Part shown: positions 1-64,000 of the stretch, one piece after another
How the letters are laid out: each line of letters begins with the position of its first letter
How positions within the stretch are numbered: the first letter of the stretch is position 1
NCBI GenBank assembly: GCA_029856145.1
Contig: JAHQWK010000001.1
Span: 352,001 to 416,000 of the forward strand
From: Promethearchaeia archaeon
GTDB taxonomy: Archaea > Asgardarchaeota > Lokiarchaeia > Sigyniarchaeales > SOKP01
Direction of reading: 5' to 3'
DNA length: 64,000 bases
Notes under the pieces: model-generated
The model's input: only the letters and a program-made list of their open reading frames with translations
The model's database searches: none
What the model was told of the DNA's origin: nothing
Program-made: the position numbers and the translations under genes

Positions 1-613
1 AATCGTCACCCCTAAACAAAGAATTGCGCCGATTGAAACATTTAAGCCACCAATAGCTTCATTAAATTCTAATTCAATGAATTTCGCAGTAGGAGATCAT
101 AAAACTGGGCGGGTTGGACTAGGTGCGAAAACTATATTTGCAAATACGTTTGATACTATTCAAAAATTTGCCAAATCAATGAAAAAAGCGGGAACTAAAC
201 CAGAAATAGAAGTTTACGATTTTGGTGGAATGTATAACATTTTACACTTAGCAAAACAACAACCCAAAGTACTTCTTGATCCTCCACTCCATTTTCAATT
301 TGTGTTTGGTGTATTGGGAGGAGTACCATTTTCTTATGAAAATCTAGCGCATTTTATAAACCTAAAACCTCCAGATGCTAGTTGGAGTGTTTGTGGTGTA
401 TCTAAAAATCAATTTCAAGCAGCAATGTGTGCAGCAGCTATGGATGGTCATATAAGGGTAGGATTAGAAGATAATATTCGCATGCCTGATGGTAGCTTAG
501 CTAAAGGAAGTTGGGAACAAGTAGAATGGGCTGCAAAGGTTACTCATATCGTAAATCGCGAAGTTGCTACTCCTGATGAAGCTAGAAAGATCTTTAATCT
601 ATACCAACGGTAA
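1..613 (+). CDS. 3-keto-5-aminohexanoate cleavage enzyme family (BKACE/DUF849), 5'-truncated by window edge
   Basis: Frame is open from position 2 (IVTPKQRIAPIETFKPPIASLNSNSMNF). Family motifs KPEIEVYD, HFQFVFG, GHIRVGLEDN, REVATPDEAR. Confidence 0.9.
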   Translation, partial: IVTPKQRIAPIETFKPPIASLNSNSMNFAVGDHKTGRVGLGAKTIFANTFDTIQKFAKSMKKAGTKPEIEVYDFGGMYNILHLAKQQPKVLLDPPLHFQFVFGVLGGVPFSYENLAHFINLKPPDASWSVCGVSKNQFQAAMCAAAMDGHIRVGLEDNIRMPDGSLAKGSWEQVEWAAKVTHIVNREVATPDEARKIFNLYQR

Positions 614-689
614 ATGATATCTAATCGTTTTATTATATTTTTATTTTTTCCTATCTTTATTTTAATTATTAATTGAATAATTTTGATTA

Positions 690-1826
690 TTGAATTATAT
701 AATTGTTGGAAAATATGAAAGGTGGATTTATATCAAACCTAATTTTATTCCAGGATTAAAATTATCTGAACTTTTTTATAATGATGTTATAAAAGAAAAA
801 CTTGAAAAGGAATATCCTGAGTTAGAATATGCCGCTGCTTTAATAGGTCAAGGTTCTGAAATTCTTGGTTTTGACGATAAGATGTCTACAGATCATCACT
901 GGGGTCCAAGATTACAACTTTTTTTGAAAGAAGATGATTATGACAAATATAATTTAATAATTAAGAAATATTTCAGCAAAATTTTACCTTTTACCTTTCT
1001 TGGATATTCTACAAACTGGAGCGAACCAAATGAGAAGGATGGAATGAATCAATTTTTGGAACTAAAAACAAATGGTCCAATTAATCATAGAATTGAAATT
1101 TATACTGTTGAACGTTTTTTAAAACTCACTCTTGGCCTTGAATCTCTAGAGCTTAATGAAAGTGATTGGTTTACTATTCCGGAACAGCGGCTATTAGAAT
1201 TTACATCAGGTAAAGTATTTTATGATAATTTTGGAGAATTAACACATGTTAGAAAACATATAAACTATTATCCTGATTCTATTTGGAAATTAAAGATTAT
1301 CGTACAATGGGATCGTATTTCTCAAGAAATGTCATTTGTTGGAAGGATTGGTGGGAAAGGAGATGATCTAGGATCCAGAATAGAAGCATCTCGTTTAGTG
1401 AGATACATTATGGAGATGGCTTTCATTCTTGAAAAGAAATATATTCCATATGAGAAGTGGTTTGCTATAGCTTTCAAACAATTATCTATATCCAAAACTT
1501 TAAACCCTCTATTATTAGGCATACTAAAAGAAAATAATTGGCAACAACGAGAGAAACTCCTTCTTGATGCTTATTTACAACTAATTAAAATGCATATAGA
1601 ATTAAGCCTAATTCCTAATATTAAAATAGAACCCATGCAATTCCATAATCGCCCCCAATTAGTAATTCCTCTTCAAAATGTTATTGAAGAATTAAAGAGG
1701 GGAATTAATTATTCTTTTAGCCAAGTATCATACTCCCTCGGAACCATTAACCAGTTCATTAATATTTGTAATAATTTAAACCCTAAACTTTGCAGAAGAG
1801 CACAACTATTCTATGAAGAGATTTAA
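690..1826 (+). CDS. DUF4037-domain protein (nucleotidyltransferase-like fold)
   Basis: Motifs GQGSEILGFDDKMSTDHHWGPR, IPEQRLLEFTSGKVF, YIPYEKW. True start may be ATC at 732 after an AGGTGG Shine-Dalgarno (SD). Confidence 0.8.
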   Translation: MNYIIVGKYERWIYIKPNFIPGLKLSELFYNDVIKEKLEKEYPELEYAAALIGQGSEILGFDDKMSTDHHWGPRLQLFLKEDDYDKYNLIIKKYFSKILPFTFLGYSTNWSEPNEKDGMNQFLELKTNGPINHRIEIYTVERFLKLTLGLESLELNESDWFTIPEQRLLEFTSGKVFYDNFGELTHVRKHINYYPDSIWKLKIIVQWDRISQEMSFVGRIGGKGDDLGSRIEASRLVRYIMEMAFILEKKYIPYEKWFAIAFKQLSISKTLNPLLLGILKENNWQQREKLLLDAYLQLIKMHIELSLIPNIKIEPMQFHNRPQLVIPLQNVIEELKRGINYSFSQVSYSLGTINQFINICNNLNPKLCRRAQLFYEEI

Positions 1827-1854
1827 AAAAAATAAAATAAAAATTAGTTAAAAT

Positions 1855-2334
1855 TTATACTTCTTCCCAATAAAGGATGTCTTTAATTGTTCCTTCTCGT
1901 TTATCATGTGGACGTAAGATTGCTTTAAGTTTTTTACCTGTAAAATCATTATCGAGATTATTAGTATTGATAATCCCTAACATCGAATCATCTGTTCCTT
2001 CGATATTTATGAAAGCAACAACTTTGGGTTTTGCTAAGTTTTTACCATGGGCATTTAATTTAGCTACGGTGAATACTTTTACTGTACCTACAGTTGGTAC
2101 TTCTTTCCAATTACTATCAGGTATCTCTACAAAACAGTCTTCGCAATACATACGAGGAGGACAATAAATTTTACTACATTTTGCACATTTACATGCTAAA
2201 AAGGTATCATTTATCTTAAGATGCTTGAAAAATTTATCACCTGCTATTCCACTTGGATAAAAATAATCTGCTTGCATATCTCCGCGCCAATGCATGGGAG
2301 TGGTTGGATCTGTTTGTTTCTCTAAGAAGCCCAT
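1855..2334 (-). CDS. DUF35 Zn-ribbon/OB-fold protein (thiolase/aldolase partner)
   Basis: CAKC-x5-PPRMYCEDC zinc ribbon followed by an OB fold. Last gene of a 4-gene operon; overlaps the preceding stop. Confidence 0.9.
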   Translation of the reverse strand: MGFLEKQTDPTTPMHWRGDMQADYFYPSGIAGDKFFKHLKINDTFLACKCAKCSKIYCPPRMYCEDCFVEIPDSNWKEVPTVGTVKVFTVAKLNAHGKNLAKPKVVAFINIEGTDDSMLGIINTNNLDNDFTGKKLKAILRPHDKREGTIKDILYWEEV

Positions 2335-2873
2335 TAATCTCCACCTCCAGTTAATGGTTTAAAATATTTAATATCTGTAATTGAGCCTTCTCTTTCATTC
2401 TCTGGTTTCCACACGGCTTTAACTTTCATTCCAATCTTAATTTCATCCTTAGTCATCTCTGAGAAATAATGCATGAATCCATGATGTGGAGGCGTACCAT
2501 CGAGATCAACTACACCAACTAGAATTGGCTCTTCGATTCTCCTAGCATCAGGATCGAGATATGAAATTGAAAATGTTTCAATAACTCCTGTATCTGGTAA
2601 CTCAATCCATTCTTCAGTGGGACCATAACAATATTCGCAAAACATTCTTGGAGGTACAATGACTCGCTTACATCGTTTACAATGTATCCCATAAATTTTG
2701 CCTTCTTTTAAGCCTTCTAAGAATTTGCTCATCGCAGGACCTAAAGACCAACTGTATTGAACCTCTGGTTCCCACCAAGTATATGTAATCTTTTTATCTC
2801 TTATATCACTTTCACGAACATGAGTACCTGGAGCATATGGTGGCCATTCTTTATAATCTTTCTTTTTTACCAT
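2334..2873 (-). CDS. DUF35 Zn-ribbon/OB-fold protein
   Basis: CKRC-x5-PPRMFCEYC and KIGMKVKAVWKP. ATG at 2873 follows an AGGTGA SD. Confidence 0.9.
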   Translation of the reverse strand: MVKKKDYKEWPPYAPGTHVRESDIRDKKITYTWWEPEVQYSWSLGPAMSKFLEGLKEGKIYGIHCKRCKRVIVPPRMFCEYCYGPTEEWIELPDTGVIETFSISYLDPDARRIEEPILVGVVDLDGTPPHHGFMHYFSEMTKDEIKIGMKVKAVWKPENEREGSITDIKYFKPLTGGGD

Positions 2874-2894
2874 TTTTTTTATCACCTTTTTAAT

Positions 2895-4058
2895 TTAACC
2901 CCTCCGAAGGAGTATAACTGTGCCCATTTGCATGATATCACCCCAAGCTTGTGCGACACCGATTCTTGGGTCTCCTGGAATTTGTCTTTTACCAGCTACA
3001 CCTTTTAGTTGCCAATATAATTCACATACTTTTTGACCCATTGTGGCAGCGATCGGGTTCCCTACACCCAGCAGACCACCAGAAGGACAGACTGGAAAAT
3101 CACCATCTCGTTGTGTAACTCCTTCTCGTGTAAGAATAGGGGCTTCACCTTTTTTGCACAGTAAAAGTCCTTCAAGATGATGCAATTCCTTATATGAGAA
3201 TGGGTCATAAGGTTCAGCAAAGTCTATTTCTTTTCGTGGGTTTTCAATTTTAGCCATTTTATAAGCCATCTTAGCTGCTTGTGCTACATAACGAGGAAAA
3301 GCTAGGTCTCTATTAGTCCACATTGTACTATCTATGTTCCATCCTGTACCTGCTACATAAATTGGATCATCTGTAAATTTATGTACAATATCTTTATTAC
3401 AGAATATCAATGCTGCTGCTCCATCACTAGGTGGACTGATATCTAATCTGTTCACTGGCCAAGCCATTATCTCAGAGTTTAAAACATCTTCAACAGTGAT
3501 GCTAGGATCTGCTAATTGGGCAGAGGGATGACCAACAGCATTTCTTTTATTTTTTACTGAAACTAAAGCAATATCTTCCTTCTTAATGTTATAAGTGGTC
3601 ATGTAGCGGTTCATTTCCATTGCAAATAACCATACTAGATTAGGTGTAAGGGGTCTATCCAAGATTGGATCCCATATATGTCTAAAAGCTGTTTGTGGAT
3701 GAGGGTAACAATTACCCATCTTTTCTTCACATACAACTAAACATATATCGGCGACTCCAGAGGCAACATGCCACCATCCAGCAATAGGAGCAAAGACTCC
3801 TGTACCGCCTCCATTAAAGACTCTTACATATGGTTTGCCTACTGCCGCTGCCCCATCTATAAGATTTTCACCTTTCATATGAATTCCATCAAATGCATCT
3901 GGAGCACTACCCATTACTACCATGTCAATATCATCCTTTTCTAAGCCAGCATCTTCCATTGCCATTTTCGTAGCTAAAAAGGAAAGTTCTTTTCCAGTTT
4001 CTAATAAATGTCTACGAAATAGGGTCATACCGGCTCCTAAAACTGCTACTTCTTTCAT
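2895..4058 (-). CDS. Thiolase-fold protein, Ltp3-like (non-Cys, probable aldolase subunit)
   Basis: GSAPDAFDG, GKPYVRVFNGGGTG (no nucleophilic Cys), SDGAAA, AEPYDPFSY, PSGGLLGVGNP. Confidence 0.85.
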   Translation of the reverse strand: MKEVAVLGAGMTLFRRHLLETGKELSFLATKMAMEDAGLEKDDIDMVVMGSAPDAFDGIHMKGENLIDGAAAVGKPYVRVFNGGGTGVFAPIAGWWHVASGVADICLVVCEEKMGNCYPHPQTAFRHIWDPILDRPLTPNLVWLFAMEMNRYMTTYNIKKEDIALVSVKNKRNAVGHPSAQLADPSITVEDVLNSEIMAWPVNRLDISPPSDGAAALIFCNKDIVHKFTDDPIYVAGTGWNIDSTMWTNRDLAFPRYVAQAAKMAYKMAKIENPRKEIDFAEPYDPFSYKELHHLEGLLLCKKGEAPILTREGVTQRDGDFPVCPSGGLLGVGNPIAATMGQKVCELYWQLKGVAGKRQIPGDPRIGVAQAWGDIMQMGTVILLRRG

Positions 4059-4073
4059 TTTTTTGACACCTCC

Positions 4074-5321
4074 TTATCCCCTCCTAAAAATTGCTACTGC
4101 TCCACTTCCTGAAGGAATTCCACGCCAAGCTTGAGCAAGTCCGACTTCTGCATCAGCAACTTGTCTTTTAGCAGCATGGCCACGAAGTTGAGTAACAATT
4201 TCTAGAGCTTTTTGCAATCCAGTAGCTTCAAAACAATTTCCTACACCTAGACATCCTCCAGATGTGTTTGTAGGAAGTGAACCATTAATTTCTAAGGCTC
4301 CTTCTTCAATTAATTGTTTTGCTTCACCAGGTCTAGCAAGACCTAAAGCCTCAAGATGTTGAAGTTCTTTAAATGAAAATCTATCATCAACTTCAACTAC
4401 ATCAATTTCTTCTCGAGGTTCTGTTATTTTAGCCATTTTATATGCCATCTTTGCTGCTTTAGTAGCATAGCCAGCATCCATACCTCTTGTACCCAGCCAA
4501 GGTGTTTCTGAACAGTATCCAAAACCAGCTAAATATATTGGTTCAATACCTAAATTTTCAGCAGTTTTATCATCAGCAAGTACAAAACACACAGCACCAT
4601 CAACATTAGGGCTGATATCCAATCGTTTAACAGGTTTAAAAAGATATTCAGATTTCATTACATCTTCAATTGAAATTTGGGCTTCATAATCTGAATAAGG
4701 ATTGAAGAATGCATTTTTCTTATTTTTCACAACAACAGCAGCGCATTGTTCCTCTGTAGTTCCTGTTGTTTTTAAATAATGTTGCATTTCTAAACCAGCC
4801 ATAAAATACGGATGAATTCTTTCCTTTTCATCAGAACGCCCTATTAATGGTTTAGGAGCTTCTGGAGTATATCCTGGGCTACCTCCATAATTAGGTCTTT
4901 CAACAGGTCCAGAAACCGGTCTTTCAAATCGAGGATCAAATGCGTGAAGCATAATATCACCAAAAGTTAGCAAATCAGAAATCTTACTATGAGCTTCTAC
5001 TGCTACAACATCTAAACGGCCCGTTTTAATTTGCATATAAGCGTTTGCCAATCCGAAGAGTCCATCCCCACATACAGTACAACAAGGACGTAAAAGTGCT
5101 CCAACTTGGTCTGGTACAAATTCATCGAAAATACTGAAACCTTCCCAATAGTCTTCTGCACATGTTATGAAGCTGTTTACATCTTTTCTAACATCAATAC
5201 CAGCATCTACATAAGCTTTTTTACAAGCTTCATACATTATTTCTTTCCAATGTATATCCGGAGTTATCGAATTAAAGTTGGTAAAACCAACACCGATAAC
5301 GCATACTTGTCTATCTGACAT
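4074..5321 (-). CDS. Thiolase-fold protein, Ltp4-like
   Basis: CAEDYWEG, DGLFGLANAYMQIKTG, DGAVCFVL, TSGGCLGVG, AQAWRG. First gene of the operon. Confidence 0.85.
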   Translation of the reverse strand: MSDRQVCVIGVGFTNFNSITPDIHWKEIMYEACKKAYVDAGIDVRKDVNSFITCAEDYWEGFSIFDEFVPDQVGALLRPCCTVCGDGLFGLANAYMQIKTGRLDVVAVEAHSKISDLLTFGDIMLHAFDPRFERPVSGPVERPNYGGSPGYTPEAPKPLIGRSDEKERIHPYFMAGLEMQHYLKTTGTTEEQCAAVVVKNKKNAFFNPYSDYEAQISIEDVMKSEYLFKPVKRLDISPNVDGAVCFVLADDKTAENLGIEPIYLAGFGYCSETPWLGTRGMDAGYATKAAKMAYKMAKITEPREEIDVVEVDDRFSFKELQHLEALGLARPGEAKQLIEEGALEINGSLPTNTSGGCLGVGNCFEATGLQKALEIVTQLRGHAAKRQVADAEVGLAQAWRGIPSGSGAVAIFRRG

Positions 5322-5533
5322 TTTTTACCATCATTTTAGGTTTCTTTTTTTTTAATTTGAATTTTTAATATAATTTATTAATAGATCTTGGTTTTAATAT
5401 AGATTTGATATTTTATTGTTATGTTTTATTTTGATTAAAAATTTTCTAATTGAATGAATTAATATGGATGGGAAAAAAATCCTATTTGAGAGAGAAGAAA
5501 ATTTAAAATCATAAGAAAATTGTCTTATTTATT

Positions 5534-6823
5534 ATGGATACAAGACTCCCGGAATTTCCAAAATTAGAAATCAGTCGAATTATTCCTGAATTGGATTTAT
5601 TAAATAACCCAATACTAAATGTAAAAGAAAAGGAATTTTTAGCTGAGTTTTTTGAATATATGGAAGAAAATCTTGAAAAACATTTGAAAAACTTAGAAGA
5701 ATTAAATTATTCGGCTGAGGAACCAATTCAAGAAAAGAAACGTGAAATAGTAGCTAATTTTATGAAAAAACTAGCAGAAAAGGGATACTATAGTACTGTA
5801 ATAGATTTCGAAGACCATGATGTTGGAAATGTTACAAGAAATGCTCTTATAGCATTAGCCTTATGTGGAGGTTTTTGGTCTCCAAACAGTGATAGATATA
5901 TAAATGGGAATTGGAGTATTGAAATGGGTAGATTATCAGGAGGAACACTTTATTGCAATCCAGTGAATTATAAAGCTAATAATTTTCAACGAGAGAAATA
6001 TCTTATCCCTGTCGTAAAATATGGTTTAATGGCTGCCTCTGCTATGACTGAATTCATTGCTGGTAGTGATATTGCTAGAATCGAGTTAAAACTTGATGAT
6101 AAAGGAGATAAAGTAATCGCAAATGGAAAAAAACTTTTTATAACAAATGGCATGTTAGCAGACTATATTATTCTTTATGGGCGATTAAATAGTGGAAGAT
6201 TGGGTGGTATTATAGTAGATACAGACCATCAACAATTGAAAAATTTTGAATCTTCGAGAGTCAGAACTTATGGAATGAATGATGCTTTTGTCAGTCGTTT
6301 AGTATTTAAAGATACTGAACTTCCTAAAGAAAATCTTCTAGAAGGTGATGGTTTAGACATTATGTTTCATCAACTGACTGAAGAGAGATTAGTCATCAGT
6401 GCAGAAGCTATAGGTGATTGCATTAAAAAACTATTCTTTTCCCATAGTTTCGCCCTTCAACGTGAGCAATTTAAGCACAAATTGCATCAATACCAGATTA
6501 TTAGATTTCCAATTGCTGAAAATATGCGTCAAACAAATTTATTCATTTCAGCATTAATAAATTACGCACGGGAGATTGATAGTCGAACACAAATAGCTAG
6601 TTCTAAAATAATGGCTTCTCAGATAATGGGACTAAAAATTCAAACGTGTGAATTGGCATTTCAGAGTTCCATTGATTTATTTAGAACAATGGGAGGACGT
6701 GCTTTCACAGAGCAATATTGCAATGAAATGGGACTTCTTGACGCATTCTGTATGGTTCATGGTGGTGGAAGTCATTATGTGCTAGGAGATGCTGAATCAA
6801 GAAGGTTCTTTAAAACTAAATAA
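5534..6823 (+). CDS. Acyl-CoA dehydrogenase (divergent, IVD/LCAD-type catalytic position)
   Basis: AMTEFIAGSD, NGKKLFITNG, LTEERLVIS, REQFKHKL, MGGRAF. Confidence 0.9.
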   Translation: MDTRLPEFPKLEISRIIPELDLLNNPILNVKEKEFLAEFFEYMEENLEKHLKNLEELNYSAEEPIQEKKREIVANFMKKLAEKGYYSTVIDFEDHDVGNVTRNALIALALCGGFWSPNSDRYINGNWSIEMGRLSGGTLYCNPVNYKANNFQREKYLIPVVKYGLMAASAMTEFIAGSDIARIELKLDDKGDKVIANGKKLFITNGMLADYIILYGRLNSGRLGGIIVDTDHQQLKNFESSRVRTYGMNDAFVSRLVFKDTELPKENLLEGDGLDIMFHQLTEERLVISAEAIGDCIKKLFFSHSFALQREQFKHKLHQYQIIRFPIAENMRQTNLFISALINYAREIDSRTQIASSKIMASQIMGLKIQTCELAFQSSIDLFRTMGGRAFTEQYCNEMGLLDAFCMVHGGGSHYVLGDAESRRFFKTK

Positions 6824-6942
6824 TTAAGAAGCAAAATCCAGAGAATAATTAAAGATATCTAATAAATTGAATATATTCTAATTTTACTATAAATCTTAAG
6901 AGAATGCATTATTAAATAAAATATCTTAATTAGTTATAGATA

Positions 6943-7908
6943 ATGGATTACTACAAATTCGAAAGCTTCGATATTACACCGTTAGTAGAAGAACATCAAG
7001 GAAAAAGACTAGAAGATTTGTATCAAAATCATCGTATTATTAAAAATGACATGGGTGAATTCATTGAATTTTTCTGGGAACAAGGAGATATTCCAAATGA
7101 TATAAATTTATTTAAAACACAGAAAAAATTGTTGTATAACCTTAAAACGGTAAATTATATTGGAGAATTCATTGAGGAAAAATTAAAAAAGAGAGGAGTA
7201 AAAACTCTAACAGATTTAAAATTTAATTTAAATTTTAGTGGTTCAGCTAATCAAATTTTAAACTTAATAAAAAATAAGGATTATAAAACTCTAACAAAAA
7301 ATAGATATATTAACGATTTAGATGTGAGTTTTTGCTTTAATATCGAAGATTTCTTATTTTTAGACATCGAAACCTTAGGTATAATTGATAGCCCTGTCAT
7401 TATAGTGGGAATTGGCTTTTTTAAGAATGAAAAATTTAAAATCCACATATTTTTCACAAGAAAACTTGAAGAAGAAATAGCAATTTATGAGCATCTTAGA
7501 ACTGAAATATTCCCGAATTTTAAATGTTTCATTACTTATAATGGGAAAACTTTTGATATACCATATTTGGCAAATCGATTTTTATATTTTTTTGATAAAA
7601 ATCCGATGCTTTCAGAGGATGATCCACCATATGAAAAATGTAATACAAAGTTTCATCATATTGATTTATATCATCATTGTCGCCGCTTATTTAAAGGAAT
7701 ATTCAATACATATTCCTTAACAAATATGGAAGAAAAATTGTTGAATTGGACAAGAGAAAATACACTGCCAAGTAATCTCGTTGGTCTTTGTTATCGAAAA
7801 TATAATGAAAATGCTGAAAGATATATTGGATTAATAAAGGAAATCATTGAGCATAATTTTTATGATATTTATTCAATGCCATTAATTCTAAAAACACTTT
7901 TAATTTAA
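6943..7908 (+). CDS. RNase H-like DEDD exonuclease (YprB/RNase_H_2 family) with HhH-like segment
   Basis: LDIETLG, TYNGKTFDIP, HIDLY, HNFYD. Confidence 0.85.
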   Translation: MDYYKFESFDITPLVEEHQGKRLEDLYQNHRIIKNDMGEFIEFFWEQGDIPNDINLFKTQKKLLYNLKTVNYIGEFIEEKLKKRGVKTLTDLKFNLNFSGSANQILNLIKNKDYKTLTKNRYINDLDVSFCFNIEDFLFLDIETLGIIDSPVIIVGIGFFKNEKFKIHIFFTRKLEEEIAIYEHLRTEIFPNFKCFITYNGKTFDIPYLANRFLYFFDKNPMLSEDDPPYEKCNTKFHHIDLYHHCRRLFKGIFNTYSLTNMEEKLLNWTRENTLPSNLVGLCYRKYNENAERYIGLIKEIIEHNFYDIYSMPLILKTLLI

Positions 7909-7936
7909 AAAGAAAAGAAGTATTTTTTTTTTCAAA

Positions 7937-8317
7937 TTAGGTATTTAAAAACCGTTCAATCGTTCTATAGAGATCCTCATCTTTGAATGGTTTCTTTATG
8001 TATTCTTTTGCTCCTTTCCCTAAAGCATCAGTTATTGTGAGCTCTTGTCCCATTGCACTTACTACAACAATTTTAGCTTTATTATCAATCTTTATGATTT
8101 CTTCAATGGCTTTTATTCCATCTGACTTTGGCATTATAAGATCCATAGTCACTAAATCTGGTTTTAATTCCTTGTATAGTGTTATAGCTTCATCTCCATT
8201 TAAAGCTTCACCTATGACGTCGGCATTTTCAATCTTTTCAACTACTTTTTTAATCCTATTTCTGATAAATTCGGCATCATCGACAATTAATACTTTTTTC
8301 TTCCCAGATTTTGGCAT
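7937..8317 (-). CDS. Single-domain CheY-like response regulator
   Basis: VLIVDD, phosphoacceptor TMDLIMP, VVSA, KPF. Confidence 0.92.
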   Translation of the reverse strand: MPKSGKKKVLIVDDAEFIRNRIKKVVEKIENADVIGEALNGDEAITLYKELKPDLVTMDLIMPKSDGIKAIEEIIKIDNKAKIVVVSAMGQELTITDALGKGAKEYIKKPFKDEDLYRTIERFLNT

Positions 8318-8511
8318 CTTTAAACTTCCATTTTTGATTCAAAAATTAATAGTACTTATATATGAACTTAATTTTTTATTTTAAATCTTTACATTTCGAA
8401 AAGATCTGTATTATCCACACGAAAAACTGAATTTTTAAAATTCTCTTATTATGTATTTCAGTATTTTAGAAATATTAGGCAAAATTAATTTAATCTTAAA
8501 AATTCTTTAAA

Positions 8512-10206
8512 ATGATAAATATGGAAGTTTTGGATAAAAAATTATTTGATCAATCATGGAATTTTAAGAACAGAGATAAAATTATTCACAAATTCAAAGA
8601 AACTAATTATGATATTTTAGTTATTGGAGCGGGTATTACAGGAGCTGGAGTTGCAAGAGAAGCTTCTATGAGAGGTTTGAAGGTTGCATGCGTTGATATG
8701 CAGGATTTTGGGGCAGGGACATCCTCAAGGAGTTCAAAACTAGCTCACGGAGGTATACGATACTTAGCTCACGGTGATATGGATTTAGTTAGAGAATCTT
8801 CAACGGAAAGAAATTGGATGCGAGCACATATTCCCCATTTAATAAGACCAATTCCATTTCTATTTGTTGCTTTAGAAAGTGGAAAATATAAAAAACGAGA
8901 TATAGTAGGTGCTTGTAAAATTTATGACTTTTTAAGTGACGACAAATCCGAATTTAAAAATTATAAAAAATATAAGTGGTATTCTCCAGAAGAAATCTTT
9001 GAAATGGAACCTGAATTTATTAGAGAAGGAAATAAAGGTGGAGCAGTATATTACGATAATAATGTAGATGACGCAAGATTAACTATTGAAGTTCTTAAAG
9101 AAGCAGTAATTAGGGGAGCAGATGCATTAAATTATTGTAAAGTTATAGGTTTTATTAAGGATAATGGAAAAATTATTGGTATAAAGTGTAATGATTTAGA
9201 AAAGGATAGTAACTTTGAAATTAGAGCGACATTAATCATAAATGCAACTGGTGTATGGACTGATCAATTATTAGAAAACTATCCCGATGATATTCCAAAA
9301 CCTCTTATCCGTCCAACCAAGGGAGTACACCTACAGTTCAAACGTAAAGACGTAAAAAATAAAATGGCTACAATTATTCGCTCCATTACAGATGATCGCG
9401 CTTTTTTCGTATTACCACGAAATGAAAAATTTACAATTATAGGGACTACAGATACGGATTATAAGGAAGATTTAGCTAATCCGTTTTGCGATAAAGAAGA
9501 TGCTGATTATTTAATTGAATCAGTTAAACACTATTTCCCTAAAGTAGAATTAGATTATGATAAAATTATTTCTGCTTATGCGGGATTAAGACCTTTAATT
9601 ATGCAAAAAGGCAAATCTGAAAGTGAAATTTCTCGAAAACACATAATCTTTTTCTCAGGTGATGGTTTGTTAACAATCACTGGTGGAAAATTAACAGCCT
9701 GGAGGAGTATGGCCGATGATTTATTTAAAAAAGTTGAAGAAAGAGAATTGTTTCCAGATATTGGGAGAAAGAAAGAATTTTCAAAACAGAAATTTATTAT
9801 AAGTTTAGAAAAAGAAGAATGGTTAGATATATTTGATAAATCAAAGATAGGATTAGAAAGTGATATTGCTGAGCTTATATATCAACAATATGGTAAAGGT
9901 GCTATTAAAATCCTTGAAATGATAAAAGATGATGACTCATTGAAAGAAAAAATCATTAAAGACAATGATTTCATAAGAGCCGAAATTCTCTACTGTTTAA
10001 GATACGAACCGACTCCTCATTTAATTGATGTTTTTTGTAGACGAACTGAAATGTCTCTATGGATAGATCACAAAATAACTTTAAAGGCAGCTAGAAAGGT
10101 TGCCGAAATCATGGCAGATGAATACTCTTGGAACGAAAATAAAAAAAATCAAGAAATTGAGTTATATATGGATTACATTAAAAAAACAGTCTCATTTATT
10201 ACCTAA
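8512..10206 (+). CDS. glpD: FAD-dependent glycerol-3-phosphate dehydrogenase/oxidase (GlpD/GlpA)
   Basis: IGAGITGAG, GTSSRSSKLAHGGIRYL, DDARL, GTTDT, GLRPL, GGKLT. Confidence 0.93.
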   Translation: MINMEVLDKKLFDQSWNFKNRDKIIHKFKETNYDILVIGAGITGAGVAREASMRGLKVACVDMQDFGAGTSSRSSKLAHGGIRYLAHGDMDLVRESSTERNWMRAHIPHLIRPIPFLFVALESGKYKKRDIVGACKIYDFLSDDKSEFKNYKKYKWYSPEEIFEMEPEFIREGNKGGAVYYDNNVDDARLTIEVLKEAVIRGADALNYCKVIGFIKDNGKIIGIKCNDLEKDSNFEIRATLIINATGVWTDQLLENYPDDIPKPLIRPTKGVHLQFKRKDVKNKMATIIRSITDDRAFFVLPRNEKFTIIGTTDTDYKEDLANPFCDKEDADYLIESVKHYFPKVELDYDKIISAYAGLRPLIMQKGKSESEISRKHIIFFSGDGLLTITGGKLTAWRSMADDLFKKVEERELFPDIGRKKEFSKQKFIISLEKEEWLDIFDKSKIGLESDIAELIYQQYGKGAIKILEMIKDDDSLKEKIIKDNDFIRAEILYCLRYEPTPHLIDVFCRRTEMSLWIDHKITLKAARKVAEIMADEYSWNENKKNQEIELYMDYIKKTVSFIT

Positions 10207-10250
10207 TCCTTTCAAACTTTATTTTTTAATTATTGGACTCCATTAGAATT

Positions 10251-10285
10251 TAATAACAAAATAAATATATAATAACAAAATAAAT
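10251..10285 (+). repeat. 16-bp direct repeat (TAATAACAAAATAAAT x2) upstream of a membrane-protein gene
   Basis: Identical copies at 10251-10266 and 10270-10285. Confidence 0.6.
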
Positions 10286-10322
10286 TCAACATAAACTTAT
10301 CAAATTAAAGGAGTGAAATTTC

Positions 10323-10970
10323 GTGATTTTTCAAACATTTTTGGAACTCTTAGGACAAATGGCTGGGTTCTTTGTTTTGATCTTGGGAATTATGTGGTTA
10401 ATTTTCGGTGTGTACGAAGCAAAGAGAAGGGGGTCTGTAAAAAAGAGGAAGACGGAGGATTGGGATATGAAAGTAACAAAATTTCTTAAAGTTCTAACTT
10501 ATTTGGGTATTGTTCTTGGTATCTTTTGCATAATAAGCGGTGTTAGTGGATTAATGTATAACGTACCACCAAGTATAGCCTTTCTGAGTGGAGAAGTTAG
10601 TATTTTTACATCTGCGTTACTGATTATTTTTGGAATTCTTACACTTTTAAAACCCTTAAATGACCTTCCGATTGCAAGTGTGGTTGGGCTCTTAGCAGGA
10701 AGTGCTGTAGTAGCAGTTCTTGTAATGGTAATGCCCGCAGAAGCTTATGTAGTCATTGGATTATTTATGAACCCCACAGTATTTTTTGTTATATTATTTA
10801 TAATCATCTTTGCGATTATTGCTCTCACAGCAAAATTTTATATTGGAGGGTTAATGAAAATTTCAAAATTTATATCATGGCCTCCTATAGCCTTCATAGT
10901 TGCTGGATTCTGCTTAATTCAAGGATTCTTAGTCTTAGTGTTCGGAGTTTCAATAGGTTATCTGTTCTAA
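10323..10970 (+). CDS. Uncharacterised multi-pass membrane protein (about 6 TM)
   Basis: Alternating hydrophobic segments and a basic cytoplasmic loop. GTG start after AAGGAGTGA SD. N-terminus MIFQ. Confidence 0.8.
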   Translation: MIFQTFLELLGQMAGFFVLILGIMWLIFGVYEAKRRGSVKKRKTEDWDMKVTKFLKVLTYLGIVLGIFCIISGVSGLMYNVPPSIAFLSGEVSIFTSALLIIFGILTLLKPLNDLPIASVVGLLAGSAVVAVLVMVMPAEAYVVIGLFMNPTVFFVILFIIIFAIIALTAKFYIGGLMKISKFISWPPIAFIVAGFCLIQGFLVLVFGVSIGYLF

Positions 10971-11031
10971 ATCTTTCTTTTTTTTATTATTTTTAATACA
11001 AACAAAATTGAATTCTAAAGGGTTAATCAAT

Positions 11032-12144
11032 TTAGAAGAAGACAAATCTGTGTGAAGGGTGTTTATTAATTTCACCAACAATATCATTATTTAATTCATA
11101 AGAGCAATTAGGACATTTTTTTTCATCAGTTACATCGATCTTTTTGAAACTATAACCCCTTCTTTCCAGTAATAAATGATTACAATTTGGACAATAAGTA
11201 TTACCTCCCTTCTCATGAGCTATGTTTCCTACATATGGAAAATATAAACCTGTTTTTTTAGCAATGTCAGATGCCATATCTAATGTTTCATAAGGAGTAC
11301 GTTTCCTTGATGGCATTTTGAAATCAGGATGATATGCAGAAAAGTGAGTTGGAGTATTTTTCCCTAAATCTTCAACAATCCAATCACATAATTTTTGAAT
11401 ATCTTCCTTACTGTCATTTAAATCCGGTATGATTAAGTTAGTGATTTCTACATGAATACCATTAGATTTAAATCGTTTAGCCGTGTCTAAAACAGGCTGA
11501 ACAGATTTAACTCCACATATTTTTTTATAAAAATCATCAGTCATTGCTTTAATATCGATATTTGCAGCATCGATTCCTACTTCAATCAGTTCTTTTGTCG
11601 CTTCTGGAGTAGAATATCCATTCGTTACTAAGATCGTTTTGATATTATGTTTTTTTAGAAGAGGTACTGTGTCCATAATCCATTCGTGCCATATTAATGG
11701 CTCATTATAGGTATAAGCAAGAGTTTTTGCTCCACTCTTCACTACTCTCTTTTCTAATTGCTCTGGAGTCATTTCAACTAACGACATTCCACGACCTTCA
11801 TAACCTTTAAGGTCATAAAATCCATTTTTTCCATTATCTGTTGGATTTGCCTGTGATATATTCCAATTCTGGCAATTTTGGCACTTAAAGGAACATCCTA
11901 TTGATGCAATTGAGTATGCGGTAGCACCTGGCCAGAAATTATAAAGAGGTTTTTTCTCAATAGGATCTAAACTACCTGAAGAGATCATTGAACCATAAAT
12001 TAAGGTGTATAGTTCTCCATTAAAATTCTTTCTTGTTCTACATATTCCCACCTTATCTGGTAGGATGATACACTCATTAGCGCACACATGGCAATTAACC
12101 TTATTATCATCAAGTTTATCAAATAATCTTGCTTTAAGTTTCAT
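11032..12144 (-). CDS. amrS: AmmeMemoRadiSam system radical SAM enzyme
   Basis: N-terminal CHVC..C..C, DPIEKKPLYNF, CSFKCQNCQNW (CxxxCxxC), YTYNEP, C-terminal CPNC pairs. Confidence 0.92.
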   Translation of the reverse strand: MKLKARLFDKLDDNKVNCHVCANECIILPDKVGICRTRKNFNGELYTLIYGSMISSGSLDPIEKKPLYNFWPGATAYSIASIGCSFKCQNCQNWNISQANPTDNGKNGFYDLKGYEGRGMSLVEMTPEQLEKRVVKSGAKTLAYTYNEPLIWHEWIMDTVPLLKKHNIKTILVTNGYSTPEATKELIEVGIDAANIDIKAMTDDFYKKICGVKSVQPVLDTAKRFKSNGIHVEITNLIIPDLNDSKEDIQKLCDWIVEDLGKNTPTHFSAYHPDFKMPSRKRTPYETLDMASDIAKKTGLYFPYVGNIAHEKGGNTYCPNCNHLLLERRGYSFKKIDVTDEKKCPNCSYELNNDIVGEINKHPSHRFVFF

Positions 12145-12266
12145 ACATATTACCTTGGTAAATTAATAATTTGCTTATTGTATCACTAGATATATAATAG
12201 ATATGAGATTTTATATTTCTTATACATTGAAATTGTAATATTCATATAAAAAAGGAGTTATTCGAA

Positions 12267-12701
12267 ATGTCTGGAATAGATAAAGCAATTTCTTCCTTTA
12301 GAGGAGATTTTAATTGTGCTCAATCAATATTGAGTTCTTATGCCACTCAATATGGGCTAGATCGAGATACAGCTCTAAGATTAGCAACAGGATTTGGAGG
12401 GGGAATGGGTCGATTACAAAATACATGTGGTGCTGTGTCTGGAGCTTTTATGGCGATTAGTTTAAAATATGGTATGGGAATAAATGGCGATAAAGAAGCG
12501 AGAGAAAAGACGTATCAAGTTATAAGAGAATTTTCAAATCGTTTTCAAGAAATTCATAGATCATTAATCTGTAGGGAATTGTTGGGTTGTGATATTAATA
12601 CACCTGAAGGAAAAGACTTCTATGATCGAAATGATTTTTTTGAAAAGAAATGCTTTCAATATGTAAAGGATTCAGCAAAGATTTTAGAACAAATATTATA
12701 A
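12267..12701 (+). CDS. C_GCAxxG_C_C family redox protein
   Basis: FNCAQS, GFGGGMG, CGAVSG, CRELLG, KCFQYV. Confidence 0.9.
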   Translation: MSGIDKAISSFRGDFNCAQSILSSYATQYGLDRDTALRLATGFGGGMGRLQNTCGAVSGAFMAISLKYGMGINGDKEAREKTYQVIREFSNRFQEIHRSLICRELLGCDINTPEGKDFYDRNDFFEKKCFQYVKDSAKILEQIL

Positions 12702-12741
12702 ATGGATTAAATAAAGCAGATATAATTTGCACTTAGTTTTT

Positions 12742-13659
12742 ATGACAGAGAAGGAAACACAGCTTAAAAAAGAGGAATTACTAAGTTTATTAAATAATAA
12801 ACTGGAAAATTTAAAAAATATAGAAGAAATTGGTAAAAATTTAAACTATATTAAAGAATTAGGTGATATTGCCCTAATCCAACTACAATTGGAAAAATTT
12901 AGAGACTCAGAAAAAAATTATCTAATCTGTTTAAACCATTTTAAAAAACAAAAAGACAGGTTAGGTCAAGCCGCTGTTTATGGTGTGCTAGGTACTTTAT
13001 ATTTTAAAGAAGGTGATTATGAAAAATCTACTGAATCTTATGAAAAAGCATGTAGTATTTATGAGGAATTAAAACAAGTTCAAGAACAAATTACTTGTTT
13101 AATAGGAATAGGAAATAATTATGTTAAATTGAATAGATTTGATGAGGCTTGCGATATTTTTTTGGATTGTAGCGCAATTTGTTCAGATAATAATGATATT
13201 TATAATTTACTAGATTGTTTAGGAAATTTAATTTACATTCATGAAACTGATGAAAGATGGGATGTTGTTTTTGAACTTTACAAAAAAACATTAAAAGCGT
13301 TTAAAGAAATTAAAGATGATAAAGGAAAAATCACTTCATATTTTAATTTGGGAATCCTCCAAAAGAAAAATAACTCTCTTGAAGAAGCTCTCAGATACTT
13401 TAAAAAGGGAACTAATGTGGCAATTGATAGGAACTACGCAGAACTAATAATCCGTGGACTTAGCTACGTCGCTGAAACACTATTTTATTTGGGAGAAATT
13501 AAAGAAGCTAAAAATCAATTTATAAAAGCTCTACATATTGCTAAGAGTGTTAATGCTAAAAATGCAATTGTTCAACTCCGAATTCTTTTACTATCACTAG
13601 GTTTGCAAGATCAGCATATAAATGAAGAGCTTAAAGAGTTTGAAAAAACCCAAAAATGA
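12742..13659 (+). CDS. Tetratricopeptide-repeat protein
   Basis: About 40-aa helical repeats, e.g. LGTLYFKEGDYEKS and LGILQKKNNSLEEALRYF. Confidence 0.85.
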   Translation: MTEKETQLKKEELLSLLNNKLENLKNIEEIGKNLNYIKELGDIALIQLQLEKFRDSEKNYLICLNHFKKQKDRLGQAAVYGVLGTLYFKEGDYEKSTESYEKACSIYEELKQVQEQITCLIGIGNNYVKLNRFDEACDIFLDCSAICSDNNDIYNLLDCLGNLIYIHETDERWDVVFELYKKTLKAFKEIKDDKGKITSYFNLGILQKKNNSLEEALRYFKKGTNVAIDRNYAELIIRGLSYVAETLFYLGEIKEAKNQFIKALHIAKSVNAKNAIVQLRILLLSLGLQDQHINEELKEFEKTQK

Positions 13660-13713
13660 ATTTACTTTAATAAAGAAAAAAAAATAGTTTTAACAAAAAT
13701 AACCCTGTTACTT

Positions 13714-13860
13714 TTATTTATGACTTTTATAATCCTTATTATTAGCGTTCCTTAAAGATTTTTCACCACATTTGTCGCAGAAGTCGTGTAATGTGTGTGA
13801 AAATTCATTACAATCGTTACAAATGTAAGGAAATGTTTTTTTAAATAATTTAAAGTCCAA
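13714..13860 (-). CDS. Small zinc-ribbon protein (48 aa, absent from ORF track)
   Basis: Manual translation: MDFKLFKKTFPYICNDCNEFSHTLHDFCDKCGEKSLRNANNKDYKSHK. TTG start after AGTGA. Pattern CxxC-x10-CxxCG. Confidence 0.7.
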   Translation of the reverse strand: MDFKLFKKTFPYICNDCNEFSHTLHDFCDKCGEKSLRNANNKDYKSHK

Positions 13861-14089
13861 TATACATCACTTTTCTTAATATCTTATTCTAATTGAGAAA
13901 TGATATTGATCCTTTTTATTGCTTATTCTTTAAAAAACTAAGTGTCGGGGTTTCTTGAAATATAGAAAAGAATTGTTCATTTTTTAAATAGATAAAAATA
14001 GTAGTTTTATTTTCAGTCATTAATTATAAATAACGTTATTTTCATTTTTAATTTAAAAGTCTTTAATATTGACAAGTGTTTTTACACTT

Positions 14090-15511
14090 ATGAAAACATG
14101 CCCATATTGTAAAAATCCTATTCAGGAAGATTGGTCTTATTGTAGGAATTGTAACAATCCCTTAGTCGTAAATCTGGAGGATGCTTTATATAGAAACGTG
14201 AGATTTTCTTATGATGAACCTGAGATTTATCATCTAGATCTGGAAGAGGAAAATAGTGAATATGAGACAACTATTATAAAGGACGAAGATATAGATCAAA
14301 AAATAAAGAAAATTGATGAAACTTTAGAGCGTAAAGAAATTCTTGGAGAATCAATACCTGGCTCATTATTATTAGAAAAATCAGGTTTATACTATAAAAA
14401 GAGAGATTTGCCAAATGCATTAAAAAACCTTGAATTAGCGTTAAAAAACTTTAAAGAGGAAAATGATCTACTTAATGAAGCTATCTGTCATAATGAGTTA
14501 GGTATAATTCAAGAGGATAATGGACTTTTTGACCAGGCAATTTATCACTTTAATAGATCTCTTGAAATTCTAGAGGAATTAGATGATAAACCTAAAATTA
14601 TCAAAATTTTCAACAATTTAGGAAATATTTATTTCTTATTTAAAGATTTAGAACATTCATATAAATATTATCAAAAAGCATTTAAGCTTTCTAAACAAGA
14701 AAAATTAATCTTTGAAGAAATAAAATCCTCAAGTAATTTGGTAGAAGTTCTTTATTTATTAAAGGACTATGATCGAATTAAAAAAATATTGGAAAGGAAT
14801 ATAGACTTCTTTAAAGAAAAAGAGGATATATATGGAATTATTCAAACAGAGATAAAATATGGAAAATTATATTATTTAATGGATGAAAATTATGATGAAT
14901 CATACCATCATTTAACAAAAGCATTAGAATTAATTAATACAATAAGGGAAAATATATCAATTTATATTAAAGGTAAACTTGAATGGGAATGTTATCTATA
15001 TCTTGGAAAAATTTATCATTTACAAGATAATAATTCTAAAGCTGAAAATTTATATCTACAAAGTCTAGAGGCTGTACGCGTTTTTGAAATTAGTGATAGT
15101 ATTAAAGAGGGTGCGATATTAGAAAACTTAGCAGAATTATATCTATCAAAGGGGGATATAAAAAAAGCAATTGAATATTATGATTTATCTCGTGAGATTT
15201 TTTATAAATTTGGTGATAGTAATAAAAATGCAGAGCTCAAATTTAAAATCGGAAAAATATATTTGGAATATGAAGAGGATACAACAAAAGCCATAGATTT
15301 TTTCGAAGAAGCATTAGAAATTTATGAAGATTTAGAATATTTTAAAGAAAGTGCTATAATCCTCCACAAATTAGGTGATATTCACCTTCATAAAAGAATG
15401 ACTGAAACCGCTATTTCATATTTCGAGAGAGCTCGTACCTATTATCAAAACATCCAAGATGAATATAATATGAATTTATTAACTGAAAAAATAAAATCAT
15501 TGAATATTTAG
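14090..15511 (+). CDS. TPR protein with N-terminal zinc ribbon
   Basis: CPYC-x10-CRNC, acidic linker, then multiple TPR repeats. Confidence 0.85.
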   Translation: MKTCPYCKNPIQEDWSYCRNCNNPLVVNLEDALYRNVRFSYDEPEIYHLDLEEENSEYETTIIKDEDIDQKIKKIDETLERKEILGESIPGSLLLEKSGLYYKKRDLPNALKNLELALKNFKEENDLLNEAICHNELGIIQEDNGLFDQAIYHFNRSLEILEELDDKPKIIKIFNNLGNIYFLFKDLEHSYKYYQKAFKLSKQEKLIFEEIKSSSNLVEVLYLLKDYDRIKKILERNIDFFKEKEDIYGIIQTEIKYGKLYYLMDENYDESYHHLTKALELINTIRENISIYIKGKLEWECYLYLGKIYHLQDNNSKAENLYLQSLEAVRVFEISDSIKEGAILENLAELYLSKGDIKKAIEYYDLSREIFYKFGDSNKNAELKFKIGKIYLEYEEDTTKAIDFFEEALEIYEDLEYFKESAIILHKLGDIHLHKRMTETAISYFERARTYYQNIQDEYNMNLLTEKIKSLNI

Positions 15512-15517
15512 AATTTA

Positions 15518-16204
15518 TTACTCAGTATTGTAAATCTCAAAATCTTCCTTCTTGTATATCTTTGTATCATATTCTTCAAAACCTATCCCTTTTATAAATA
15601 AATATGATACTTTATTATCTCTATATACTTCACACCTAATTTCTTTCACATTTGGATATTGCTCTTTCAGATATTGCCAACTTGCCATCCCTAGAACTGA
15701 ACCAACACCTCTTCTTTGAAATCTAGGGATAACTGCTAAAGCAGCTATAATAGCATATTCATTATTTTCACCTTCAAAATCAAGAAGAAGAAAAGCAGCA
15801 TCTACTCCATATACTTTTCCGATGAGAAAAACTGTTTCAGGATATTCAAGAATTTTTTTTAAGTCCGTTTTAGTTATAGGGCGGAATGGAGTGTTTGAAG
15901 TCAACCAAGCGCGATTATAGATATTTTTTAAACTATCAAGGTCTTCTTTGTTAGCTTCTCTAATCTTAGCTTTAACAATACTATGTTCTATTTTATCCTT
16001 TAATTTATTTTCAAATTCTTTTGTAATTTTCTCGACAGAAAGTCTCATTTGGATATAAACCATACCATCTTGATAAAGATCCTCTACTTCCTTATCAACT
16101 TCTGCTTTTTGTTTTTTCTTTGTTTCAATGGATAAAAAGAAGGCTCTTATCTTTCTTTTTTTCAGATCAAATCTTTTCTTACGCTCTAATTTTGGTTGTG
16201 ACAT
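15518..16204 (-). CDS. GNAT-family N-acetyltransferase with N-terminal extension
   Basis: Acetyl-CoA motif A LAVIPRFQRRGVG; N..S..F..GIGF. Confidence 0.85.
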   Translation of the reverse strand: MSQPKLERKKRFDLKKRKIRAFFLSIETKKKQKAEVDKEVEDLYQDGMVYIQMRLSVEKITKEFENKLKDKIEHSIVKAKIREANKEDLDSLKNIYNRAWLTSNTPFRPITKTDLKKILEYPETVFLIGKVYGVDAAFLLLDFEGENNEYAIIAALAVIPRFQRRGVGSVLGMASWQYLKEQYPNVKEIRCEVYRDNKVSYLFIKGIGFEEYDTKIYKKEDFEIYNTE

Positions 16205-16228
16205 GATTAAAAGGAGAAATATGTGGTT

Positions 16229-17863
16229 TTATACTAAAAAATTTAGATTTTCTCGAATTATTCTCTCTGTTGTTTCATTTAATAACATTTTTTCTCTTAA
16301 TTGTGAAATACCTAGCTGTATTCTCTTTTTTATGTTTGGATCTTTTATTAGGTTTTTCCTTTCGCAGGAAAATTCAAAATTTGAGCGAGTAGCCATATCA
16401 TTTTCAATTCTTTCATTTAATATATTCTTTAAATTAATGAATGCATCAGAAACATCTTCATAGATATTACTAGGGTCAATAGTGATAAATCCTGGGAATA
16501 CAATATTCATATATTCTTCCATGTTATCTTCATCTTCAATAAACATCGCATAAACGGGGATATAGATCCATTGTATAGGTCTTGAAAATAGATCTGATTG
16601 ATTATCATTGAGGGACCATCCAATTAATGCTTGAGCTTCTTGTAGACATATGTTTTGCTTTAATTGTATAATTTCCTTAATTTTCTCAAATGGGTTTTCT
16701 ATTTGAGTTTTCAAATTCTGTAACTCCGATATTTTTACTTGTTTTTCACTCTCAAATTCAGTTAATTGTTTATCTCTATCTTTTAGTTTTAAATGTAAAG
16801 ACTCCCTAAACTGCTCTAATTTTTGTTTTGTTTCAATATCAATTTGAGAAGCCCGGGTTTTTAACTCATAAAATTTTTGTTTTAGCGTTGTAAGGGCTTC
16901 CAAAAACTTATTTCCCTCTTCTGTTAGATAAGTAAATTGATTTTCAAAATGAGGTACGAGATCTTCGAAAATTCTACTTCTTAAAGAATCACTACTAGTA
17001 AAAAACTTATTTTTTTTAATTATTTCTTCAAGTTGTCTTTCAAATGTTTTAAATAGAGTAGATATATTTTCGATTATTCTCTTCTTTTCGTTAACATTCC
17101 ATTGATCAATTTTATCCTGCTCTAATTTTGTTTGTTCATCCACTTGAAATGTATCAATTGATGTGGATGTTTTGGAAATTTGACTAGAATACCTTGTATC
17201 TATATCCTTCAATTGAACATTCAGATCAATAAGCCATTTGCTCACTTCTTTATTTATTAATTCAATTTGAGTTTTCCATCTTAATGAGTTTCCCTTCATT
17301 GTATTTATTACTTGACGGTATTCTTCTGAGATATTTAATGCATTTTCCGTGGAAATATTTGCATCTAATACAGTGTAATCTGCAATTGGTTTATATTCAA
17401 TTAGAGGAATAATAGTTAATAACGTTTGAAGAAATTCTGGGTTAATTAAACCATCTATTTTAAGAGTGTGAAATTCAGATTCTTCTCCTTCACCAATTTC
17501 TTCAGCTTCTTTATCTTTATATGTTAAGATATCACTTAGTATATTCAATTGCTCAATTTTAGTTCTATTATCTATGTTTCTAAGAATATGACCAATTAAA
17601 GGTTGACGAGGAGGGTTAGAAAATCTCCCTAAATTCTTAAATAAATTCAAGCCATCTAGCATGATATGTGTACTAATTACTCCTTGGATACTCAAAATTG
17701 GCCAGAGAAGTCTTGAAAAGGAAATAATCTTTTTATTTTTCTCTAAATCTTTTGATAATAAATAAAATGCGAGAGCTAATTCATCATTACCTTGAATTGA
17801 AAGGGGAAGTGCTCCCTTTCTAATAAATAATGGTAATAAATATTGATTTCCGTGAACTGTCAT
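16229..17863 (-). CDS. Uncharacterised protein with long central coiled coil
   Basis: 544-aa ORF with a heptad-rich E/K/Q/L middle (about aa 180-410) and globular termini. Confidence 0.75.
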   Translation of the reverse strand: MTVHGNQYLLPLFIRKGALPLSIQGNDELALAFYLLSKDLEKNKKIISFSRLLWPILSIQGVISTHIMLDGLNLFKNLGRFSNPPRQPLIGHILRNIDNRTKIEQLNILSDILTYKDKEAEEIGEGEESEFHTLKIDGLINPEFLQTLLTIIPLIEYKPIADYTVLDANISTENALNISEEYRQVINTMKGNSLRWKTQIELINKEVSKWLIDLNVQLKDIDTRYSSQISKTSTSIDTFQVDEQTKLEQDKIDQWNVNEKKRIIENISTLFKTFERQLEEIIKKNKFFTSSDSLRSRIFEDLVPHFENQFTYLTEEGNKFLEALTTLKQKFYELKTRASQIDIETKQKLEQFRESLHLKLKDRDKQLTEFESEKQVKISELQNLKTQIENPFEKIKEIIQLKQNICLQEAQALIGWSLNDNQSDLFSRPIQWIYIPVYAMFIEDEDNMEEYMNIVFPGFITIDPSNIYEDVSDAFINLKNILNERIENDMATRSNFEFSCERKNLIKDPNIKKRIQLGISQLREKMLLNETTERIIRENLNFLV

Positions 17864-18078
17864 GGATTTAATCTTGAATTTTTAATTATTTTCTTTATTA
17901 TATAATTCAAATATATTAAATGTAAAGATCTTCAGTTTTAAATTTTTAATCTTTTTTTGTTTAGGTTTACAAAAACTAGTGCATATGAAATAATTACTGC
18001 TCTGAAAGTTTATTTTTAATTAAATATCAGAAATATAATTGATTAAAAATAATTAAATGAATAAAAAAGAAATAAATT

Positions 18079-18939
18079 TCATTTAAGTTGTTCGTAATTA
18101 TTAGCTATTACCAATATAAGGAGTGCTAACAATATGATTAATGGTGGTAATATTGCTCTTACATGAGGTAAAGCAGCTACATCAAGCGCTCCTTGTAAAA
18201 GTCGTCCTCCGATAAAATAAAGAATAAATCCAATAGCATTTAAAGCATAAGATTTTCTTAACACACCAAAAGTTTTCCAAGCAAGATATAGAAAGATAAA
18301 CGGAATTAACGCAAGAAACGAAGGCATGAAAATGAAATTAAACAAAAATCTCCCTAAAGGATATTCCCAACCAAAAATATTTACTGTTATTAAGCTTGGA
18401 AGCGACGCATCAGGATAATCACCTACGAAATCTGGATCCATAAAAAGTCCATCCGATAATATCAATGCGAGTATTCCAATTATTATTGGAATTACTATTA
18501 GACTGATTCTAAGTAATATTCTTATATTATTTTTATTTTTTAACCAATCTTTCAATGAGAATCTTTTCTCTCCAGTTTGCTCTAATTGAGTATCGGGAGG
18601 AAATAAGAGAATTCCTAATACTCCAACAGCACAAGCAGTTCCTATCCAAGTAAAGAATGTAGCAAATCTGTAATTTAACATTAAAAATGCGACAACATCA
18701 TCACCGTTAGTACCAGTATAGAGTTCTGGAGCGAAAAAATAGTATACTATGAAGAATACTCGTGCAATTCCAAAACATAGAAAGAATAAGCTAAAAAATA
18801 ACCAATATGATTTCCTTGAAGTTCGAAATCTTATAAATAGGAAGTAAAAAAATAGTAAAAAGAAATATCCTACTATCACAAAATAAAGCCCCATTTCTAG
18901 TACTTCCCAGAAACTATATTGGAAATCTTGAAATATCAT
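18079..18939 (-). CDS. Uncharacterised membrane protein with about 7 TM helices
   Basis: Seven hydrophobic segments by inspection, no soluble output domain. N-terminus MIFQ. Confidence 0.75.
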   Translation of the reverse strand: MIFQDFQYSFWEVLEMGLYFVIVGYFFLLFFYFLFIRFRTSRKSYWLFFSLFFLCFGIARVFFIVYYFFAPELYTGTNGDDVVAFLMLNYRFATFFTWIGTACAVGVLGILLFPPDTQLEQTGEKRFSLKDWLKNKNNIRILLRISLIVIPIIIGILALILSDGLFMDPDFVGDYPDASLPSLITVNIFGWEYPLGRFLFNFIFMPSFLALIPFIFLYLAWKTFGVLRKSYALNAIGFILYFIGGRLLQGALDVAALPHVRAILPPLIILLALLILVIANNYEQLK

Positions 18940-19069
18940 AATCAGTCAATTTTATTTTTAACTTTAAAAAAAATATAATAATATTATTATATTCCTATTA
19001 TAAAAATTTATTTTTATTTACTTGTAATATCTTAAAATACAAATATTATAATACACTTTTTAATATTGT

Positions 19070-20569
19070 ATGAAAATTGAGGATAACATAGAAACATTCA
19101 ATTCATTAGTTAAACGACGAGGATTTATTTGGGGGCCTTCCCCAGAAATTTATGGTGGTCTCGCAGGCTTTTATTCTTATGGCCCAGCTGGAATGTCTCT
19201 TAAGAATAATATATTAAATCTATTTAGGCGAGAATTACGTTATTTTGGATTCGGAGAAGTTGAATGTCCAACGATTTTGCCTGAAATTGTATGGATAGCA
19301 TCTGGACATTTAGAACGTTTTATTGATCCTGTTATTAAATGCGATAAATGTAGTACCCTATATAGGGCGGATAAATTCCTTCAAGAAAGGCTTCCAGATC
19401 TTATGATAGATGGCATATCAATTCAAGAGATGGAGGATTTAATTCAGAAAAACAATTTATTATGCCCAAAATGCGATACTGCTTTTACTAAAATAGAAGA
19501 ATATAATCTAATGTTAAAAACACAAGTGGGAAATAACGTTACTGCGTATTTAAGGCCAGAAACAGCCACAACAACGTATTTATTATTCAACCGTTTAGAT
19601 CAAAATGCAAGACGACAATATCCAATTAAAGTTTACCAATTTGGAAAAGTTTATCGGAATGAAATCTCTCCACGACAAGGTGTTCTTCGAATGAGAGCAT
19701 TTGATCAATTTGAACTGCAGATGTTTATAGGTAAACAACAAGAAATGGCATTTGAAGATTATGAGGAATTTAAAAAGGAAACTTTACCACTATTAGATTG
19801 GCAACTTCAAGAGAAGAAAATTGATAAACCGCAAATAATTTCACTAGAAAAAGCAATTAAAACTAATCTTCTTAAAAAGCCAGCATACGCATATTGTCTT
19901 TATGTCACTTACTATTTAACTAAAATACTGGGGATTCCAGAAGAGGTTATTAGATTTAGACAGCATTCAATAAACGAACGCGCTCACTATGCTGATGATG
20001 CTTGGGATTTGGAAATAAAAACAAAACAATTTGGATGGGTCGAAATTTGTGGGGTTCACGACAGGACAGATTATGATTTAAGAAGACATGCAGAATTTTC
20101 GAAGCAAAACTTTGAAGTGAATATAAGTCCTGATTCAAATGTTAAAGAAATCCCCCACGTTCTTGAAATCGCATTTGGAATTGATAGAATTATCTACACT
20201 TTACTTGAAACATCTTTTAAAGTAGAAGAAGGAAGAATTAATTTGAAACTAAAACCACCGTTAGCTCCGAATACCGTGGCTGTCTTTCCACTCGTTAAAA
20301 ATAAAGAAAATATTAGAACCTTGGCCTTAAAAGTTCATAGAGATTTATTAGAAAATCGTATCAACTCATTTTTTGATGTTGCAGGTTCTATAGGAAAAAG
20401 ATATCGAAGACAAGACGAAATTGGTACAACATATTGTATTACAATTGACTATGAATCTTTAGAAGATAATTCAGTAACTATTAGATTTAGAGATTCAATG
20501 AAACAAGAACGAGTTAAAATTAATGAATTGGTAGAGATCTTGAGAAACAAACTTAGAACCTTTAAGTAA
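19070..20569 (+). CDS. glyS: Glycine--tRNA ligase (archaeal/eukaryotic alpha2 type)
   Basis: YLRPETA, RNEISPRQGVLRMR, ERAHYA, anticodon-domain SIGKRYRRQDEIG. Confidence 0.96.
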   Translation: MKIEDNIETFNSLVKRRGFIWGPSPEIYGGLAGFYSYGPAGMSLKNNILNLFRRELRYFGFGEVECPTILPEIVWIASGHLERFIDPVIKCDKCSTLYRADKFLQERLPDLMIDGISIQEMEDLIQKNNLLCPKCDTAFTKIEEYNLMLKTQVGNNVTAYLRPETATTTYLLFNRLDQNARRQYPIKVYQFGKVYRNEISPRQGVLRMRAFDQFELQMFIGKQQEMAFEDYEEFKKETLPLLDWQLQEKKIDKPQIISLEKAIKTNLLKKPAYAYCLYVTYYLTKILGIPEEVIRFRQHSINERAHYADDAWDLEIKTKQFGWVEICGVHDRTDYDLRRHAEFSKQNFEVNISPDSNVKEIPHVLEIAFGIDRIIYTLLETSFKVEEGRINLKLKPPLAPNTVAVFPLVKNKENIRTLALKVHRDLLENRINSFFDVAGSIGKRYRRQDEIGTTYCITIDYESLEDNSVTIRFRDSMKQERVKINELVEILRNKLRTFK

Positions 20570-20797
20570 GTTAAGGTAACGAGAATTCTTCCTTTTAAAA
20601 ATTCTAAATCTTTGTTAATTAACTTCAATATATAAATCTATATTATAAAGAAGAGAATCAAATCTTAAACAATTGATAAATATTGTGATCTATTTGAAAC
20701 TGTCAGAAAAAATTTTAAAGAGAAGGAATTTTTTACAAATATAATTTAAAAAGTAAATTTCAGTAAATACTTATTTGATTTCTTTATTTACAATAAA

Positions 20798-23584
20798 ATG
20801 AAATTTTTTAATTTATTCGATATTGGAAAGAGAAAAAACCAGAAAAAGCAAGGTATAAAATTATTAATTTGCTTATTTTTTACATTTATAATTTTACTGA
20901 ATTTTTTATTTATTACCAATAATAATCATAAAATTATATCTTCCGAGGAGAACTTCTTCCCAAATAATTTCAATAACAATTCAACTATTAATAACCTACA
21001 AACAAGCTCCCCAATTTCAATCCTTCAGGACCCATTTACAAAAAATTTTGATCAAGTACGCCAATTTTTCGAGAATAACTATCAATCAAGTTTAGATTTT
21101 GATATTTCTATGTATTATAGATACGGAGATACTGATGGCGATATTACTGACGATAGAATTTTTTCAGAAGATAATTTACTCTATTATAAGTCATTAATGC
21201 AAACGGAAATAAATGATATTGAAACATATGAGATTTATTTAGATTTAAAAGATACTACTCTGTGGTATGAGGGTAATACTGATGAATACAAATATGGCTT
21301 TGTTAGATCGATTGATGATACTGGGGAAATAAAGAACGACAAAAGGTTTTTAAATGATAATTTAATGCCAATTTTCCTGTTAATTGAAAATATTGGTGAT
21401 GATATTAATAGTTTCGCTGTTAGGGGAACAATTCCAAGGCATTCCATTAATGAAATGTTCCATCTAGTAAATTCTTCTCAATTTTGGGATGATAGATATA
21501 ATTATAATGGATTTTACAATTACAATTCTTCAAATACTAAGTATGCTGAAAGTAATTTTTATGCCATTCTAGCAAACCTCTTAATTCATCGAAGTTACCA
21601 AAATCTCGGTTTAGAACAAGTTATTCGAGATCGTGCTTATGAACTAGCAAATCTAACTATAGTTGACATGGTTGACAACGAGTATATGTGGGACGCATCA
21701 TATAAAGCCTTTTACCATGATGCTAATAGTAATTGGGATACGTCTCTTGCGGGACAAAAATCTTATCACTTAAGTACAAATGCTTTAGGTATAATTACAT
21801 TATTAGAATTTTGGGTTGAATCTGGTATGGCAAATGATTCAATATATTATGAAAATGCTATTGATCTTTATAGAAAGCTTGATTATTTATATGATAACGG
21901 TCTTTATAAGAAAATTGCTACTCCTCAATGGACTAGTATATCTGACCATAATAAAGACCTTGCAGATAACGCTTTGATGATGAGTGCTTGTTTGAAGTTA
22001 TTTGAAGTTACAGGAAATATAACATACTATAATAGGGCATTAAAAATATACAATTCTATTGAAGATAATCTATATGACAATATTAATACTGCTTATAATT
22101 TTTCTTTTACAAACACTACTAAATCATTTCACTCAAATCTTAAATTGGGTGATACATATTTAGATGCTTTTATGATCTATAGTAGCACAGTTTTAAACAC
22201 CGTTTATAATGTATCAGGAGAAGTACCCGATTTTATTTTTAATCAAGATAATATGAATTTAACTTCGGTTTATTCATTTAAAAAAATTGGTCAATATTTT
22301 AACCCAGAAAATGGCTCTTATGGGCTTTATACCGTACGATATGATCTTACTAACTTTAGTATTAATTATATTTTTAAATACCCTAATGGGACTTTCTTTT
22401 ATGAGTTTGGAGATTTTATTGGAGATCCTGAAACTTCCTATACTCTTTTATATGACATTGAGGACACTCTCCCTATAAGTGATGGATATTTTATTTATTT
22501 GTGGGCCAACACATCTTATTTCAAATTGACTGATACCATAAAACACTTTAATGTTATTTCTGGATTATTTAGTGAGTCAATTCAGGGATTACCACGAATT
22601 CTATATCATGGACCAATTGTGAATGTATCTATAAATATCAACTATAACCGTAGTGAAGAATCAGTATTGACAGCATCTTTAGAAGGGCAAGATATTGTAA
22701 ATTACCCATCTCAAGAGATTAATTTTACAGCTTTTCAAGAAACTCGAATAGATTTTAACCTCACAGCTAAATTTGATGCTGAACCCGGAAGTAGTGAAAT
22801 ATCTTTCAAAATTAAAAAGGGTAATGTAGTTTATTTAGAAATAATAAAGATAATAGAAATTGGATACTCATTTGATTATAGCAACTTTCTTTATCAAAAT
22901 ACAGTAGTTAAAGGAGATATTATATTTTTATCTATGACATTGAAAAATTTTCTCCCAAATGCAACCCAATCTTTAAATGTGAGTTTTACAGGAATTACAG
23001 AAGACTCCATTGAAGATTTTATACAAGAGGAAACATTAAGTGAAAATGAAATAAGAACTGTGTCATATTACTTAAGAACTTTAGAATCTATATCAAATAA
23101 TACAATTAAGATAAAAATGGAAATTTTAATTAACGCTACGAAATATTATTCGAGAATCTTTAAAGTTGAAATAATACCAAAATTTGAGATTTTAAGTACT
23201 ACTTTCCCTGATACAATACCTCAAGGCGAAACGGCTTATTTAATTGTTATTATCCAAAACAATCAAGCAAACCCAGAAGTATTTTCATTATATATAAATA
23301 ACGTAAAACAAAGAACTAATATTGTTGAGTTGAATACAGGGGAAAACATAATTATAGCAAGTTTAGTACCCACTATTAATCCTTATGAATTTGGGATAAA
23401 GAAATATAGAGTTGTTTTAAAGGATAGTAAAGATGCCGAAATTGCTTTACTTTATTTTGAACTAACTCTTGAATTATCAAGTTTAAATCTAATTTTATTC
23501 TATATCTTGCCTATTGTAGCACCTATCGGAATTATTTTGTATTTTAAAAATAAATATATTAAACATAAGAAATTAAGAAGATGA
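20798..23584 (+). CDS. Large membrane-anchored extracellular protein: (alpha/alpha)6-barrel-like domain plus Ig-like domains
   Basis: N-terminal TM/signal; WD..YNGFY, KDLADNALMMSA and LFEVTGN..YYNRA resemble six-hairpin glycosidase-like repeats; beta-rich C-half; C-terminal TM plus basic tail; many NxS/T sequons. Confidence 0.65.
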   Translation: MKFFNLFDIGKRKNQKKQGIKLLICLFFTFIILLNFLFITNNNHKIISSEENFFPNNFNNNSTINNLQTSSPISILQDPFTKNFDQVRQFFENNYQSSLDFDISMYYRYGDTDGDITDDRIFSEDNLLYYKSLMQTEINDIETYEIYLDLKDTTLWYEGNTDEYKYGFVRSIDDTGEIKNDKRFLNDNLMPIFLLIENIGDDINSFAVRGTIPRHSINEMFHLVNSSQFWDDRYNYNGFYNYNSSNTKYAESNFYAILANLLIHRSYQNLGLEQVIRDRAYELANLTIVDMVDNEYMWDASYKAFYHDANSNWDTSLAGQKSYHLSTNALGIITLLEFWVESGMANDSIYYENAIDLYRKLDYLYDNGLYKKIATPQWTSISDHNKDLADNALMMSACLKLFEVTGNITYYNRALKIYNSIEDNLYDNINTAYNFSFTNTTKSFHSNLKLGDTYLDAFMIYSSTVLNTVYNVSGEVPDFIFNQDNMNLTSVYSFKKIGQYFNPENGSYGLYTVRYDLTNFSINYIFKYPNGTFFYEFGDFIGDPETSYTLLYDIEDTLPISDGYFIYLWANTSYFKLTDTIKHFNVISGLFSESIQGLPRILYHGPIVNVSININYNRSEESVLTASLEGQDIVNYPSQEINFTAFQETRIDFNLTAKFDAEPGSSEISFKIKKGNVVYLEIIKIIEIGYSFDYSNFLYQNTVVKGDIIFLSMTLKNFLPNATQSLNVSFTGITEDSIEDFIQEETLSENEIRTVSYYLRTLESISNNTIKIKMEILINATKYYSRIFKVEIIPKFEILSTTFPDTIPQGETAYLIVIIQNNQANPEVFSLYINNVKQRTNIVELNTGENIIIASLVPTINPYEFGIKKYRVVLKDSKDAEIALLYFELTLELSSLNLILFYILPIVAPIGIILYFKNKYIKHKKLRR

Positions 23585-23591
23585 GGATATT

Positions 23592-25289
23592 TTGGTAACA
23601 AGACGAGTTCAAAATAAAGCTTTAATTTTATTCATTGTCATGAGCTTTTTTTTAGGTTTTGCAAGTATTTCATTAAATAATTCACAAGTAATTAATTATA
23701 CTCAAAATATGGAACAAAAAATGCCTGAAATTGCTCAACCCGCCTTATCATATGGGGCGATATCGCAAAATGCTACAAGAATATATCGTTTGTTTGAATC
23801 AGTTAATTTCACGATAAATACATTTAATTTAGGTGATTCAGATTACGCAAAAATGCAAATATCATTTAGCAATAGTTCAACTAAATTTTTCGACATGATA
23901 TTTATAGGTAATAATAAATTCAGGTGTGAATATAGACCAGAGTACAATGCACCGTTAGGATTTCAGAACGTAAGTTTTCTAGTTTATAATGACACTCAAT
24001 TAATAAATTCACATACTACTTACACGAATTTCACAATTGATACAAATTATATGGTAAACCTTTATGACGAATTATATGAAATTAGTTTTGAATATTACAT
24101 TGAAGACATATTAAATGCACATATAAAAGTGTGTAATTTAAGTAATTATGACTTTACTTGGAATACAACTATTGTTGATAGTTTAGATGAATCAGTTCAA
24201 AATAAAACAATAAGTTTTGAGAGAAATATTGTTCAGTTCACTGTTCCGTTAAAAAATGAGACTTTCAGAAAAAACCAATTCTATTATATCCAATTAAATA
24301 TGACTGATAAAAATTTGGGGAGAAAAAAAACTGCCTATTTTCCTTTTTATGTAAGAAATAATCAACCAATAATTGCTTCACCTATCAATTTGTCTCCTGA
24401 AGAAGTATTTAGAACAGATGATTTTACAATCTCATTTAATGCCACCGATATTGAGAGTAAATCAGAAGATCTGATACCATGGATGTATATTTATGATGCC
24501 GAAGGTGAACTAGTACGTCATAATAGAATAGCATTTGATAGTAATAATTTTTTCTCAGAAACTTTTAATATTCCTGCAGATAGCCCTATTGGTAAATATA
24601 GAGTTAACGTGACACTTACTGACACACATGGCGCATTTTCATCAAAAGTAATTTTTCTTACTGTTAAAAATAACGCACCTGAAATTCATTCTTATAGCAT
24701 TAATGGATTAAACATGGATCAAACTATTTCTATATTTTATGGCAGAAACTTAGTTTTTTCTTTTAATGTATCTGACACTGAAGGAGTAGCATATGTTAAG
24801 GTTGCCTTATTAAATGAAAATAATGAATGGTTTAATATTACACGAACCTATATCGGAGAAAACACTGAAATTACTATTAGAACTTTCGATTTAATTGATG
24901 GGATTTGGTATGTATATATTTATGTCATAGATTCAGATGGTACAGTTATAAGTCTTACTGATGACTATGATAAAGCGCCTCAAGGAATAAGAATAATCCC
25001 AGATATTATAAGTTATTATTTACCATGGATCTTATTTTTTGGTGGAATAAGTTTTGGGCTCCTTTTGGGTATTGTTGCTGCCTATAGTTATTTCAAATCA
25101 AGAGGAGAACCTCAAAGAATTACACCTAAGAAGAAAGAAATGTCCGCTAAAAAGCCAAGTATTAAGAAAAAATTAAAAGCAAAACCTATTAAAGAGGAAC
25201 CTGAGAAGAAAGAAATTGAAGAATTGAAACCTGAGAAGGAAAAAGAAAAAGAAGAAGTTCCTCAAAGAAAAATAAAAAGAAAATTATAA
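23592..25289 (+). CDS. Type-I membrane protein with Ig-like repeats and charged cytoplasmic tail
   Basis: Signal peptide, repeats NNQPII/NNAPEI with GKYRVNVTLTD, one TM, K/E-rich tail. Operonic with the upstream gene (7-bp gap). Confidence 0.7.
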   Translation: MVTRRVQNKALILFIVMSFFLGFASISLNNSQVINYTQNMEQKMPEIAQPALSYGAISQNATRIYRLFESVNFTINTFNLGDSDYAKMQISFSNSSTKFFDMIFIGNNKFRCEYRPEYNAPLGFQNVSFLVYNDTQLINSHTTYTNFTIDTNYMVNLYDELYEISFEYYIEDILNAHIKVCNLSNYDFTWNTTIVDSLDESVQNKTISFERNIVQFTVPLKNETFRKNQFYYIQLNMTDKNLGRKKTAYFPFYVRNNQPIIASPINLSPEEVFRTDDFTISFNATDIESKSEDLIPWMYIYDAEGELVRHNRIAFDSNNFFSETFNIPADSPIGKYRVNVTLTDTHGAFSSKVIFLTVKNNAPEIHSYSINGLNMDQTISIFYGRNLVFSFNVSDTEGVAYVKVALLNENNEWFNITRTYIGENTEITIRTFDLIDGIWYVYIYVIDSDGTVISLTDDYDKAPQGIRIIPDIISYYLPWILFFGGISFGLLLGIVAAYSYFKSRGEPQRITPKKKEMSAKKPSIKKKLKAKPIKEEPEKKEIEELKPEKEKEKEEVPQRKIKRKL

Positions 25290-25319
25290 ATTCTTGTTTA
25301 ATCTCTTTTTTTATTTTTG

Positions 25320-26231
25320 TTAACTTAAAATATCGTAAAGTCGATATTGAAATTTACCAAGTGTTCCCCCGTAATTACCTGCGGATATACGATTTATCCC
25401 TGAAACTTTTACTGCGGCTTCAATTCCTAATTTTATTGCTTTTTTAATAGCTTCTTCAGTAGCGCCATCAAGAACAATTTCGTAAACACAGTTATCTCCT
25501 TCTCTTAATTCTGAATCTTCTATTTTATTTTTAAGAGTTGGACAATACTTTTGATTAGTAGAAGCCCGCATAAATTCATACTTTGATCCAACTTTAGATC
25601 CAGAACGTACAATACCACCAGGGAATGGCGCAATTACATTAGGAATATCTTTAATTGCTTCCATTGAATTTTCAGCTGCTTCTAAAGCAGAACCTTGATC
25701 TTTTCCAATAATTAAGAAATTACCACCAGCTATTCCTTTTCCCACTTTAAAAGAGCTTTGAACAATAAATTCACCCTCCATAACGGGAATTTTAAAAACT
25801 TCAAATGGATAAATACCTTCAAGTTTTTCTTGGAATCCATCACCAAAAAATTTTAAATTATTACCAGATTTTACTTCAAATTCCTTAGAACGATCAAGGG
25901 AGTCAATTAGAGCATCAAAACATGCAGTTGTAGGGCAGGTTAGAACACATTCACCAATTCGATGTGTTAAAACCATACTCATCTCATCTTTTTTGTTCTT
26001 AAAAAACATTAATATTACTCCTGGGCGTTTATCTGGGGTATTTTCCGCATTAACAAAAAGATCAATTCCAGCTTCAGCATCGCAACCAATTGTTGATGTA
26101 CCATACCCAGTTGCTTCCTGAGCAGCTATCGTAGTCCATCTCTTATTCCTTGCTGTCACTAAAACTCGAGTAAAAACAGTTCCAAAAGCTTCACAGAAAG
26201 TATCTTCAATCTCCACACCATTAATCTCCAT
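25320..26231 (-). CDS. ftr: Formylmethanofuran--tetrahydromethanopterin formyltransferase
   Basis: MEINGVEIEDTFCEAF, TPDKRPG, RIGECVLTCPTT, RSGSKVGS, ISAGNYGG. Confidence 0.96.
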   Translation of the reverse strand: MEINGVEIEDTFCEAFGTVFTRVLVTARNKRWTTIAAQEATGYGTSTIGCDAEAGIDLFVNAENTPDKRPGVILMFFKNKKDEMSMVLTHRIGECVLTCPTTACFDALIDSLDRSKEFEVKSGNNLKFFGDGFQEKLEGIYPFEVFKIPVMEGEFIVQSSFKVGKGIAGGNFLIIGKDQGSALEAAENSMEAIKDIPNVIAPFPGGIVRSGSKVGSKYEFMRASTNQKYCPTLKNKIEDSELREGDNCVYEIVLDGATEEAIKKAIKLGIEAAVKVSGINRISAGNYGGTLGKFQYRLYDILS

Positions 26232-26402
26232 TTTGAATAATTCACCTTAAAATTGTAATTTTTTTTTTTTTTATATAATTTGTATTTACTAATAGAGTTC
26301 CTTGTTTTATAAAATTTAAAACAAAAAATAAAAACATTGAAAAATTGTAAGGTTATATAACTTAAATTTTAAAATTCGAATTAATAAAAAAGCTTGTTAA
26401 AA

Positions 26403-27248
26403 ATGAGCGAAGAAGAGAAAATACTTAAAATCGGTATCCTCAAGAATGGTACCATCGGCTCATCAGTCCTATTGGCTTTTCTCATGGACGAAAGGGCTGA
26501 ATCCACAAGAATTAATGTATATGAAGTAACATCTGGAGCGAAGATGCACCCTCCATCCGTCTGTACTGCAACAATGGAAGATTTATTAAAATGGGAGCCA
26601 GAATTAATAATAATGTCTAGTCCAAATGCTTCTTTACCGGGTCCTAAAGCAGTTAGGGAAATGGCAGGAGCGATCCCTACTATAGTAATTTCTGATGCCC
26701 CTGCTAAAAAATCTATTGATGAAATAAAAGAAAAGAATATGGGGTACATATTAGTGAATTGTGATAGTATGATCGGAGCACGCAGACCTTTTCTTGATCC
26801 CGTTGAAATGAGTATTTTTAACTCAGATTTATTAAAGGTGCTTGCAATCACAGGAGCGCTTCAAGTAATTGCTGAAGAATTAAATAAAGTCATAATGGAT
26901 ATGCTTGAGAATAGATCAACCTCTTTACCTCAAATTATCATCGATGCGAATATAGCTACAGAAGCTGCTAAATTTTCTAATCCTTATGCAAAAGCTAAAG
27001 CGATCGCTGCATTTGAACTAGCAGCTTCAGTTTCTAAAGTTACTGGAAAAGCGTGTTTCCAATTAAAAGAAAGACCTGACTATATGCCATTATTAGCGGC
27101 AGCCCACGAAATGATGAGGACTGCAGCTCTCCTGTGTGATGAAGCAAGAGAAATTGAAAAATCTAATGATACAGTTATAAGAAGACCACATCATGCAAAA
27201 CAACAAAAATTCTTAACAAAAATTGGGTTAGATGATAAAGAACAATAA
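26403..27248 (+). CDS. mtd: F420-dependent methylene-H4MPT dehydrogenase
   Basis: DERA, SGAKM, SPNASLPGP, DSMIGARRPFLDPVEM, NPYAKAKA, AAHEMMR. Confidence 0.95.
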   Translation: MSEEEKILKIGILKNGTIGSSVLLAFLMDERAESTRINVYEVTSGAKMHPPSVCTATMEDLLKWEPELIIMSSPNASLPGPKAVREMAGAIPTIVISDAPAKKSIDEIKEKNMGYILVNCDSMIGARRPFLDPVEMSIFNSDLLKVLAITGALQVIAEELNKVIMDMLENRSTSLPQIIIDANIATEAAKFSNPYAKAKAIAAFELAASVSKVTGKACFQLKERPDYMPLLAAAHEMMRTAALLCDEAREIEKSNDTVIRRPHHAKQQKFLTKIGLDDKEQ

Positions 27249-27315
27249 TAAAATACTAAATAATCATAATTTTTTAAAAATCTAATTTTTTATTTTCAAT
27301 CTTTTAAACTTCTAT

Positions 27316-28281
27316 TTAAAAATCAGAAGATTTCAAATAAAGTATTAAGTTTTTAAATTCATCGCCAGTTAACGCATTCATGACACTTGAAAATACTTCA
27401 GTTTGTTTGTTTCTTGTTACAGCCATTAAAACTGCTCCGTTACTAACTTCTTTCACTAAAATCCAACAATTATCCGATTCATAGACGATAGTAGATAATG
27501 ATAAAGGAGAAAGATTTGAAACGCTTTGAAGTTCCATAATTTGCTGATAAATACTATAAATATTAGAATCTAAAGTCCCAATTTCAAATTTCATAAATTT
27601 TAATGGTTTTGATTCAAATTTACCAAATGTAGAAGAAATCAATAATCCATCGGGTTGATTGAATAAAAGGTATTCTGATAAAGTATTGAGCTTTAATTCA
27701 TCCAATAAATGACGTATTTTTCCTAAACGTTGCAAAGACAAAGTATTCTTTTGAATTTCATAATCAAGAATTTCAATTAATCTATGTTGAGCACTCCCTT
27801 CTTTAACAGAAACAGGAGTAAATGAGAGTTTTGATATTAAACCATTATTCATATCCTTTGTTAGTATTTCATAGAAATTATCTTCCTTTGATTCTTTTAG
27901 ATCAATTTTATTTAGTAAAACATAGACTTTATCAATCTTAGGAGAGAATTCAAGGATATACTTCAAAAATTTATCAAAAATATCACGTACTTCAGGATCT
28001 ATCGCAGCAGAATCAACCATAAAAACAGCCGTGGCTGCCTCCGAAAATATCAGTTCCCGTTGGGATTCTGAGAAGTATCTTTCCATGTAGCGTTCTTGAC
28101 CGCCTAGATCCCAGACATTCAGCTCCATAATGCCACGGAAGATAAAGTTTTCCCTCGAAACCCCTTTAGTCGGTTTTAAGTTTAACACCTTCATAAAATT
28201 ATATCCAAGGCATGTTGTTCGCATTAATGACGTTTTTCCTGCTCCAGCTGGCCCAAAAAGTAAGATTTTTATGATTAACAA
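27316..28281 (-). CDS. Rag/Gtr1-like small GTPase with C-terminal roadblock-like domain
   Basis: G1 GPAGAGKTS, G3 WDLGGQERY, G4 NKID; C-terminal DGLLISS roadblock/longin-like region. Start may be ATC 28275 or ATA 28272. Confidence 0.85.
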   Translation of the reverse strand: MLIIKILLFGPAGAGKTSLMRTTCLGYNFMKVLNLKPTKGVSRENFIFRGIMELNVWDLGGQERYMERYFSESQRELIFSEAATAVFMVDSAAIDPEVRDIFDKFLKYILEFSPKIDKVYVLLNKIDLKESKEDNFYEILTKDMNNGLISKLSFTPVSVKEGSAQHRLIEILDYEIQKNTLSLQRLGKIRHLLDELKLNTLSEYLLFNQPDGLLISSTFGKFESKPLKFMKFEIGTLDSNIYSIYQQIMELQSVSNLSPLSLSTIVYESDNCWILVKEVSNGAVLMAVTRNKQTEVFSSVMNALTGDEFKNLILYLKSSDF

Positions 28282-28504
28282 CTCCTATCTATAACATTCG
28301 ATGAATTGAATAATAAAATTTTCATTTATATGCAACCCGATTTAGTATTTATTTTTTAATTACTTTTTATATATTTTTTATAAATTTATTTTTTATATAT
28401 TTTGCTTTTGTATGAATTTGATCTAATGACGATTCAATTAAATATCATTTTTAATTAATTTAAATAAATTGTATTCGAAAATTAAAAAGATAAAATGAAT
28501 TTAA

Positions 28505-29032
28505 ATGAATTTAGAAGATTATATAAGGAACGTACCTGATTTCCCTGTTGAGGGAATTCAGTTTAAAGATGTTACAACATTAGCGAAAGTACACTCAGCC
28601 TTTAAAGAATCGTGCGATAGAATTATTAATTACTATAGAGATAAAGGAATTACTAAAGTAGCAGCCATTGAAGCACGGGGATATGTGTGGGGTGGGGTTA
28701 TAGCTTATCAATTAGGTACTGGATTTGTTTTAATGAGAAAACCAGGTAAATTACCATATAAAACTCTAAAAGAAACTTATGAACTAGAGTATGGGACAGA
28801 TAGTATTGAAATGCACGTTGATGCAATTGAAGAAGGAGATAGAGTATTAGTTTTTGATGATTTATTAGCTACTGGAGGGACCGCCAAAGCAGCATGTAAT
28901 TTAGTAGAGAAGGCTGGTGGCGAAGTAATAGGAATAGCGTTTGTAATTGAATTAACAGGAAGTTTACATGGTAGAGATAAATTAGAAGGTTATAATATTC
29001 TTTCTTTAATTGAAATTCCAGTTGAAGAATGA
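28505..29032 (+). CDS. apt: Adenine phosphoribosyltransferase
   Basis: PDFPVEGIQFKD, RKPGKLP, YELEYG, DDLLATGGT. Confidence 0.96.
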   Translation: MNLEDYIRNVPDFPVEGIQFKDVTTLAKVHSAFKESCDRIINYYRDKGITKVAAIEARGYVWGGVIAYQLGTGFVLMRKPGKLPYKTLKETYELEYGTDSIEMHVDAIEEGDRVLVFDDLLATGGTAKAACNLVEKAGGEVIGIAFVIELTGSLHGRDKLEGYNILSLIEIPVEE

Positions 29033-29089
29033 AATAATCTCAACGCAACGCAAACTTGTTAAGGACATTTTTAAAAAACAATAATTTTT

Positions 29090-30088
29090 TTATATTCTTT
29101 CTAATTCTGGTGGAATATAGCCAAATGTATTAAAAAATCTTTTCCTTACCATATCGCTATTAAAATTTTGAGTTTGAGCTCCAGTTGTTTCCACTACAAA
29201 AGATCCAATTATTGCGCCTAATCGGCATGCATCCAATAGAGTCATATCTAAAGTTAAACCCGTTAGTATTCCAGCACGATATCCATCTCCTGCACCAGTA
29301 GTATCTTCGATCTTATTGGGGGCCGCAATAGGAATATGAACTTTAAAAATCTTATCATTCTCATCTTTATAAATCAATTTAGATCCTTTAGATCCTTCTG
29401 TTATTATAATTGCTTTGACATGTTCAAGAATATTCTCTTCAGTTAACTCGGATTTCTCTTTTATTTGATTTATTTCATGATTATTTCCAATTAATATTTC
29501 TGATTTCTTGAGCAGTTCTATTAAATTATCTTTTTTGAAAAGTGGTGTCACTTGGCCAGGATCAAATATAGAGGGGATTTTTAAATCACTTAACTGAAGA
29601 GCAAAATTAGCCATAGCTTCTACACTCTGTGTTGAATTTATAGCATAAACAAACTCTTCTGGATTTGAAATTTTCTCTTTTAGATCAATATCCTTACATT
29701 TATCTAAAGCACCACCATGAAAAATAATCATTTGATTAGATTTAATATCATTAACTATGTAACAAGCAGCAGTGAAAAGATCTTCATGCACATCAATGAG
29801 TAATTCAACGTTTTTAAATTGTTTTAAATGTCCCATATATCCCAAACTCTCAAAATCATCTCCTACCGAACCAAATAAAGAAACTTTTGCAATATTTAAA
29901 AGCCCTAGATTATAAGCAATATTACCGGCAGTTCCTCCAAAAAATTGATAACGACTGTCTGCTGTAACAGTACTTTGATATTCTTCCTTATCGTGATTGA
30001 TAGATACCGCGTTAATAAAATTCTCTTTAAAGGCCATAATATAATCAAAAGCCAATGATCCAAGAACCAGAACTTTGTTTTTTACCAT
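29090..30088 (-). CDS. PfkB-family nucleoside (adenosine-like) kinase
   Basis: GSLAFD, GGTAGNIAY, FDPGQ, DTTGAGDGYRAG. Confidence 0.88.
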   Translation of the reverse strand: MVKNKVLVLGSLAFDYIMAFKENFINAVSINHDKEEYQSTVTADSRYQFFGGTAGNIAYNLGLLNIAKVSLFGSVGDDFESLGYMGHLKQFKNVELLIDVHEDLFTAACYIVNDIKSNQMIIFHGGALDKCKDIDLKEKISNPEEFVYAINSTQSVEAMANFALQLSDLKIPSIFDPGQVTPLFKKDNLIELLKKSEILIGNNHEINQIKEKSELTEENILEHVKAIIITEGSKGSKLIYKDENDKIFKVHIPIAAPNKIEDTTGAGDGYRAGILTGLTLDMTLLDACRLGAIIGSFVVETTGAQTQNFNSDMVRKRFFNTFGYIPPELERI

Positions 30089-30239
30089 GAAATATTAAAT
30101 TAATTTTTAGAAATATATTTTACACTAATCAATATTATGTTTAAACTTTATAGAATTTGGCAGCAACGAGTAAGTTTAATAACAAATAATTTATAAAATT
30201 TTAAATTTAATACTTTAAAAACTGCATAAGTTGAAAATT

Positions 30240-30989
30240 ATGGCAAAAATAGGAATAATTGGTGGCTCAGGATTAGATAATCCCGACATTTTAAAGAGTG
30301 CTATAGATATACATGTTGATACACCATATGGAAAGCCTACTTCCCCTTTAAGAATTGGGAAGATTAATGATGTTGATGTGGTTCTCATAGCAAGACATGG
30401 AAGAGAGCATATAATTCCTCCCACACAAGTAAATTATAGAGCTAATATACAAGCATTAAAAGATCAAGGGTGCTCCCATATCCTTGCAACAACTGCTTGC
30501 GGGAGTTTAAGAGAAGAGATAGATAGAGGTGATCTAGTTATTCTCGATCAATTTATAGACTTCACCCGTCTCAGAAAAATATCTTTTTTTGAAGAATTTG
30601 CCCCTGGAGATATGAAGCATACACCAATGGCTGATCCTTATTCAGAAAAATTAAGAAAAATTCTTATTGAAACTGCTAAGGAGCTGAATCTTAAACATCA
30701 TGAAGCTGGAACAGTTGTTACCATTGAAGGTCCTAGATTTTCTACAAGAGCAGAATCAAATATGTTTCGGATATGGGGTGCTGATGTGATAAATATGAGT
30801 ATCGCTCCTGAGACTATTTTAGCAAACGAAGCCGGTATTCCATATGCCGCTGTTGCTATGTCTACAGATTATGATTGCTGGAAAGAAGATGAAGCTCCAG
30901 TTACTTGGGAAGAGATATTAGAAATATTTGGCAAAAATGTTGATAGTGTTATCGCTTTATTAACAAATGCTATTAGTAAAATAAAATAA
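30240..30989 (+). CDS. mtnP: S-methyl-5'-thioadenosine phosphorylase
   Basis: IGIIGGSG, ARHGREH, EGPRFSTRAES, STDYDCW. Confidence 0.93.
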   Translation: MAKIGIIGGSGLDNPDILKSAIDIHVDTPYGKPTSPLRIGKINDVDVVLIARHGREHIIPPTQVNYRANIQALKDQGCSHILATTACGSLREEIDRGDLVILDQFIDFTRLRKISFFEEFAPGDMKHTPMADPYSEKLRKILIETAKELNLKHHEAGTVVTIEGPRFSTRAESNMFRIWGADVINMSIAPETILANEAGIPYAAVAMSTDYDCWKEDEAPVTWEEILEIFGKNVDSVIALLTNAISKIK

Positions 30990-31176
30990 CTATTAACTTT
31001 CTTGGTAACTGTTTCCTATTTTTTTTCTTCTTGAACCAATAATGATTAATTAATATAAAAAAGAAGTCTTTATTGCTATTTTTAGGAATTTTTAAAAAAG
31101 TTGATATTTCTTAATTGTTTTTTTAAAATAATATGTTTTTATGATATTTAGAGCTAATTTTTAATTTCTTTAAAAT

Positions 31177-32484
31177 ATGACAAAAATATCCTTTTTGGGA
31201 AGTTGCAGAGAAGTTGGGCGTTCATGTATTTTAGTTGAATCAAATAGTGGCTCAAAATGCTTATTAGATTATGGTATTAGATTCAATAACGATAATAGAC
31301 TACCACTTAAAGCAGATTTATCTAATTTGAAATCAATTGCTCTTACTCACAGTCATGTGGATCATTCAGGAGCATTACCATTTATATATAAAACACATAA
31401 AGTTCCATTCTTTACTAATTCAATTTCACTAGAAATTGCTGAACTCTTAATAAGAGATATGATAAAAATTTCAAAATTTCCATATCCATTTGGTTTCAGA
31501 GAATTAGATCTTTTAAGGCAAAATTCTTATTTTCTTAAGAATGGTATTCGTCAAAAGATAGATGATAATTTTTTTATAACTTTTATTGATGCTGGGCACA
31601 TACCTGGAAGTGTTTCAATTTTACTTGAAGTCGATAATAAACGTATATTTTATTCTGGAGATATAAATACTCAAAAAACTAATTTAATCAATCCTGCTAA
31701 TTATATGGATGTACCTGAATTGGATGCTTTGATTATTGAGTCCACTTATGCTTTAAAAGAACATCCCCCAAGAAAATTACTTGAGGAAAAATTTATAGAG
31801 AAAGTTATTGAGATTACTGAAAATGGTGGGAAAGTCTTAATTCCTGCCTTTGGTGTTGCTCGTTCACAAGAAGCGTTGTTGATTTTAGAAAAATACAACT
31901 ATACTGGTAAAATTTTTATAGATGGACTAGCTAGAAAAGTCTCTAACATCTATTTAGAGTATCCAGAGTTTATTAAAGATATAAAAGCTTTTAGAAAAAT
32001 TCTAAAGAAGGCTGAATTCATCTTAAAGAAGAAAGATAGATTGCATGTAAAAAAATCAAAGGGAGTTATTATATCTCCTTCTGGTATGCTTAAAGGAGGT
32101 GCCGCAATAGACTATATAGAAACAATCTTAAACGATCCAGCATCAGCTGTTTATTTAGTAGGATACCAAGTGGAAGGAAGCCCTGGTAGGGGTTTATTAG
32201 ATACGGGAATTTTTGAATTTAAAGAATCACGAAAGAAAAAAAATATGTTTAATAATTTTCAAATTGAAGCGAAATGTGATTATGATTATTTTGATTTTTC
32301 TAGTCATGCTGATAGTTTGCATCTTTATAAATACGTAGAGAACCTAGAATTTCGAAATAAAAATCATAATAATATATTTTGCATTCATGGTGATAATAAA
32401 TCAACTACAACATTTGCAAGTGAATTGGTGAAAAAAGGTTATAATTCAGTTGCTCCAGAAATTGGAGAAATTTATAAATTATAG
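31177..32484 (+). CDS. Metallo-beta-lactamase/beta-CASP ribonuclease (aCPSF-like, no KH domains)
   Basis: EVGRS, THSHVDHSG, AGHIPGS, IESTY, FSSHAD, IHGD. Confidence 0.9.
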   Translation: MTKISFLGSCREVGRSCILVESNSGSKCLLDYGIRFNNDNRLPLKADLSNLKSIALTHSHVDHSGALPFIYKTHKVPFFTNSISLEIAELLIRDMIKISKFPYPFGFRELDLLRQNSYFLKNGIRQKIDDNFFITFIDAGHIPGSVSILLEVDNKRIFYSGDINTQKTNLINPANYMDVPELDALIIESTYALKEHPPRKLLEEKFIEKVIEITENGGKVLIPAFGVARSQEALLILEKYNYTGKIFIDGLARKVSNIYLEYPEFIKDIKAFRKILKKAEFILKKKDRLHVKKSKGVIISPSGMLKGGAAIDYIETILNDPASAVYLVGYQVEGSPGRGLLDTGIFEFKESRKKKNMFNNFQIEAKCDYDYFDFSSHADSLHLYKYVENLEFRNKNHNNIFCIHGDNKSTTTFASELVKKGYNSVAPEIGEIYKL

Positions 32485-32508
32485 ATTTTTAACTTGCTTC
32501 ATTCTTAT

Positions 32509-34029
32509 TTATTTTCCATGTAACTGCTTTCGAATTGCTAAATTACAATTTTCTAAATAAATTTCTACTTTATCTACGGGGATTTTTGTACCAGCAGCTG
32601 GTGGGTGACCTCCTCCTAATACATCTAAACCTGTTTGTTCACATGCTTCTCTAATTGCTTTTGAAAGATTTACTCCTTTATTCACAATCATTTGATGTGC
32701 TCGCCCAGAAACTTTATAGACATTTTCATCTTCTCTTTTTGCTAGGCCAAAAATAGGTTTTGATATATCAAATCCTTCACTGTTTTCAAAAACCAACATT
32801 GAAGCAATTGTTCCAACCATAGTATCTGGAATAATATCTTCAGCGAGAAAATATTGAATGTATTCCTTTTGTTGAATTTTATTATTATCTTTAAGCCATA
32901 TAAGACTCTTGAATAGTGTTTTTTTGTAATTTAAAAGAATCTCTTGAGATTTTTGATAAGAACTTTTTCTATCACCCATAGCTATAGCAATCCCTAATGA
33001 AGCATGATTTAATCGTCCACAAGCATTTAAGAGATTGGAAAACTCCGCGGCATCATATAAATCCGTGCCTACTGCTTCATTTTTTAATAGGAATCTATTT
33101 ATAATTAATTTCTCAATAATTTTACTAGGTTCAATATCAAGTTTTAAGGACCCATATTCAATGATAGCAGAAGAAATCTTTTGTTTCTCATCATTATTAA
33201 GCTCATTTAGAGCCTTTATATTACCTTTTGAATTTTCCATTAATATCCCTAAAGTTTTTAAAAATATTAAAGTTCTATTGACATCACCAGTTAACCCTGG
33301 TAAATTTATTTCCTTAGAATATGCAATTGCTTCATTTAATGGTTTTATTGAAGAAAAATTCAAATCACTTTTTATTTCAATAAATCCGAAATTCTTAGCA
33401 TCATCTAAAATTAGTGAATTTAAACCAAAAAATGATTTATTTGGGCCTTGATTTTGAATATCCCCAATAGCTCCAATAATTGCATTACATGACAAGTCAA
33501 TATTATTTTCATTTAAACATTTTGCAAAAAAATAACTTAATCCTGCCCCAGATACCTCTGAACTTCCATCAAATCCATAAAAATAAGGATTCACGTGCCA
33601 TTGATAAGTTTTATTAAAGATTTCTTTGAGTAAATCAGTATCTTCTTTAGTGGATATATTCTGTGGAAGATGATGATCTAGTATGATAAAAGAATTAAAT
33701 TTTTCTTTCAATATCAATTCATTTTGAAGTTCTAGGTATTGACCACTTCCAAAATCAGTAAAAATTAAAAATTTATTAAGACTCTTCACATCTTTCGAGA
33801 TATTACTGATAGTTTCTTTTTCTAATTGTTTTAAAACAGTAATCTGAAATGGAAGATTTTCTCGAATGAGAGCTTTGCCTAGAATTGCTCCTCCACTTAA
33901 TCCATCAGCATCTAAATGAGTATATATATGAATAGATGATTTATTTTCCTGAATAGAATCAATAAATTTATTCCTTACAATCTTTATAGCTTTATAGAAT
34001 TTTTCAAATTTATTCGTCAATTTCTTCAT
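32509..34029 (-). CDS. Archaeal RecJ/GAN-like DHH-DHHA1 phosphoesterase
   Basis: HLDADG, TDFGSG, LDHH, GAIGD, LLNACGR, GGGHPPAAG. Confidence 0.9.
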   Translation of the reverse strand: MKKLTNKFEKFYKAIKIVRNKFIDSIQENKSSIHIYTHLDADGLSGGAILGKALIRENLPFQITVLKQLEKETISNISKDVKSLNKFLIFTDFGSGQYLELQNELILKEKFNSFIILDHHLPQNISTKEDTDLLKEIFNKTYQWHVNPYFYGFDGSSEVSGAGLSYFFAKCLNENNIDLSCNAIIGAIGDIQNQGPNKSFFGLNSLILDDAKNFGFIEIKSDLNFSSIKPLNEAIAYSKEINLPGLTGDVNRTLIFLKTLGILMENSKGNIKALNELNNDEKQKISSAIIEYGSLKLDIEPSKIIEKLIINRFLLKNEAVGTDLYDAAEFSNLLNACGRLNHASLGIAIAMGDRKSSYQKSQEILLNYKKTLFKSLIWLKDNNKIQQKEYIQYFLAEDIIPDTMVGTIASMLVFENSEGFDISKPIFGLAKREDENVYKVSGRAHQMIVNKGVNLSKAIREACEQTGLDVLGGGHPPAAGTKIPVDKVEIYLENCNLAIRKQLHGK

Positions 34030-34129
34030 TTTATATAGAAGTAGCAAAATTAATAATATATTATATTAAATTATCAAATTAATAATAAATACTCAATTAA
34101 AAAAAGTAAATTTAATAAGGTGAAATTAA

Positions 34130-35125
34130 GTGCATCATGTAAGGATAAATGATTTAGCAAGACAAATCGTTGAAGATATCGTCGAAAATAAAGATCATTA
34201 TAATGCAGAGATTCATAAATTAGATAATGGAGCAACCGTTCTTGATATGTCTAAGGCATCTTGGACTGGAGGAAAATTAGTTGGAGAAATATGTATGGGA
34301 GGTTTAGGGACGATTGAATTTTCTTCTTATAATTTAGATGGTCATTTCATACCTAGTGTTAATGTTTATACTTCAGAACCACTAATATCATGCATGGCTT
34401 CTCAGTTGGCAGGATGGAGCATTAAATTAAAAAAAGATATTGAAAAGGATGGTCAAATAAAGAAAAAAGTAGTTTTTCAATCCCTAGGATCTGGACCCGC
34501 TCGAGCTAAGAGTAAAGTAGAGAAAATATTTGATGAATTGGATTATACAGATGATTCGAATTGTGCCGTTATTGTTTTTGAGACTCCAAAATTGCCAAAT
34601 GAAGAAGTAATGGATATTGTAGCTAAAAAATGTGGTGTTGATTCAAATGATACATATGCTGTTTGTGCTCCAACAGCGTGTTTGGTAGGTTCTATACAAG
34701 TGGCTGCTAGAATTGTAGAAACTGGAATCCATAAATTACATGAAATTAAATTTCCATTAAATCTAATAAGTGATGGTTTTGGTAGTGCTACAATCGCTCC
34801 TATTGCCCAAGATGATCTTGGTGCAATGGGACGTACAAACGATTCAATAAGTGCTGCTGGTTTAACATATTATAATATTCATGTTGAAAAAGAACGAGAA
34901 GTTGAGTTATTTGAACTGCTTAAAAAAGCACCCGCGAATACATCTTCTAGTTATGGAAAACCGTTTTTTGAAACCTTTAAAGCTGCAGATTATAAATTTT
35001 ATGATATTGATCCAGGATTATTTGCTCCAGCAATATATACGGTCACAAATACTAAAACAGGGAATTGCTTAACTGTTGGAAGAGTAAATAATGAACTTTT
35101 AAAACAATCTTATGGATTGGATTAA
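34130..35125 (+). CDS. mch: Methenyl-H4MPT cyclohydrolase
   Basis: ICMGGLG, SQLAGW, GSGPARA, QVAARIVETG, AMGRTND, DPGLFAPA. Confidence 0.96.
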   Translation: MHHVRINDLARQIVEDIVENKDHYNAEIHKLDNGATVLDMSKASWTGGKLVGEICMGGLGTIEFSSYNLDGHFIPSVNVYTSEPLISCMASQLAGWSIKLKKDIEKDGQIKKKVVFQSLGSGPARAKSKVEKIFDELDYTDDSNCAVIVFETPKLPNEEVMDIVAKKCGVDSNDTYAVCAPTACLVGSIQVAARIVETGIHKLHEIKFPLNLISDGFGSATIAPIAQDDLGAMGRTNDSISAAGLTYYNIHVEKEREVELFELLKKAPANTSSSYGKPFFETFKAADYKFYDIDPGLFAPAIYTVTNTKTGNCLTVGRVNNELLKQSYGLD

Positions 35126-35210
35126 GGATAAGCCAAAAAGTTTTAAGAAAAAATAACAATTTTATTTAATTCTTAATTTTCATGGTTTTTTTAACAAAAA
35201 TAAAGAAAGA

Positions 35211-36278
35211 TCACATGTTCATTAGTTCTTCTTCATACTTAATAATCTCATCATTAGAGATATCTCTATCAAATTTAATCTTTTTCTGAATTCCTAAGTA
35301 GGCACAAGCAAGTTTGGCAGCAGCAGCAACTTCTGCCTTTTTAAGAGTGATAGAATATTCATCTTGTTGAATTGGATCTTCTTGATAAAGACTTTCTTGA
35401 AATTTCTTATCCTGAACTCGAAGAACACGGTCAATTTTCATTTTATATAACAACGAAGCCATTTTATTGGCAGCTTTAAAAGGCAATTGATTTTTAACAA
35501 CCAATCGTATAATATTATTTACATCAAAATAATTTAGAGTCTCAAATTTAGCCCGCAGAAAACTTTTAAGATTTTCAGAATTCTTTTCACATTCAATTTC
35601 CATCCAATCATGTATGGCCAGTTTTCTTCTAAAAAATATTAATTCCCAATCAATATTTAGTTCCTTTAATAAATCAAATATCATATCATCATTGGATTTC
35701 CTCGATTCTATTATTATATAAAGCTGAAGTCCATAGTACTTATGTTCTTGTTGAAGAAAAAATCCTCTTTGTTGCATAGAAGCAAGGATTAGAACTTTTA
35801 TGGAATATACATTTTCTGAAAGATTCTTTTTCTCGCAATTTAGATATATAACATTACCCTCCTCACTGATAAATTCGCTATCTAAAAAGCCTAAAATACT
35901 TTCCTTGTTATCCTTGATAAAAGCCATTAATCCACTAAGAGTTGGTTTCACATCAAATTTAATCAAATCATTTTCTTCAATTGTCACATAATCGTGGAAA
36001 TTACTACCAATTGCTAATTTAATGGAATTTAATTTAAGTTCTTTATCACTACCAAACACCTTCTGAAATGCATCATTTATCGGAAAAACCTCTTCTTCCA
36101 AAATTTTTATATCCGCAATAGAACTCTCATAAGGTTCTGGTTCATTTAACATTTTATTCAATACTGGTGCTTCCGAAGCATCAACCTCGATCTCATAAGA
36201 TTTTGCTAAATCTTTTCGAATAATATAGAAAGACCTTTTCTTTTTAGTATAGATAGAAAGTGATAGATAGTCATCCAA
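35211..36278 (-). CDS. Uncharacterised protein
   Basis: 355-aa ORF with genome-typical composition. Frame stays open upstream to 36350 (possible ATT start at 36344). Confidence 0.7.
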   Translation of the reverse strand: MDDYLSLSIYTKKKRSFYIIRKDLAKSYEIEVDASEAPVLNKMLNEPEPYESSIADIKILEEEVFPINDAFQKVFGSDKELKLNSIKLAIGSNFHDYVTIEENDLIKFDVKPTLSGLMAFIKDNKESILGFLDSEFISEEGNVIYLNCEKKNLSENVYSIKVLILASMQQRGFFLQQEHKYYGLQLYIIIESRKSNDDMIFDLLKELNIDWELIFFRRKLAIHDWMEIECEKNSENLKSFLRAKFETLNYFDVNNIIRLVVKNQLPFKAANKMASLLYKMKIDRVLRVQDKKFQESLYQEDPIQQDEYSITLKKAEVAAAAKLACAYLGIQKKIKFDRDISNDEIIKYEEELMNM

Positions 36279-36543
36279 TACTGCCCGAAATTTTTCTATA
36301 AATTTACCTTCTGAATTTACTGACCCAATCTTTCTTCTTCGAATTATAAATCAACCAAATATTGTTAAAAATATCTTACTTCTATTAATTAATGTATAAA
36401 ATTTTTATCTTAAATTCTTATCTAAAATGTAATATAAGATTATTAATTAAAAAATAAAACACATTAAAGGGAAAGTAATTTTTTAAAATAAAGTTTGGAG
36501 ATCAATTTTTGCCCATAAAATAAGTCTTCTTTATATTACATTC

Positions 36544-36711
36544 TTATTCTAAGAAATAAATCTCTCCCTTCTTAACATATACGATTGTAGAACCGAAATT
36601 ATTACGTATGGTGTACTTATCTCCTTGGACATCTAATATTTCTATAGAATAAGACATTCTTCTTTGCTTCATTATGTCTTCAATAATTTTTTTTTCTTCT
36701 TGTGCATCCAT
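36544..36711 (-). CDS. Small hypothetical protein (55 aa, absent from ORF track)
   Basis: Manual translation: MDAQEEKKIIEDIMKQRRMSYSIEILDVQGDKYTIRNNFGSTIVYVKKGEIYFLE. Protein-like helix-then-beta pattern inside a 1-kb gap. Confidence 0.6.
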   Translation of the reverse strand: MDAQEEKKIIEDIMKQRRMSYSIEILDVQGDKYTIRNNFGSTIVYVKKGEIYFLE

Positions 36712-37202
36712 GATTTTGAGTTATTAATCACTGCAAAAAAATTTTATTATTTTATTATTTGATCAAGAAAAGAAATTAGCGAATTTTAAGTCAAAATCAG
36801 CTTTCTTTTTAATAAAAATTAAAAATAGATAACAGTTTTAATTATAAAATTATATCAGGTATTTATAATAAATTTAGACTAATATTCAATCAATATGTTA
36901 AGAAAATTAAATAAAAGTAAAGCATAGGATCGAAAGTTCATTGATTATGCACATTATAAATACAACTTTAAGCGATAAAAAGATATATTCATCCAAATTT
37001 TCAATTAGGAAAACTTTATGCAATGTTAAAAAATCTATGAGAAAAAACTCTTTCCATCAAAATCCTTGTATTTATCCCCTCTTTAGAAAAATTAGAATTA
37101 ATAAAATTCATTGTAGAATTAATAACCTCAATTTTATAGTTTATTGTCCTTATTAAAAAATCGATTTTTTTTTATTAAATCTTACATATTTTTATATATT
37201 AA

Positions 37203-37230
37203 AAAACATGTTTATATAAAACATATGTTT
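37203..37230 (+). promoter_or_regulatory. TATA-like box flanked by two palindromes (AAACATGTTT, AAACATATGTTT)
   Basis: Sequence aaaacatgtttatataaaacatatgttt lies about 55-80 bp upstream of the glycosyltransferase start. Confidence 0.4.
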
Positions 37231-37282
37231 CTTAAACTAATAGAATTGTCTTAAAGCTTTATTCTTTTATATCTGATATAAC

Positions 37283-38533
37283 ATGGTTAAACAGAAATTA
37301 GATATTGGATTTTTCACCTCGATGTATTCACAAGTTAATGGTACTGCCATTGCTTGCAGAAATCTTGCTGAAGGTATCGCAAAATATACAGGACATAACG
37401 TTCATGTATTCGCACCGGGTATCCAAAGACCTAAAACCAAATCAAAGAATCTACACCTCTACAACTTTTTTGGTGCGAAAATTGGGTCTAAAACTGGTTT
37501 TGTACTAAGTTTTCCGATACACAAATATTTTTTCTGTTCCCATGATTATCTAGATATGGTACATATTCATACACATGCCAGTTATGGGTCTATGGCAATT
37601 AATTGGGCAAAATATTTGGGTATTCCAATGACTGGAACCCATAATTCTCCGCTTAGTTATTATACCGCACAATATATTCCCATCTTTGGTAAACTTCTTT
37701 CGAGGATGGATTGGGTATGGCGCTATGAAAGACATATCTTAGATAAATATGACCTTGTTTCGGTTCCAACTAAATCTAAAAAAAATTTACTTAGAGATCA
37801 AAGATTTAAAGAACCAATTGTATGTTTAACTAATGGTATTTCAGATTTATATTTTAAAGATGTAAAAGAAAATGGAATACGAGATAAATATAATTTGGAC
37901 AATAAAAAGATTCTTTTATATGCTTCTAGATTGTCTCCTGAGAAGCATCAATTAAGTATTATTAAATCATTTAGAAAAATCCAAAAAGAAGTACCAGATT
38001 CACATTTAGTTCTTGTAGGGAGTGATGGACCTTCTAGTTCTCATGTTAAGAAGTTGATTAAGAAGAAGCATTATAAAGATATTGTTTCTTACTTGGGTCG
38101 AGTACCTTTTACAGATCTATTAAAATTGTATAACACGGCAGATTTAGCTTGCCTTTGGTCATGGATTGAAGCGGAAGGTTTAGTTTTGATTGAAGCAATG
38201 GCACAAGGAACGCCTTGTGTAGGTGCGAATGCTATCGGAATTTCAAATGTAATTAGGCATGGAAAAACAGGATACCTTGCCAATGATCTTGACGATTTTA
38301 AGAATAAAGTGGTAAAAATATTTAAAGATGATGATTTAAGAGCAGAGATGGGCATGAATGCTAAAATGCTAGCTCGAAATTATCGAATATCTAAGGTAGC
38401 TAAAACTTGGATAAAACTCTATAAATTTACAATAAATGAACTTTACCCACTGCGTTATTATAAAAAAGAAAGAAAAGAACGAGTTGAATTGGTTAAGGAA
38501 TTTGTTCACAAATTACCTATTGTTTCATTTTAA
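37283..38533 (+). CDS. GT4 glycosyltransferase (monoglucosyl-diacylglycerol synthase-like)
   Basis: VNGTA, HIHT, GTHNS, SRLSPEK, EAEGLVLIEAMAQG. Confidence 0.88.
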   Translation: MVKQKLDIGFFTSMYSQVNGTAIACRNLAEGIAKYTGHNVHVFAPGIQRPKTKSKNLHLYNFFGAKIGSKTGFVLSFPIHKYFFCSHDYLDMVHIHTHASYGSMAINWAKYLGIPMTGTHNSPLSYYTAQYIPIFGKLLSRMDWVWRYERHILDKYDLVSVPTKSKKNLLRDQRFKEPIVCLTNGISDLYFKDVKENGIRDKYNLDNKKILLYASRLSPEKHQLSIIKSFRKIQKEVPDSHLVLVGSDGPSSSHVKKLIKKKHYKDIVSYLGRVPFTDLLKLYNTADLACLWSWIEAEGLVLIEAMAQGTPCVGANAIGISNVIRHGKTGYLANDLDDFKNKVVKIFKDDDLRAEMGMNAKMLARNYRISKVAKTWIKLYKFTINELYPLRYYKKERKERVELVKEFVHKLPIVSF

Positions 38534-38540
38534 ATTCTCT

Positions 38541-39287
38541 TTAGAAATTATGTTGTGTTCTAATTTGTTCTAATTTTGTTTTACAATTATTACAAAAATC
38601 AAATGACTTTTCATCAATTTTTTTTACATCATGAGAGAATCTCATAACACATGAATTTTTGAGACAATGGTCTGGACCTAATATGATATGTCCAATTTCG
38701 TGAATTACTTCTTTAATAACTCGCTGCTCAAAAATTTTAAAATTTGCTAATCTATTATAGAACTGTTCTTTTAACTTTAATGATGATATTACACAACAAC
38801 GATGTTTTAAATGTGTTTCTCCAAATAAAAATAGAATATTATCATCACTACTAGAATATAAAGGAAGATCAGTAACTGCAATTATCATTCCAAGGTTTTC
38901 TTCTATTCTTTTATTTATTAAAATCTGATAAAACTTATTAGTAGGATGTATCTTAATTCTACCCGAAGTTTTTTTTATTTCTCCATATTCGGTTTTAACA
39001 CCTTTAGAGATTAATTCAAAAGAAAAATTGTAAGTCCCTAAATTTCTGATAGTAAAAAAAAAAGAATCAAACACTTGAGTTAAATAATGCTTTATTTTTT
39101 CAAAAAGAGCTTTATCATATTCTCCAAAAAATAGAATTCCTATATGACACGGCAATAAAAGCTTTTTTGGTATTTCATTATCTAATTCAAATTCGTCAGT
39201 ATAAGATATTCCTATTCTTGTAATTAGTTTTTTTAATTTATCTTTATATCTGCGAATTTTTTGCTCATATTTCTGAAATCTTGGCAT
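38541..39287 (-). CDS. Archaemetzincin-family Zn metalloprotease
   Basis: KEVIHEIGHIILGPDHC-x4-CVMRFS...FCNNC. Confidence 0.88.
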   Translation of the reverse strand: MPRFQKYEQKIRRYKDKLKKLITRIGISYTDEFELDNEIPKKLLLPCHIGILFFGEYDKALFEKIKHYLTQVFDSFFFTIRNLGTYNFSFELISKGVKTEYGEIKKTSGRIKIHPTNKFYQILINKRIEENLGMIIAVTDLPLYSSSDDNILFLFGETHLKHRCCVISSLKLKEQFYNRLANFKIFEQRVIKEVIHEIGHIILGPDHCLKNSCVMRFSHDVKKIDEKSFDFCNNCKTKLEQIRTQHNF

Positions 39288-39440
39288 TATCAGAGTTTTA
39301 AAAGTTACGTTCTATAAGAAGTTTCTTTCATTGAATAAAATTGAAATAGTGGGTTTAAATTTATTATTAATAGGTATTTAAGTCATAAATTCTATTATAA
39401 ATTAGATTAATTATTTTTTTACTATCAATTTTATGAAAAC

Positions 39441-40487
39441 ATGACAGATTTAATAGAAAATTCAGAGGAAACAAATCTAAATAAAGAAATTGTCAAAAAT
39501 TCTATAAATTTAGAAGAAAGGGACAAAGATGTAGTTGAAAAAGATTTTATCCCTCACTTTTTTCCAACTTACAGAATCAAAAGAAATTTATATCCAATAC
39601 CAATAATTCTCGTAGTTGCGATCTCAGCAATCCTAGCTTATTTAGCATATGTTGAAGCAGGAATTCAAATTGATGGTGGATACATTTCAGAAAGTGAATT
39701 TGGAGCACTAGGAGGAATTTTAAATGGGTTAATTTATACAGCATTAGCGGGAATCTCTGCTTTTGTCATAATTTTCATAATAAAGAAAAAAGGTATTGGT
39801 GTATTAATGTATATTTTTGGATTTAGTTTTGGATTAGTTGGATTTTTTCAAACTTGGTTTTTTGGGGAAATTATTATATATTTATTATTTTTAAATTCAC
39901 CACATTTATTCTATCTATTTTATTATGAAATGATTTTTCTAACAGCCTTTTTTACCATTCTTATGCTGTATTTATATTTTACTTCAAAATCGATAAAAAT
40001 AAAAAATTTTATCGTCTTATATATAGGATTATTAATTGGAGCATCTATGGGTGTATTAATGCCTCTTTGGACTACTTTAGCTATCTTAATTGGGATTTCA
40101 TGTTGGGACATTTTCGCTGTGTTATATAAACATGGACCAATCAAACAATTGATTGATATTGCGTCAAATCCAGAGGAAGATGTTGTTCTATCAGAACAAG
40201 AATTACAACAAAAAATTAAAACTGGAGAATATGAGTATGATACTTCAAAATTGGAAATTGGAATAGGTGATTTAGCTTTTTATAGCATGCTTACTTCAAG
40301 TGCCCTAGTTCAAACTAATAATCTAATAATTATGATTTTGACTGCATTTGCAACAATTGTAGGTACTGGAATTACTATTGCAGGTTTAAAACGAAACAAA
40401 ATCTTACCTGGTCTACCCATTTCGATTTTTCTTGGTATAGGAACGATGTTACTCTCATGGTTTTTAATCTCAACTTTTTTCTTTTAG
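39441..40487 (+). CDS. Presenilin-like GxGD intramembrane aspartyl protease
   Basis: ISCWDIFAVLYKHGPIKQL (first Asp), EIGIGDLAFYSML (GxGD), ILPGLPISI (PAL-like); about 9 TM. Confidence 0.92.
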   Translation: MTDLIENSEETNLNKEIVKNSINLEERDKDVVEKDFIPHFFPTYRIKRNLYPIPIILVVAISAILAYLAYVEAGIQIDGGYISESEFGALGGILNGLIYTALAGISAFVIIFIIKKKGIGVLMYIFGFSFGLVGFFQTWFFGEIIIYLLFLNSPHLFYLFYYEMIFLTAFFTILMLYLYFTSKSIKIKNFIVLYIGLLIGASMGVLMPLWTTLAILIGISCWDIFAVLYKHGPIKQLIDIASNPEEDVVLSEQELQQKIKTGEYEYDTSKLEIGIGDLAFYSMLTSSALVQTNNLIIMILTAFATIVGTGITIAGLKRNKILPGLPISIFLGIGTMLLSWFLISTFFF

Positions 40488-40572
40488 TTAAGATTACATT
40501 TTTTTTAAGGAAATAACCTTTAATTTATTGCTTAAATTAAATTTATTATTATCGAAAGTGAGGATTAAAGCG

Positions 40573-41760
40573 ATGGCTAATATATATAATATTAATACAA
40601 TTGCAGTTATTGGTGCTGGAACGATGGGTCATGAAATTGCCCAAGTTGCTTTAATGGGAGGATTAAAACCTGTTTTATTAAATGATTTAAATAGTGAAAT
40701 ACTCGAAAAAGCAATAAACAAAATTCAAAATGGTTTAAGAAGATTAGAAACTAAAGGAAAGTTAAAGAAAGGATATACGACTTCCGCCCTTATGGAAAAT
40801 CTTAAAACAGAAATAGATCTAAAGAAAACGGTTTCTCATGTAGATTTTGTCTTTGAAGCAATTCCTGAAAAAATGAAAATTAAACAAGAACTCTTCGAAA
40901 AATTAGGGAATTTTGCTCCAAAACATACAATTTTGGCTACAAATACATCAACGATGAGTATAACAAAGATTGCTTCTTTATCAGGACGACCAGATAAAGT
41001 TATTGGGTGCCATTTTTTTACTCCGATAGTGGTACTTAGATTAATTGAAATTATAAAAGGTAGAGAAACTTCAGAAGAAACAGTTGAAATTACTAAAAAG
41101 GTTTGCGAACAATTACCTGCTCTCAAAGGAAGAAGGTTTTTACCCGTTCTTCAAAAAGAGAGTCCGGGATTTATTGTAAATCGGTTACTGTTAGGAATTA
41201 GTGCTTATTTAAACTGGCTTCTTGATTATGCGATGGAGGAAGGCATACCATTAGAAAATTTAGATGCTGATGTAAAAGAAATAATGAAAGTCGGGCCATT
41301 AGCCAAATGGGATTATTTGGGCCTTGATGTAGTTTATAATACTTTAAAATATTTTGAGAAAGTTGTTTCACTTGATTTTTCTCCTGGAAAAACTCTAACA
41401 AAATTAGTAAATGAAGGAAAATTAGGTAGAAAAACTGGAGAAGGCCTTTTTAAATGGGTTGAAGGTAAACCACAAATAAATTTAGATAGAAAAGCAAGAA
41501 TTCTCGATCTTGAGCTTTTTATGGCAATTCAGTTGAATGAAGGATGTAAACTCTTAGAAGAGAGGATAGTTTCTGGATATAAAATTATTGACGATACAAT
41601 GTTTGCTGGAATGGATATGCCTGGACCATTTGGTATGGGGAAAAAAAAATATGAACAATGGGTTAAGCTGCTAGAAGATTTCGTTGGAAAATCAAATCTG
41701 AATTATTTTAACCCTTGTAATTTAATGAAATCTGGCAAATTTATTCAAATGCGAAAATAA
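40573..41760 (+). CDS. 3-hydroxyacyl-CoA dehydrogenase
   Basis: IGAGTMG, EAIPE, ATNTST, HFF, PGFIVNR, GRKTGEG; duplicated C-terminal domain. Confidence 0.92.
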   Translation: MANIYNINTIAVIGAGTMGHEIAQVALMGGLKPVLLNDLNSEILEKAINKIQNGLRRLETKGKLKKGYTTSALMENLKTEIDLKKTVSHVDFVFEAIPEKMKIKQELFEKLGNFAPKHTILATNTSTMSITKIASLSGRPDKVIGCHFFTPIVVLRLIEIIKGRETSEETVEITKKVCEQLPALKGRRFLPVLQKESPGFIVNRLLLGISAYLNWLLDYAMEEGIPLENLDADVKEIMKVGPLAKWDYLGLDVVYNTLKYFEKVVSLDFSPGKTLTKLVNEGKLGRKTGEGLFKWVEGKPQINLDRKARILDLELFMAIQLNEGCKLLEERIVSGYKIIDDTMFAGMDMPGPFGMGKKKYEQWVKLLEDFVGKSNLNYFNPCNLMKSGKFIQMRK

Positions 41761-41882
41761 GAAAGTAATAATAATCTTATATAATCCAAACAAACATTAA
41801 TCAATAATTTTATATTATAATTGTGTGTAATTTATAAGAAAAATAGATTTATAAAATAAGAGTTAATTAAAAAGAATAACTA

Positions 41883-42173
41883 ATGTCTGAAGAGAACAAT
41901 GCTCCTAAATCGGGTTTCGATAAAATTATTGATTACTTTAATAATTCACTCGATTTAAATCATCCGATTGCCATTGCAAAAATTGTGGAAGAAACTGGGT
42001 TTTCTTGGAGTTTTGTTAAAAAAACATTAACTAAAATAAGTGAACAATACGATGGATTTCATTTTGAAAAATCAGGAAGCACGTGGATTACTTGGAAAGA
42101 TCGTGATCATTTAATAAAAAAACTCAATGATACTTGTTCCCGTTTATTAGACGAAGCTGAAGATGAAAATTAA
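41883..42173 (+). CDS. Small winged-HTH-like protein
   Basis: IAKIVEETGFSWSFVKKTL helix-turn-helix pattern followed by a beta wing. Confidence 0.6.
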   Translation: MSEENNAPKSGFDKIIDYFNNSLDLNHPIAIAKIVEETGFSWSFVKKTLTKISEQYDGFHFEKSGSTWITWKDRDHLIKKLNDTCSRLLDEAEDEN

Positions 42174-42303
42174 AAAATTTTTATTTTTTATATATGAATT
42201 TCCTCAAATTTTGGGGAGAAATGTATTTTATATATAAAATTTACGCTCTCCAATATTTTAAAAAGATCAGCTCGCGTTTTTTATTTAAAAACATCTAAAA
42301 AAT

Positions 42304-42477
42304 ATGAATATAATGAGTCTTCAATTAGATTTTCTTTCTAAATTAAGGCTATTTATTTGCCCATTTAAAAATATGTGTATTCTCCCGAAAAAACAGTTTC
42401 TATGTAAGATCCCAGAGTGTAAAAGCTGTCCAACTTATATTGAAAAATTAAAAAAACTCAAAGAAAGAATCCTTTAA
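42304..42477 (+). CDS. Small Cys-rich protein (57 aa, absent from ORF track)
   Basis: Manual translation: MNIMSLQLDFLSKLRLFICPFKNMCILPKKQFLCKIPECKSCPTYIEKLKKLKERIL (5 Cys). Confidence 0.55.
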   Translation: MNIMSLQLDFLSKLRLFICPFKNMCILPKKQFLCKIPECKSCPTYIEKLKKLKERIL

Positions 42478-42517
42478 TGCCTTTCTTAAAAAAATTTGAA
42501 CTTATGAATAAATAATT

Positions 42518-42682
42518 TTAATCTTTTTCTTCTAATTTTCTTTGAATATGTCTAAGTAAGCTCATTAATTCTTCAGTAGTACATTTATCTATTAAATCTA
42601 ATAAATTTTCTGACCATGATTCTGTACATTGCTCACATTCAAATATAAAATCAAGATATTCTTTTTTTTTTCCACTACTCAT
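42518..42682 (-). CDS. Small hypothetical protein with CxxC (54 aa)
   Basis: MSSGKKKEYLDFIFECEQCTESWSENLLDLIDKC... The longer start in the ORF track runs through an A-tract. Confidence 0.55.
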   Translation of the reverse strand: MSSGKKKEYLDFIFECEQCTESWSENLLDLIDKCTTEELMSLLRHIQRKLEEKD

Positions 42683-42724
42683 GATTTTTTTTATTTTTTT
42701 TGTTTTTTTAAAACAGGAGAACAA

Positions 42725-42955
42725 TTAGAAATATAACCGGCAACGAATACTAACAAGATCTTCTTTTTTTATAGAGTAAATATTCTTTCCATGTTCTTTT
42801 CTGAAATAATGCTCATTTGGATCGATGCCTTTTACGACTCTAAAAAATACTCTTTTATCATGAATCCACAGATGATCTACCATCAAATCGATTTTATCAT
42901 TTGTACCAGTGCTATATATCTGGAAAGCTGAAAATTGTTGTATTTTTGACTCCAT
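42725..42955 (-). CDS. Small beta-rich hypothetical protein (76 aa)
   Basis: ATG start and protein-like composition; C-terminal IYSIKKEDLVSI. Confidence 0.65.
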   Translation of the reverse strand: MESKIQQFSAFQIYSTGTNDKIDLMVDHLWIHDKRVFFRVVKGIDPNEHYFRKEHGKNIYSIKKEDLVSIRCRLYF

Positions 42956-43043
42956 ACTTTTTATTATTATTATAAATTTAAGTCAATGCTTTTAAAAAAA
43001 AATTAAATCAAAATTATTTTAGTACAATTACAAATAAAATTAA

Positions 43044-43111
43044 TTGTGGTGCGTCTCCATATTTTTTTTTTAATTTTTGTCACCCTCCTCCCTATGGCAT
43101 CGGTACCACAA
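43044..43111. other. GC-enriched imperfect inverted repeat / candidate structured RNA
   Basis: TTGTGGTGC (43044-52) pairs with GTACCACAA (43103-11); CCATA (43057-61) pairs with TATGG (43093-97). Confidence 0.5.
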
Positions 43112-43417
43112 AATTTTGTATACTCTAATGTAGAAACTCTAGCATGTAAAAAGTATCGTGCGTTTTTTCGAGTTTTATAAGTGAATCTCAAATTTAATAT
43201 TTAAATTCCACTAAATTTATTTTAAAAAATAATGAAATGAGTAGATCTACTGAAATAATTGAAATTGTTTATTAAAAAAACTTATTGAGCCATTTGGGGT
43301 TTTTTGAAAACCTTTAAAATAAATTAGAAAGAAATTTTAATGGAGAAGAAAATTTTAAAGTTGTTATCGTTTATACAAACTTAGATTAATTAAGTTTTAT
43401 AAGAGCAAAATGTATTT

Positions 43418-44677
43418 ATGAAAAATTTAAAAAATATATTATTTATTGTTATAGACTGCTTACGGGCGGATTATATTTATGAAGCTAATAAAAGTCATAT
43501 TCCTAACATAAATGAAATAAAGAAGAATGGTTTTTCCTTTCTAAATACAATAGCGACTACTTCTACAACAACACCCTCCTTTTCTAGTCTACTTACCGGA
43601 TTATACCCTTTTGAAAGTGGTGTGAGGAGTCACTCTGGTTATGCGTTAAATAAAAACGTCATCACTTACCCTGAAATTTTAAAAAAGAATGGATATCATA
43701 CTTATGCTGAAGTAACAGGACCAGTAAGACAAGAAATCGGATTAGATAAAGGTTTTGATGAATTCAATTATAGGAATCGAGATAAAACAATTCATACAGA
43801 GTGGGGTAAATTTTTAATAAAGAAATTTGAATCTGATTATAAAAAACCATGGTTTGTTCTTCTGCATATTTGGGCGCTTCATGAACCTAGGATTGTTTTA
43901 AATCAACTTAATTATGAAAAATATGGAAAAACAAAATATGCTAGAGCAATTTCTAGCATAGATAAATATTTAGGTGAACTTTTTAATGTTTTGAGAGATG
44001 ATACTATAATATTATTAACAGGAGATCATGGAGAACAAATTTCACGTTCAAGAATCGAAAGAAAAGCAAAAAATATTATAGAAAAATGCGTTAAATCCTT
44101 AAAAAAATATAATATTTTTAAAATTCCATATTCTAAAATAATAAGACCTATTCATGTTGGCCATGGGTATAGTATTTATGATGTATTAGTTAAAGTTCCA
44201 TTAATATTTTATAATAAAGAGATAATTCCTAATAATAAATCAAATGTACAGATCAGGCATATAGATATTTTTCCAACAATTTTAGATTTAGTTAATATAA
44301 AAACCGATAATGAAGTTACTGGAAAAACCGTAATGCCAATAATAGAAGGAAAAGAATTTTCACATAGAGATGCCTATCTAGAAGCTGTAGGTATAAATAT
44401 TCCCAAAAAAGAAGATTGGTTAGTTGGACTCCGTGTTGCTAATAAATATAAATATATCATGTCTCCATTTAAGAAAAATTTTAAAGAAGAATTATATTTA
44501 TTAGAAAAAGATCCTTTTGAAAAACGAAATGTTGCTCCTAATTATCCTCAATTAATTGAAAAGTTTAAGAAGAAAATCGAAAAACTGAAATTTAAAGAAT
44601 TTGTTGGGGAAAGGTTAAAAAAAGAAGAACAAGATAAAATTATAGATCGGTTAAGAGCTCTAGGATATGTCGATTAA
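43418..44677 (+). CDS. Sulfatase-like hydrolase (alkaline phosphatase superfamily, Thr at nucleophile position)
   Basis: IDCLRAD, TTTPSFSSLLTG, HEP, TGDHGE, GHG, DPFEKRN, RLRALGY. Confidence 0.88.
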   Translation: MKNLKNILFIVIDCLRADYIYEANKSHIPNINEIKKNGFSFLNTIATTSTTTPSFSSLLTGLYPFESGVRSHSGYALNKNVITYPEILKKNGYHTYAEVTGPVRQEIGLDKGFDEFNYRNRDKTIHTEWGKFLIKKFESDYKKPWFVLLHIWALHEPRIVLNQLNYEKYGKTKYARAISSIDKYLGELFNVLRDDTIILLTGDHGEQISRSRIERKAKNIIEKCVKSLKKYNIFKIPYSKIIRPIHVGHGYSIYDVLVKVPLIFYNKEIIPNNKSNVQIRHIDIFPTILDLVNIKTDNEVTGKTVMPIIEGKEFSHRDAYLEAVGINIPKKEDWLVGLRVANKYKYIMSPFKKNFKEELYLLEKDPFEKRNVAPNYPQLIEKFKKKIEKLKFKEFVGERLKKEEQDKIIDRLRALGYVD

Positions 44678-44924
44678 TTAATTTCAATTAAAGTATCTAT
44701 TCTTTTCACATTTACTTTTATATTTTATTTTAAATCTTAAAAATAATTAAATTTATTTTTTATCCAAATTAATAGCAAATATAAATTTATAGATCTCGGT
44801 GATTTGGAGAGTGTGAAATTTCATTCTATAATTATTACACCTTTAAATGACATGTAAAATTCTATAAATCATTAATTAAAACAATTTTTACCATTACATA
44901 TCTGTTAAATTTGTGATTAATAAT

Positions 44925-45869
44925 ATGAAAATTGAAAAATCAAGTCAAGATCTCGAAAATGAAGTAATTTATGCAGGACTTTGTATTCATTGTGGCTCTT
45001 GTAACGCATTCTGTCCACATATGGATTTTAATCAAGAAACAGGGGAAGCATATGTAGTAGATGAATGTGCTGAAACTGTAGGGCTCTGCTATAATTCTTG
45101 TCCAAGAAGTTTTTTGCCTATATCAGAGATTGAGATGAAACTTTTTGGGAAAACACGTATCGATTTAGCTGTTGGAGTCTATAGCGATATAGTTCAAGTA
45201 AAATCAAAAAATAAGGATGATATATTATCTAATCTTGTTGTTGCAGGTTTTGAAGCAGGAATTGTAAAACATATGGTCCTAAGCGAAGTTAAAAGTAAAA
45301 AACCTCCTGTGGCATTTCCTATTGTGGTAGATAATGCAAAAGATGCAAAAAAATATATACCAAAGTCTACAATGGAGAATGCAGGTCCCTTAGTTACAGG
45401 AATTGGAAAAGCCTATAAAGACTATAAACGTGATATTGGTATTTTAGCTAATCCTTGTCATCTTCAAGGTCTTGCAAAAATTCTAACGTCGGACTTTAAC
45501 ACAGGAGCAGAACGTACATCATTAAAGATAGCCTATGCGTGTTCTTCAGGGGGATTACCGGGCTGTAAGTACTGTACTGACTTTTCAGGAGAATTCTCAG
45601 ATATTTCATATTCCCCATGGGGCGCTCCAAAAGGTTCAGGTGAAGCTTTTCTTATAATTAGAACTGATGTAGGGCAAAAATTAGTTGATACTGCCGTCAA
45701 AAATAAATTAATTGAAGTTACTGATCCTAATCCAGATTTATCTGAGATGAAGAAGTTTCTAAATAAAAAACGCAAGAAAAATTTCTTAACTCTTTTAAGT
45801 AAGGATTTAATAACAGCTAAATACCTAAATCTTAATGTTGATGAGTTAAAGAATATTCTGGAAGATTAA
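44925..45869 (+). CDS. Coenzyme F420 hydrogenase/dehydrogenase beta-subunit family (FrhB/FpoF-like) with N-terminal ferredoxin
   Basis: CIHCGSCNAFCP, GLCYNSCPR, NPCH, GCKYCTDFSGEFSDIS, IIRTDVG. Confidence 0.85.
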   Translation: MKIEKSSQDLENEVIYAGLCIHCGSCNAFCPHMDFNQETGEAYVVDECAETVGLCYNSCPRSFLPISEIEMKLFGKTRIDLAVGVYSDIVQVKSKNKDDILSNLVVAGFEAGIVKHMVLSEVKSKKPPVAFPIVVDNAKDAKKYIPKSTMENAGPLVTGIGKAYKDYKRDIGILANPCHLQGLAKILTSDFNTGAERTSLKIAYACSSGGLPGCKYCTDFSGEFSDISYSPWGAPKGSGEAFLIIRTDVGQKLVDTAVKNKLIEVTDPNPDLSEMKKFLNKKRKKNFLTLLSKDLITAKYLNLNVDELKNILED

Positions 45870-46048
45870 TAATTTCTTTTTTATTTTTTATTATTATTTT
45901 AACTAATTAACACCACATTTTTTAGAAAATGATAATTTCTTAGCAAATTAAATATAAAATCCGTTCAATCTATTATTTATAGAAAGAAAAATTATTTACG
46001 ATTAAGATTTATTATAATAATATTAATTTTCAATATAAGTTAAATAGA

Positions 46049-46582
46049 ATGTCAAATCGAAAAATTCTCTTTAAAGTCGTTATTGTGGGAGATGGAGGCG
46101 TCGGAAAAAGTACTATGGTACAAAGATTAACAACTGGACAATTCATTCCACAACAAATTACAATTGGAACAGATCTTGCGATCCAAAATATCAGAATCAA
46201 TGAAAAAACCTCGGTAAAACTTCAAATCTGGGATTTCGCAGGAGAACGACGATTTAGAATTTTTTTGCCTAATTACTCTCGAGGTGCAACTGGGTGTTTA
46301 TTATGTTACGATATTACAAGGCGAAGTAGTTTTGATAATTTGGAAGAATGGTACCAAATCGTTAATAATAATGCTGATAATCCTGTATTTATTTTAGTTG
46401 GGGAAAAAGCGGACTTAGCAGATATTAGGAGAAGTGTTGAACTTGACCACGCTAAAGAATTTAAAGAAAAATACAATATTGAGTATTTTATAGAGACTTC
46501 TTCAAAAAGTGGAGAAAATAATAAAAAAATTTTTGAAACCTTAACTCGTACAATATTAAAAAGAAAAGGACATATTAATTAG
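46049..46582 (+). CDS. Rab-like small GTPase
   Basis: GDGGVGKS, TIG, KLQIWDFAGE, YSRGA, YDIT, GEKAD, ETSSK; no C-terminal Cys. Confidence 0.9.
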   Translation: MSNRKILFKVVIVGDGGVGKSTMVQRLTTGQFIPQQITIGTDLAIQNIRINEKTSVKLQIWDFAGERRFRIFLPNYSRGATGCLLCYDITRRSSFDNLEEWYQIVNNNADNPVFILVGEKADLADIRRSVELDHAKEFKEKYNIEYFIETSSKSGENNKKIFETLTRTILKRKGHIN

Positions 46583-46624
46583 AATTAGTTAAGCTGTTTT
46601 CTCAACTTGGCAAATAACTTTTTT

Positions 46625-47497
46625 TCATTCGCTTTTTAATTGTTCTTTTATTCTATTATTCAATGCTTTAAGATTTTCAATTATTTTAATTTGAAGGTTT
46701 CTTGGTAATGGCTCGAGAATCTTATCCAATTTCTCTTTACTAATTTTATTGTTAGTTTTATAATTCTTAATTAGGAAAACAATAGTTAAAGTTGGTGAAA
46801 TAATAAGAAATCCATAGAAAAAATAAGAAATTGTTATAATTTGAGAACCAGGAAGGAGTAATTGTATTCCAATAGTACCATAATTTATGAAAAAAAGAGT
46901 TATTATGTTTAGTATGTTTAAAATAATGAAAACGAAAAAAGTGATGTAAGCAACCATCCTAAAATTATTCAATTTTAGAAATGAAAATATATTTCTTAAA
47001 TCTTTAGAAAATGGTAGAGTTGATCTGGCTTCAGTTGTGTCTGTTATAATTTCTATCTTTGTATATTTCCATGAATCAATAAAAATCCAAAAAAAACCAA
47101 ATGTATATAAAAAGATAAGAAATCCTAAAAAATATGAGATATAATTAAGAACTATATGAGGATTATATAATGATTCTCCACCTAACCAAAAAATTAAGAT
47201 TAGTTGGAAAAGCGTACAATAAAATAACCGATTTGCATGTTTTCTTTCTAAACCTAAAGGATTATATACAATAAGACTATTCTTAAACTCAGTTTTCATT
47301 TTATTACTACTAAGAATTCTAAAAAATAATGAAAATGTAAATGTAATTAAAGGAAATAATAATAGGAGTATATTTTCCCCTCCTTGAGCAATGATTAATA
47401 AAAATAGGAAAGTGAACAAACTCGAATCTCTTAAAAGACTCTCAGAGATTAAGGCTCTTAATGATAAATAATGGTTATTATTATTTTTTTCATTCAT
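46625..47497 (-). CDS. Uncharacterised multi-pass membrane protein
   Basis: About 6 hydrophobic segments. Confidence 0.7.
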   Translation of the reverse strand: MNEKNNNNHYLSLRALISESLLRDSSLFTFLFLLIIAQGGENILLLLFPLITFTFSLFFRILSSNKMKTEFKNSLIVYNPLGLERKHANRLFYCTLFQLILIFWLGGESLYNPHIVLNYISYFLGFLIFLYTFGFFWIFIDSWKYTKIEIITDTTEARSTLPFSKDLRNIFSFLKLNNFRMVAYITFFVFIILNILNIITLFFINYGTIGIQLLLPGSQIITISYFFYGFLIISPTLTIVFLIKNYKTNNKISKEKLDKILEPLPRNLQIKIIENLKALNNRIKEQLKSE

Positions 47498-47596
47498 TTT
47501 CTTTATTAAAATATACTTAATAAATAAATTTTTATGATTTCTACTATTCCACTATATAACTTAAACACATTAGTACTGTAATGTTGTGTAGAAATT

Positions 47597-48694
47597 ATGA
47601 ACACTAAACTAACTGATAATAGAAAAACTCCTCTCTACGAGACTCATTTAAACCGTGGCGCTCGTATGGTTAGTTTTGCTGGATGGATGATGCCAGTTCA
47701 ATACGAGAGCATTATAAAAGAGCACGAAGCAGTTCGTTCTAACGCTGGTGTTTTTGACATATCACATATGGGAGAATTTATTCTTGAAGGTAAAGATGTA
47801 ATTGATTTTCTTCAATATGTAATGATAAATGATCTTAATTTATTAGAACCGTCTAAAGGTCAATATTCTTGTATGTGTTATGAAAATGGAACTGTTATTG
47901 ATGATCTCGTTTATTACGAGGAAAATCTAGAGCGTTTTAGAATGATTGTCAATGCAGGTAATATCGAAAAAGACTTCCAGTGGTTAAAAGATCATATTGG
48001 TAAAAAAGACGTAAAAATCACAAACCTTTCAGAGAAAAGAACCCGTGTGGCTTTTCAAGGTCCTAACGCAGATGAATTGCTTCAACCTTTAGTAGATGTA
48101 GATTTATCAAAGATCAATCGATTCTATTTTGTTCATTGCACTATTAAAAACAATCCTGTTTTTCTAGCGAGAACGGGATATACTGGAGAGAGAGGATTTG
48201 AAATATCTTTTGAAAATGTATTTGCAGAAAAAATATGGAATGATTTGATAGAGACCGGAGCTATGCCAGTAGGATTAGGCGCAAGAGATTCTTTGAGATT
48301 AGAAGCATGTTATTCACTTTATGGGCACGAAATAAGTGATTCTATTACTCCTGTTGAAGCGGGCCTTTTTTGGCTAGTGAAGCCTAAGGAGGGAATTGAC
48401 TATATTGGAAAAGAAGTTTTATTGAAACAAAAATCTGAAGGAACAGAAAGAATCTTAGTAGGTCTTAATTTAATTGATAAGGGTATTATTAGAGAGAAAT
48501 ATAAAATCTTTAAGGATGGCAATGATATTGGATTTGTTACCTCTGGTGGGTATTCACCTACGCTTAAAAAAACTATTGGTTTAGGACTTGTAAAAAATCA
48601 ATATAAGAAAGTAGGGACTGAAATAAAAATTGAAATTCGCAATAAACTCTTAAGAGGAGAGATAACAACTACACCATTTTACCGTAATGTGTAA
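47597..48694 (+). CDS. gcvT: Glycine cleavage system T protein
   Basis: FAGWMMPVQY, FDISHMG, RTGYTGERGFE, GARDSLRLEA. Confidence 0.96.
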   Translation: MNTKLTDNRKTPLYETHLNRGARMVSFAGWMMPVQYESIIKEHEAVRSNAGVFDISHMGEFILEGKDVIDFLQYVMINDLNLLEPSKGQYSCMCYENGTVIDDLVYYEENLERFRMIVNAGNIEKDFQWLKDHIGKKDVKITNLSEKRTRVAFQGPNADELLQPLVDVDLSKINRFYFVHCTIKNNPVFLARTGYTGERGFEISFENVFAEKIWNDLIETGAMPVGLGARDSLRLEACYSLYGHEISDSITPVEAGLFWLVKPKEGIDYIGKEVLLKQKSEGTERILVGLNLIDKGIIREKYKIFKDGNDIGFVTSGGYSPTLKKTIGLGLVKNQYKKVGTEIKIEIRNKLLRGEITTTPFYRNV

Positions 48695-48730
48695 AAAGAA
48701 CGATTTATAGCGAAGAAAAGGTGAAAATTT

Positions 48731-49126
48731 ATGGATTATGAATGTCCTAATAATTTAAAATACGCTTCAACTCACGAATGGATTAAAATTGAAGATTCAG
48801 TGGCAACAGTTGGAATTACTGATTATGCCCAATATCAATTAGGTGATATTGTATTTGTGGAACTTCCTGAAATTGGTATGGTGTTTGAAAGAGGAAGTAA
48901 TGCGGCAGAAATTGAATCAGTAAAAGCTGTTGGTGATTTAATCATGCCATTATCAGGAGAAATTATTGGTATAAACGAAAATCTCGCTGATAACCCGGAG
49001 AATGTTAATTCATCTCCCTTTGAAAATGGATGGATGATTAAAATCAAGTTTTCTCACCCGAGTGAAATAGATGAGCTTTTATCTGCTGAAAAATATAAAG
49101 AAATAATCCAAAACGAAAAACATTAA
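48731..49126 (+). CDS. gcvH: Glycine cleavage system H protein
   Basis: HEW, GITDYAQ, lipoyl-Lys motif IESVKA. Confidence 0.96.
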   Translation: MDYECPNNLKYASTHEWIKIEDSVATVGITDYAQYQLGDIVFVELPEIGMVFERGSNAAEIESVKAVGDLIMPLSGEIIGINENLADNPENVNSSPFENGWMIKIKFSHPSEIDELLSAEKYKEIIQNEKH

Positions 49127-49186
49127 AATTTTTTTCCTTATTGTTTTATTTAATTTTTGAATAATTTAATAACTGAGTTGTTTAAA

Positions 49187-50527
49187 TTGGATTTTGTACC
49201 TCATGATGACAAAACTGTTAAAGAAATGTTAAATGTAATTGGTGTAAAATCTTTACAAGAACTATTTCAAGATGTTCCTAGCGATTTAATTATTGAAAAG
49301 CTTAATTTATCTTCTGGATTATCTGAACCAGATCTTATACGTCAATTGGAAAAAATTTCTCATAAGAATAAAGTATATTCAAGTTCTTTCTTAGGAGCTG
49401 GGTGTTATTTTCATTATATCCCCTCCTTAGTTGATTTTGTGACCTCTCGGTCAGAATTTTATACAGCTTATACACCATATCAAGCTGAAGCTAGCCAAGG
49501 ATATTTACAAGCTATTTATGAATATCAAACAATGATTTCTAGATTAACTCAAATGGATGTTGCTAATGCAAGTATGTATGATGGATCAACCGCTCTTGCT
49601 GAAGCAGCTATCATGTCTACAATTATTACACGGAAGAGTTCTGTAATATTACTTAGAGGAATTCATCCTGAATATGTAGAAGTTATTAGAACCTATTGTT
49701 GGGGACAAAATATTAATATAAAATCTGCAAATGAAGAAAATCTAAAAGATATGTTATCCGACGATGTGGCCGCAGTACTATTTCAAAGTCCTAATTTTTT
49801 TGGTGATATTGAAGATGTTTCTAACATTATAAAAAATGTGAGAGATAATTGCCCTAATTGTTTGATCATTCAAGTAATGACAGATCCAACATGTTTAGGA
49901 GTTTTAAAACCTCCAGGAGCAACTGACGTTGATATCTTTGTCGCTGAAGGACAATCATTTGGTATAACACCTTCTTTTGGTGGACCAGGATTAGGAATCT
50001 TTACTGCTAAACAAAAATATTTAAGAAAGATGCCAGGAAGACTGATTGGAAAAACGAAAGAAATAAATGGTGAAAAAGAAGGATTTATTTTAACATTGCA
50101 AGCACGTGAACAGCATATTCGAAGAGAAAAAGCAAGCTCTAATATATGCACAAACCAAGCATTATGTTCATTAGCAGCACTGACATATCTCTTAGCATTA
50201 GGAAGAACTGGTTTAAAAGAGGTTGCAAAGCAAAATATTCAAAAAACACATTATGTAAAACAAAAACTTAGTGAAATTCCTGGTTATAAAATATTAAATA
50301 AAAAGCCAACATATAATGAGTTTTTAGTCAAATGTCCCGACATTGAATTTTTAATCGAGCAATGTAGACAACAAGAACTTTTACCTCCTTTAAAACTTAC
50401 GAATTATTATCCTGAAATGAAAAGTATCGCCTTAGTATGTGTAACTGAAATGAACTCAAAACAATCAATTAATAATTTCCTTGAAGCCGCTCGTTCTGCT
50501 TCGAAAGATAACGTGGAGGGGCAATAA
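49187..50527 (+). CDS. gcvPA: Glycine dehydrogenase subunit 1
   Basis: TAYTPYQAEASQG, NASMYDG, REQHIRREKASSNICTNQ. Likely TTG start at 49187. Confidence 0.95.
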   Translation: MDFVPHDDKTVKEMLNVIGVKSLQELFQDVPSDLIIEKLNLSSGLSEPDLIRQLEKISHKNKVYSSSFLGAGCYFHYIPSLVDFVTSRSEFYTAYTPYQAEASQGYLQAIYEYQTMISRLTQMDVANASMYDGSTALAEAAIMSTIITRKSSVILLRGIHPEYVEVIRTYCWGQNINIKSANEENLKDMLSDDVAAVLFQSPNFFGDIEDVSNIIKNVRDNCPNCLIIQVMTDPTCLGVLKPPGATDVDIFVAEGQSFGITPSFGGPGLGIFTAKQKYLRKMPGRLIGKTKEINGEKEGFILTLQAREQHIRREKASSNICTNQALCSLAALTYLLALGRTGLKEVAKQNIQKTHYVKQKLSEIPGYKILNKKPTYNEFLVKCPDIEFLIEQCRQQELLPPLKLTNYYPEMKSIALVCVTEMNSKQSINNFLEAARSASKDNVEGQ

Positions 50528-50529
50528 TC

Positions 50530-51966
50530 GTGTGTTCTAATATTCAATTAATTTTTGAAAAAGAAACTGAGAATGAACTGAAAAATTTTGTACCTCAAAT
50601 GGATATTGATGAAGTTGATATTAATGAAATTTTACCGAATACTCTACAAAGAAAAGATTTACCAATTCCCAATATTCCAGAAGTTGAAATAGTTCGTCAT
50701 TTCATTAATTTAAGTAACAGAAATTATGGAGTAGACTCAGGTATATATCCATTAGGTTCATGCACCATGAAATATAATCCTAAAGTAAACGAAAATATAG
50801 TTAGAATGCCTGAATTTACCTATATTCATCCTTTGCAAGAAGAAAATGATGGTTGTCTTGAATTGCTCTATCACATCTCTAAATTATTAGGAGAAATAAC
50901 CGGTATGGATGGATTTACATTGCAACCGGCAGCTGGAGCTCATGGAGAATTAGTTGGCTTATTAATAATGAAAAAGTATTTTGAGAGTAAAGCTCTTAAA
51001 AAGCTTAAAATTATTGTGCCAGATTCTGCTCATGGAACTAATCCTGCATCGGCAAAAATGGCAGGATTTTCAATTATAGAAATACAATCAAACAAATACG
51101 GAGAGATTCCATTAGATCAATTAGAATTTGCTATGCAGGAAGGTGATGTTGCGGGTATTATGCTTACTAATCCCAATACACTAGGAGTATTTGATAGACA
51201 AATTAAGGAAATCACGAAAATTGTTCATGAAAATAGCGGACTATGCTATTATGATGGGGCAAATATAAATCCAATGTTAGGAATCTGTCGTCCTAGGGAT
51301 ATGGGATTTGATATTATCCATTTAAATTTGCATAAAACGTTTTCCACTCCGCATGGTGGTGGTGGTCCAGGATCAGGACCCATTGGAGTCGTAAATGAAC
51401 TTATTCCTTTTCTTCCTGAACCTTGCTTAATTTCAACTCAGCAAGGGATTGTGTGTAACGAGAACAATGATAAATCAATTGGAAGAATAAAAGCCTTTTG
51501 GGGTAATTTCGGGGTGATTGTTAGAGCATATGCTTATATTTTAGCTCTAGGGGCTGAAGGATTAAAAAGAGTTGGTCAAGTCGCTGTTTTAAACGCTAAT
51601 TATTTAAGAGTTCTCTTGCAAAAGAACTTCAATCTTCCTTTTAACCGAATCTGTCAGCATGAATTTGTACTTTCGGATCGAGGTATGCCTAATGAAGTCA
51701 CGACTGAAGATATTGCAAAACGTATTCTCGATCATGGATTATATGCACCCACAATATATTTTCCATTGATAATCTCTGGTGCTTTAATGATAGAACCTAC
51801 TGAAACTGAGTCAAAAAAATCGTTAGATTATTTTGTGGAAGTAATGAATAAAATATATGAAGAAGCAAAGAATGATCCCGAAATTTTAAAAAATGCACCT
51901 CATAATACCTCTGTTAAACGTTTAGATGCCGTCTTAGCAGCAAGAAACCCAATATTACATGATTAA
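50530..51966 (+). CDS. gcvPB: Glycine dehydrogenase subunit 2
   Basis: PLGSCTMKYNP, SAHGTNPASA, PLP-Lys motif HLNLHKTFSTPHGGGGPG. Confidence 0.96.
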   Translation: MCSNIQLIFEKETENELKNFVPQMDIDEVDINEILPNTLQRKDLPIPNIPEVEIVRHFINLSNRNYGVDSGIYPLGSCTMKYNPKVNENIVRMPEFTYIHPLQEENDGCLELLYHISKLLGEITGMDGFTLQPAAGAHGELVGLLIMKKYFESKALKKLKIIVPDSAHGTNPASAKMAGFSIIEIQSNKYGEIPLDQLEFAMQEGDVAGIMLTNPNTLGVFDRQIKEITKIVHENSGLCYYDGANINPMLGICRPRDMGFDIIHLNLHKTFSTPHGGGGPGSGPIGVVNELIPFLPEPCLISTQQGIVCNENNDKSIGRIKAFWGNFGVIVRAYAYILALGAEGLKRVGQVAVLNANYLRVLLQKNFNLPFNRICQHEFVLSDRGMPNEVTTEDIAKRILDHGLYAPTIYFPLIISGALMIEPTETESKKSLDYFVEVMNKIYEEAKNDPEILKNAPHNTSVKRLDAVLAARNPILHD

Positions 51967-52054
51967 CATTATAAATTTTTAAATTTTTAAAGTCTATAAC
52001 AATATAAGTTCTAAAGTAGTATGAAAAATATAATTTAGATTTTGGTGTACAAAA

Positions 52055-54022
52055 ATAAAATATCTATCTTTTTTCCCTTACGAGAAATTCAGAGAAAATC
52101 AAGAAAATATAACTAAACAAATTGAAGAAAGTTCAAGGTCAAAAAAAATCACTTTATTATTAGCTCCTAATGGTACAGGAAAGACAATTATTGCCTTATG
52201 CAGCTTACTCCCTTTAGCATTTGAGAAGAATCTAAAAATTATTTATATGTGTCGGACACATTCTCAAAATCGTAGAATAATAAAAGAATTGATAAAAATC
52301 TCACAAAAGAAAGTCGATGACAATCTTAAGGTTAAGCTTAATGGTATTTCGATAAGAGGCAGAAACGAAATGTGTTTAAATAAAACATTATTATCTCTCA
52401 AACTAAATCCAAGGGAAGCTATGTCTGTTTGTAGTGATTTAAGAAAAAATCGGAATTGTATTTATTTCTTAAATTTATTAAAAAAAAGGGGACAAAGTGA
52501 AAACCCATTATCAATCGCGCCAGAATTATTTAATAAGCCAATTGATGCAGAAGATTTAATAATATTCTGTAAAGAACATAAATTCTGTCCTTATTTCTTA
52601 AGCAAATTTTTACTTGAAGCAATGAAAGTTATTATTTGTAATTATCAATGGATTTTTAATCCTTTTATTCGTGAATCTTTTCTAGAATTTATTGGTCAAG
52701 AACTCCAAAATTGTATCTTAGTATTAGATGAATGCCATAATATAATTGACGTTGCCACAGAAATTAATTCAAAAAAAATCACACCATATTCATTAAGAAT
52801 CTGTTTAAAAGATCTTGAAATGTATAGATCCCCTATTTTAATGCAAAGTTTCGTAAAAATATTATTAGATCAATTACGAGTTAAAAAAAAAAATCTTAGA
52901 TTGGAAGAAAAAGCATTAGAACCAGATAAATTATTAATATCGATTTATAAAAAACTAGGATTTTCTGATCTAAATGGATTTAAGAATTTTATTGAAGAGC
53001 TTCATGATTTCAGTGTATCTATTCATGAGGAAAAATTAGCAAATGGAGAAATTTCGAGAGACTTTGTTGGTTCATTAGCAGAATTTTGGTTGAAGTGGTT
53101 AGAAACATATTGGTTAGAAAATTATTTCTTTTGTTATAATGTTAAAGCGAATAAAGGAAAGCGATTAATCTCACTTGAAATTGTAGCATTAGATCCAAGA
53201 GAAATTGTAATACCTATTTTGAAAAAAGGATATACATGCTTAAATCTCTCTGGAACTGTAAACCCATATGTTTATAATAATTTAATGGGATTGAATGAGT
53301 GCGGCAAGAGTTATAAAGGCATTATTGCAGATTCACCGTTTAGTAATAGAAATATCAAGGCTATGATAACAGAAGGTGTAGATACTAAAAGAGATAGTAG
53401 AACTCCGACTATGTTTAAAAAAATGACTGAAAAAATTGATGAAGTTTTACATTGCACTCCCGCAAATATCGGAATTTTCTGTGCCTCCTATAAAATCCTT
53501 AAAGGATTATTAACAAATGGACTTGAGACTGTTGTAAAAAAGAATAAAAAAAGACTATTCATTGAGGAATCTGGATTATCTGCCTCGGAAAATGCTTTAT
53601 TAGTGGACGATTATAAAAGCATGGCTACAAATGGAGGCGCCGTCTTATTAGGTGTATGTGGGGGAAGAAATTCAGAAGGAGAGGACTATCCTGGGGATTT
53701 CATGAACTCTGTAATTATTGCCGGATTTCCATATCATTTACCTACTCCAAGAGTAGAAGCAAAAATAAAATATTATGATAAAGTATTTAATAGGCAAGGC
53801 TGGAATTTCGCTTACTTATACCCCGCTGTACAACGAGCAAATCAAGCTTCAGGAAGACCAATAAGAAAGATTTCTGACAAAGGGGCAATAATTTTCATGG
53901 ATAGTAGATTTAAAGCAAAATATAAATGGATTTCAGATTGGATAAGAAAAGAATTAGAAATAATTCCTGATAAACCAAATGCTATACTTCAGAACTTACA
54001 CTCTTTTTGGAATCCTAAATAA
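52055..54022 (+). CDS. xpd: XPD/Rad3-family FeS DNA helicase (extends 5' of the ORF-track start at 52247)
   Basis: Q motif FPYEKFRENQ and Walker A APNGTGKT lie in frame upstream of ATG 52247. Also FeS cysteines, DECH, SGT, SEGEDY, QASGRPIR. Proposed ATA start at 52055. Confidence 0.88.
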   Translation: MKYLSFFPYEKFRENQENITKQIEESSRSKKITLLLAPNGTGKTIIALCSLLPLAFEKNLKIIYMCRTHSQNRRIIKELIKISQKKVDDNLKVKLNGISIRGRNEMCLNKTLLSLKLNPREAMSVCSDLRKNRNCIYFLNLLKKRGQSENPLSIAPELFNKPIDAEDLIIFCKEHKFCPYFLSKFLLEAMKVIICNYQWIFNPFIRESFLEFIGQELQNCILVLDECHNIIDVATEINSKKITPYSLRICLKDLEMYRSPILMQSFVKILLDQLRVKKKNLRLEEKALEPDKLLISIYKKLGFSDLNGFKNFIEELHDFSVSIHEEKLANGEISRDFVGSLAEFWLKWLETYWLENYFFCYNVKANKGKRLISLEIVALDPREIVIPILKKGYTCLNLSGTVNPYVYNNLMGLNECGKSYKGIIADSPFSNRNIKAMITEGVDTKRDSRTPTMFKKMTEKIDEVLHCTPANIGIFCASYKILKGLLTNGLETVVKKNKKRLFIEESGLSASENALLVDDYKSMATNGGAVLLGVCGGRNSEGEDYPGDFMNSVIIAGFPYHLPTPRVEAKIKYYDKVFNRQGWNFAYLYPAVQRANQASGRPIRKISDKGAIIFMDSRFKAKYKWISDWIRKELEIIPDKPNAILQNLHSFWNPK

Positions 54023-54086
54023 TTCTTTTTTCCGGTAATTTAAATAAAAAGAGAATTTTTTTTGAAATAATCAATATATTGGCTCT

Positions 54087-55886
54087 TTAAGTGTTTGGTA
54101 ATCGAAGATTCTTTATCAATGCATATAACTCAATTAATTTCATAGTTACAATACTCCATCTAAAATTTTTTTCTACTCTTTTATAGCAGTTTTCTTTAAT
54201 CTTATTGTAATAATTTGGATCTAATAGTACTAAAGATTTAAGTATTTTATCAGGAATCTGATTAACTAATTGAAGATTCTCAGCTTCATATATAGCCTCC
54301 CTATTTTTTACTTTCTCAGAAATTTCCTTTAATTTAAAGAGAGAGATTAATACATCCGCAAATTTAGCTGGATTATCTTTCTCAATTAAGATCCCTGTAC
54401 CTATTTCTGGAAAATTTCTAATATCTATTATTGATTCTTGAAATCCTCCCACTTTTGTTGCTATTACAGGTAATTTTGTAGACATTGCTTCTAAAGCGAT
54501 GATACCAAATGGCTCCCATCTAGATAAAGCACAATAAACATCAGAGGCAATATGAGCAAGATGAAATATATCTGTTGCTACTCCAAAAATAATTCTCAAG
54601 TTGTTAGGATACTTTTTAACATATTGAGCATAAGTCCGAATTTCATTTAAACTATAATCAGTAGGTAATATGAGGAATAAAAATTTAGCATATGGGATTA
54701 CTTTGATTACTATAGGAATAGCCTCAAAAATTGTTTCAAATCCTTTTTGTGGGGAGATTCTTCCAGTTGTAATTACTAAAGGACCCGATTGGTCAAAGGC
54801 TTTAATATATCCGTTCTTGACGAATTCAGTTCCATTTGAAATCTCATTAATCACTTTTAAAACCTTTTCTGATTGAATTAATGGGCTCCTGTCTAAATGG
54901 GATAGCTTATGGGTTAACAAAAATTTCTTCATATCTGACAAAGTTAGGCTCTTTTCATATGATATATGTAAAACATCTCTTATTTCTTGTTCATGATTTT
55001 CCAATATTTGCTTAAAAATTTCATTATAATCCCAATCACAACCGTCCCACACGAAATTCGATTTGAATTCAATTAACTCCTTACCACAATTTGGAATTAT
55101 ATCTGACTTTAAATAGGATTGACTTACAGTTGTTACTAAATCACTGATAAATGCCCCTACTTGTTCTATAGTAGGTGGTTGATACTCTCCACTTATTTTT
55201 TCACATATTGAGAAAATTTCACGAAAAGTTAATGATTTAATACCTTCTTTAAAATGAATAGAAATTGGAGTTTGGTCTATTCCACATACTCTATAAAAAT
55301 CTATCGCATACCTCGGCCAAGTCAATAAATGAATTGTAATTATTGACGCTACATCTAATCCATTTTTAGCTAATATTTGTTTTATTCCAATAAATGGTAT
55401 AACGGCATGATAATCATGAATATGAATTATATCTGGAAGGATATCTTTACGATTATCAATTAAATAATCAATATAACAACACATTCCAATGCTAAAAAGG
55501 CAAATCTTTCCACTAAGCGTGTCTGGATTATATACAATTTTATCATCCAAAAATCTATTAGTAAATGAATTTTCCCCATGTAATAAAATAATATTTACAT
55601 TATTCATTTTTGATTTATAGAAGGCAATATTATATGTCGATTCTGGTTCATTTATTCCAAAACGTGAAGGATTGATTTGTCCTACACAGTTAAATGGTAA
55701 CTTTTCCCATTCAAGAGTTCTTTCTAGCTTTTGTAATTGACCGTGTGAAGGGATAAACATTGTAATATTATAATCATTAGCTAAATGTTTAGCTTGATTT
55801 GCAGGTACTTCTCCGAGCCCGCCTACTTTAATGATTCCCGCGTATTCAAAAGTAAATATCCAAATGTTATCTTTGTTAACTTTCAA
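54087..55886 (-). CDS. glgA: Glycogen/starch synthase (GT5)
   Basis: KVGGLG, HIHDYH, TTVSQSY, GRISPQKG, SRWEPFGIIALEAM. Confidence 0.88.
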   Translation of the reverse strand: MKVNKDNIWIFTFEYAGIIKVGGLGEVPANQAKHLANDYNITMFIPSHGQLQKLERTLEWEKLPFNCVGQINPSRFGINEPESTYNIAFYKSKMNNVNIILLHGENSFTNRFLDDKIVYNPDTLSGKICLFSIGMCCYIDYLIDNRKDILPDIIHIHDYHAVIPFIGIKQILAKNGLDVASIITIHLLTWPRYAIDFYRVCGIDQTPISIHFKEGIKSLTFREIFSICEKISGEYQPPTIEQVGAFISDLVTTVSQSYLKSDIIPNCGKELIEFKSNFVWDGCDWDYNEIFKQILENHEQEIRDVLHISYEKSLTLSDMKKFLLTHKLSHLDRSPLIQSEKVLKVINEISNGTEFVKNGYIKAFDQSGPLVITTGRISPQKGFETIFEAIPIVIKVIPYAKFLFLILPTDYSLNEIRTYAQYVKKYPNNLRIIFGVATDIFHLAHIASDVYCALSRWEPFGIIALEAMSTKLPVIATKVGGFQESIIDIRNFPEIGTGILIEKDNPAKFADVLISLFKLKEISEKVKNREAIYEAENLQLVNQIPDKILKSLVLLDPNYYNKIKENCYKRVEKNFRWSIVTMKLIELYALIKNLRLPNT

Positions 55887-56124
55887 GATATTTCAATCTT
55901 TTTAGAACGCATTTAGTGGTTTAAAACCAAAAAATTGTGTACATCTTTAATTATAATTAAGTCTAATTCGTTAAAAAAAGAATTTAATTAAAACTTAATT
56001 AAAATTGGATTTGTTTGACTCAATTACGACAAAAAGTAAATTTAATAACTATTAATTAATCGTAATTATCAATATTAAACAACCAATATGAAATAATTAA
56101 AAAAAATTCTTGGTGATAATTGAA

Positions 56125-56499
56125 ATGGTAAATTTTGAAGTAATAGATACTGGAAGCCCTAAAACTGGACCCTATAATCTTGGCATAAAGGCTAGTAACC
56201 TTATATTTATCTCAGGACAAGTTACTACTCCAGACGCGAGAGATATTAAAGAACAAACATTAGCTGCATTTGAAAAAATCAAAAAAATATTAGAAGCTGC
56301 GGGAGCACATGTCTCAAACTTAGTGAAAGTAACTGTTTTCTTAAAAAACATGTCTGATTTTAAAGAAATGAATCAAGCTTACAAAGAATTTTTCGAACAA
56401 AATGGTGTCTCTGAAAAATTTCCCGCAAGAAGTACTGTCGAAGCAACTTGTCCACTTCCATATGGATTGATTGAGATTGATGCTATAGCACTATTATAA
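56125..56499 (+). CDS. RidA/YjgF family enamine/imine deaminase
   Basis: GPYN, ISGQ, VKVTVFL, FPARS, IEIDAIA. Confidence 0.92.
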   Translation: MVNFEVIDTGSPKTGPYNLGIKASNLIFISGQVTTPDARDIKEQTLAAFEKIKKILEAAGAHVSNLVKVTVFLKNMSDFKEMNQAYKEFFEQNGVSEKFPARSTVEATCPLPYGLIEIDAIALL

Positions 56500-56618
56500 T
56501 CTAAAACTCATGCAATTTTCATTATTATTTCTTTTCTTTATATCTTTATATTTTCTTCGGAGGATACTTTATATAAATAATAACATTTTCACTTTTATTA
56601 AGAATCATAAAAAAACTC

Positions 56619-57848
56619 GTGAAAATAATGGATAATATGGAAAAAACAATTATGGAAAAAATAGATAGTATGAAAGATGAAATAATCCAGTTTCTCCAAG
56701 ATTTGATTCAAATACCTTCTGAAGTACCACCAGGGAAGTATAAAGAAATATCTAAATATGTTGAATCAAAAATGAAGGAATTTAAAATAGATACGAATGT
56801 TAAAAGGAAGAATGTTATTGGAGAAATAGGTAATAAAAATGGACTATCTCTTATATTTAATGCTCATCTTGACACAGTTCCCACTTATGATGGCTGGACT
56901 AAAGATCCTCATGGAGGAGAAATTGTTGGGAATAAAATTTTTGGCCGTGGAGCTGCTGATGATAAGGCATGTGTAGCAGCAGAAATTTTCGCTACTAAAG
57001 CCTTAATAGAGCTAGGTATAGAAATTAATGGAAAAATAATTATAACTGCTGTTGTTAACGAGGAAATTGGCGGTTTATTAGGTACTGAATATCTCGTAAA
57101 GGATGAAGTTGTAAGTGGAGATGCTTGTTTATTAGGTGATGTTTGTTGTGATTATCCAATTGCCTATCAAGGTGGAACCATGCAAATGACTTTTATTATT
57201 CAAGGAATACGTCGCAATGCACAAGCCTATCCAGATTTACCTCCACCTAATCGTAATAAATACTCAGGAATAAACGCTATTGGAAAGATGGTAAAAATTA
57301 TGAATTTTTTAATGGAATTACAAGAGGAATTCAAAAAAATGGAAACTAAATATCCAATACCTCCTGATCTTCCATCTAAAATAGGTTCAGTAAATTTTAC
57401 AAAAATAAATGGAGGTAATTCACTGTCTGCAACTCCAGATAATTGTGTTTTGCAATGCTTAATTAGTGTCATTCCAGAAATGGATTTAGACGATATTAAA
57501 ACGCGAATCTTAAATTTTATAGAGGATCTTAAAAAAGAGGATCCTGACTTAAACATAAAAGCCCAAATAGGACTAATTATTAAACCCCATATAACAGACA
57601 CCAATTCTACTTTTGCAAAAGCAGTAAAAAAAGCATTTAGAACGGTCTTCGAAGAAGAAAGAGATTTTAAAACTTTCATACCTACGACTGACGCCCAATT
57701 ATTTCAAGAAAAAGGAATTGAAACTATTTTATTTGGTCCTCTTCGAGGAGAGAATAATCATCATGCTCAAGATGAATTTGTCTACATAGATGATGTTTTA
57801 AATGTAACTAAACTCTACGCGTTAACCGCTTTGAATTATCTTACATAA
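56619..57848 (+). CDS. M20 family metallopeptidase/deacylase (ArgE/DapE-like)
   Basis: NAHLDTV, GRGAADDK, NEEIGG, HHAQDE. Confidence 0.9.
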   Translation: MKIMDNMEKTIMEKIDSMKDEIIQFLQDLIQIPSEVPPGKYKEISKYVESKMKEFKIDTNVKRKNVIGEIGNKNGLSLIFNAHLDTVPTYDGWTKDPHGGEIVGNKIFGRGAADDKACVAAEIFATKALIELGIEINGKIIITAVVNEEIGGLLGTEYLVKDEVVSGDACLLGDVCCDYPIAYQGGTMQMTFIIQGIRRNAQAYPDLPPPNRNKYSGINAIGKMVKIMNFLMELQEEFKKMETKYPIPPDLPSKIGSVNFTKINGGNSLSATPDNCVLQCLISVIPEMDLDDIKTRILNFIEDLKKEDPDLNIKAQIGLIIKPHITDTNSTFAKAVKKAFRTVFEEERDFKTFIPTTDAQLFQEKGIETILFGPLRGENNHHAQDEFVYIDDVLNVTKLYALTALNYLT

Positions 57849-57899
57849 ATTTGAATTACAAATCTTATTATTATATAACATTCTTTAAAATGAAGACTT

Positions 57900-59066
57900 A
57901 TGTGTGATACTCTAGTTTCCCTTGGAAATTCAACTGAAGATGGAAGTGTAATTTTCGGTAAAAATTCGGATCGCCCTTTTAATGAAGTACAATTAATCAC
58001 TTATTCTCCTAGAAGGAGCTTTAAAAAAGGAGATAAATTGAAATGTACATATTTAGAAATTCCTCAAGTTCCTGAAACTTATGCCACTTTAATGAGCCAA
58101 CCTTATTGGATGTGGGGTGCAGAAATGGGTACTAATGAGAATGGGGTTGCAATTGGAAATGAAGCCATATATACTCATGAACCATTAAGAAGGATAGGAT
58201 TATTAGGCATGGATTTATTAAGGTTAGGTCTTGAACGAGGAAAAACAGCTAAAGAAGCAATGGAGGTTATAATCGATTTATTAGAAAAATATGGGCAAGG
58301 AGGTGGTTGTGCATATGATGACCCGGGTTGGATGTACCATAATTCATTTATAGTTGCAGATCCTAAAGAAGCTTTTGTCTTAGAGACTGCTGATAAATGG
58401 TGGATTGTTGAAAAAGTCAAAAATGTGCGTTCAATTTCAAATGGTATTAGTATTAGAGGCAAAGGAGACTATAGAAAGAAAGGAATAATTGAACATGCTA
58501 TTGAAAAAGGATATTGTAAAAATGATGATGATTTCGATTTTGCAATAACTTTTTCTGGAACCCCAATTTCTGCTATACCTTCACCTTATTCCAGAGGAGG
58601 AAAATCTACAATATTACTGAGAGAGGACATAGGTAAAATCACACCAAGTTTAATGATGGAATTTTTGAGAGAACATCAAGCAGGAATTTGTATGCATGGA
58701 GGTTTTGAATCAACAGGTTCTCAAGTTTCTCATTTAAGAAAGGAGAAAAAATCAATTCACTGGTTTACAGGAACTACTCTTCCATGTGTCAGTATTTATA
58801 AACCTTATACTTTTCCTATTGAAGGTCAAAAATATTATAACCCTGGTCCTTATCAAATAGTAAATTCTGGATGGTTTTGGTGCAAGCATACAAAATCTAA
58901 ACCGATACGTAAGAAAATTGAACTTGCAAATATCGAAAAAACTATTATCTCTAGAGTTAATGATTTGATAATTCAAGATGACAAAATTTCAGAAGATAAA
59001 TTCAATGAAAAAATCAAAAGGTTAAATTTAGAAGCATGGAATAAGTCTTTTAAGTTAATAAATTAA
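57900..59066 (+). CDS. C69 family dipeptidase, secernin-like (Ntn hydrolase)
   Basis: MCDT N-terminus, GKNSDRP, WMWGAEMGTNENGVAIGNEA, GMDLLRLGLER. Confidence 0.9.
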   Translation: MCDTLVSLGNSTEDGSVIFGKNSDRPFNEVQLITYSPRRSFKKGDKLKCTYLEIPQVPETYATLMSQPYWMWGAEMGTNENGVAIGNEAIYTHEPLRRIGLLGMDLLRLGLERGKTAKEAMEVIIDLLEKYGQGGGCAYDDPGWMYHNSFIVADPKEAFVLETADKWWIVEKVKNVRSISNGISIRGKGDYRKKGIIEHAIEKGYCKNDDDFDFAITFSGTPISAIPSPYSRGGKSTILLREDIGKITPSLMMEFLREHQAGICMHGGFESTGSQVSHLRKEKKSIHWFTGTTLPCVSIYKPYTFPIEGQKYYNPGPYQIVNSGWFWCKHTKSKPIRKKIELANIEKTIISRVNDLIIQDDKISEDKFNEKIKRLNLEAWNKSFKLIN

Positions 59067-59236
59067 CTATAAATTTACCTCCTAATGTTTTTCTTCTTCA
59101 GTTTAAAACTTTATATAATAGAAAAGATAAATTCAAGCACTTTTTAAAGAATTCATAATAATCAAAAAAACTTAATAGTTTTGGAGTATTCTACTTATTA
59201 ATTTGTTAAGATTAAAAGGCTTCTAAGGATTCAACA

Positions 59237-59530
59237 ATGTCATTGAATAAATTGGATATTTTAGGTATGGAAGGAGTTATTTCAAACTATAAACGTGGGC
59301 GCCATACAATACACCAGAAACACTGTATCATAGTGTTCTCTAATATAAAAACAAGAAAAGATGCAAATAAACTTATAGGGAGAACAGTTTCTTGGAATAC
59401 TATTGCAGGTAAGGAATTGAAAGGAGTAATTTCTCGAGCACATGGAAATAATGGTGCTGTAAGAGCCCACTTTAAAAAGGCTGGAGTTCCTGGGCAGGCT
59501 TTAGGAAAAAAAGTAAAAATTATTAAATAG
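59237..59530 (+). CDS. rpl35ae: Ribosomal protein L35Ae (eL33)
   Basis: GVISNYKRG, GVISRAHGNNGAVRAHF, PGQALG. Alternative start at 59267. Confidence 0.92.
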   Translation: MSLNKLDILGMEGVISNYKRGRHTIHQKHCIIVFSNIKTRKDANKLIGRTVSWNTIAGKELKGVISRAHGNNGAVRAHFKKAGVPGQALGKKVKIIK

Positions 59531-59689
59531 CCTTCTAATTTTTATACTTATTCTTCTACTCGATTATATCTGGATATTACATGATACGAGAATAATATAG
59601 CTTTTTTTATGTTTTGGAATTTCTTATTCTTCTGATAAAGCGATTTTAAAGGTAATTTTTACTTCATTTGGTTGGGTTTAAGCATTAAT

Positions 59690-61663
59690 ATGACAGAGCA
59701 AGTATGTAGATTTTGTCACAGTTATGTAAAGTTAGCTTATTATTGTGAAGAATGTGGCTCCAGTTGTTGTTCTGAATGCCTCCATGAAAAAAAAGTGGAT
59801 TTCTTCATTTGTCAAGAATGCAAATCTAAAAACATAGAAATTTTAAATTCTGAAAATAAGAAAGTTTGTAAGGACTGTGGATCGGAAAATGTTGTTAAAG
59901 TTAATCAACGCTTAAAATCCTGCCCAAAGTGTGATTCACATCAAGTTATTAATATATATGAAAAAAAAGAAGAATTAGAAAAGAATTTTTTAGAATTAAT
60001 TAAAAATACACGTTTGTTTGTTAACCCTTTAAAAGAAATTCTTGATAAATTGTATTTATTTCAATCAAAAATAAAGGAAGTAAGGGATCCTCCAAATAAA
60101 TATTATCATTTTCCTCAAATGGAATCAGATTTATTAGCTCTTTTTGAGCTATTTAAATATATTCAAAATACTTTATTTGAAAAAGTTAATGTTCATTTTC
60201 ATCAAGTAAATCAAAATAAAGAATATTTCTTTGATATTTACACCCAACCTAACTCAAATATAAATATCATTGAGGGAATTTTCGAAAATCTATCACGAAG
60301 TTATAATTCAATTGAAGAGTTTATAAAAATCAATTTAGAAACATTTAATGATAGCTTTGAAACGTTTAAAAAGAATCTACACTTTATAGATAAAGTTAGT
60401 TATTATTTTAAATCATATAATAAAATACTTAGACTCGCAGAAGGTGAAAAACCTGTATATGCTATTTATGCTAAATTAACTAATGGTTTAAATTCACATG
60501 ATAAATACAAGAAAGATAAAGGAATTTTGTTCATAACTAATTTTGACCTTTCATTTATTCATAAATATGGAGTAAAGAAAAAGAAAAAGGAATTAATTTT
60601 CAAAGCTCCTGTTCAAGATTTAATAAAAATAAGAGAAAAAGGTAAAGTTTTCAAAAAACTCTATATTGAATTCACCTATGGAAAATACGAATTTACATTA
60701 CCATCTAAAGCTGTTTCTAGAGTAATTGAGTATATTCTTTTAGCGAGATCCTTTGACGATACAACAATACATGATGAAAAAACCGCAAAGAAACTTCAAT
60801 ACATTGATTTAGATTTAAATGACTTAATAAATTTCATTGAAGAAAGTATTAACTCGTTTTTTAGTATAAAATGCCAATATAATAAAAGTTTTGAAAATCT
60901 AAATCATCATAATAGGGATTTAGCCCACCCTTTTGGTGTTCACCCCAACCAATTACCTAATATTTCATCTCGAACACCTTCTCAATTTCTCAATCCCCAA
61001 AATAGTGCTCAACCTTGGTTTAGCTTTCCAGTAAATTCAAATTTATATCAAAGAATTAATAATTCCCCTTATCCCCCACCTAATCCTGGTCAATCACCTC
61101 CACTTATCGGTAATCCTCAAATACCGAACTATGATAAGAATAATTTCTTCTCACAAAATCTCTATAATCTAGATCGTTTTCAAAATTATAACCCACAGAG
61201 AATAAATCCGAATAATTATTTAAATAATAACTTAAATCCACAGATTCAAAACCAAATAAGAAATGATCATTATAATGAGAATGATTATTTCTTAAATAAG
61301 GAGGCCATTTTCCAGGATTACAATAGAAATCATTTATCTGACATGTTTGATTCAGAATATATTCCACCAGACAATTCTTATAGATATAAACAAAAATTGT
61401 TCAAACTAGATAAAGAAAAACATAAGAAAATGCTTGATTTAGATAAAGAAAGATATAGTTTGAAAGAAACTTTGAAAAAACTTGATAATAAATTTGATCA
61501 AGGAATCATATCTGAAGTAGATTATTTTAAGACTTTTAAAAACCTCCAAAAAGAAATTTATTTAATTGAAAAAAAAATTCAAAACTTACAAGAAAATATG
61601 GAAGAGGTCGAAACTCTCAAAAGAAACAGTAGAAATTTTGATAAAAGGCGATTTTATACATAG
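59690..61663 (+). CDS. Multidomain protein: Zn fingers, coiled coil, PH/GRAM-like domain, Pro/Asn/Gln-rich region, Vps23-like steadiness box
   Basis: Six CxxC pairs; GILFITNFDLSF beta motif; low-complexity SPYPPPNPGQSPP; C-terminal ERYSLKETLKKLDNKFDQGIISEVDYFKTFKNLQKEIY. CDS is secure, domain calls are by eye. Confidence 0.7.
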   Translation: MTEQVCRFCHSYVKLAYYCEECGSSCCSECLHEKKVDFFICQECKSKNIEILNSENKKVCKDCGSENVVKVNQRLKSCPKCDSHQVINIYEKKEELEKNFLELIKNTRLFVNPLKEILDKLYLFQSKIKEVRDPPNKYYHFPQMESDLLALFELFKYIQNTLFEKVNVHFHQVNQNKEYFFDIYTQPNSNINIIEGIFENLSRSYNSIEEFIKINLETFNDSFETFKKNLHFIDKVSYYFKSYNKILRLAEGEKPVYAIYAKLTNGLNSHDKYKKDKGILFITNFDLSFIHKYGVKKKKKELIFKAPVQDLIKIREKGKVFKKLYIEFTYGKYEFTLPSKAVSRVIEYILLARSFDDTTIHDEKTAKKLQYIDLDLNDLINFIEESINSFFSIKCQYNKSFENLNHHNRDLAHPFGVHPNQLPNISSRTPSQFLNPQNSAQPWFSFPVNSNLYQRINNSPYPPPNPGQSPPLIGNPQIPNYDKNNFFSQNLYNLDRFQNYNPQRINPNNYLNNNLNPQIQNQIRNDHYNENDYFLNKEAIFQDYNRNHLSDMFDSEYIPPDNSYRYKQKLFKLDKEKHKKMLDLDKERYSLKETLKKLDNKFDQGIISEVDYFKTFKNLQKEIYLIEKKIQNLQENMEEVETLKRNSRNFDKRRFYT

Positions 61664-61743
61664 AATGTTGTTGTTGAGTTTTATGCAGAATCTGCATTTT
61701 TTTTTTATCTTATATTTATATTTTTATTAATATATTACATCAT

Positions 61744-62763
61744 ATGGATAAAGAGGATGGACCATTTACTACTTTAGTAGGAAGTTGGCCTTTAAGTAAT
61801 ACATATAACAACATGGTAAAGGTCTTCACTGATTTAATTCAAATGGGTATCGATTTTCCATGTTACCCTCAGCTTTTATCCATGACTTATCAATTTTTAT
61901 CTCCTTTATCTAAAATCATTCCTCAATTAGAAGAAATCAATGAAAAATTTTATTTATATGAGGAATTTGAAGTACCAAAGGAACCCATTGCCCTTGAATA
62001 TGGAAAATTTATTATTAATTTTTTTAATGAACATCCAGATCTTAAGAAATCAATTAGGGGTACAAAAGCTTGTTTAACTGGACCCTTCACTTTAACCTTT
62101 GAGACTATATTGAAAAGCTCTATTGCTAAAGGCTTAAAACCAATAATTTTCGAAGAACCACGAGCAGTAATGGTAGATTGGATTGTGGATAAGTTTGCTG
62201 AAATTATAAAACAAATCGGAGCGGCCTATAGTGATATGGGAATAGATATTATTTCTTGTGATGAGCCAATTCTGGGATTGTTAGTAGGAAGGAAAATTTT
62301 GTTTCATTCAGAAGATTTTATCATTAAAACTATTAATAAAACAATATCTGGAATAAAAGGATTACCATCAATACATGTCTGTGGCAGAATTAGTCCCTAT
62401 CTACGAGATATTCTTTTAAAAACAAATGTGAAAATTTTAGATCATGAGTTTAGTACAAATGAAGAGAATTTTAAGGTGTTTGAGAAAAGGCATTTCCAAG
62501 GAACTGATAAATTCTTAGCATTGGGAACTGTTGAATCTAAGTTTGTACCCATTAAAGATAAGAAAATTGATGCTTATGTAGAAAAAGTTGATTTTCTTAA
62601 AAGATATATCAAGAAAGGAATAGAACAATATGGTAGAGAGAATTTAATTATCAAGCCAGATTGTGGTTTCTACCCGTTGAAAGTTTTCGGAGAAAAAGAT
62701 GGGTATGAAATAGCAATCAATAAAGTGAAAAATATGGTCCTTGCTTTGAAGGAATTAAAGTAG
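61744..62763 (+). CDS. Core (single-barrel) cobalamin-independent methionine synthase family
   Basis: TLVGSWP, TGPFTL, DEP, Zn ligands HVC, E and PDCG. Confidence 0.85.
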   Translation: MDKEDGPFTTLVGSWPLSNTYNNMVKVFTDLIQMGIDFPCYPQLLSMTYQFLSPLSKIIPQLEEINEKFYLYEEFEVPKEPIALEYGKFIINFFNEHPDLKKSIRGTKACLTGPFTLTFETILKSSIAKGLKPIIFEEPRAVMVDWIVDKFAEIIKQIGAAYSDMGIDIISCDEPILGLLVGRKILFHSEDFIIKTINKTISGIKGLPSIHVCGRISPYLRDILLKTNVKILDHEFSTNEENFKVFEKRHFQGTDKFLALGTVESKFVPIKDKKIDAYVEKVDFLKRYIKKGIEQYGRENLIIKPDCGFYPLKVFGEKDGYEIAINKVKNMVLALKELK

Positions 62764-62822
62764 TTATTATTAAAATTGATTTAGATTAAATGCAAAAAGT
62801 AAAAGAAATTTATAAAAAAGAT

Positions 62823-63473
62823 TTATCCTTCCAGTTCTTTACGAAGTTTATCGATCTCGTCTTTTAGTTGAACTTTTGATTTAACTTCAGCTTCCTCTTC
62901 TTCAAGATCATAATCTGGTATATATTGTAGATCATCAGCAGGAATTTCAGGCATGTCCCCTCCTTGTTCTAGAAGCATTTCTGTTTCAAGTTTATTTAAT
63001 TCTTCTGTAACATCAATTGCTAGATCAATTTCTGGATCACCACCTAAAATATCAGCTGCTTCTTCAATTTCTGCAACATATGCCTCAGAATCTTCTGCAA
63101 TTTCAGCAACCTTAGCTGGCGATGCCTTTGTAGCGATCTCCTCTAATGTATCTCGAATACCCCCGAAAACATCACCTGTTTGAGATATTAGCATTCCCTC
63201 TTCTATCGCTTGAATTTGTCTTTCAATCTTTAGTCGTATATTATTACTACGGTCAACTTTCGCTTGATATGCCTTATATTGTACTAAATAGGATTTTGCG
63301 CGATCTTTTTCGCCTCGTTTTAATGCTATTTTTGCGTTTTTTCTGCTAATCTCAGAACGTTTATTATAATTTCTGTTCATCAAATTCAATTTATGGATAT
63401 GACCTTTAGCTTTAGTAACCAAATTTTCCTTTTCTTTGCTTTTACGTGGAAAGAGTTTCTTTTTTAACCCCAT
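62823..63473 (-). CDS. ESCRT-III protein, Snf7 (Vps20/32/60-like) family
   Basis: Basic N-terminal hairpin (AKIALKRGEKDRAKSYL..KAY..KIERQIQAIEE), acidic C-half, MPEIP, terminal amphipathic helix. Confidence 0.85.
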   Translation of the reverse strand: MGLKKKLFPRKSKEKENLVTKAKGHIHKLNLMNRNYNKRSEISRKNAKIALKRGEKDRAKSYLVQYKAYQAKVDRSNNIRLKIERQIQAIEEGMLISQTGDVFGGIRDTLEEIATKASPAKVAEIAEDSEAYVAEIEEAADILGGDPEIDLAIDVTEELNKLETEMLLEQGGDMPEIPADDLQYIPDYDLEEEEAEVKSKVQLKDEIDKLRKELEG

Positions 63474-63625
63474 TTTATCATTACACCATTTAGAACTTTA
63501 ATTTTATATTATCTGATTTTATGAATTAAATAATGTTTCTGACTTAAAAATTTAATATTGTTTAATATAATATAATAAAATAATTCTCATCAAAAAAGTT
63601 TAACCTAGACCAATATTTGAGCACC

Positions 63626-64000
63626 ATGAAAAAAATCATATTAGATTTTGAAACCAAGAGTAAAAATCTCAAAGAACTAGTTCAAGAAGCTTTGAATAGA
63701 AATTTTATAAACTATTTTGTTTCTCAAGAAACTTTTAAAGAATTTGAGAAAATTGAAAGGATAAATCTTTATTCCAAAAATCCTAATATTCCCGTCAAAT
63801 ATGTGGTATATGATGATAAGGATATATTAGTAGAAAATTTAGCTAATGAGAAATTTATTAATAAGAATTTTGGATTCTTTTTTGAATTAAAAACCAAAGA
63901 AGATGAACAAGAAATTATTGAATTAGCAAAAACTCGATATGTAGATTTTATTATTGTTTCCGCTAAAGATTGGGAAATAATACCATTCGAAAACCTCATT
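63626..64000 (+). CDS. 3-dehydroquinate synthase II (archaeal AroB'), 3'-truncated by window edge; absent from ORF track
   Basis: ATG at 63626, open to the window end. Ends ...FIIVSAKDWEIIPFENLI, matching the DWxIIPxEN family signature. Confidence 0.85.
   Translation, partial: MKKIILDFETKSKNLKELVQEALNRNFINYFVSQETFKEFEKIERINLYSKNPNIPVKYVVYDDKDILVENLANEKFINKNFGFFFELKTKEDEQEIIELAKTRYVDFIIVSAKDWEIIPFENLI

Follow-up and report, generated by a model that had tools for sequence, protein, structure and literature searches.

The locus and the domain composition of its protein

The window, a stretch of 64,000 nucleotides, carries on its forward strand an open reading frame at 59690-61663 that is almost certainly an orthologue of Lokiarch_16740 and a member of the Asgard family cog.011556, "Znr_CC_PH_SB". 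It is followed by a MetE-like cobalamin-independent methionine synthase gene (61744-62763, forward strand) and by a convergent Snf7-family gene (62823-63473, reverse strand), the orthologue of Lokiarch_16760, encoding an ESCRT-IIIB protein of Vps20/32/60 type. The reading frame starts with ATG (an in-frame TTG lies at 59672) and encodes 657 amino acids plus stop; a preliminary description of this DNA had recognized the long frame but gave 658 residues, the stop having been counted. The positions it assigned within the frame all proved correct, with GILFITNFDLSF at residue 278 (nt 60521), SPYPPPNPG at residue 459 (nt 61064) and ERYSLKETL beginning at residue 587 (nt 61448).

The N-terminus is occupied by a zinc-binding module of three Zn-ribbon-like units (aa 1-88; 59690-59953). 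All six of the CxxC pairs previously claimed were located, at residues 6, 19, 27, 41, 60 and 78, and a phylum-wide comparison shows their cysteines to be invariant or nearly so. Pfam gives weak DZR, A2L Zn-ribbon, TFIIB Zn-ribbon and B-box matches for the module, and no UEV or UQ_con match for the protein. The module is modelled as beta-hairpins (pLDDT about 68-79), of which 41 columns superpose on the zinc ribbon of Rpb2 with a probability of 0.99. The helical region that follows (aa 89-244; 59954-60421) corresponds to the "CC" of the published name and to the coiled coil of the preliminary description. It is predicted to consist of three long helices (89-132, 143-181 and 191-244; pLDDT mostly 83-94), whose structural matches are generic or designed helical bundles, with no specific family among them.

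Residues 253-355 (60446-60754) form a PH-fold domain of the GRAM/GLUE type with lysine-rich loops, which bears out the PH/GRAM-like segment proposed earlier. An AlphaFold2 model built on 100 sequences (mean pLDDT 88.3) has seven strands and then a C-terminal helix. The model has 23 matches in the PDB at E<=1e-3, the best being the Lam6 PH-like domain (E=1.5e-4), and among the 50 PDB matches listed all but Rtt106 are annotated as PH or PH-like. It superposes on the PH-GRAM domain of MTMR2 with Z 13.5 (rmsd 2.5 A, 106 residues aligned) and on the GLUE domain of human EAP45/Vps36 (2hth_B) with Z 11.8 (rmsd 3.2 A, 105 aligned), the latter falling 1.7 below the best GRAM-type matches. Among family members the PH-clan matches in Pfam reach 3.4e-7 for bPH_3, 3.9e-4 for GRAM and 7.8e-3 for the Vps36 GLUE domain, and Vps36_ESCRT-II is weakly matched in 7 of 41. 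Behind the PH domain lie conserved helices (aa 363-402; 60776-60895), modelled at 363-371 and 377-402 with pLDDT about 85-95 and including a conserved IEESINSFFS motif. These lead into a linker (aa 403-562; 60896-61375) that is predicted to be disordered (pLDDT below 50). Its composition (N 21%, P 13%, Q 9% over residues 400-560) agrees with the Pro/Asn/Gln-rich linker noted before; it is poorly conserved, variable in length and sequence, and much shorter in relatives of 500-536 residues.

The protein ends in a helical hairpin (aa 563-648; 61376-61633) with helices modelled at 563-603 and 609-648 (pLDDT 85-92), which the preliminary description had likened by eye to the steadiness box of TSG101/Vps23. 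The likeness goes beyond chance. Vps23_core is the first-ranked Pfam family for residues 560-657 (E=6.6e-5), with 23.3 bits for this segment and 19.3 for the whole protein against a gathering cut-off of 26.8, and the protein is the best Vps23_core match in its genome. Fifteen of 29 family members match Vps23_core (PF09454) at E<=0.01; none was seen to reach the cut-off, the best member E-value being 5e-4. A C-terminal family profile searched against 177,635 PDB sequences ranked seven chains of the yeast ESCRT-I headpiece first, from Vps28-N and Vps23-C, each individually marginal (E 0.012-0.14), and the hairpin model fits yeast Vps23-C (2f6m_C) at 0.7 A over 57 columns (probability 1.00, TM(target) 0.87). 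SHOCT (PF09851), considered as another identity for this C-terminus, found no support: it gave no match at E<=1 for residues 560-657, in a search whose HMMER filters drop most matches above about 0.1, and Vps23_core ranked first.

Of the ESCRT partners that had been suggested for complex modelling, host Vps28 was the one covered, and this pair passed its controls in silico. Residues 1-100 of Vps28 together with the steadiness-box segment gave an ipSAE of 0.74 (median of three runs) against 0.00 for the best control, a score that may reflect the model's memory of solved yeast Vps23:Vps28 structures. In the calibration, 58 of 80 solved complexes attained the ipSAE mark, as did 2 of 110 mismatched pairs. 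The three runs share at least 89% of their contacts (partner pLDDT at least 81) and place the interface at residues 603-628; hhalign against the host Vps28 family returned a probability of only 9%. The modelling supports, rather than shows, that the steadiness box binds the N-terminus of host Vps28.

Family membership and published precedent

The preliminary description did not recognize this architecture as described, and here it has to be corrected. Makarova et al. 2024 (mBio, PMC10936438) defined Asgard cog.011556 as Znr_CC_PH_SB and called it a likely ESCRT-I component, and their Table S2 assigns to it a 650-residue protein of Lokiarchaeum GC14_75, which we equate with Lokiarch_16740 through its length and gene position. 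Lokiarch_16740 had already been listed as the Asgard Vps23 homologue (Caspi and Dekker 2018), and Hatano et al. 2022 mention, in the legend of a figure, RING, CC and PH domains in Lokiarchaeota ESCRT-I-like proteins. The protein studied here is 56% identical to Lokiarch_16740 (KKK44603.1, which falls in the cluster of P0092) over its full length, with no large gaps outside the linker. All features of cog.011556 are present, namely three zinc ribbons, a long helical region, PH domain, steadiness box and shared locus. Their order is that of Lokiarch_16740, including the linker between PH domain and steadiness box, and so are the flanking genes with their convergent Vps20-type ESCRT-III. The present protein is 7 residues longer and its linker sequence is different; nothing else of substance sets the two apart. 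It is another species' member of the Znr_CC_PH_SB family, whose architecture was already known: the earlier domain reading was correct, its novelty was not.

Within the phylum, 200 of 301 sampled genomes have a match to the family. A search at E<=1e-3 retrieved 263 full-length homologues; all those with a named source come from an Asgard MAG or a marine sediment metagenome. Among 61 PH-matching cluster representatives of at least 450 residues, 52 have a C-terminal steadiness box and 50 have at least four CxxC within the first 130 residues. Our literature search found no experimental work on the family.

Gene neighbourhood and linkage to ESCRT-IIIB

The Snf7-type gene lies one gene further on and convergent, as had been described, with the MetE-like gene intervening. 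The latter matches Meth_synt_2 (E=5.2e-8) as well as methionine synthase models of NCBIfam. Of the 14 same-family loci with a downstream Snf7 gene, 8 contain it and 6 lack it; it is a lineage-specific insert between two ESCRT genes and stands outside the system. Its neighbour scores above the Pfam cut-off for Snf7 (E=2e-9, 37.8 bits against 27.3). A close relative of this protein has a solved structure, 9fn1_U, deposited as "Vps20/32/60-like protein (ESCRT-III)" (E=7.8e-99), and the Heimdall ESCRT-IIIB 9ftl_A is matched at E=2.2e-5. A Vps20 family gene occupies the corresponding position in GC14_75 (Makarova 2024, PMC10936438), where Table S2 gives the order RidA-ArgE-PepD-L35Ae-[Znr_CC_PH_SB]-MetE-Vps20(-)-DHQ synthase; gene order in the window between 56110 and 64000 matches it exactly. 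The idea of a non-canonical module near a stand-alone ESCRT-III is not upheld: the neighbour is an ordinary Lokiarchaeia ESCRT-IIIB. Two Snf7 genes were found in this genome, the second being located within a Vps25/Vps22 cluster. The genome encodes Vps28, Vps25, Vps22 and a second ESCRT-III, and its EAP30 gene (C22:66545-67201) lies away from the Znr_CC_PH_SB gene.

The conservation of the linkage across relatives, which had been put forward as a check, held in part. A convergent ESCRT-IIIB gene is found downstream within about 4 kb in 14 of 15 same-family loci, directly adjacent in 6. The same arrangement recurs in three other families (L024 in f2, L026 in f21 and L033 in f17), where the other neighbours differ. 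On the negative side, nine loci of a clade with 500-536-residue proteins (f9), as well as loci L025 and L027, have no ESCRT-III gene within 9 kb. Since the same-family neighbourhood is collinear even for unrelated housekeeping genes, the linkage there partly represents inherited gene order.

Probable working and comparison with known systems

Given the domain folds, family membership and gene linkage observed at this locus, we infer the binding partners and the membrane association of the protein. This explanation as a whole is probable. As to its working, which we favour somewhat over its negation, the protein would be an ESCRT-I-type adaptor, taking the place held by Vps23/TSG101 in eukaryotes. 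The steadiness-box hairpin would pack on the N-terminal hairpin of host Vps28 to give an ESCRT-I headpiece, which would link via Vps28-C to ESCRT-II (Vps22/Vps25) and then to ESCRT-III. The PH/GRAM domain, with its conserved lysine-rich beta1-beta2 and beta3-beta4 loops, would keep the complex on the membrane, while the zinc module and the three-helix region might provide putative cargo, ubiquitin or self-association contacts. The long disordered linker would give reach from the membrane-proximal part to the headpiece, and the recurring convergent pairing with the ESCRT-IIIB gene is consistent with joint use in one pathway. From the preliminary proposal that one chain combines ESCRT-I assembly with ESCRT-II-like sensing, folds and literature support the idea of an ESCRT-I-type assembly element and a membrane module resembling Vps36 being joined.

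In an alternative scenario, which we regard as unlikely, the hairpin would pair mainly with a steadiness-box carrier other than Vps28, such as an SB-fused Vps22, a free-standing SB protein, an SB-tailed multidomain protein or itself. Its role would in that case be that of an upstream, ESCRT-0-like adaptor for cargo or membrane, or it would feed ESCRT-IIIB directly, as CdvA recruits CdvB. In favour of this, Asgard Vps22 and numerous multidomain proteins carry a fused steadiness box (Makarova 2024, PMC10936438), a Lokiarchaeota steadiness-box protein contacts both Vps28 and Vps22 in yeast two-hybrid assays (Hatano 2022), and at least one more gene of this genome (C2:17550-19049, E=2.1e-6) encodes a matching hairpin at the C-terminus, besides a weaker match on a GIFT-domain protein at C31. 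The conserved convergent neighbour, moreover, is ESCRT-IIIB rather than Vps28. Nevertheless, Vps28-N, the sole partner run in silico, passed clearly above controls, and the hairpin profile ranks the Vps28-N and Vps23-C chains of the ESCRT-I headpiece first in the PDB.

That the protein has nothing to do with ESCRT, being a zinc-finger/PH scaffold with a generic coiled-coil or SHOCT-like oligomerization hairpin beside a Snf7 gene kept by inherited order without functional meaning, we consider highly improbable. Every Vps23_core score is under the Pfam cut-off and the G-[IV]-I-S-x-x-[DE]-[YF] motif resembles many short helical tails, but Vps23_core ranks first where SHOCT has no match at E<=1, seven of seven top PDB profile matches are headpiece chains, the hairpin model lies on Vps23-C at 0.7 A, and the complex prediction with Vps28-N scores 0.74 against 0.00 for controls. 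As for gene order, RidA, ArgE, C69 peptidase, L35Ae and DHQ synthase, unlinked to ESCRT, are also kept nearby and the Snf7 linkage is absent from the f9 clade, whereas Snf7 adjacency is found in three other families whose other neighbours are not kept.

The ESCRT-I-type adaptor could be extended to a working Vps23 equivalent in Lokiarchaeia, PH-anchored and perhaps binding ubiquitin or cargo through its zinc module, that couples directly, and not through ESCRT-II alone, to the nucleating ESCRT-IIIB whose gene faces its own in several Asgard families; we hold this to be a distinctly doubtful extension. By analogy with CdvA-CdvB or ALIX-Snf7, such coupling may amount to a short route from ESCRT-I to ESCRT-III. 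No UEV-Vps23 has been reported for GC14_75 in the literature, and a genome-wide UEV search gave no match here and likewise none in any control genome, so that it carries no information on the rest of the genome.

Asgard ESCRT-I proteins inform the origin of the eukaryotic ubiquitin-ESCRT sorting pathway, and the Znr_CC_PH_SB family, which unites an ESCRT-I assembly element and a Vps36-like membrane module within a single polypeptide, is regarded as ancestral among Asgard archaea. This significance is already in print, so that the present locus adds an orthologue and not a discovery. To it we add a confident PH/GRAM model, a controlled in silico pass of the steadiness box with Vps28-N, and a count of the convergent ESCRT-IIIB pairing beyond Lokiarchaeum-like genomes, including its absence from one large clade.

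In comparison with Vps23/TSG101, the C-terminal hairpin has the same fold (0.7 A to yeast Vps23-C), is likewise preceded by a long proline-containing disordered linker, and is predicted to pack on the Vps28 N-terminal hairpin. In contrast, there is no UEV domain, the N-terminus consisting of the zinc module, helical bundle and PH domain, no clear stalk shared with Vps37 or Mvb12 is present, and Vps23_core stays under its cut-off. Like yeast Vps36, the protein unites a PH-fold domain with zinc fingers; unlike Vps36/EAP45, it has no winged-helix (EAP30) domains, as judged from Pfam, its zinc modules are N-terminal instead of inserted into the PH domain, and in fold its PH domain is closest to those of MTMR2 (Z 13.5) and Lam6 (Z 13.3), both of GRAM type, rather than to GLUE. 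The crenarchaeal CdvA is also an archaeal adaptor, whose helical hairpin has been related to the steadiness box (Makarova 2024, PMC10936438); it brings an ESCRT-III protein to the membrane and is encoded next to ESCRT-III. Yet CdvA lacks PH domain and zinc ribbons, no sequence match to the present protein was seen, and it has instead a PRC-barrel together with an E3B peptide for binding to the winged helix of CdvB.

Family membership, locus and spread

The focal ORF (59690-61663, + strand) encodes a protein of 657 aa, with an alternative in-frame TTG start at 59672 in the window ORF reading. The protein belongs to a published family of known architecture, the Asgard cog.011556 'Znr_CC_PH_SB', composed of three Zn ribbons, a coiled coil, a PH domain and a steadiness box (SB); the family is not found in eukaryotes, is probably ancestral in Asgard archaea and has been put forward as a likely ESCRT-I component, with a PH domain expected to associate with membranes (Makarova et al. 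2024, PMC10936438). Identity to the reference member from Lokiarchaeum GC14_75, Lokiarch_16740 (KKK44603.1), is 56% end to end. That member had been tabulated earlier as the Asgard Vps23/TSG101 homologue, and Lokiarch_16760 as the Vps20/32/60-type ESCRT-III (Caspi and Dekker 2018); Hatano et al. (2022), in the legend to their Supplementary Fig. 8, name RING, CC and PH domains among the ESCRT-I-like proteins of Lokiarchaeota GC14_75, for which they note that no canonical UEV-Vps23 is known. For the 'Lokiarchaeota steadiness box protein' of their yeast two-hybrid work, no locus tag linking it to Lokiarch_16740 was found. Since Makarova et al. (2024) and these two earlier papers cover the protein, the claim of the preliminary description that the architecture was undescribed fails.

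A homology search retrieved 263 full-length relatives. Their sources are without exception Asgard MAGs (labelled Promethearchaeota/Lokiarchaeia) or metagenomes, and the proteins are mostly unnamed or labelled 'B-box zinc finger protein'. KKK44603.1 shares one 90% cluster with a UniRef entry named 'SB domain-containing protein'. The NCBIfam search with the focal protein returned no family, and phmmer of the whole protein against the PDB gave chance-level matches only. A UEV (PF05743) search found no match in the host genome, but none in any control genome either, so it carries no weight as evidence for absence.

Between 56110 and 64000, the gene set, order and orientation are those of the GC14_75 locus, where RidA, ArgE, PepD (C69), L35Ae, Znr_CC_PH_SB (650 aa) and MetE are followed by a Vps20-type ESCRT-III on the minus strand and 3-dehydroquinate synthase (Makarova et al. 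2024, Table S2). Between 57% and 99% of the sampled words of the 59000-64000 interval occur in each of ten metagenome runs on marine or subsurface sediment; the runs come from five studies, of which three may be where the window DNA itself originated. No RNA dataset matching the stretch was listed. Two runs labelled metatranscriptomic, flagged as probably DNA, hold contigs of 230-340 nt within the focal ORF, L35Ae and MetE (identity at least 99%), which are too weak as evidence for expression of the focal ORF.

Family matches were found in 200 of 301 sampled genomes of the phylum, among them 65 of the 68 from the family to which the window belongs and 70 of the 76 from a family with short forms (proteins of 500-536 aa with a short linker). 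The fetched loci of this large clade (f9; L028-L037, other genomes) encode the same 500-536-aa forms with a very short linker and Arg-rich steadiness boxes, several of which appear to use GTG or TTG as start codon, or to begin 5' of the first ATG. Of the 50%-cluster representatives matching the PH profile, 61 are 450 aa or longer; 52 of these end in a steadiness box, and 50 have four or more CxxC pairs (nearly always six) within the first 130 aa.

Domain structure of the protein

The preliminary description interpreted the domains of the focal protein correctly, and a sequence check found its landmarks, all on the + strand, where it had placed them: six CxxC pairs (aa 6, 19, 27, 41, 60 and 78), GILFITNFDLSF in the PH region (aa 278, nt 60521), SPYPPPNPG (aa 459) and the C-terminal ERYSLKETL (aa 587, nt 61448). 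Three long helices, confidently predicted by AF2, separate the zinc module from the PH domain; in Foldseek, aa 89-244 matched designed or generic bundles only and no specific family. The stretch aa 403-562 is disordered and varies among relatives. The full-length model had no Foldseek match at E<=1e-3 and was informative only in short local matches to Vps23-C and a zinc ribbon. An E3-ligase (RING/B-box) reading, based only on a weak B-box similarity (E=0.013) and database names, was dropped.

The PH-region profile matched no PDB sequence (hmmsearch), so the domain had to be recognised by its fold. In an initial AF2 run on the full-length protein with 29 close sequences, aa 244-359 stayed at pLDDT below 50. 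With a second alignment of 100 sequences, drawn from distant loci and genomes and from cluster representatives, aa 240-408 were modelled at a mean pLDDT of 88.3 as seven strands with a helix cap. Foldseek against the PDB gave 23 matches at E<=1e-3, the best being the Lam6 PH-like domain, and all but Rtt106 among the 50 rows listed are annotated as PH or PH-like. By VIA-align the model matches the MTMR2 PH-GRAM domain with Z 13.5 (rmsd 2.5 Å, 106 aligned) and Lam6 with Z 13.3. The PH/GRAM-like segment noted from the sequence thus has a PH fold. Family members match the Pfam PH-clan models bPH_3, GRAM, PH_SLA1 and Vps36 GLUE, and Lys-rich loops of the domain are conserved across the family, with K274, K275, K297 and K299 as candidate membrane contacts. 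An ESM Atlas feature search returned PH-like clusters with scores of about 0.8, at lead level only.

For aa 560-657 the top Pfam family is Vps23_core (E=6.6e-5; 23.3 bits, below the cut-off of 26.8), which is matched by 15 of 29 family members. A profile of the family C-terminus run against 177,635 PDB sequences placed yeast ESCRT-I headpiece chains in the top seven positions (E 0.012-0.14), four of them Vps28-N (2f6m_B, 2f66_B, 2p22_B, 2caz_B) and three Vps23-C (2f66_A, 2caz_A, 2p22_A). In the AF2 model, helices 563-603 and 609-648 pair as a hairpin (pLDDT 85-92), which fits yeast Vps23-C (2f6m_C) over 57 columns at rmsd 0.7 Å and TM(target) 0.87. SHOCT had no Pfam match at E<=1 in aa 560-657, and that reading was dropped for lack of Pfam support.

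Three other proteins of the host genome were noted for their C-termini. A 500-aa, largely E/K/P-rich low-complexity protein (contig C2, 17550-19049, - strand; L047:5551-7050), with no Pfam family found, matches the SB profile in its last 60 aa (E=2.1e-6) and may be another SB-tailed adaptor. A 457-aa protein (contig C31, 5716-7086, + strand; L048:5716-7086) carries an IFT52 GIFT domain at its N-terminus (Pfam E=7.7e-12, above cut-off) and, past a low-complexity middle region, ends in a hairpin weakly like a steadiness box (domain E=0.18). A third, of 597 aa (contig C3, L004:1477-3267, - strand), combines repeated winged-helix units (PCI / E3_UFM1-ligase-like / DDRGK) with Vps28_C at its C-terminus (Pfam VPS28, 24.9 bits vs a cut-off of 24.5) and fits the multidomain Vps28_C proteins of Makarova et al. 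(2024, PMC10936438).

Linkage to an ESCRT-IIIB gene

Downstream of the focal ORF lie a MetE-like gene (61744-62763, + strand) and, convergent with the adaptor, a Snf7-family gene (62823-63473, - strand; Pfam score above cut-off). The Snf7 product matches the 'Vps20/32/60-like protein (ESCRT-III)' of PDB 9fn1_U (E=7.8e-99) and Heimdall ESCRT-IIIB (E=2.2e-5). Given the 9fn1_U match, and as only two Snf7 genes were found in the host genome (97% complete), the other adjoining Vps25 and Vps22/EAP30 (C22:66545-67201) on contig 22, the neighbour is an ordinary B-type ESCRT-III subunit and not an extra or orphan paralogue.

Linkage was counted in 30 loci fetched around homologues of the focal protein. 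A convergent ESCRT-IIIB gene lies within about 4 kb downstream in 14 of the 15 own-family loci. The MetE-like gene intervenes in eight of these; in the other six the two ESCRT genes stand tail-to-tail, and MetE is therefore a lineage-specific insert. The own-family neighbourhood is collinear throughout, so the weight rests only on recurrences across families, namely the convergent pairing in L024, L026 and L033, single loci from three other families with otherwise different neighbours. Synteny with Snf7, raised in the preliminary description, is thus seen in nearly all own-family loci and in these three; it does not extend to the short forms (no ESCRT-III gene within 9 kb in any of nine loci), nor to L025 and L027. 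These counts are a small addition to published knowledge.

Predicted pairing with Vps28 and comparison with known systems

Vps28 of the host (P0130 on contig 8, scoring above the Pfam VPS28 cut-off) has an N-terminal hairpin. In hhalign, the SB profile and the host Vps28 family align with their hairpins in register, though at a probability of only 9%. Complexes of Vps28 aa 1-100 with the SB segment were predicted in three runs, with one alignment per partner and three controls. The median ipSAE was 0.74 vs 0.00 for the best control, on a mark that 58 of 80 solved complexes but just 2 of 110 mismatched pairs attained; contact agreement was at least 89%, partner pLDDT at least 81, and the predicted interface joins Vps28 aa 12-45 to aa 603-628 of the focal protein, a segment with the invariant residues Y612, F613, L619 and Y624. 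This pass, for one of the pairings that the preliminary description had proposed to model, may partly reflect structures known to the predictor, since the yeast Vps23:Vps28 complex has been solved. The prediction supports, without proving, Vps28-N binding by the steadiness box, and is itself a small addition to what was published.

In a different wiring, the steadiness box would have another partner, be it an SB-fused Vps22, a further SB-tailed protein or ESCRT-IIIB itself; beside the predicted Vps28 contact, we regard this as unlikely. A role outside the ESCRT system is more improbable still, set next to the ESCRT-I headpiece matches of the C-terminus. Most likely the focal protein is a membrane-anchored ESCRT-I-type adaptor assembling with Vps28, as published: the PH fold with its conserved Lys-rich loops would anchor it to membranes, and the steadiness box would mediate assembly with the host Vps28. 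In the VIA-align comparison, the GLUE domain of human Vps36/EAP45 matches the PH-region model with Z 11.8.
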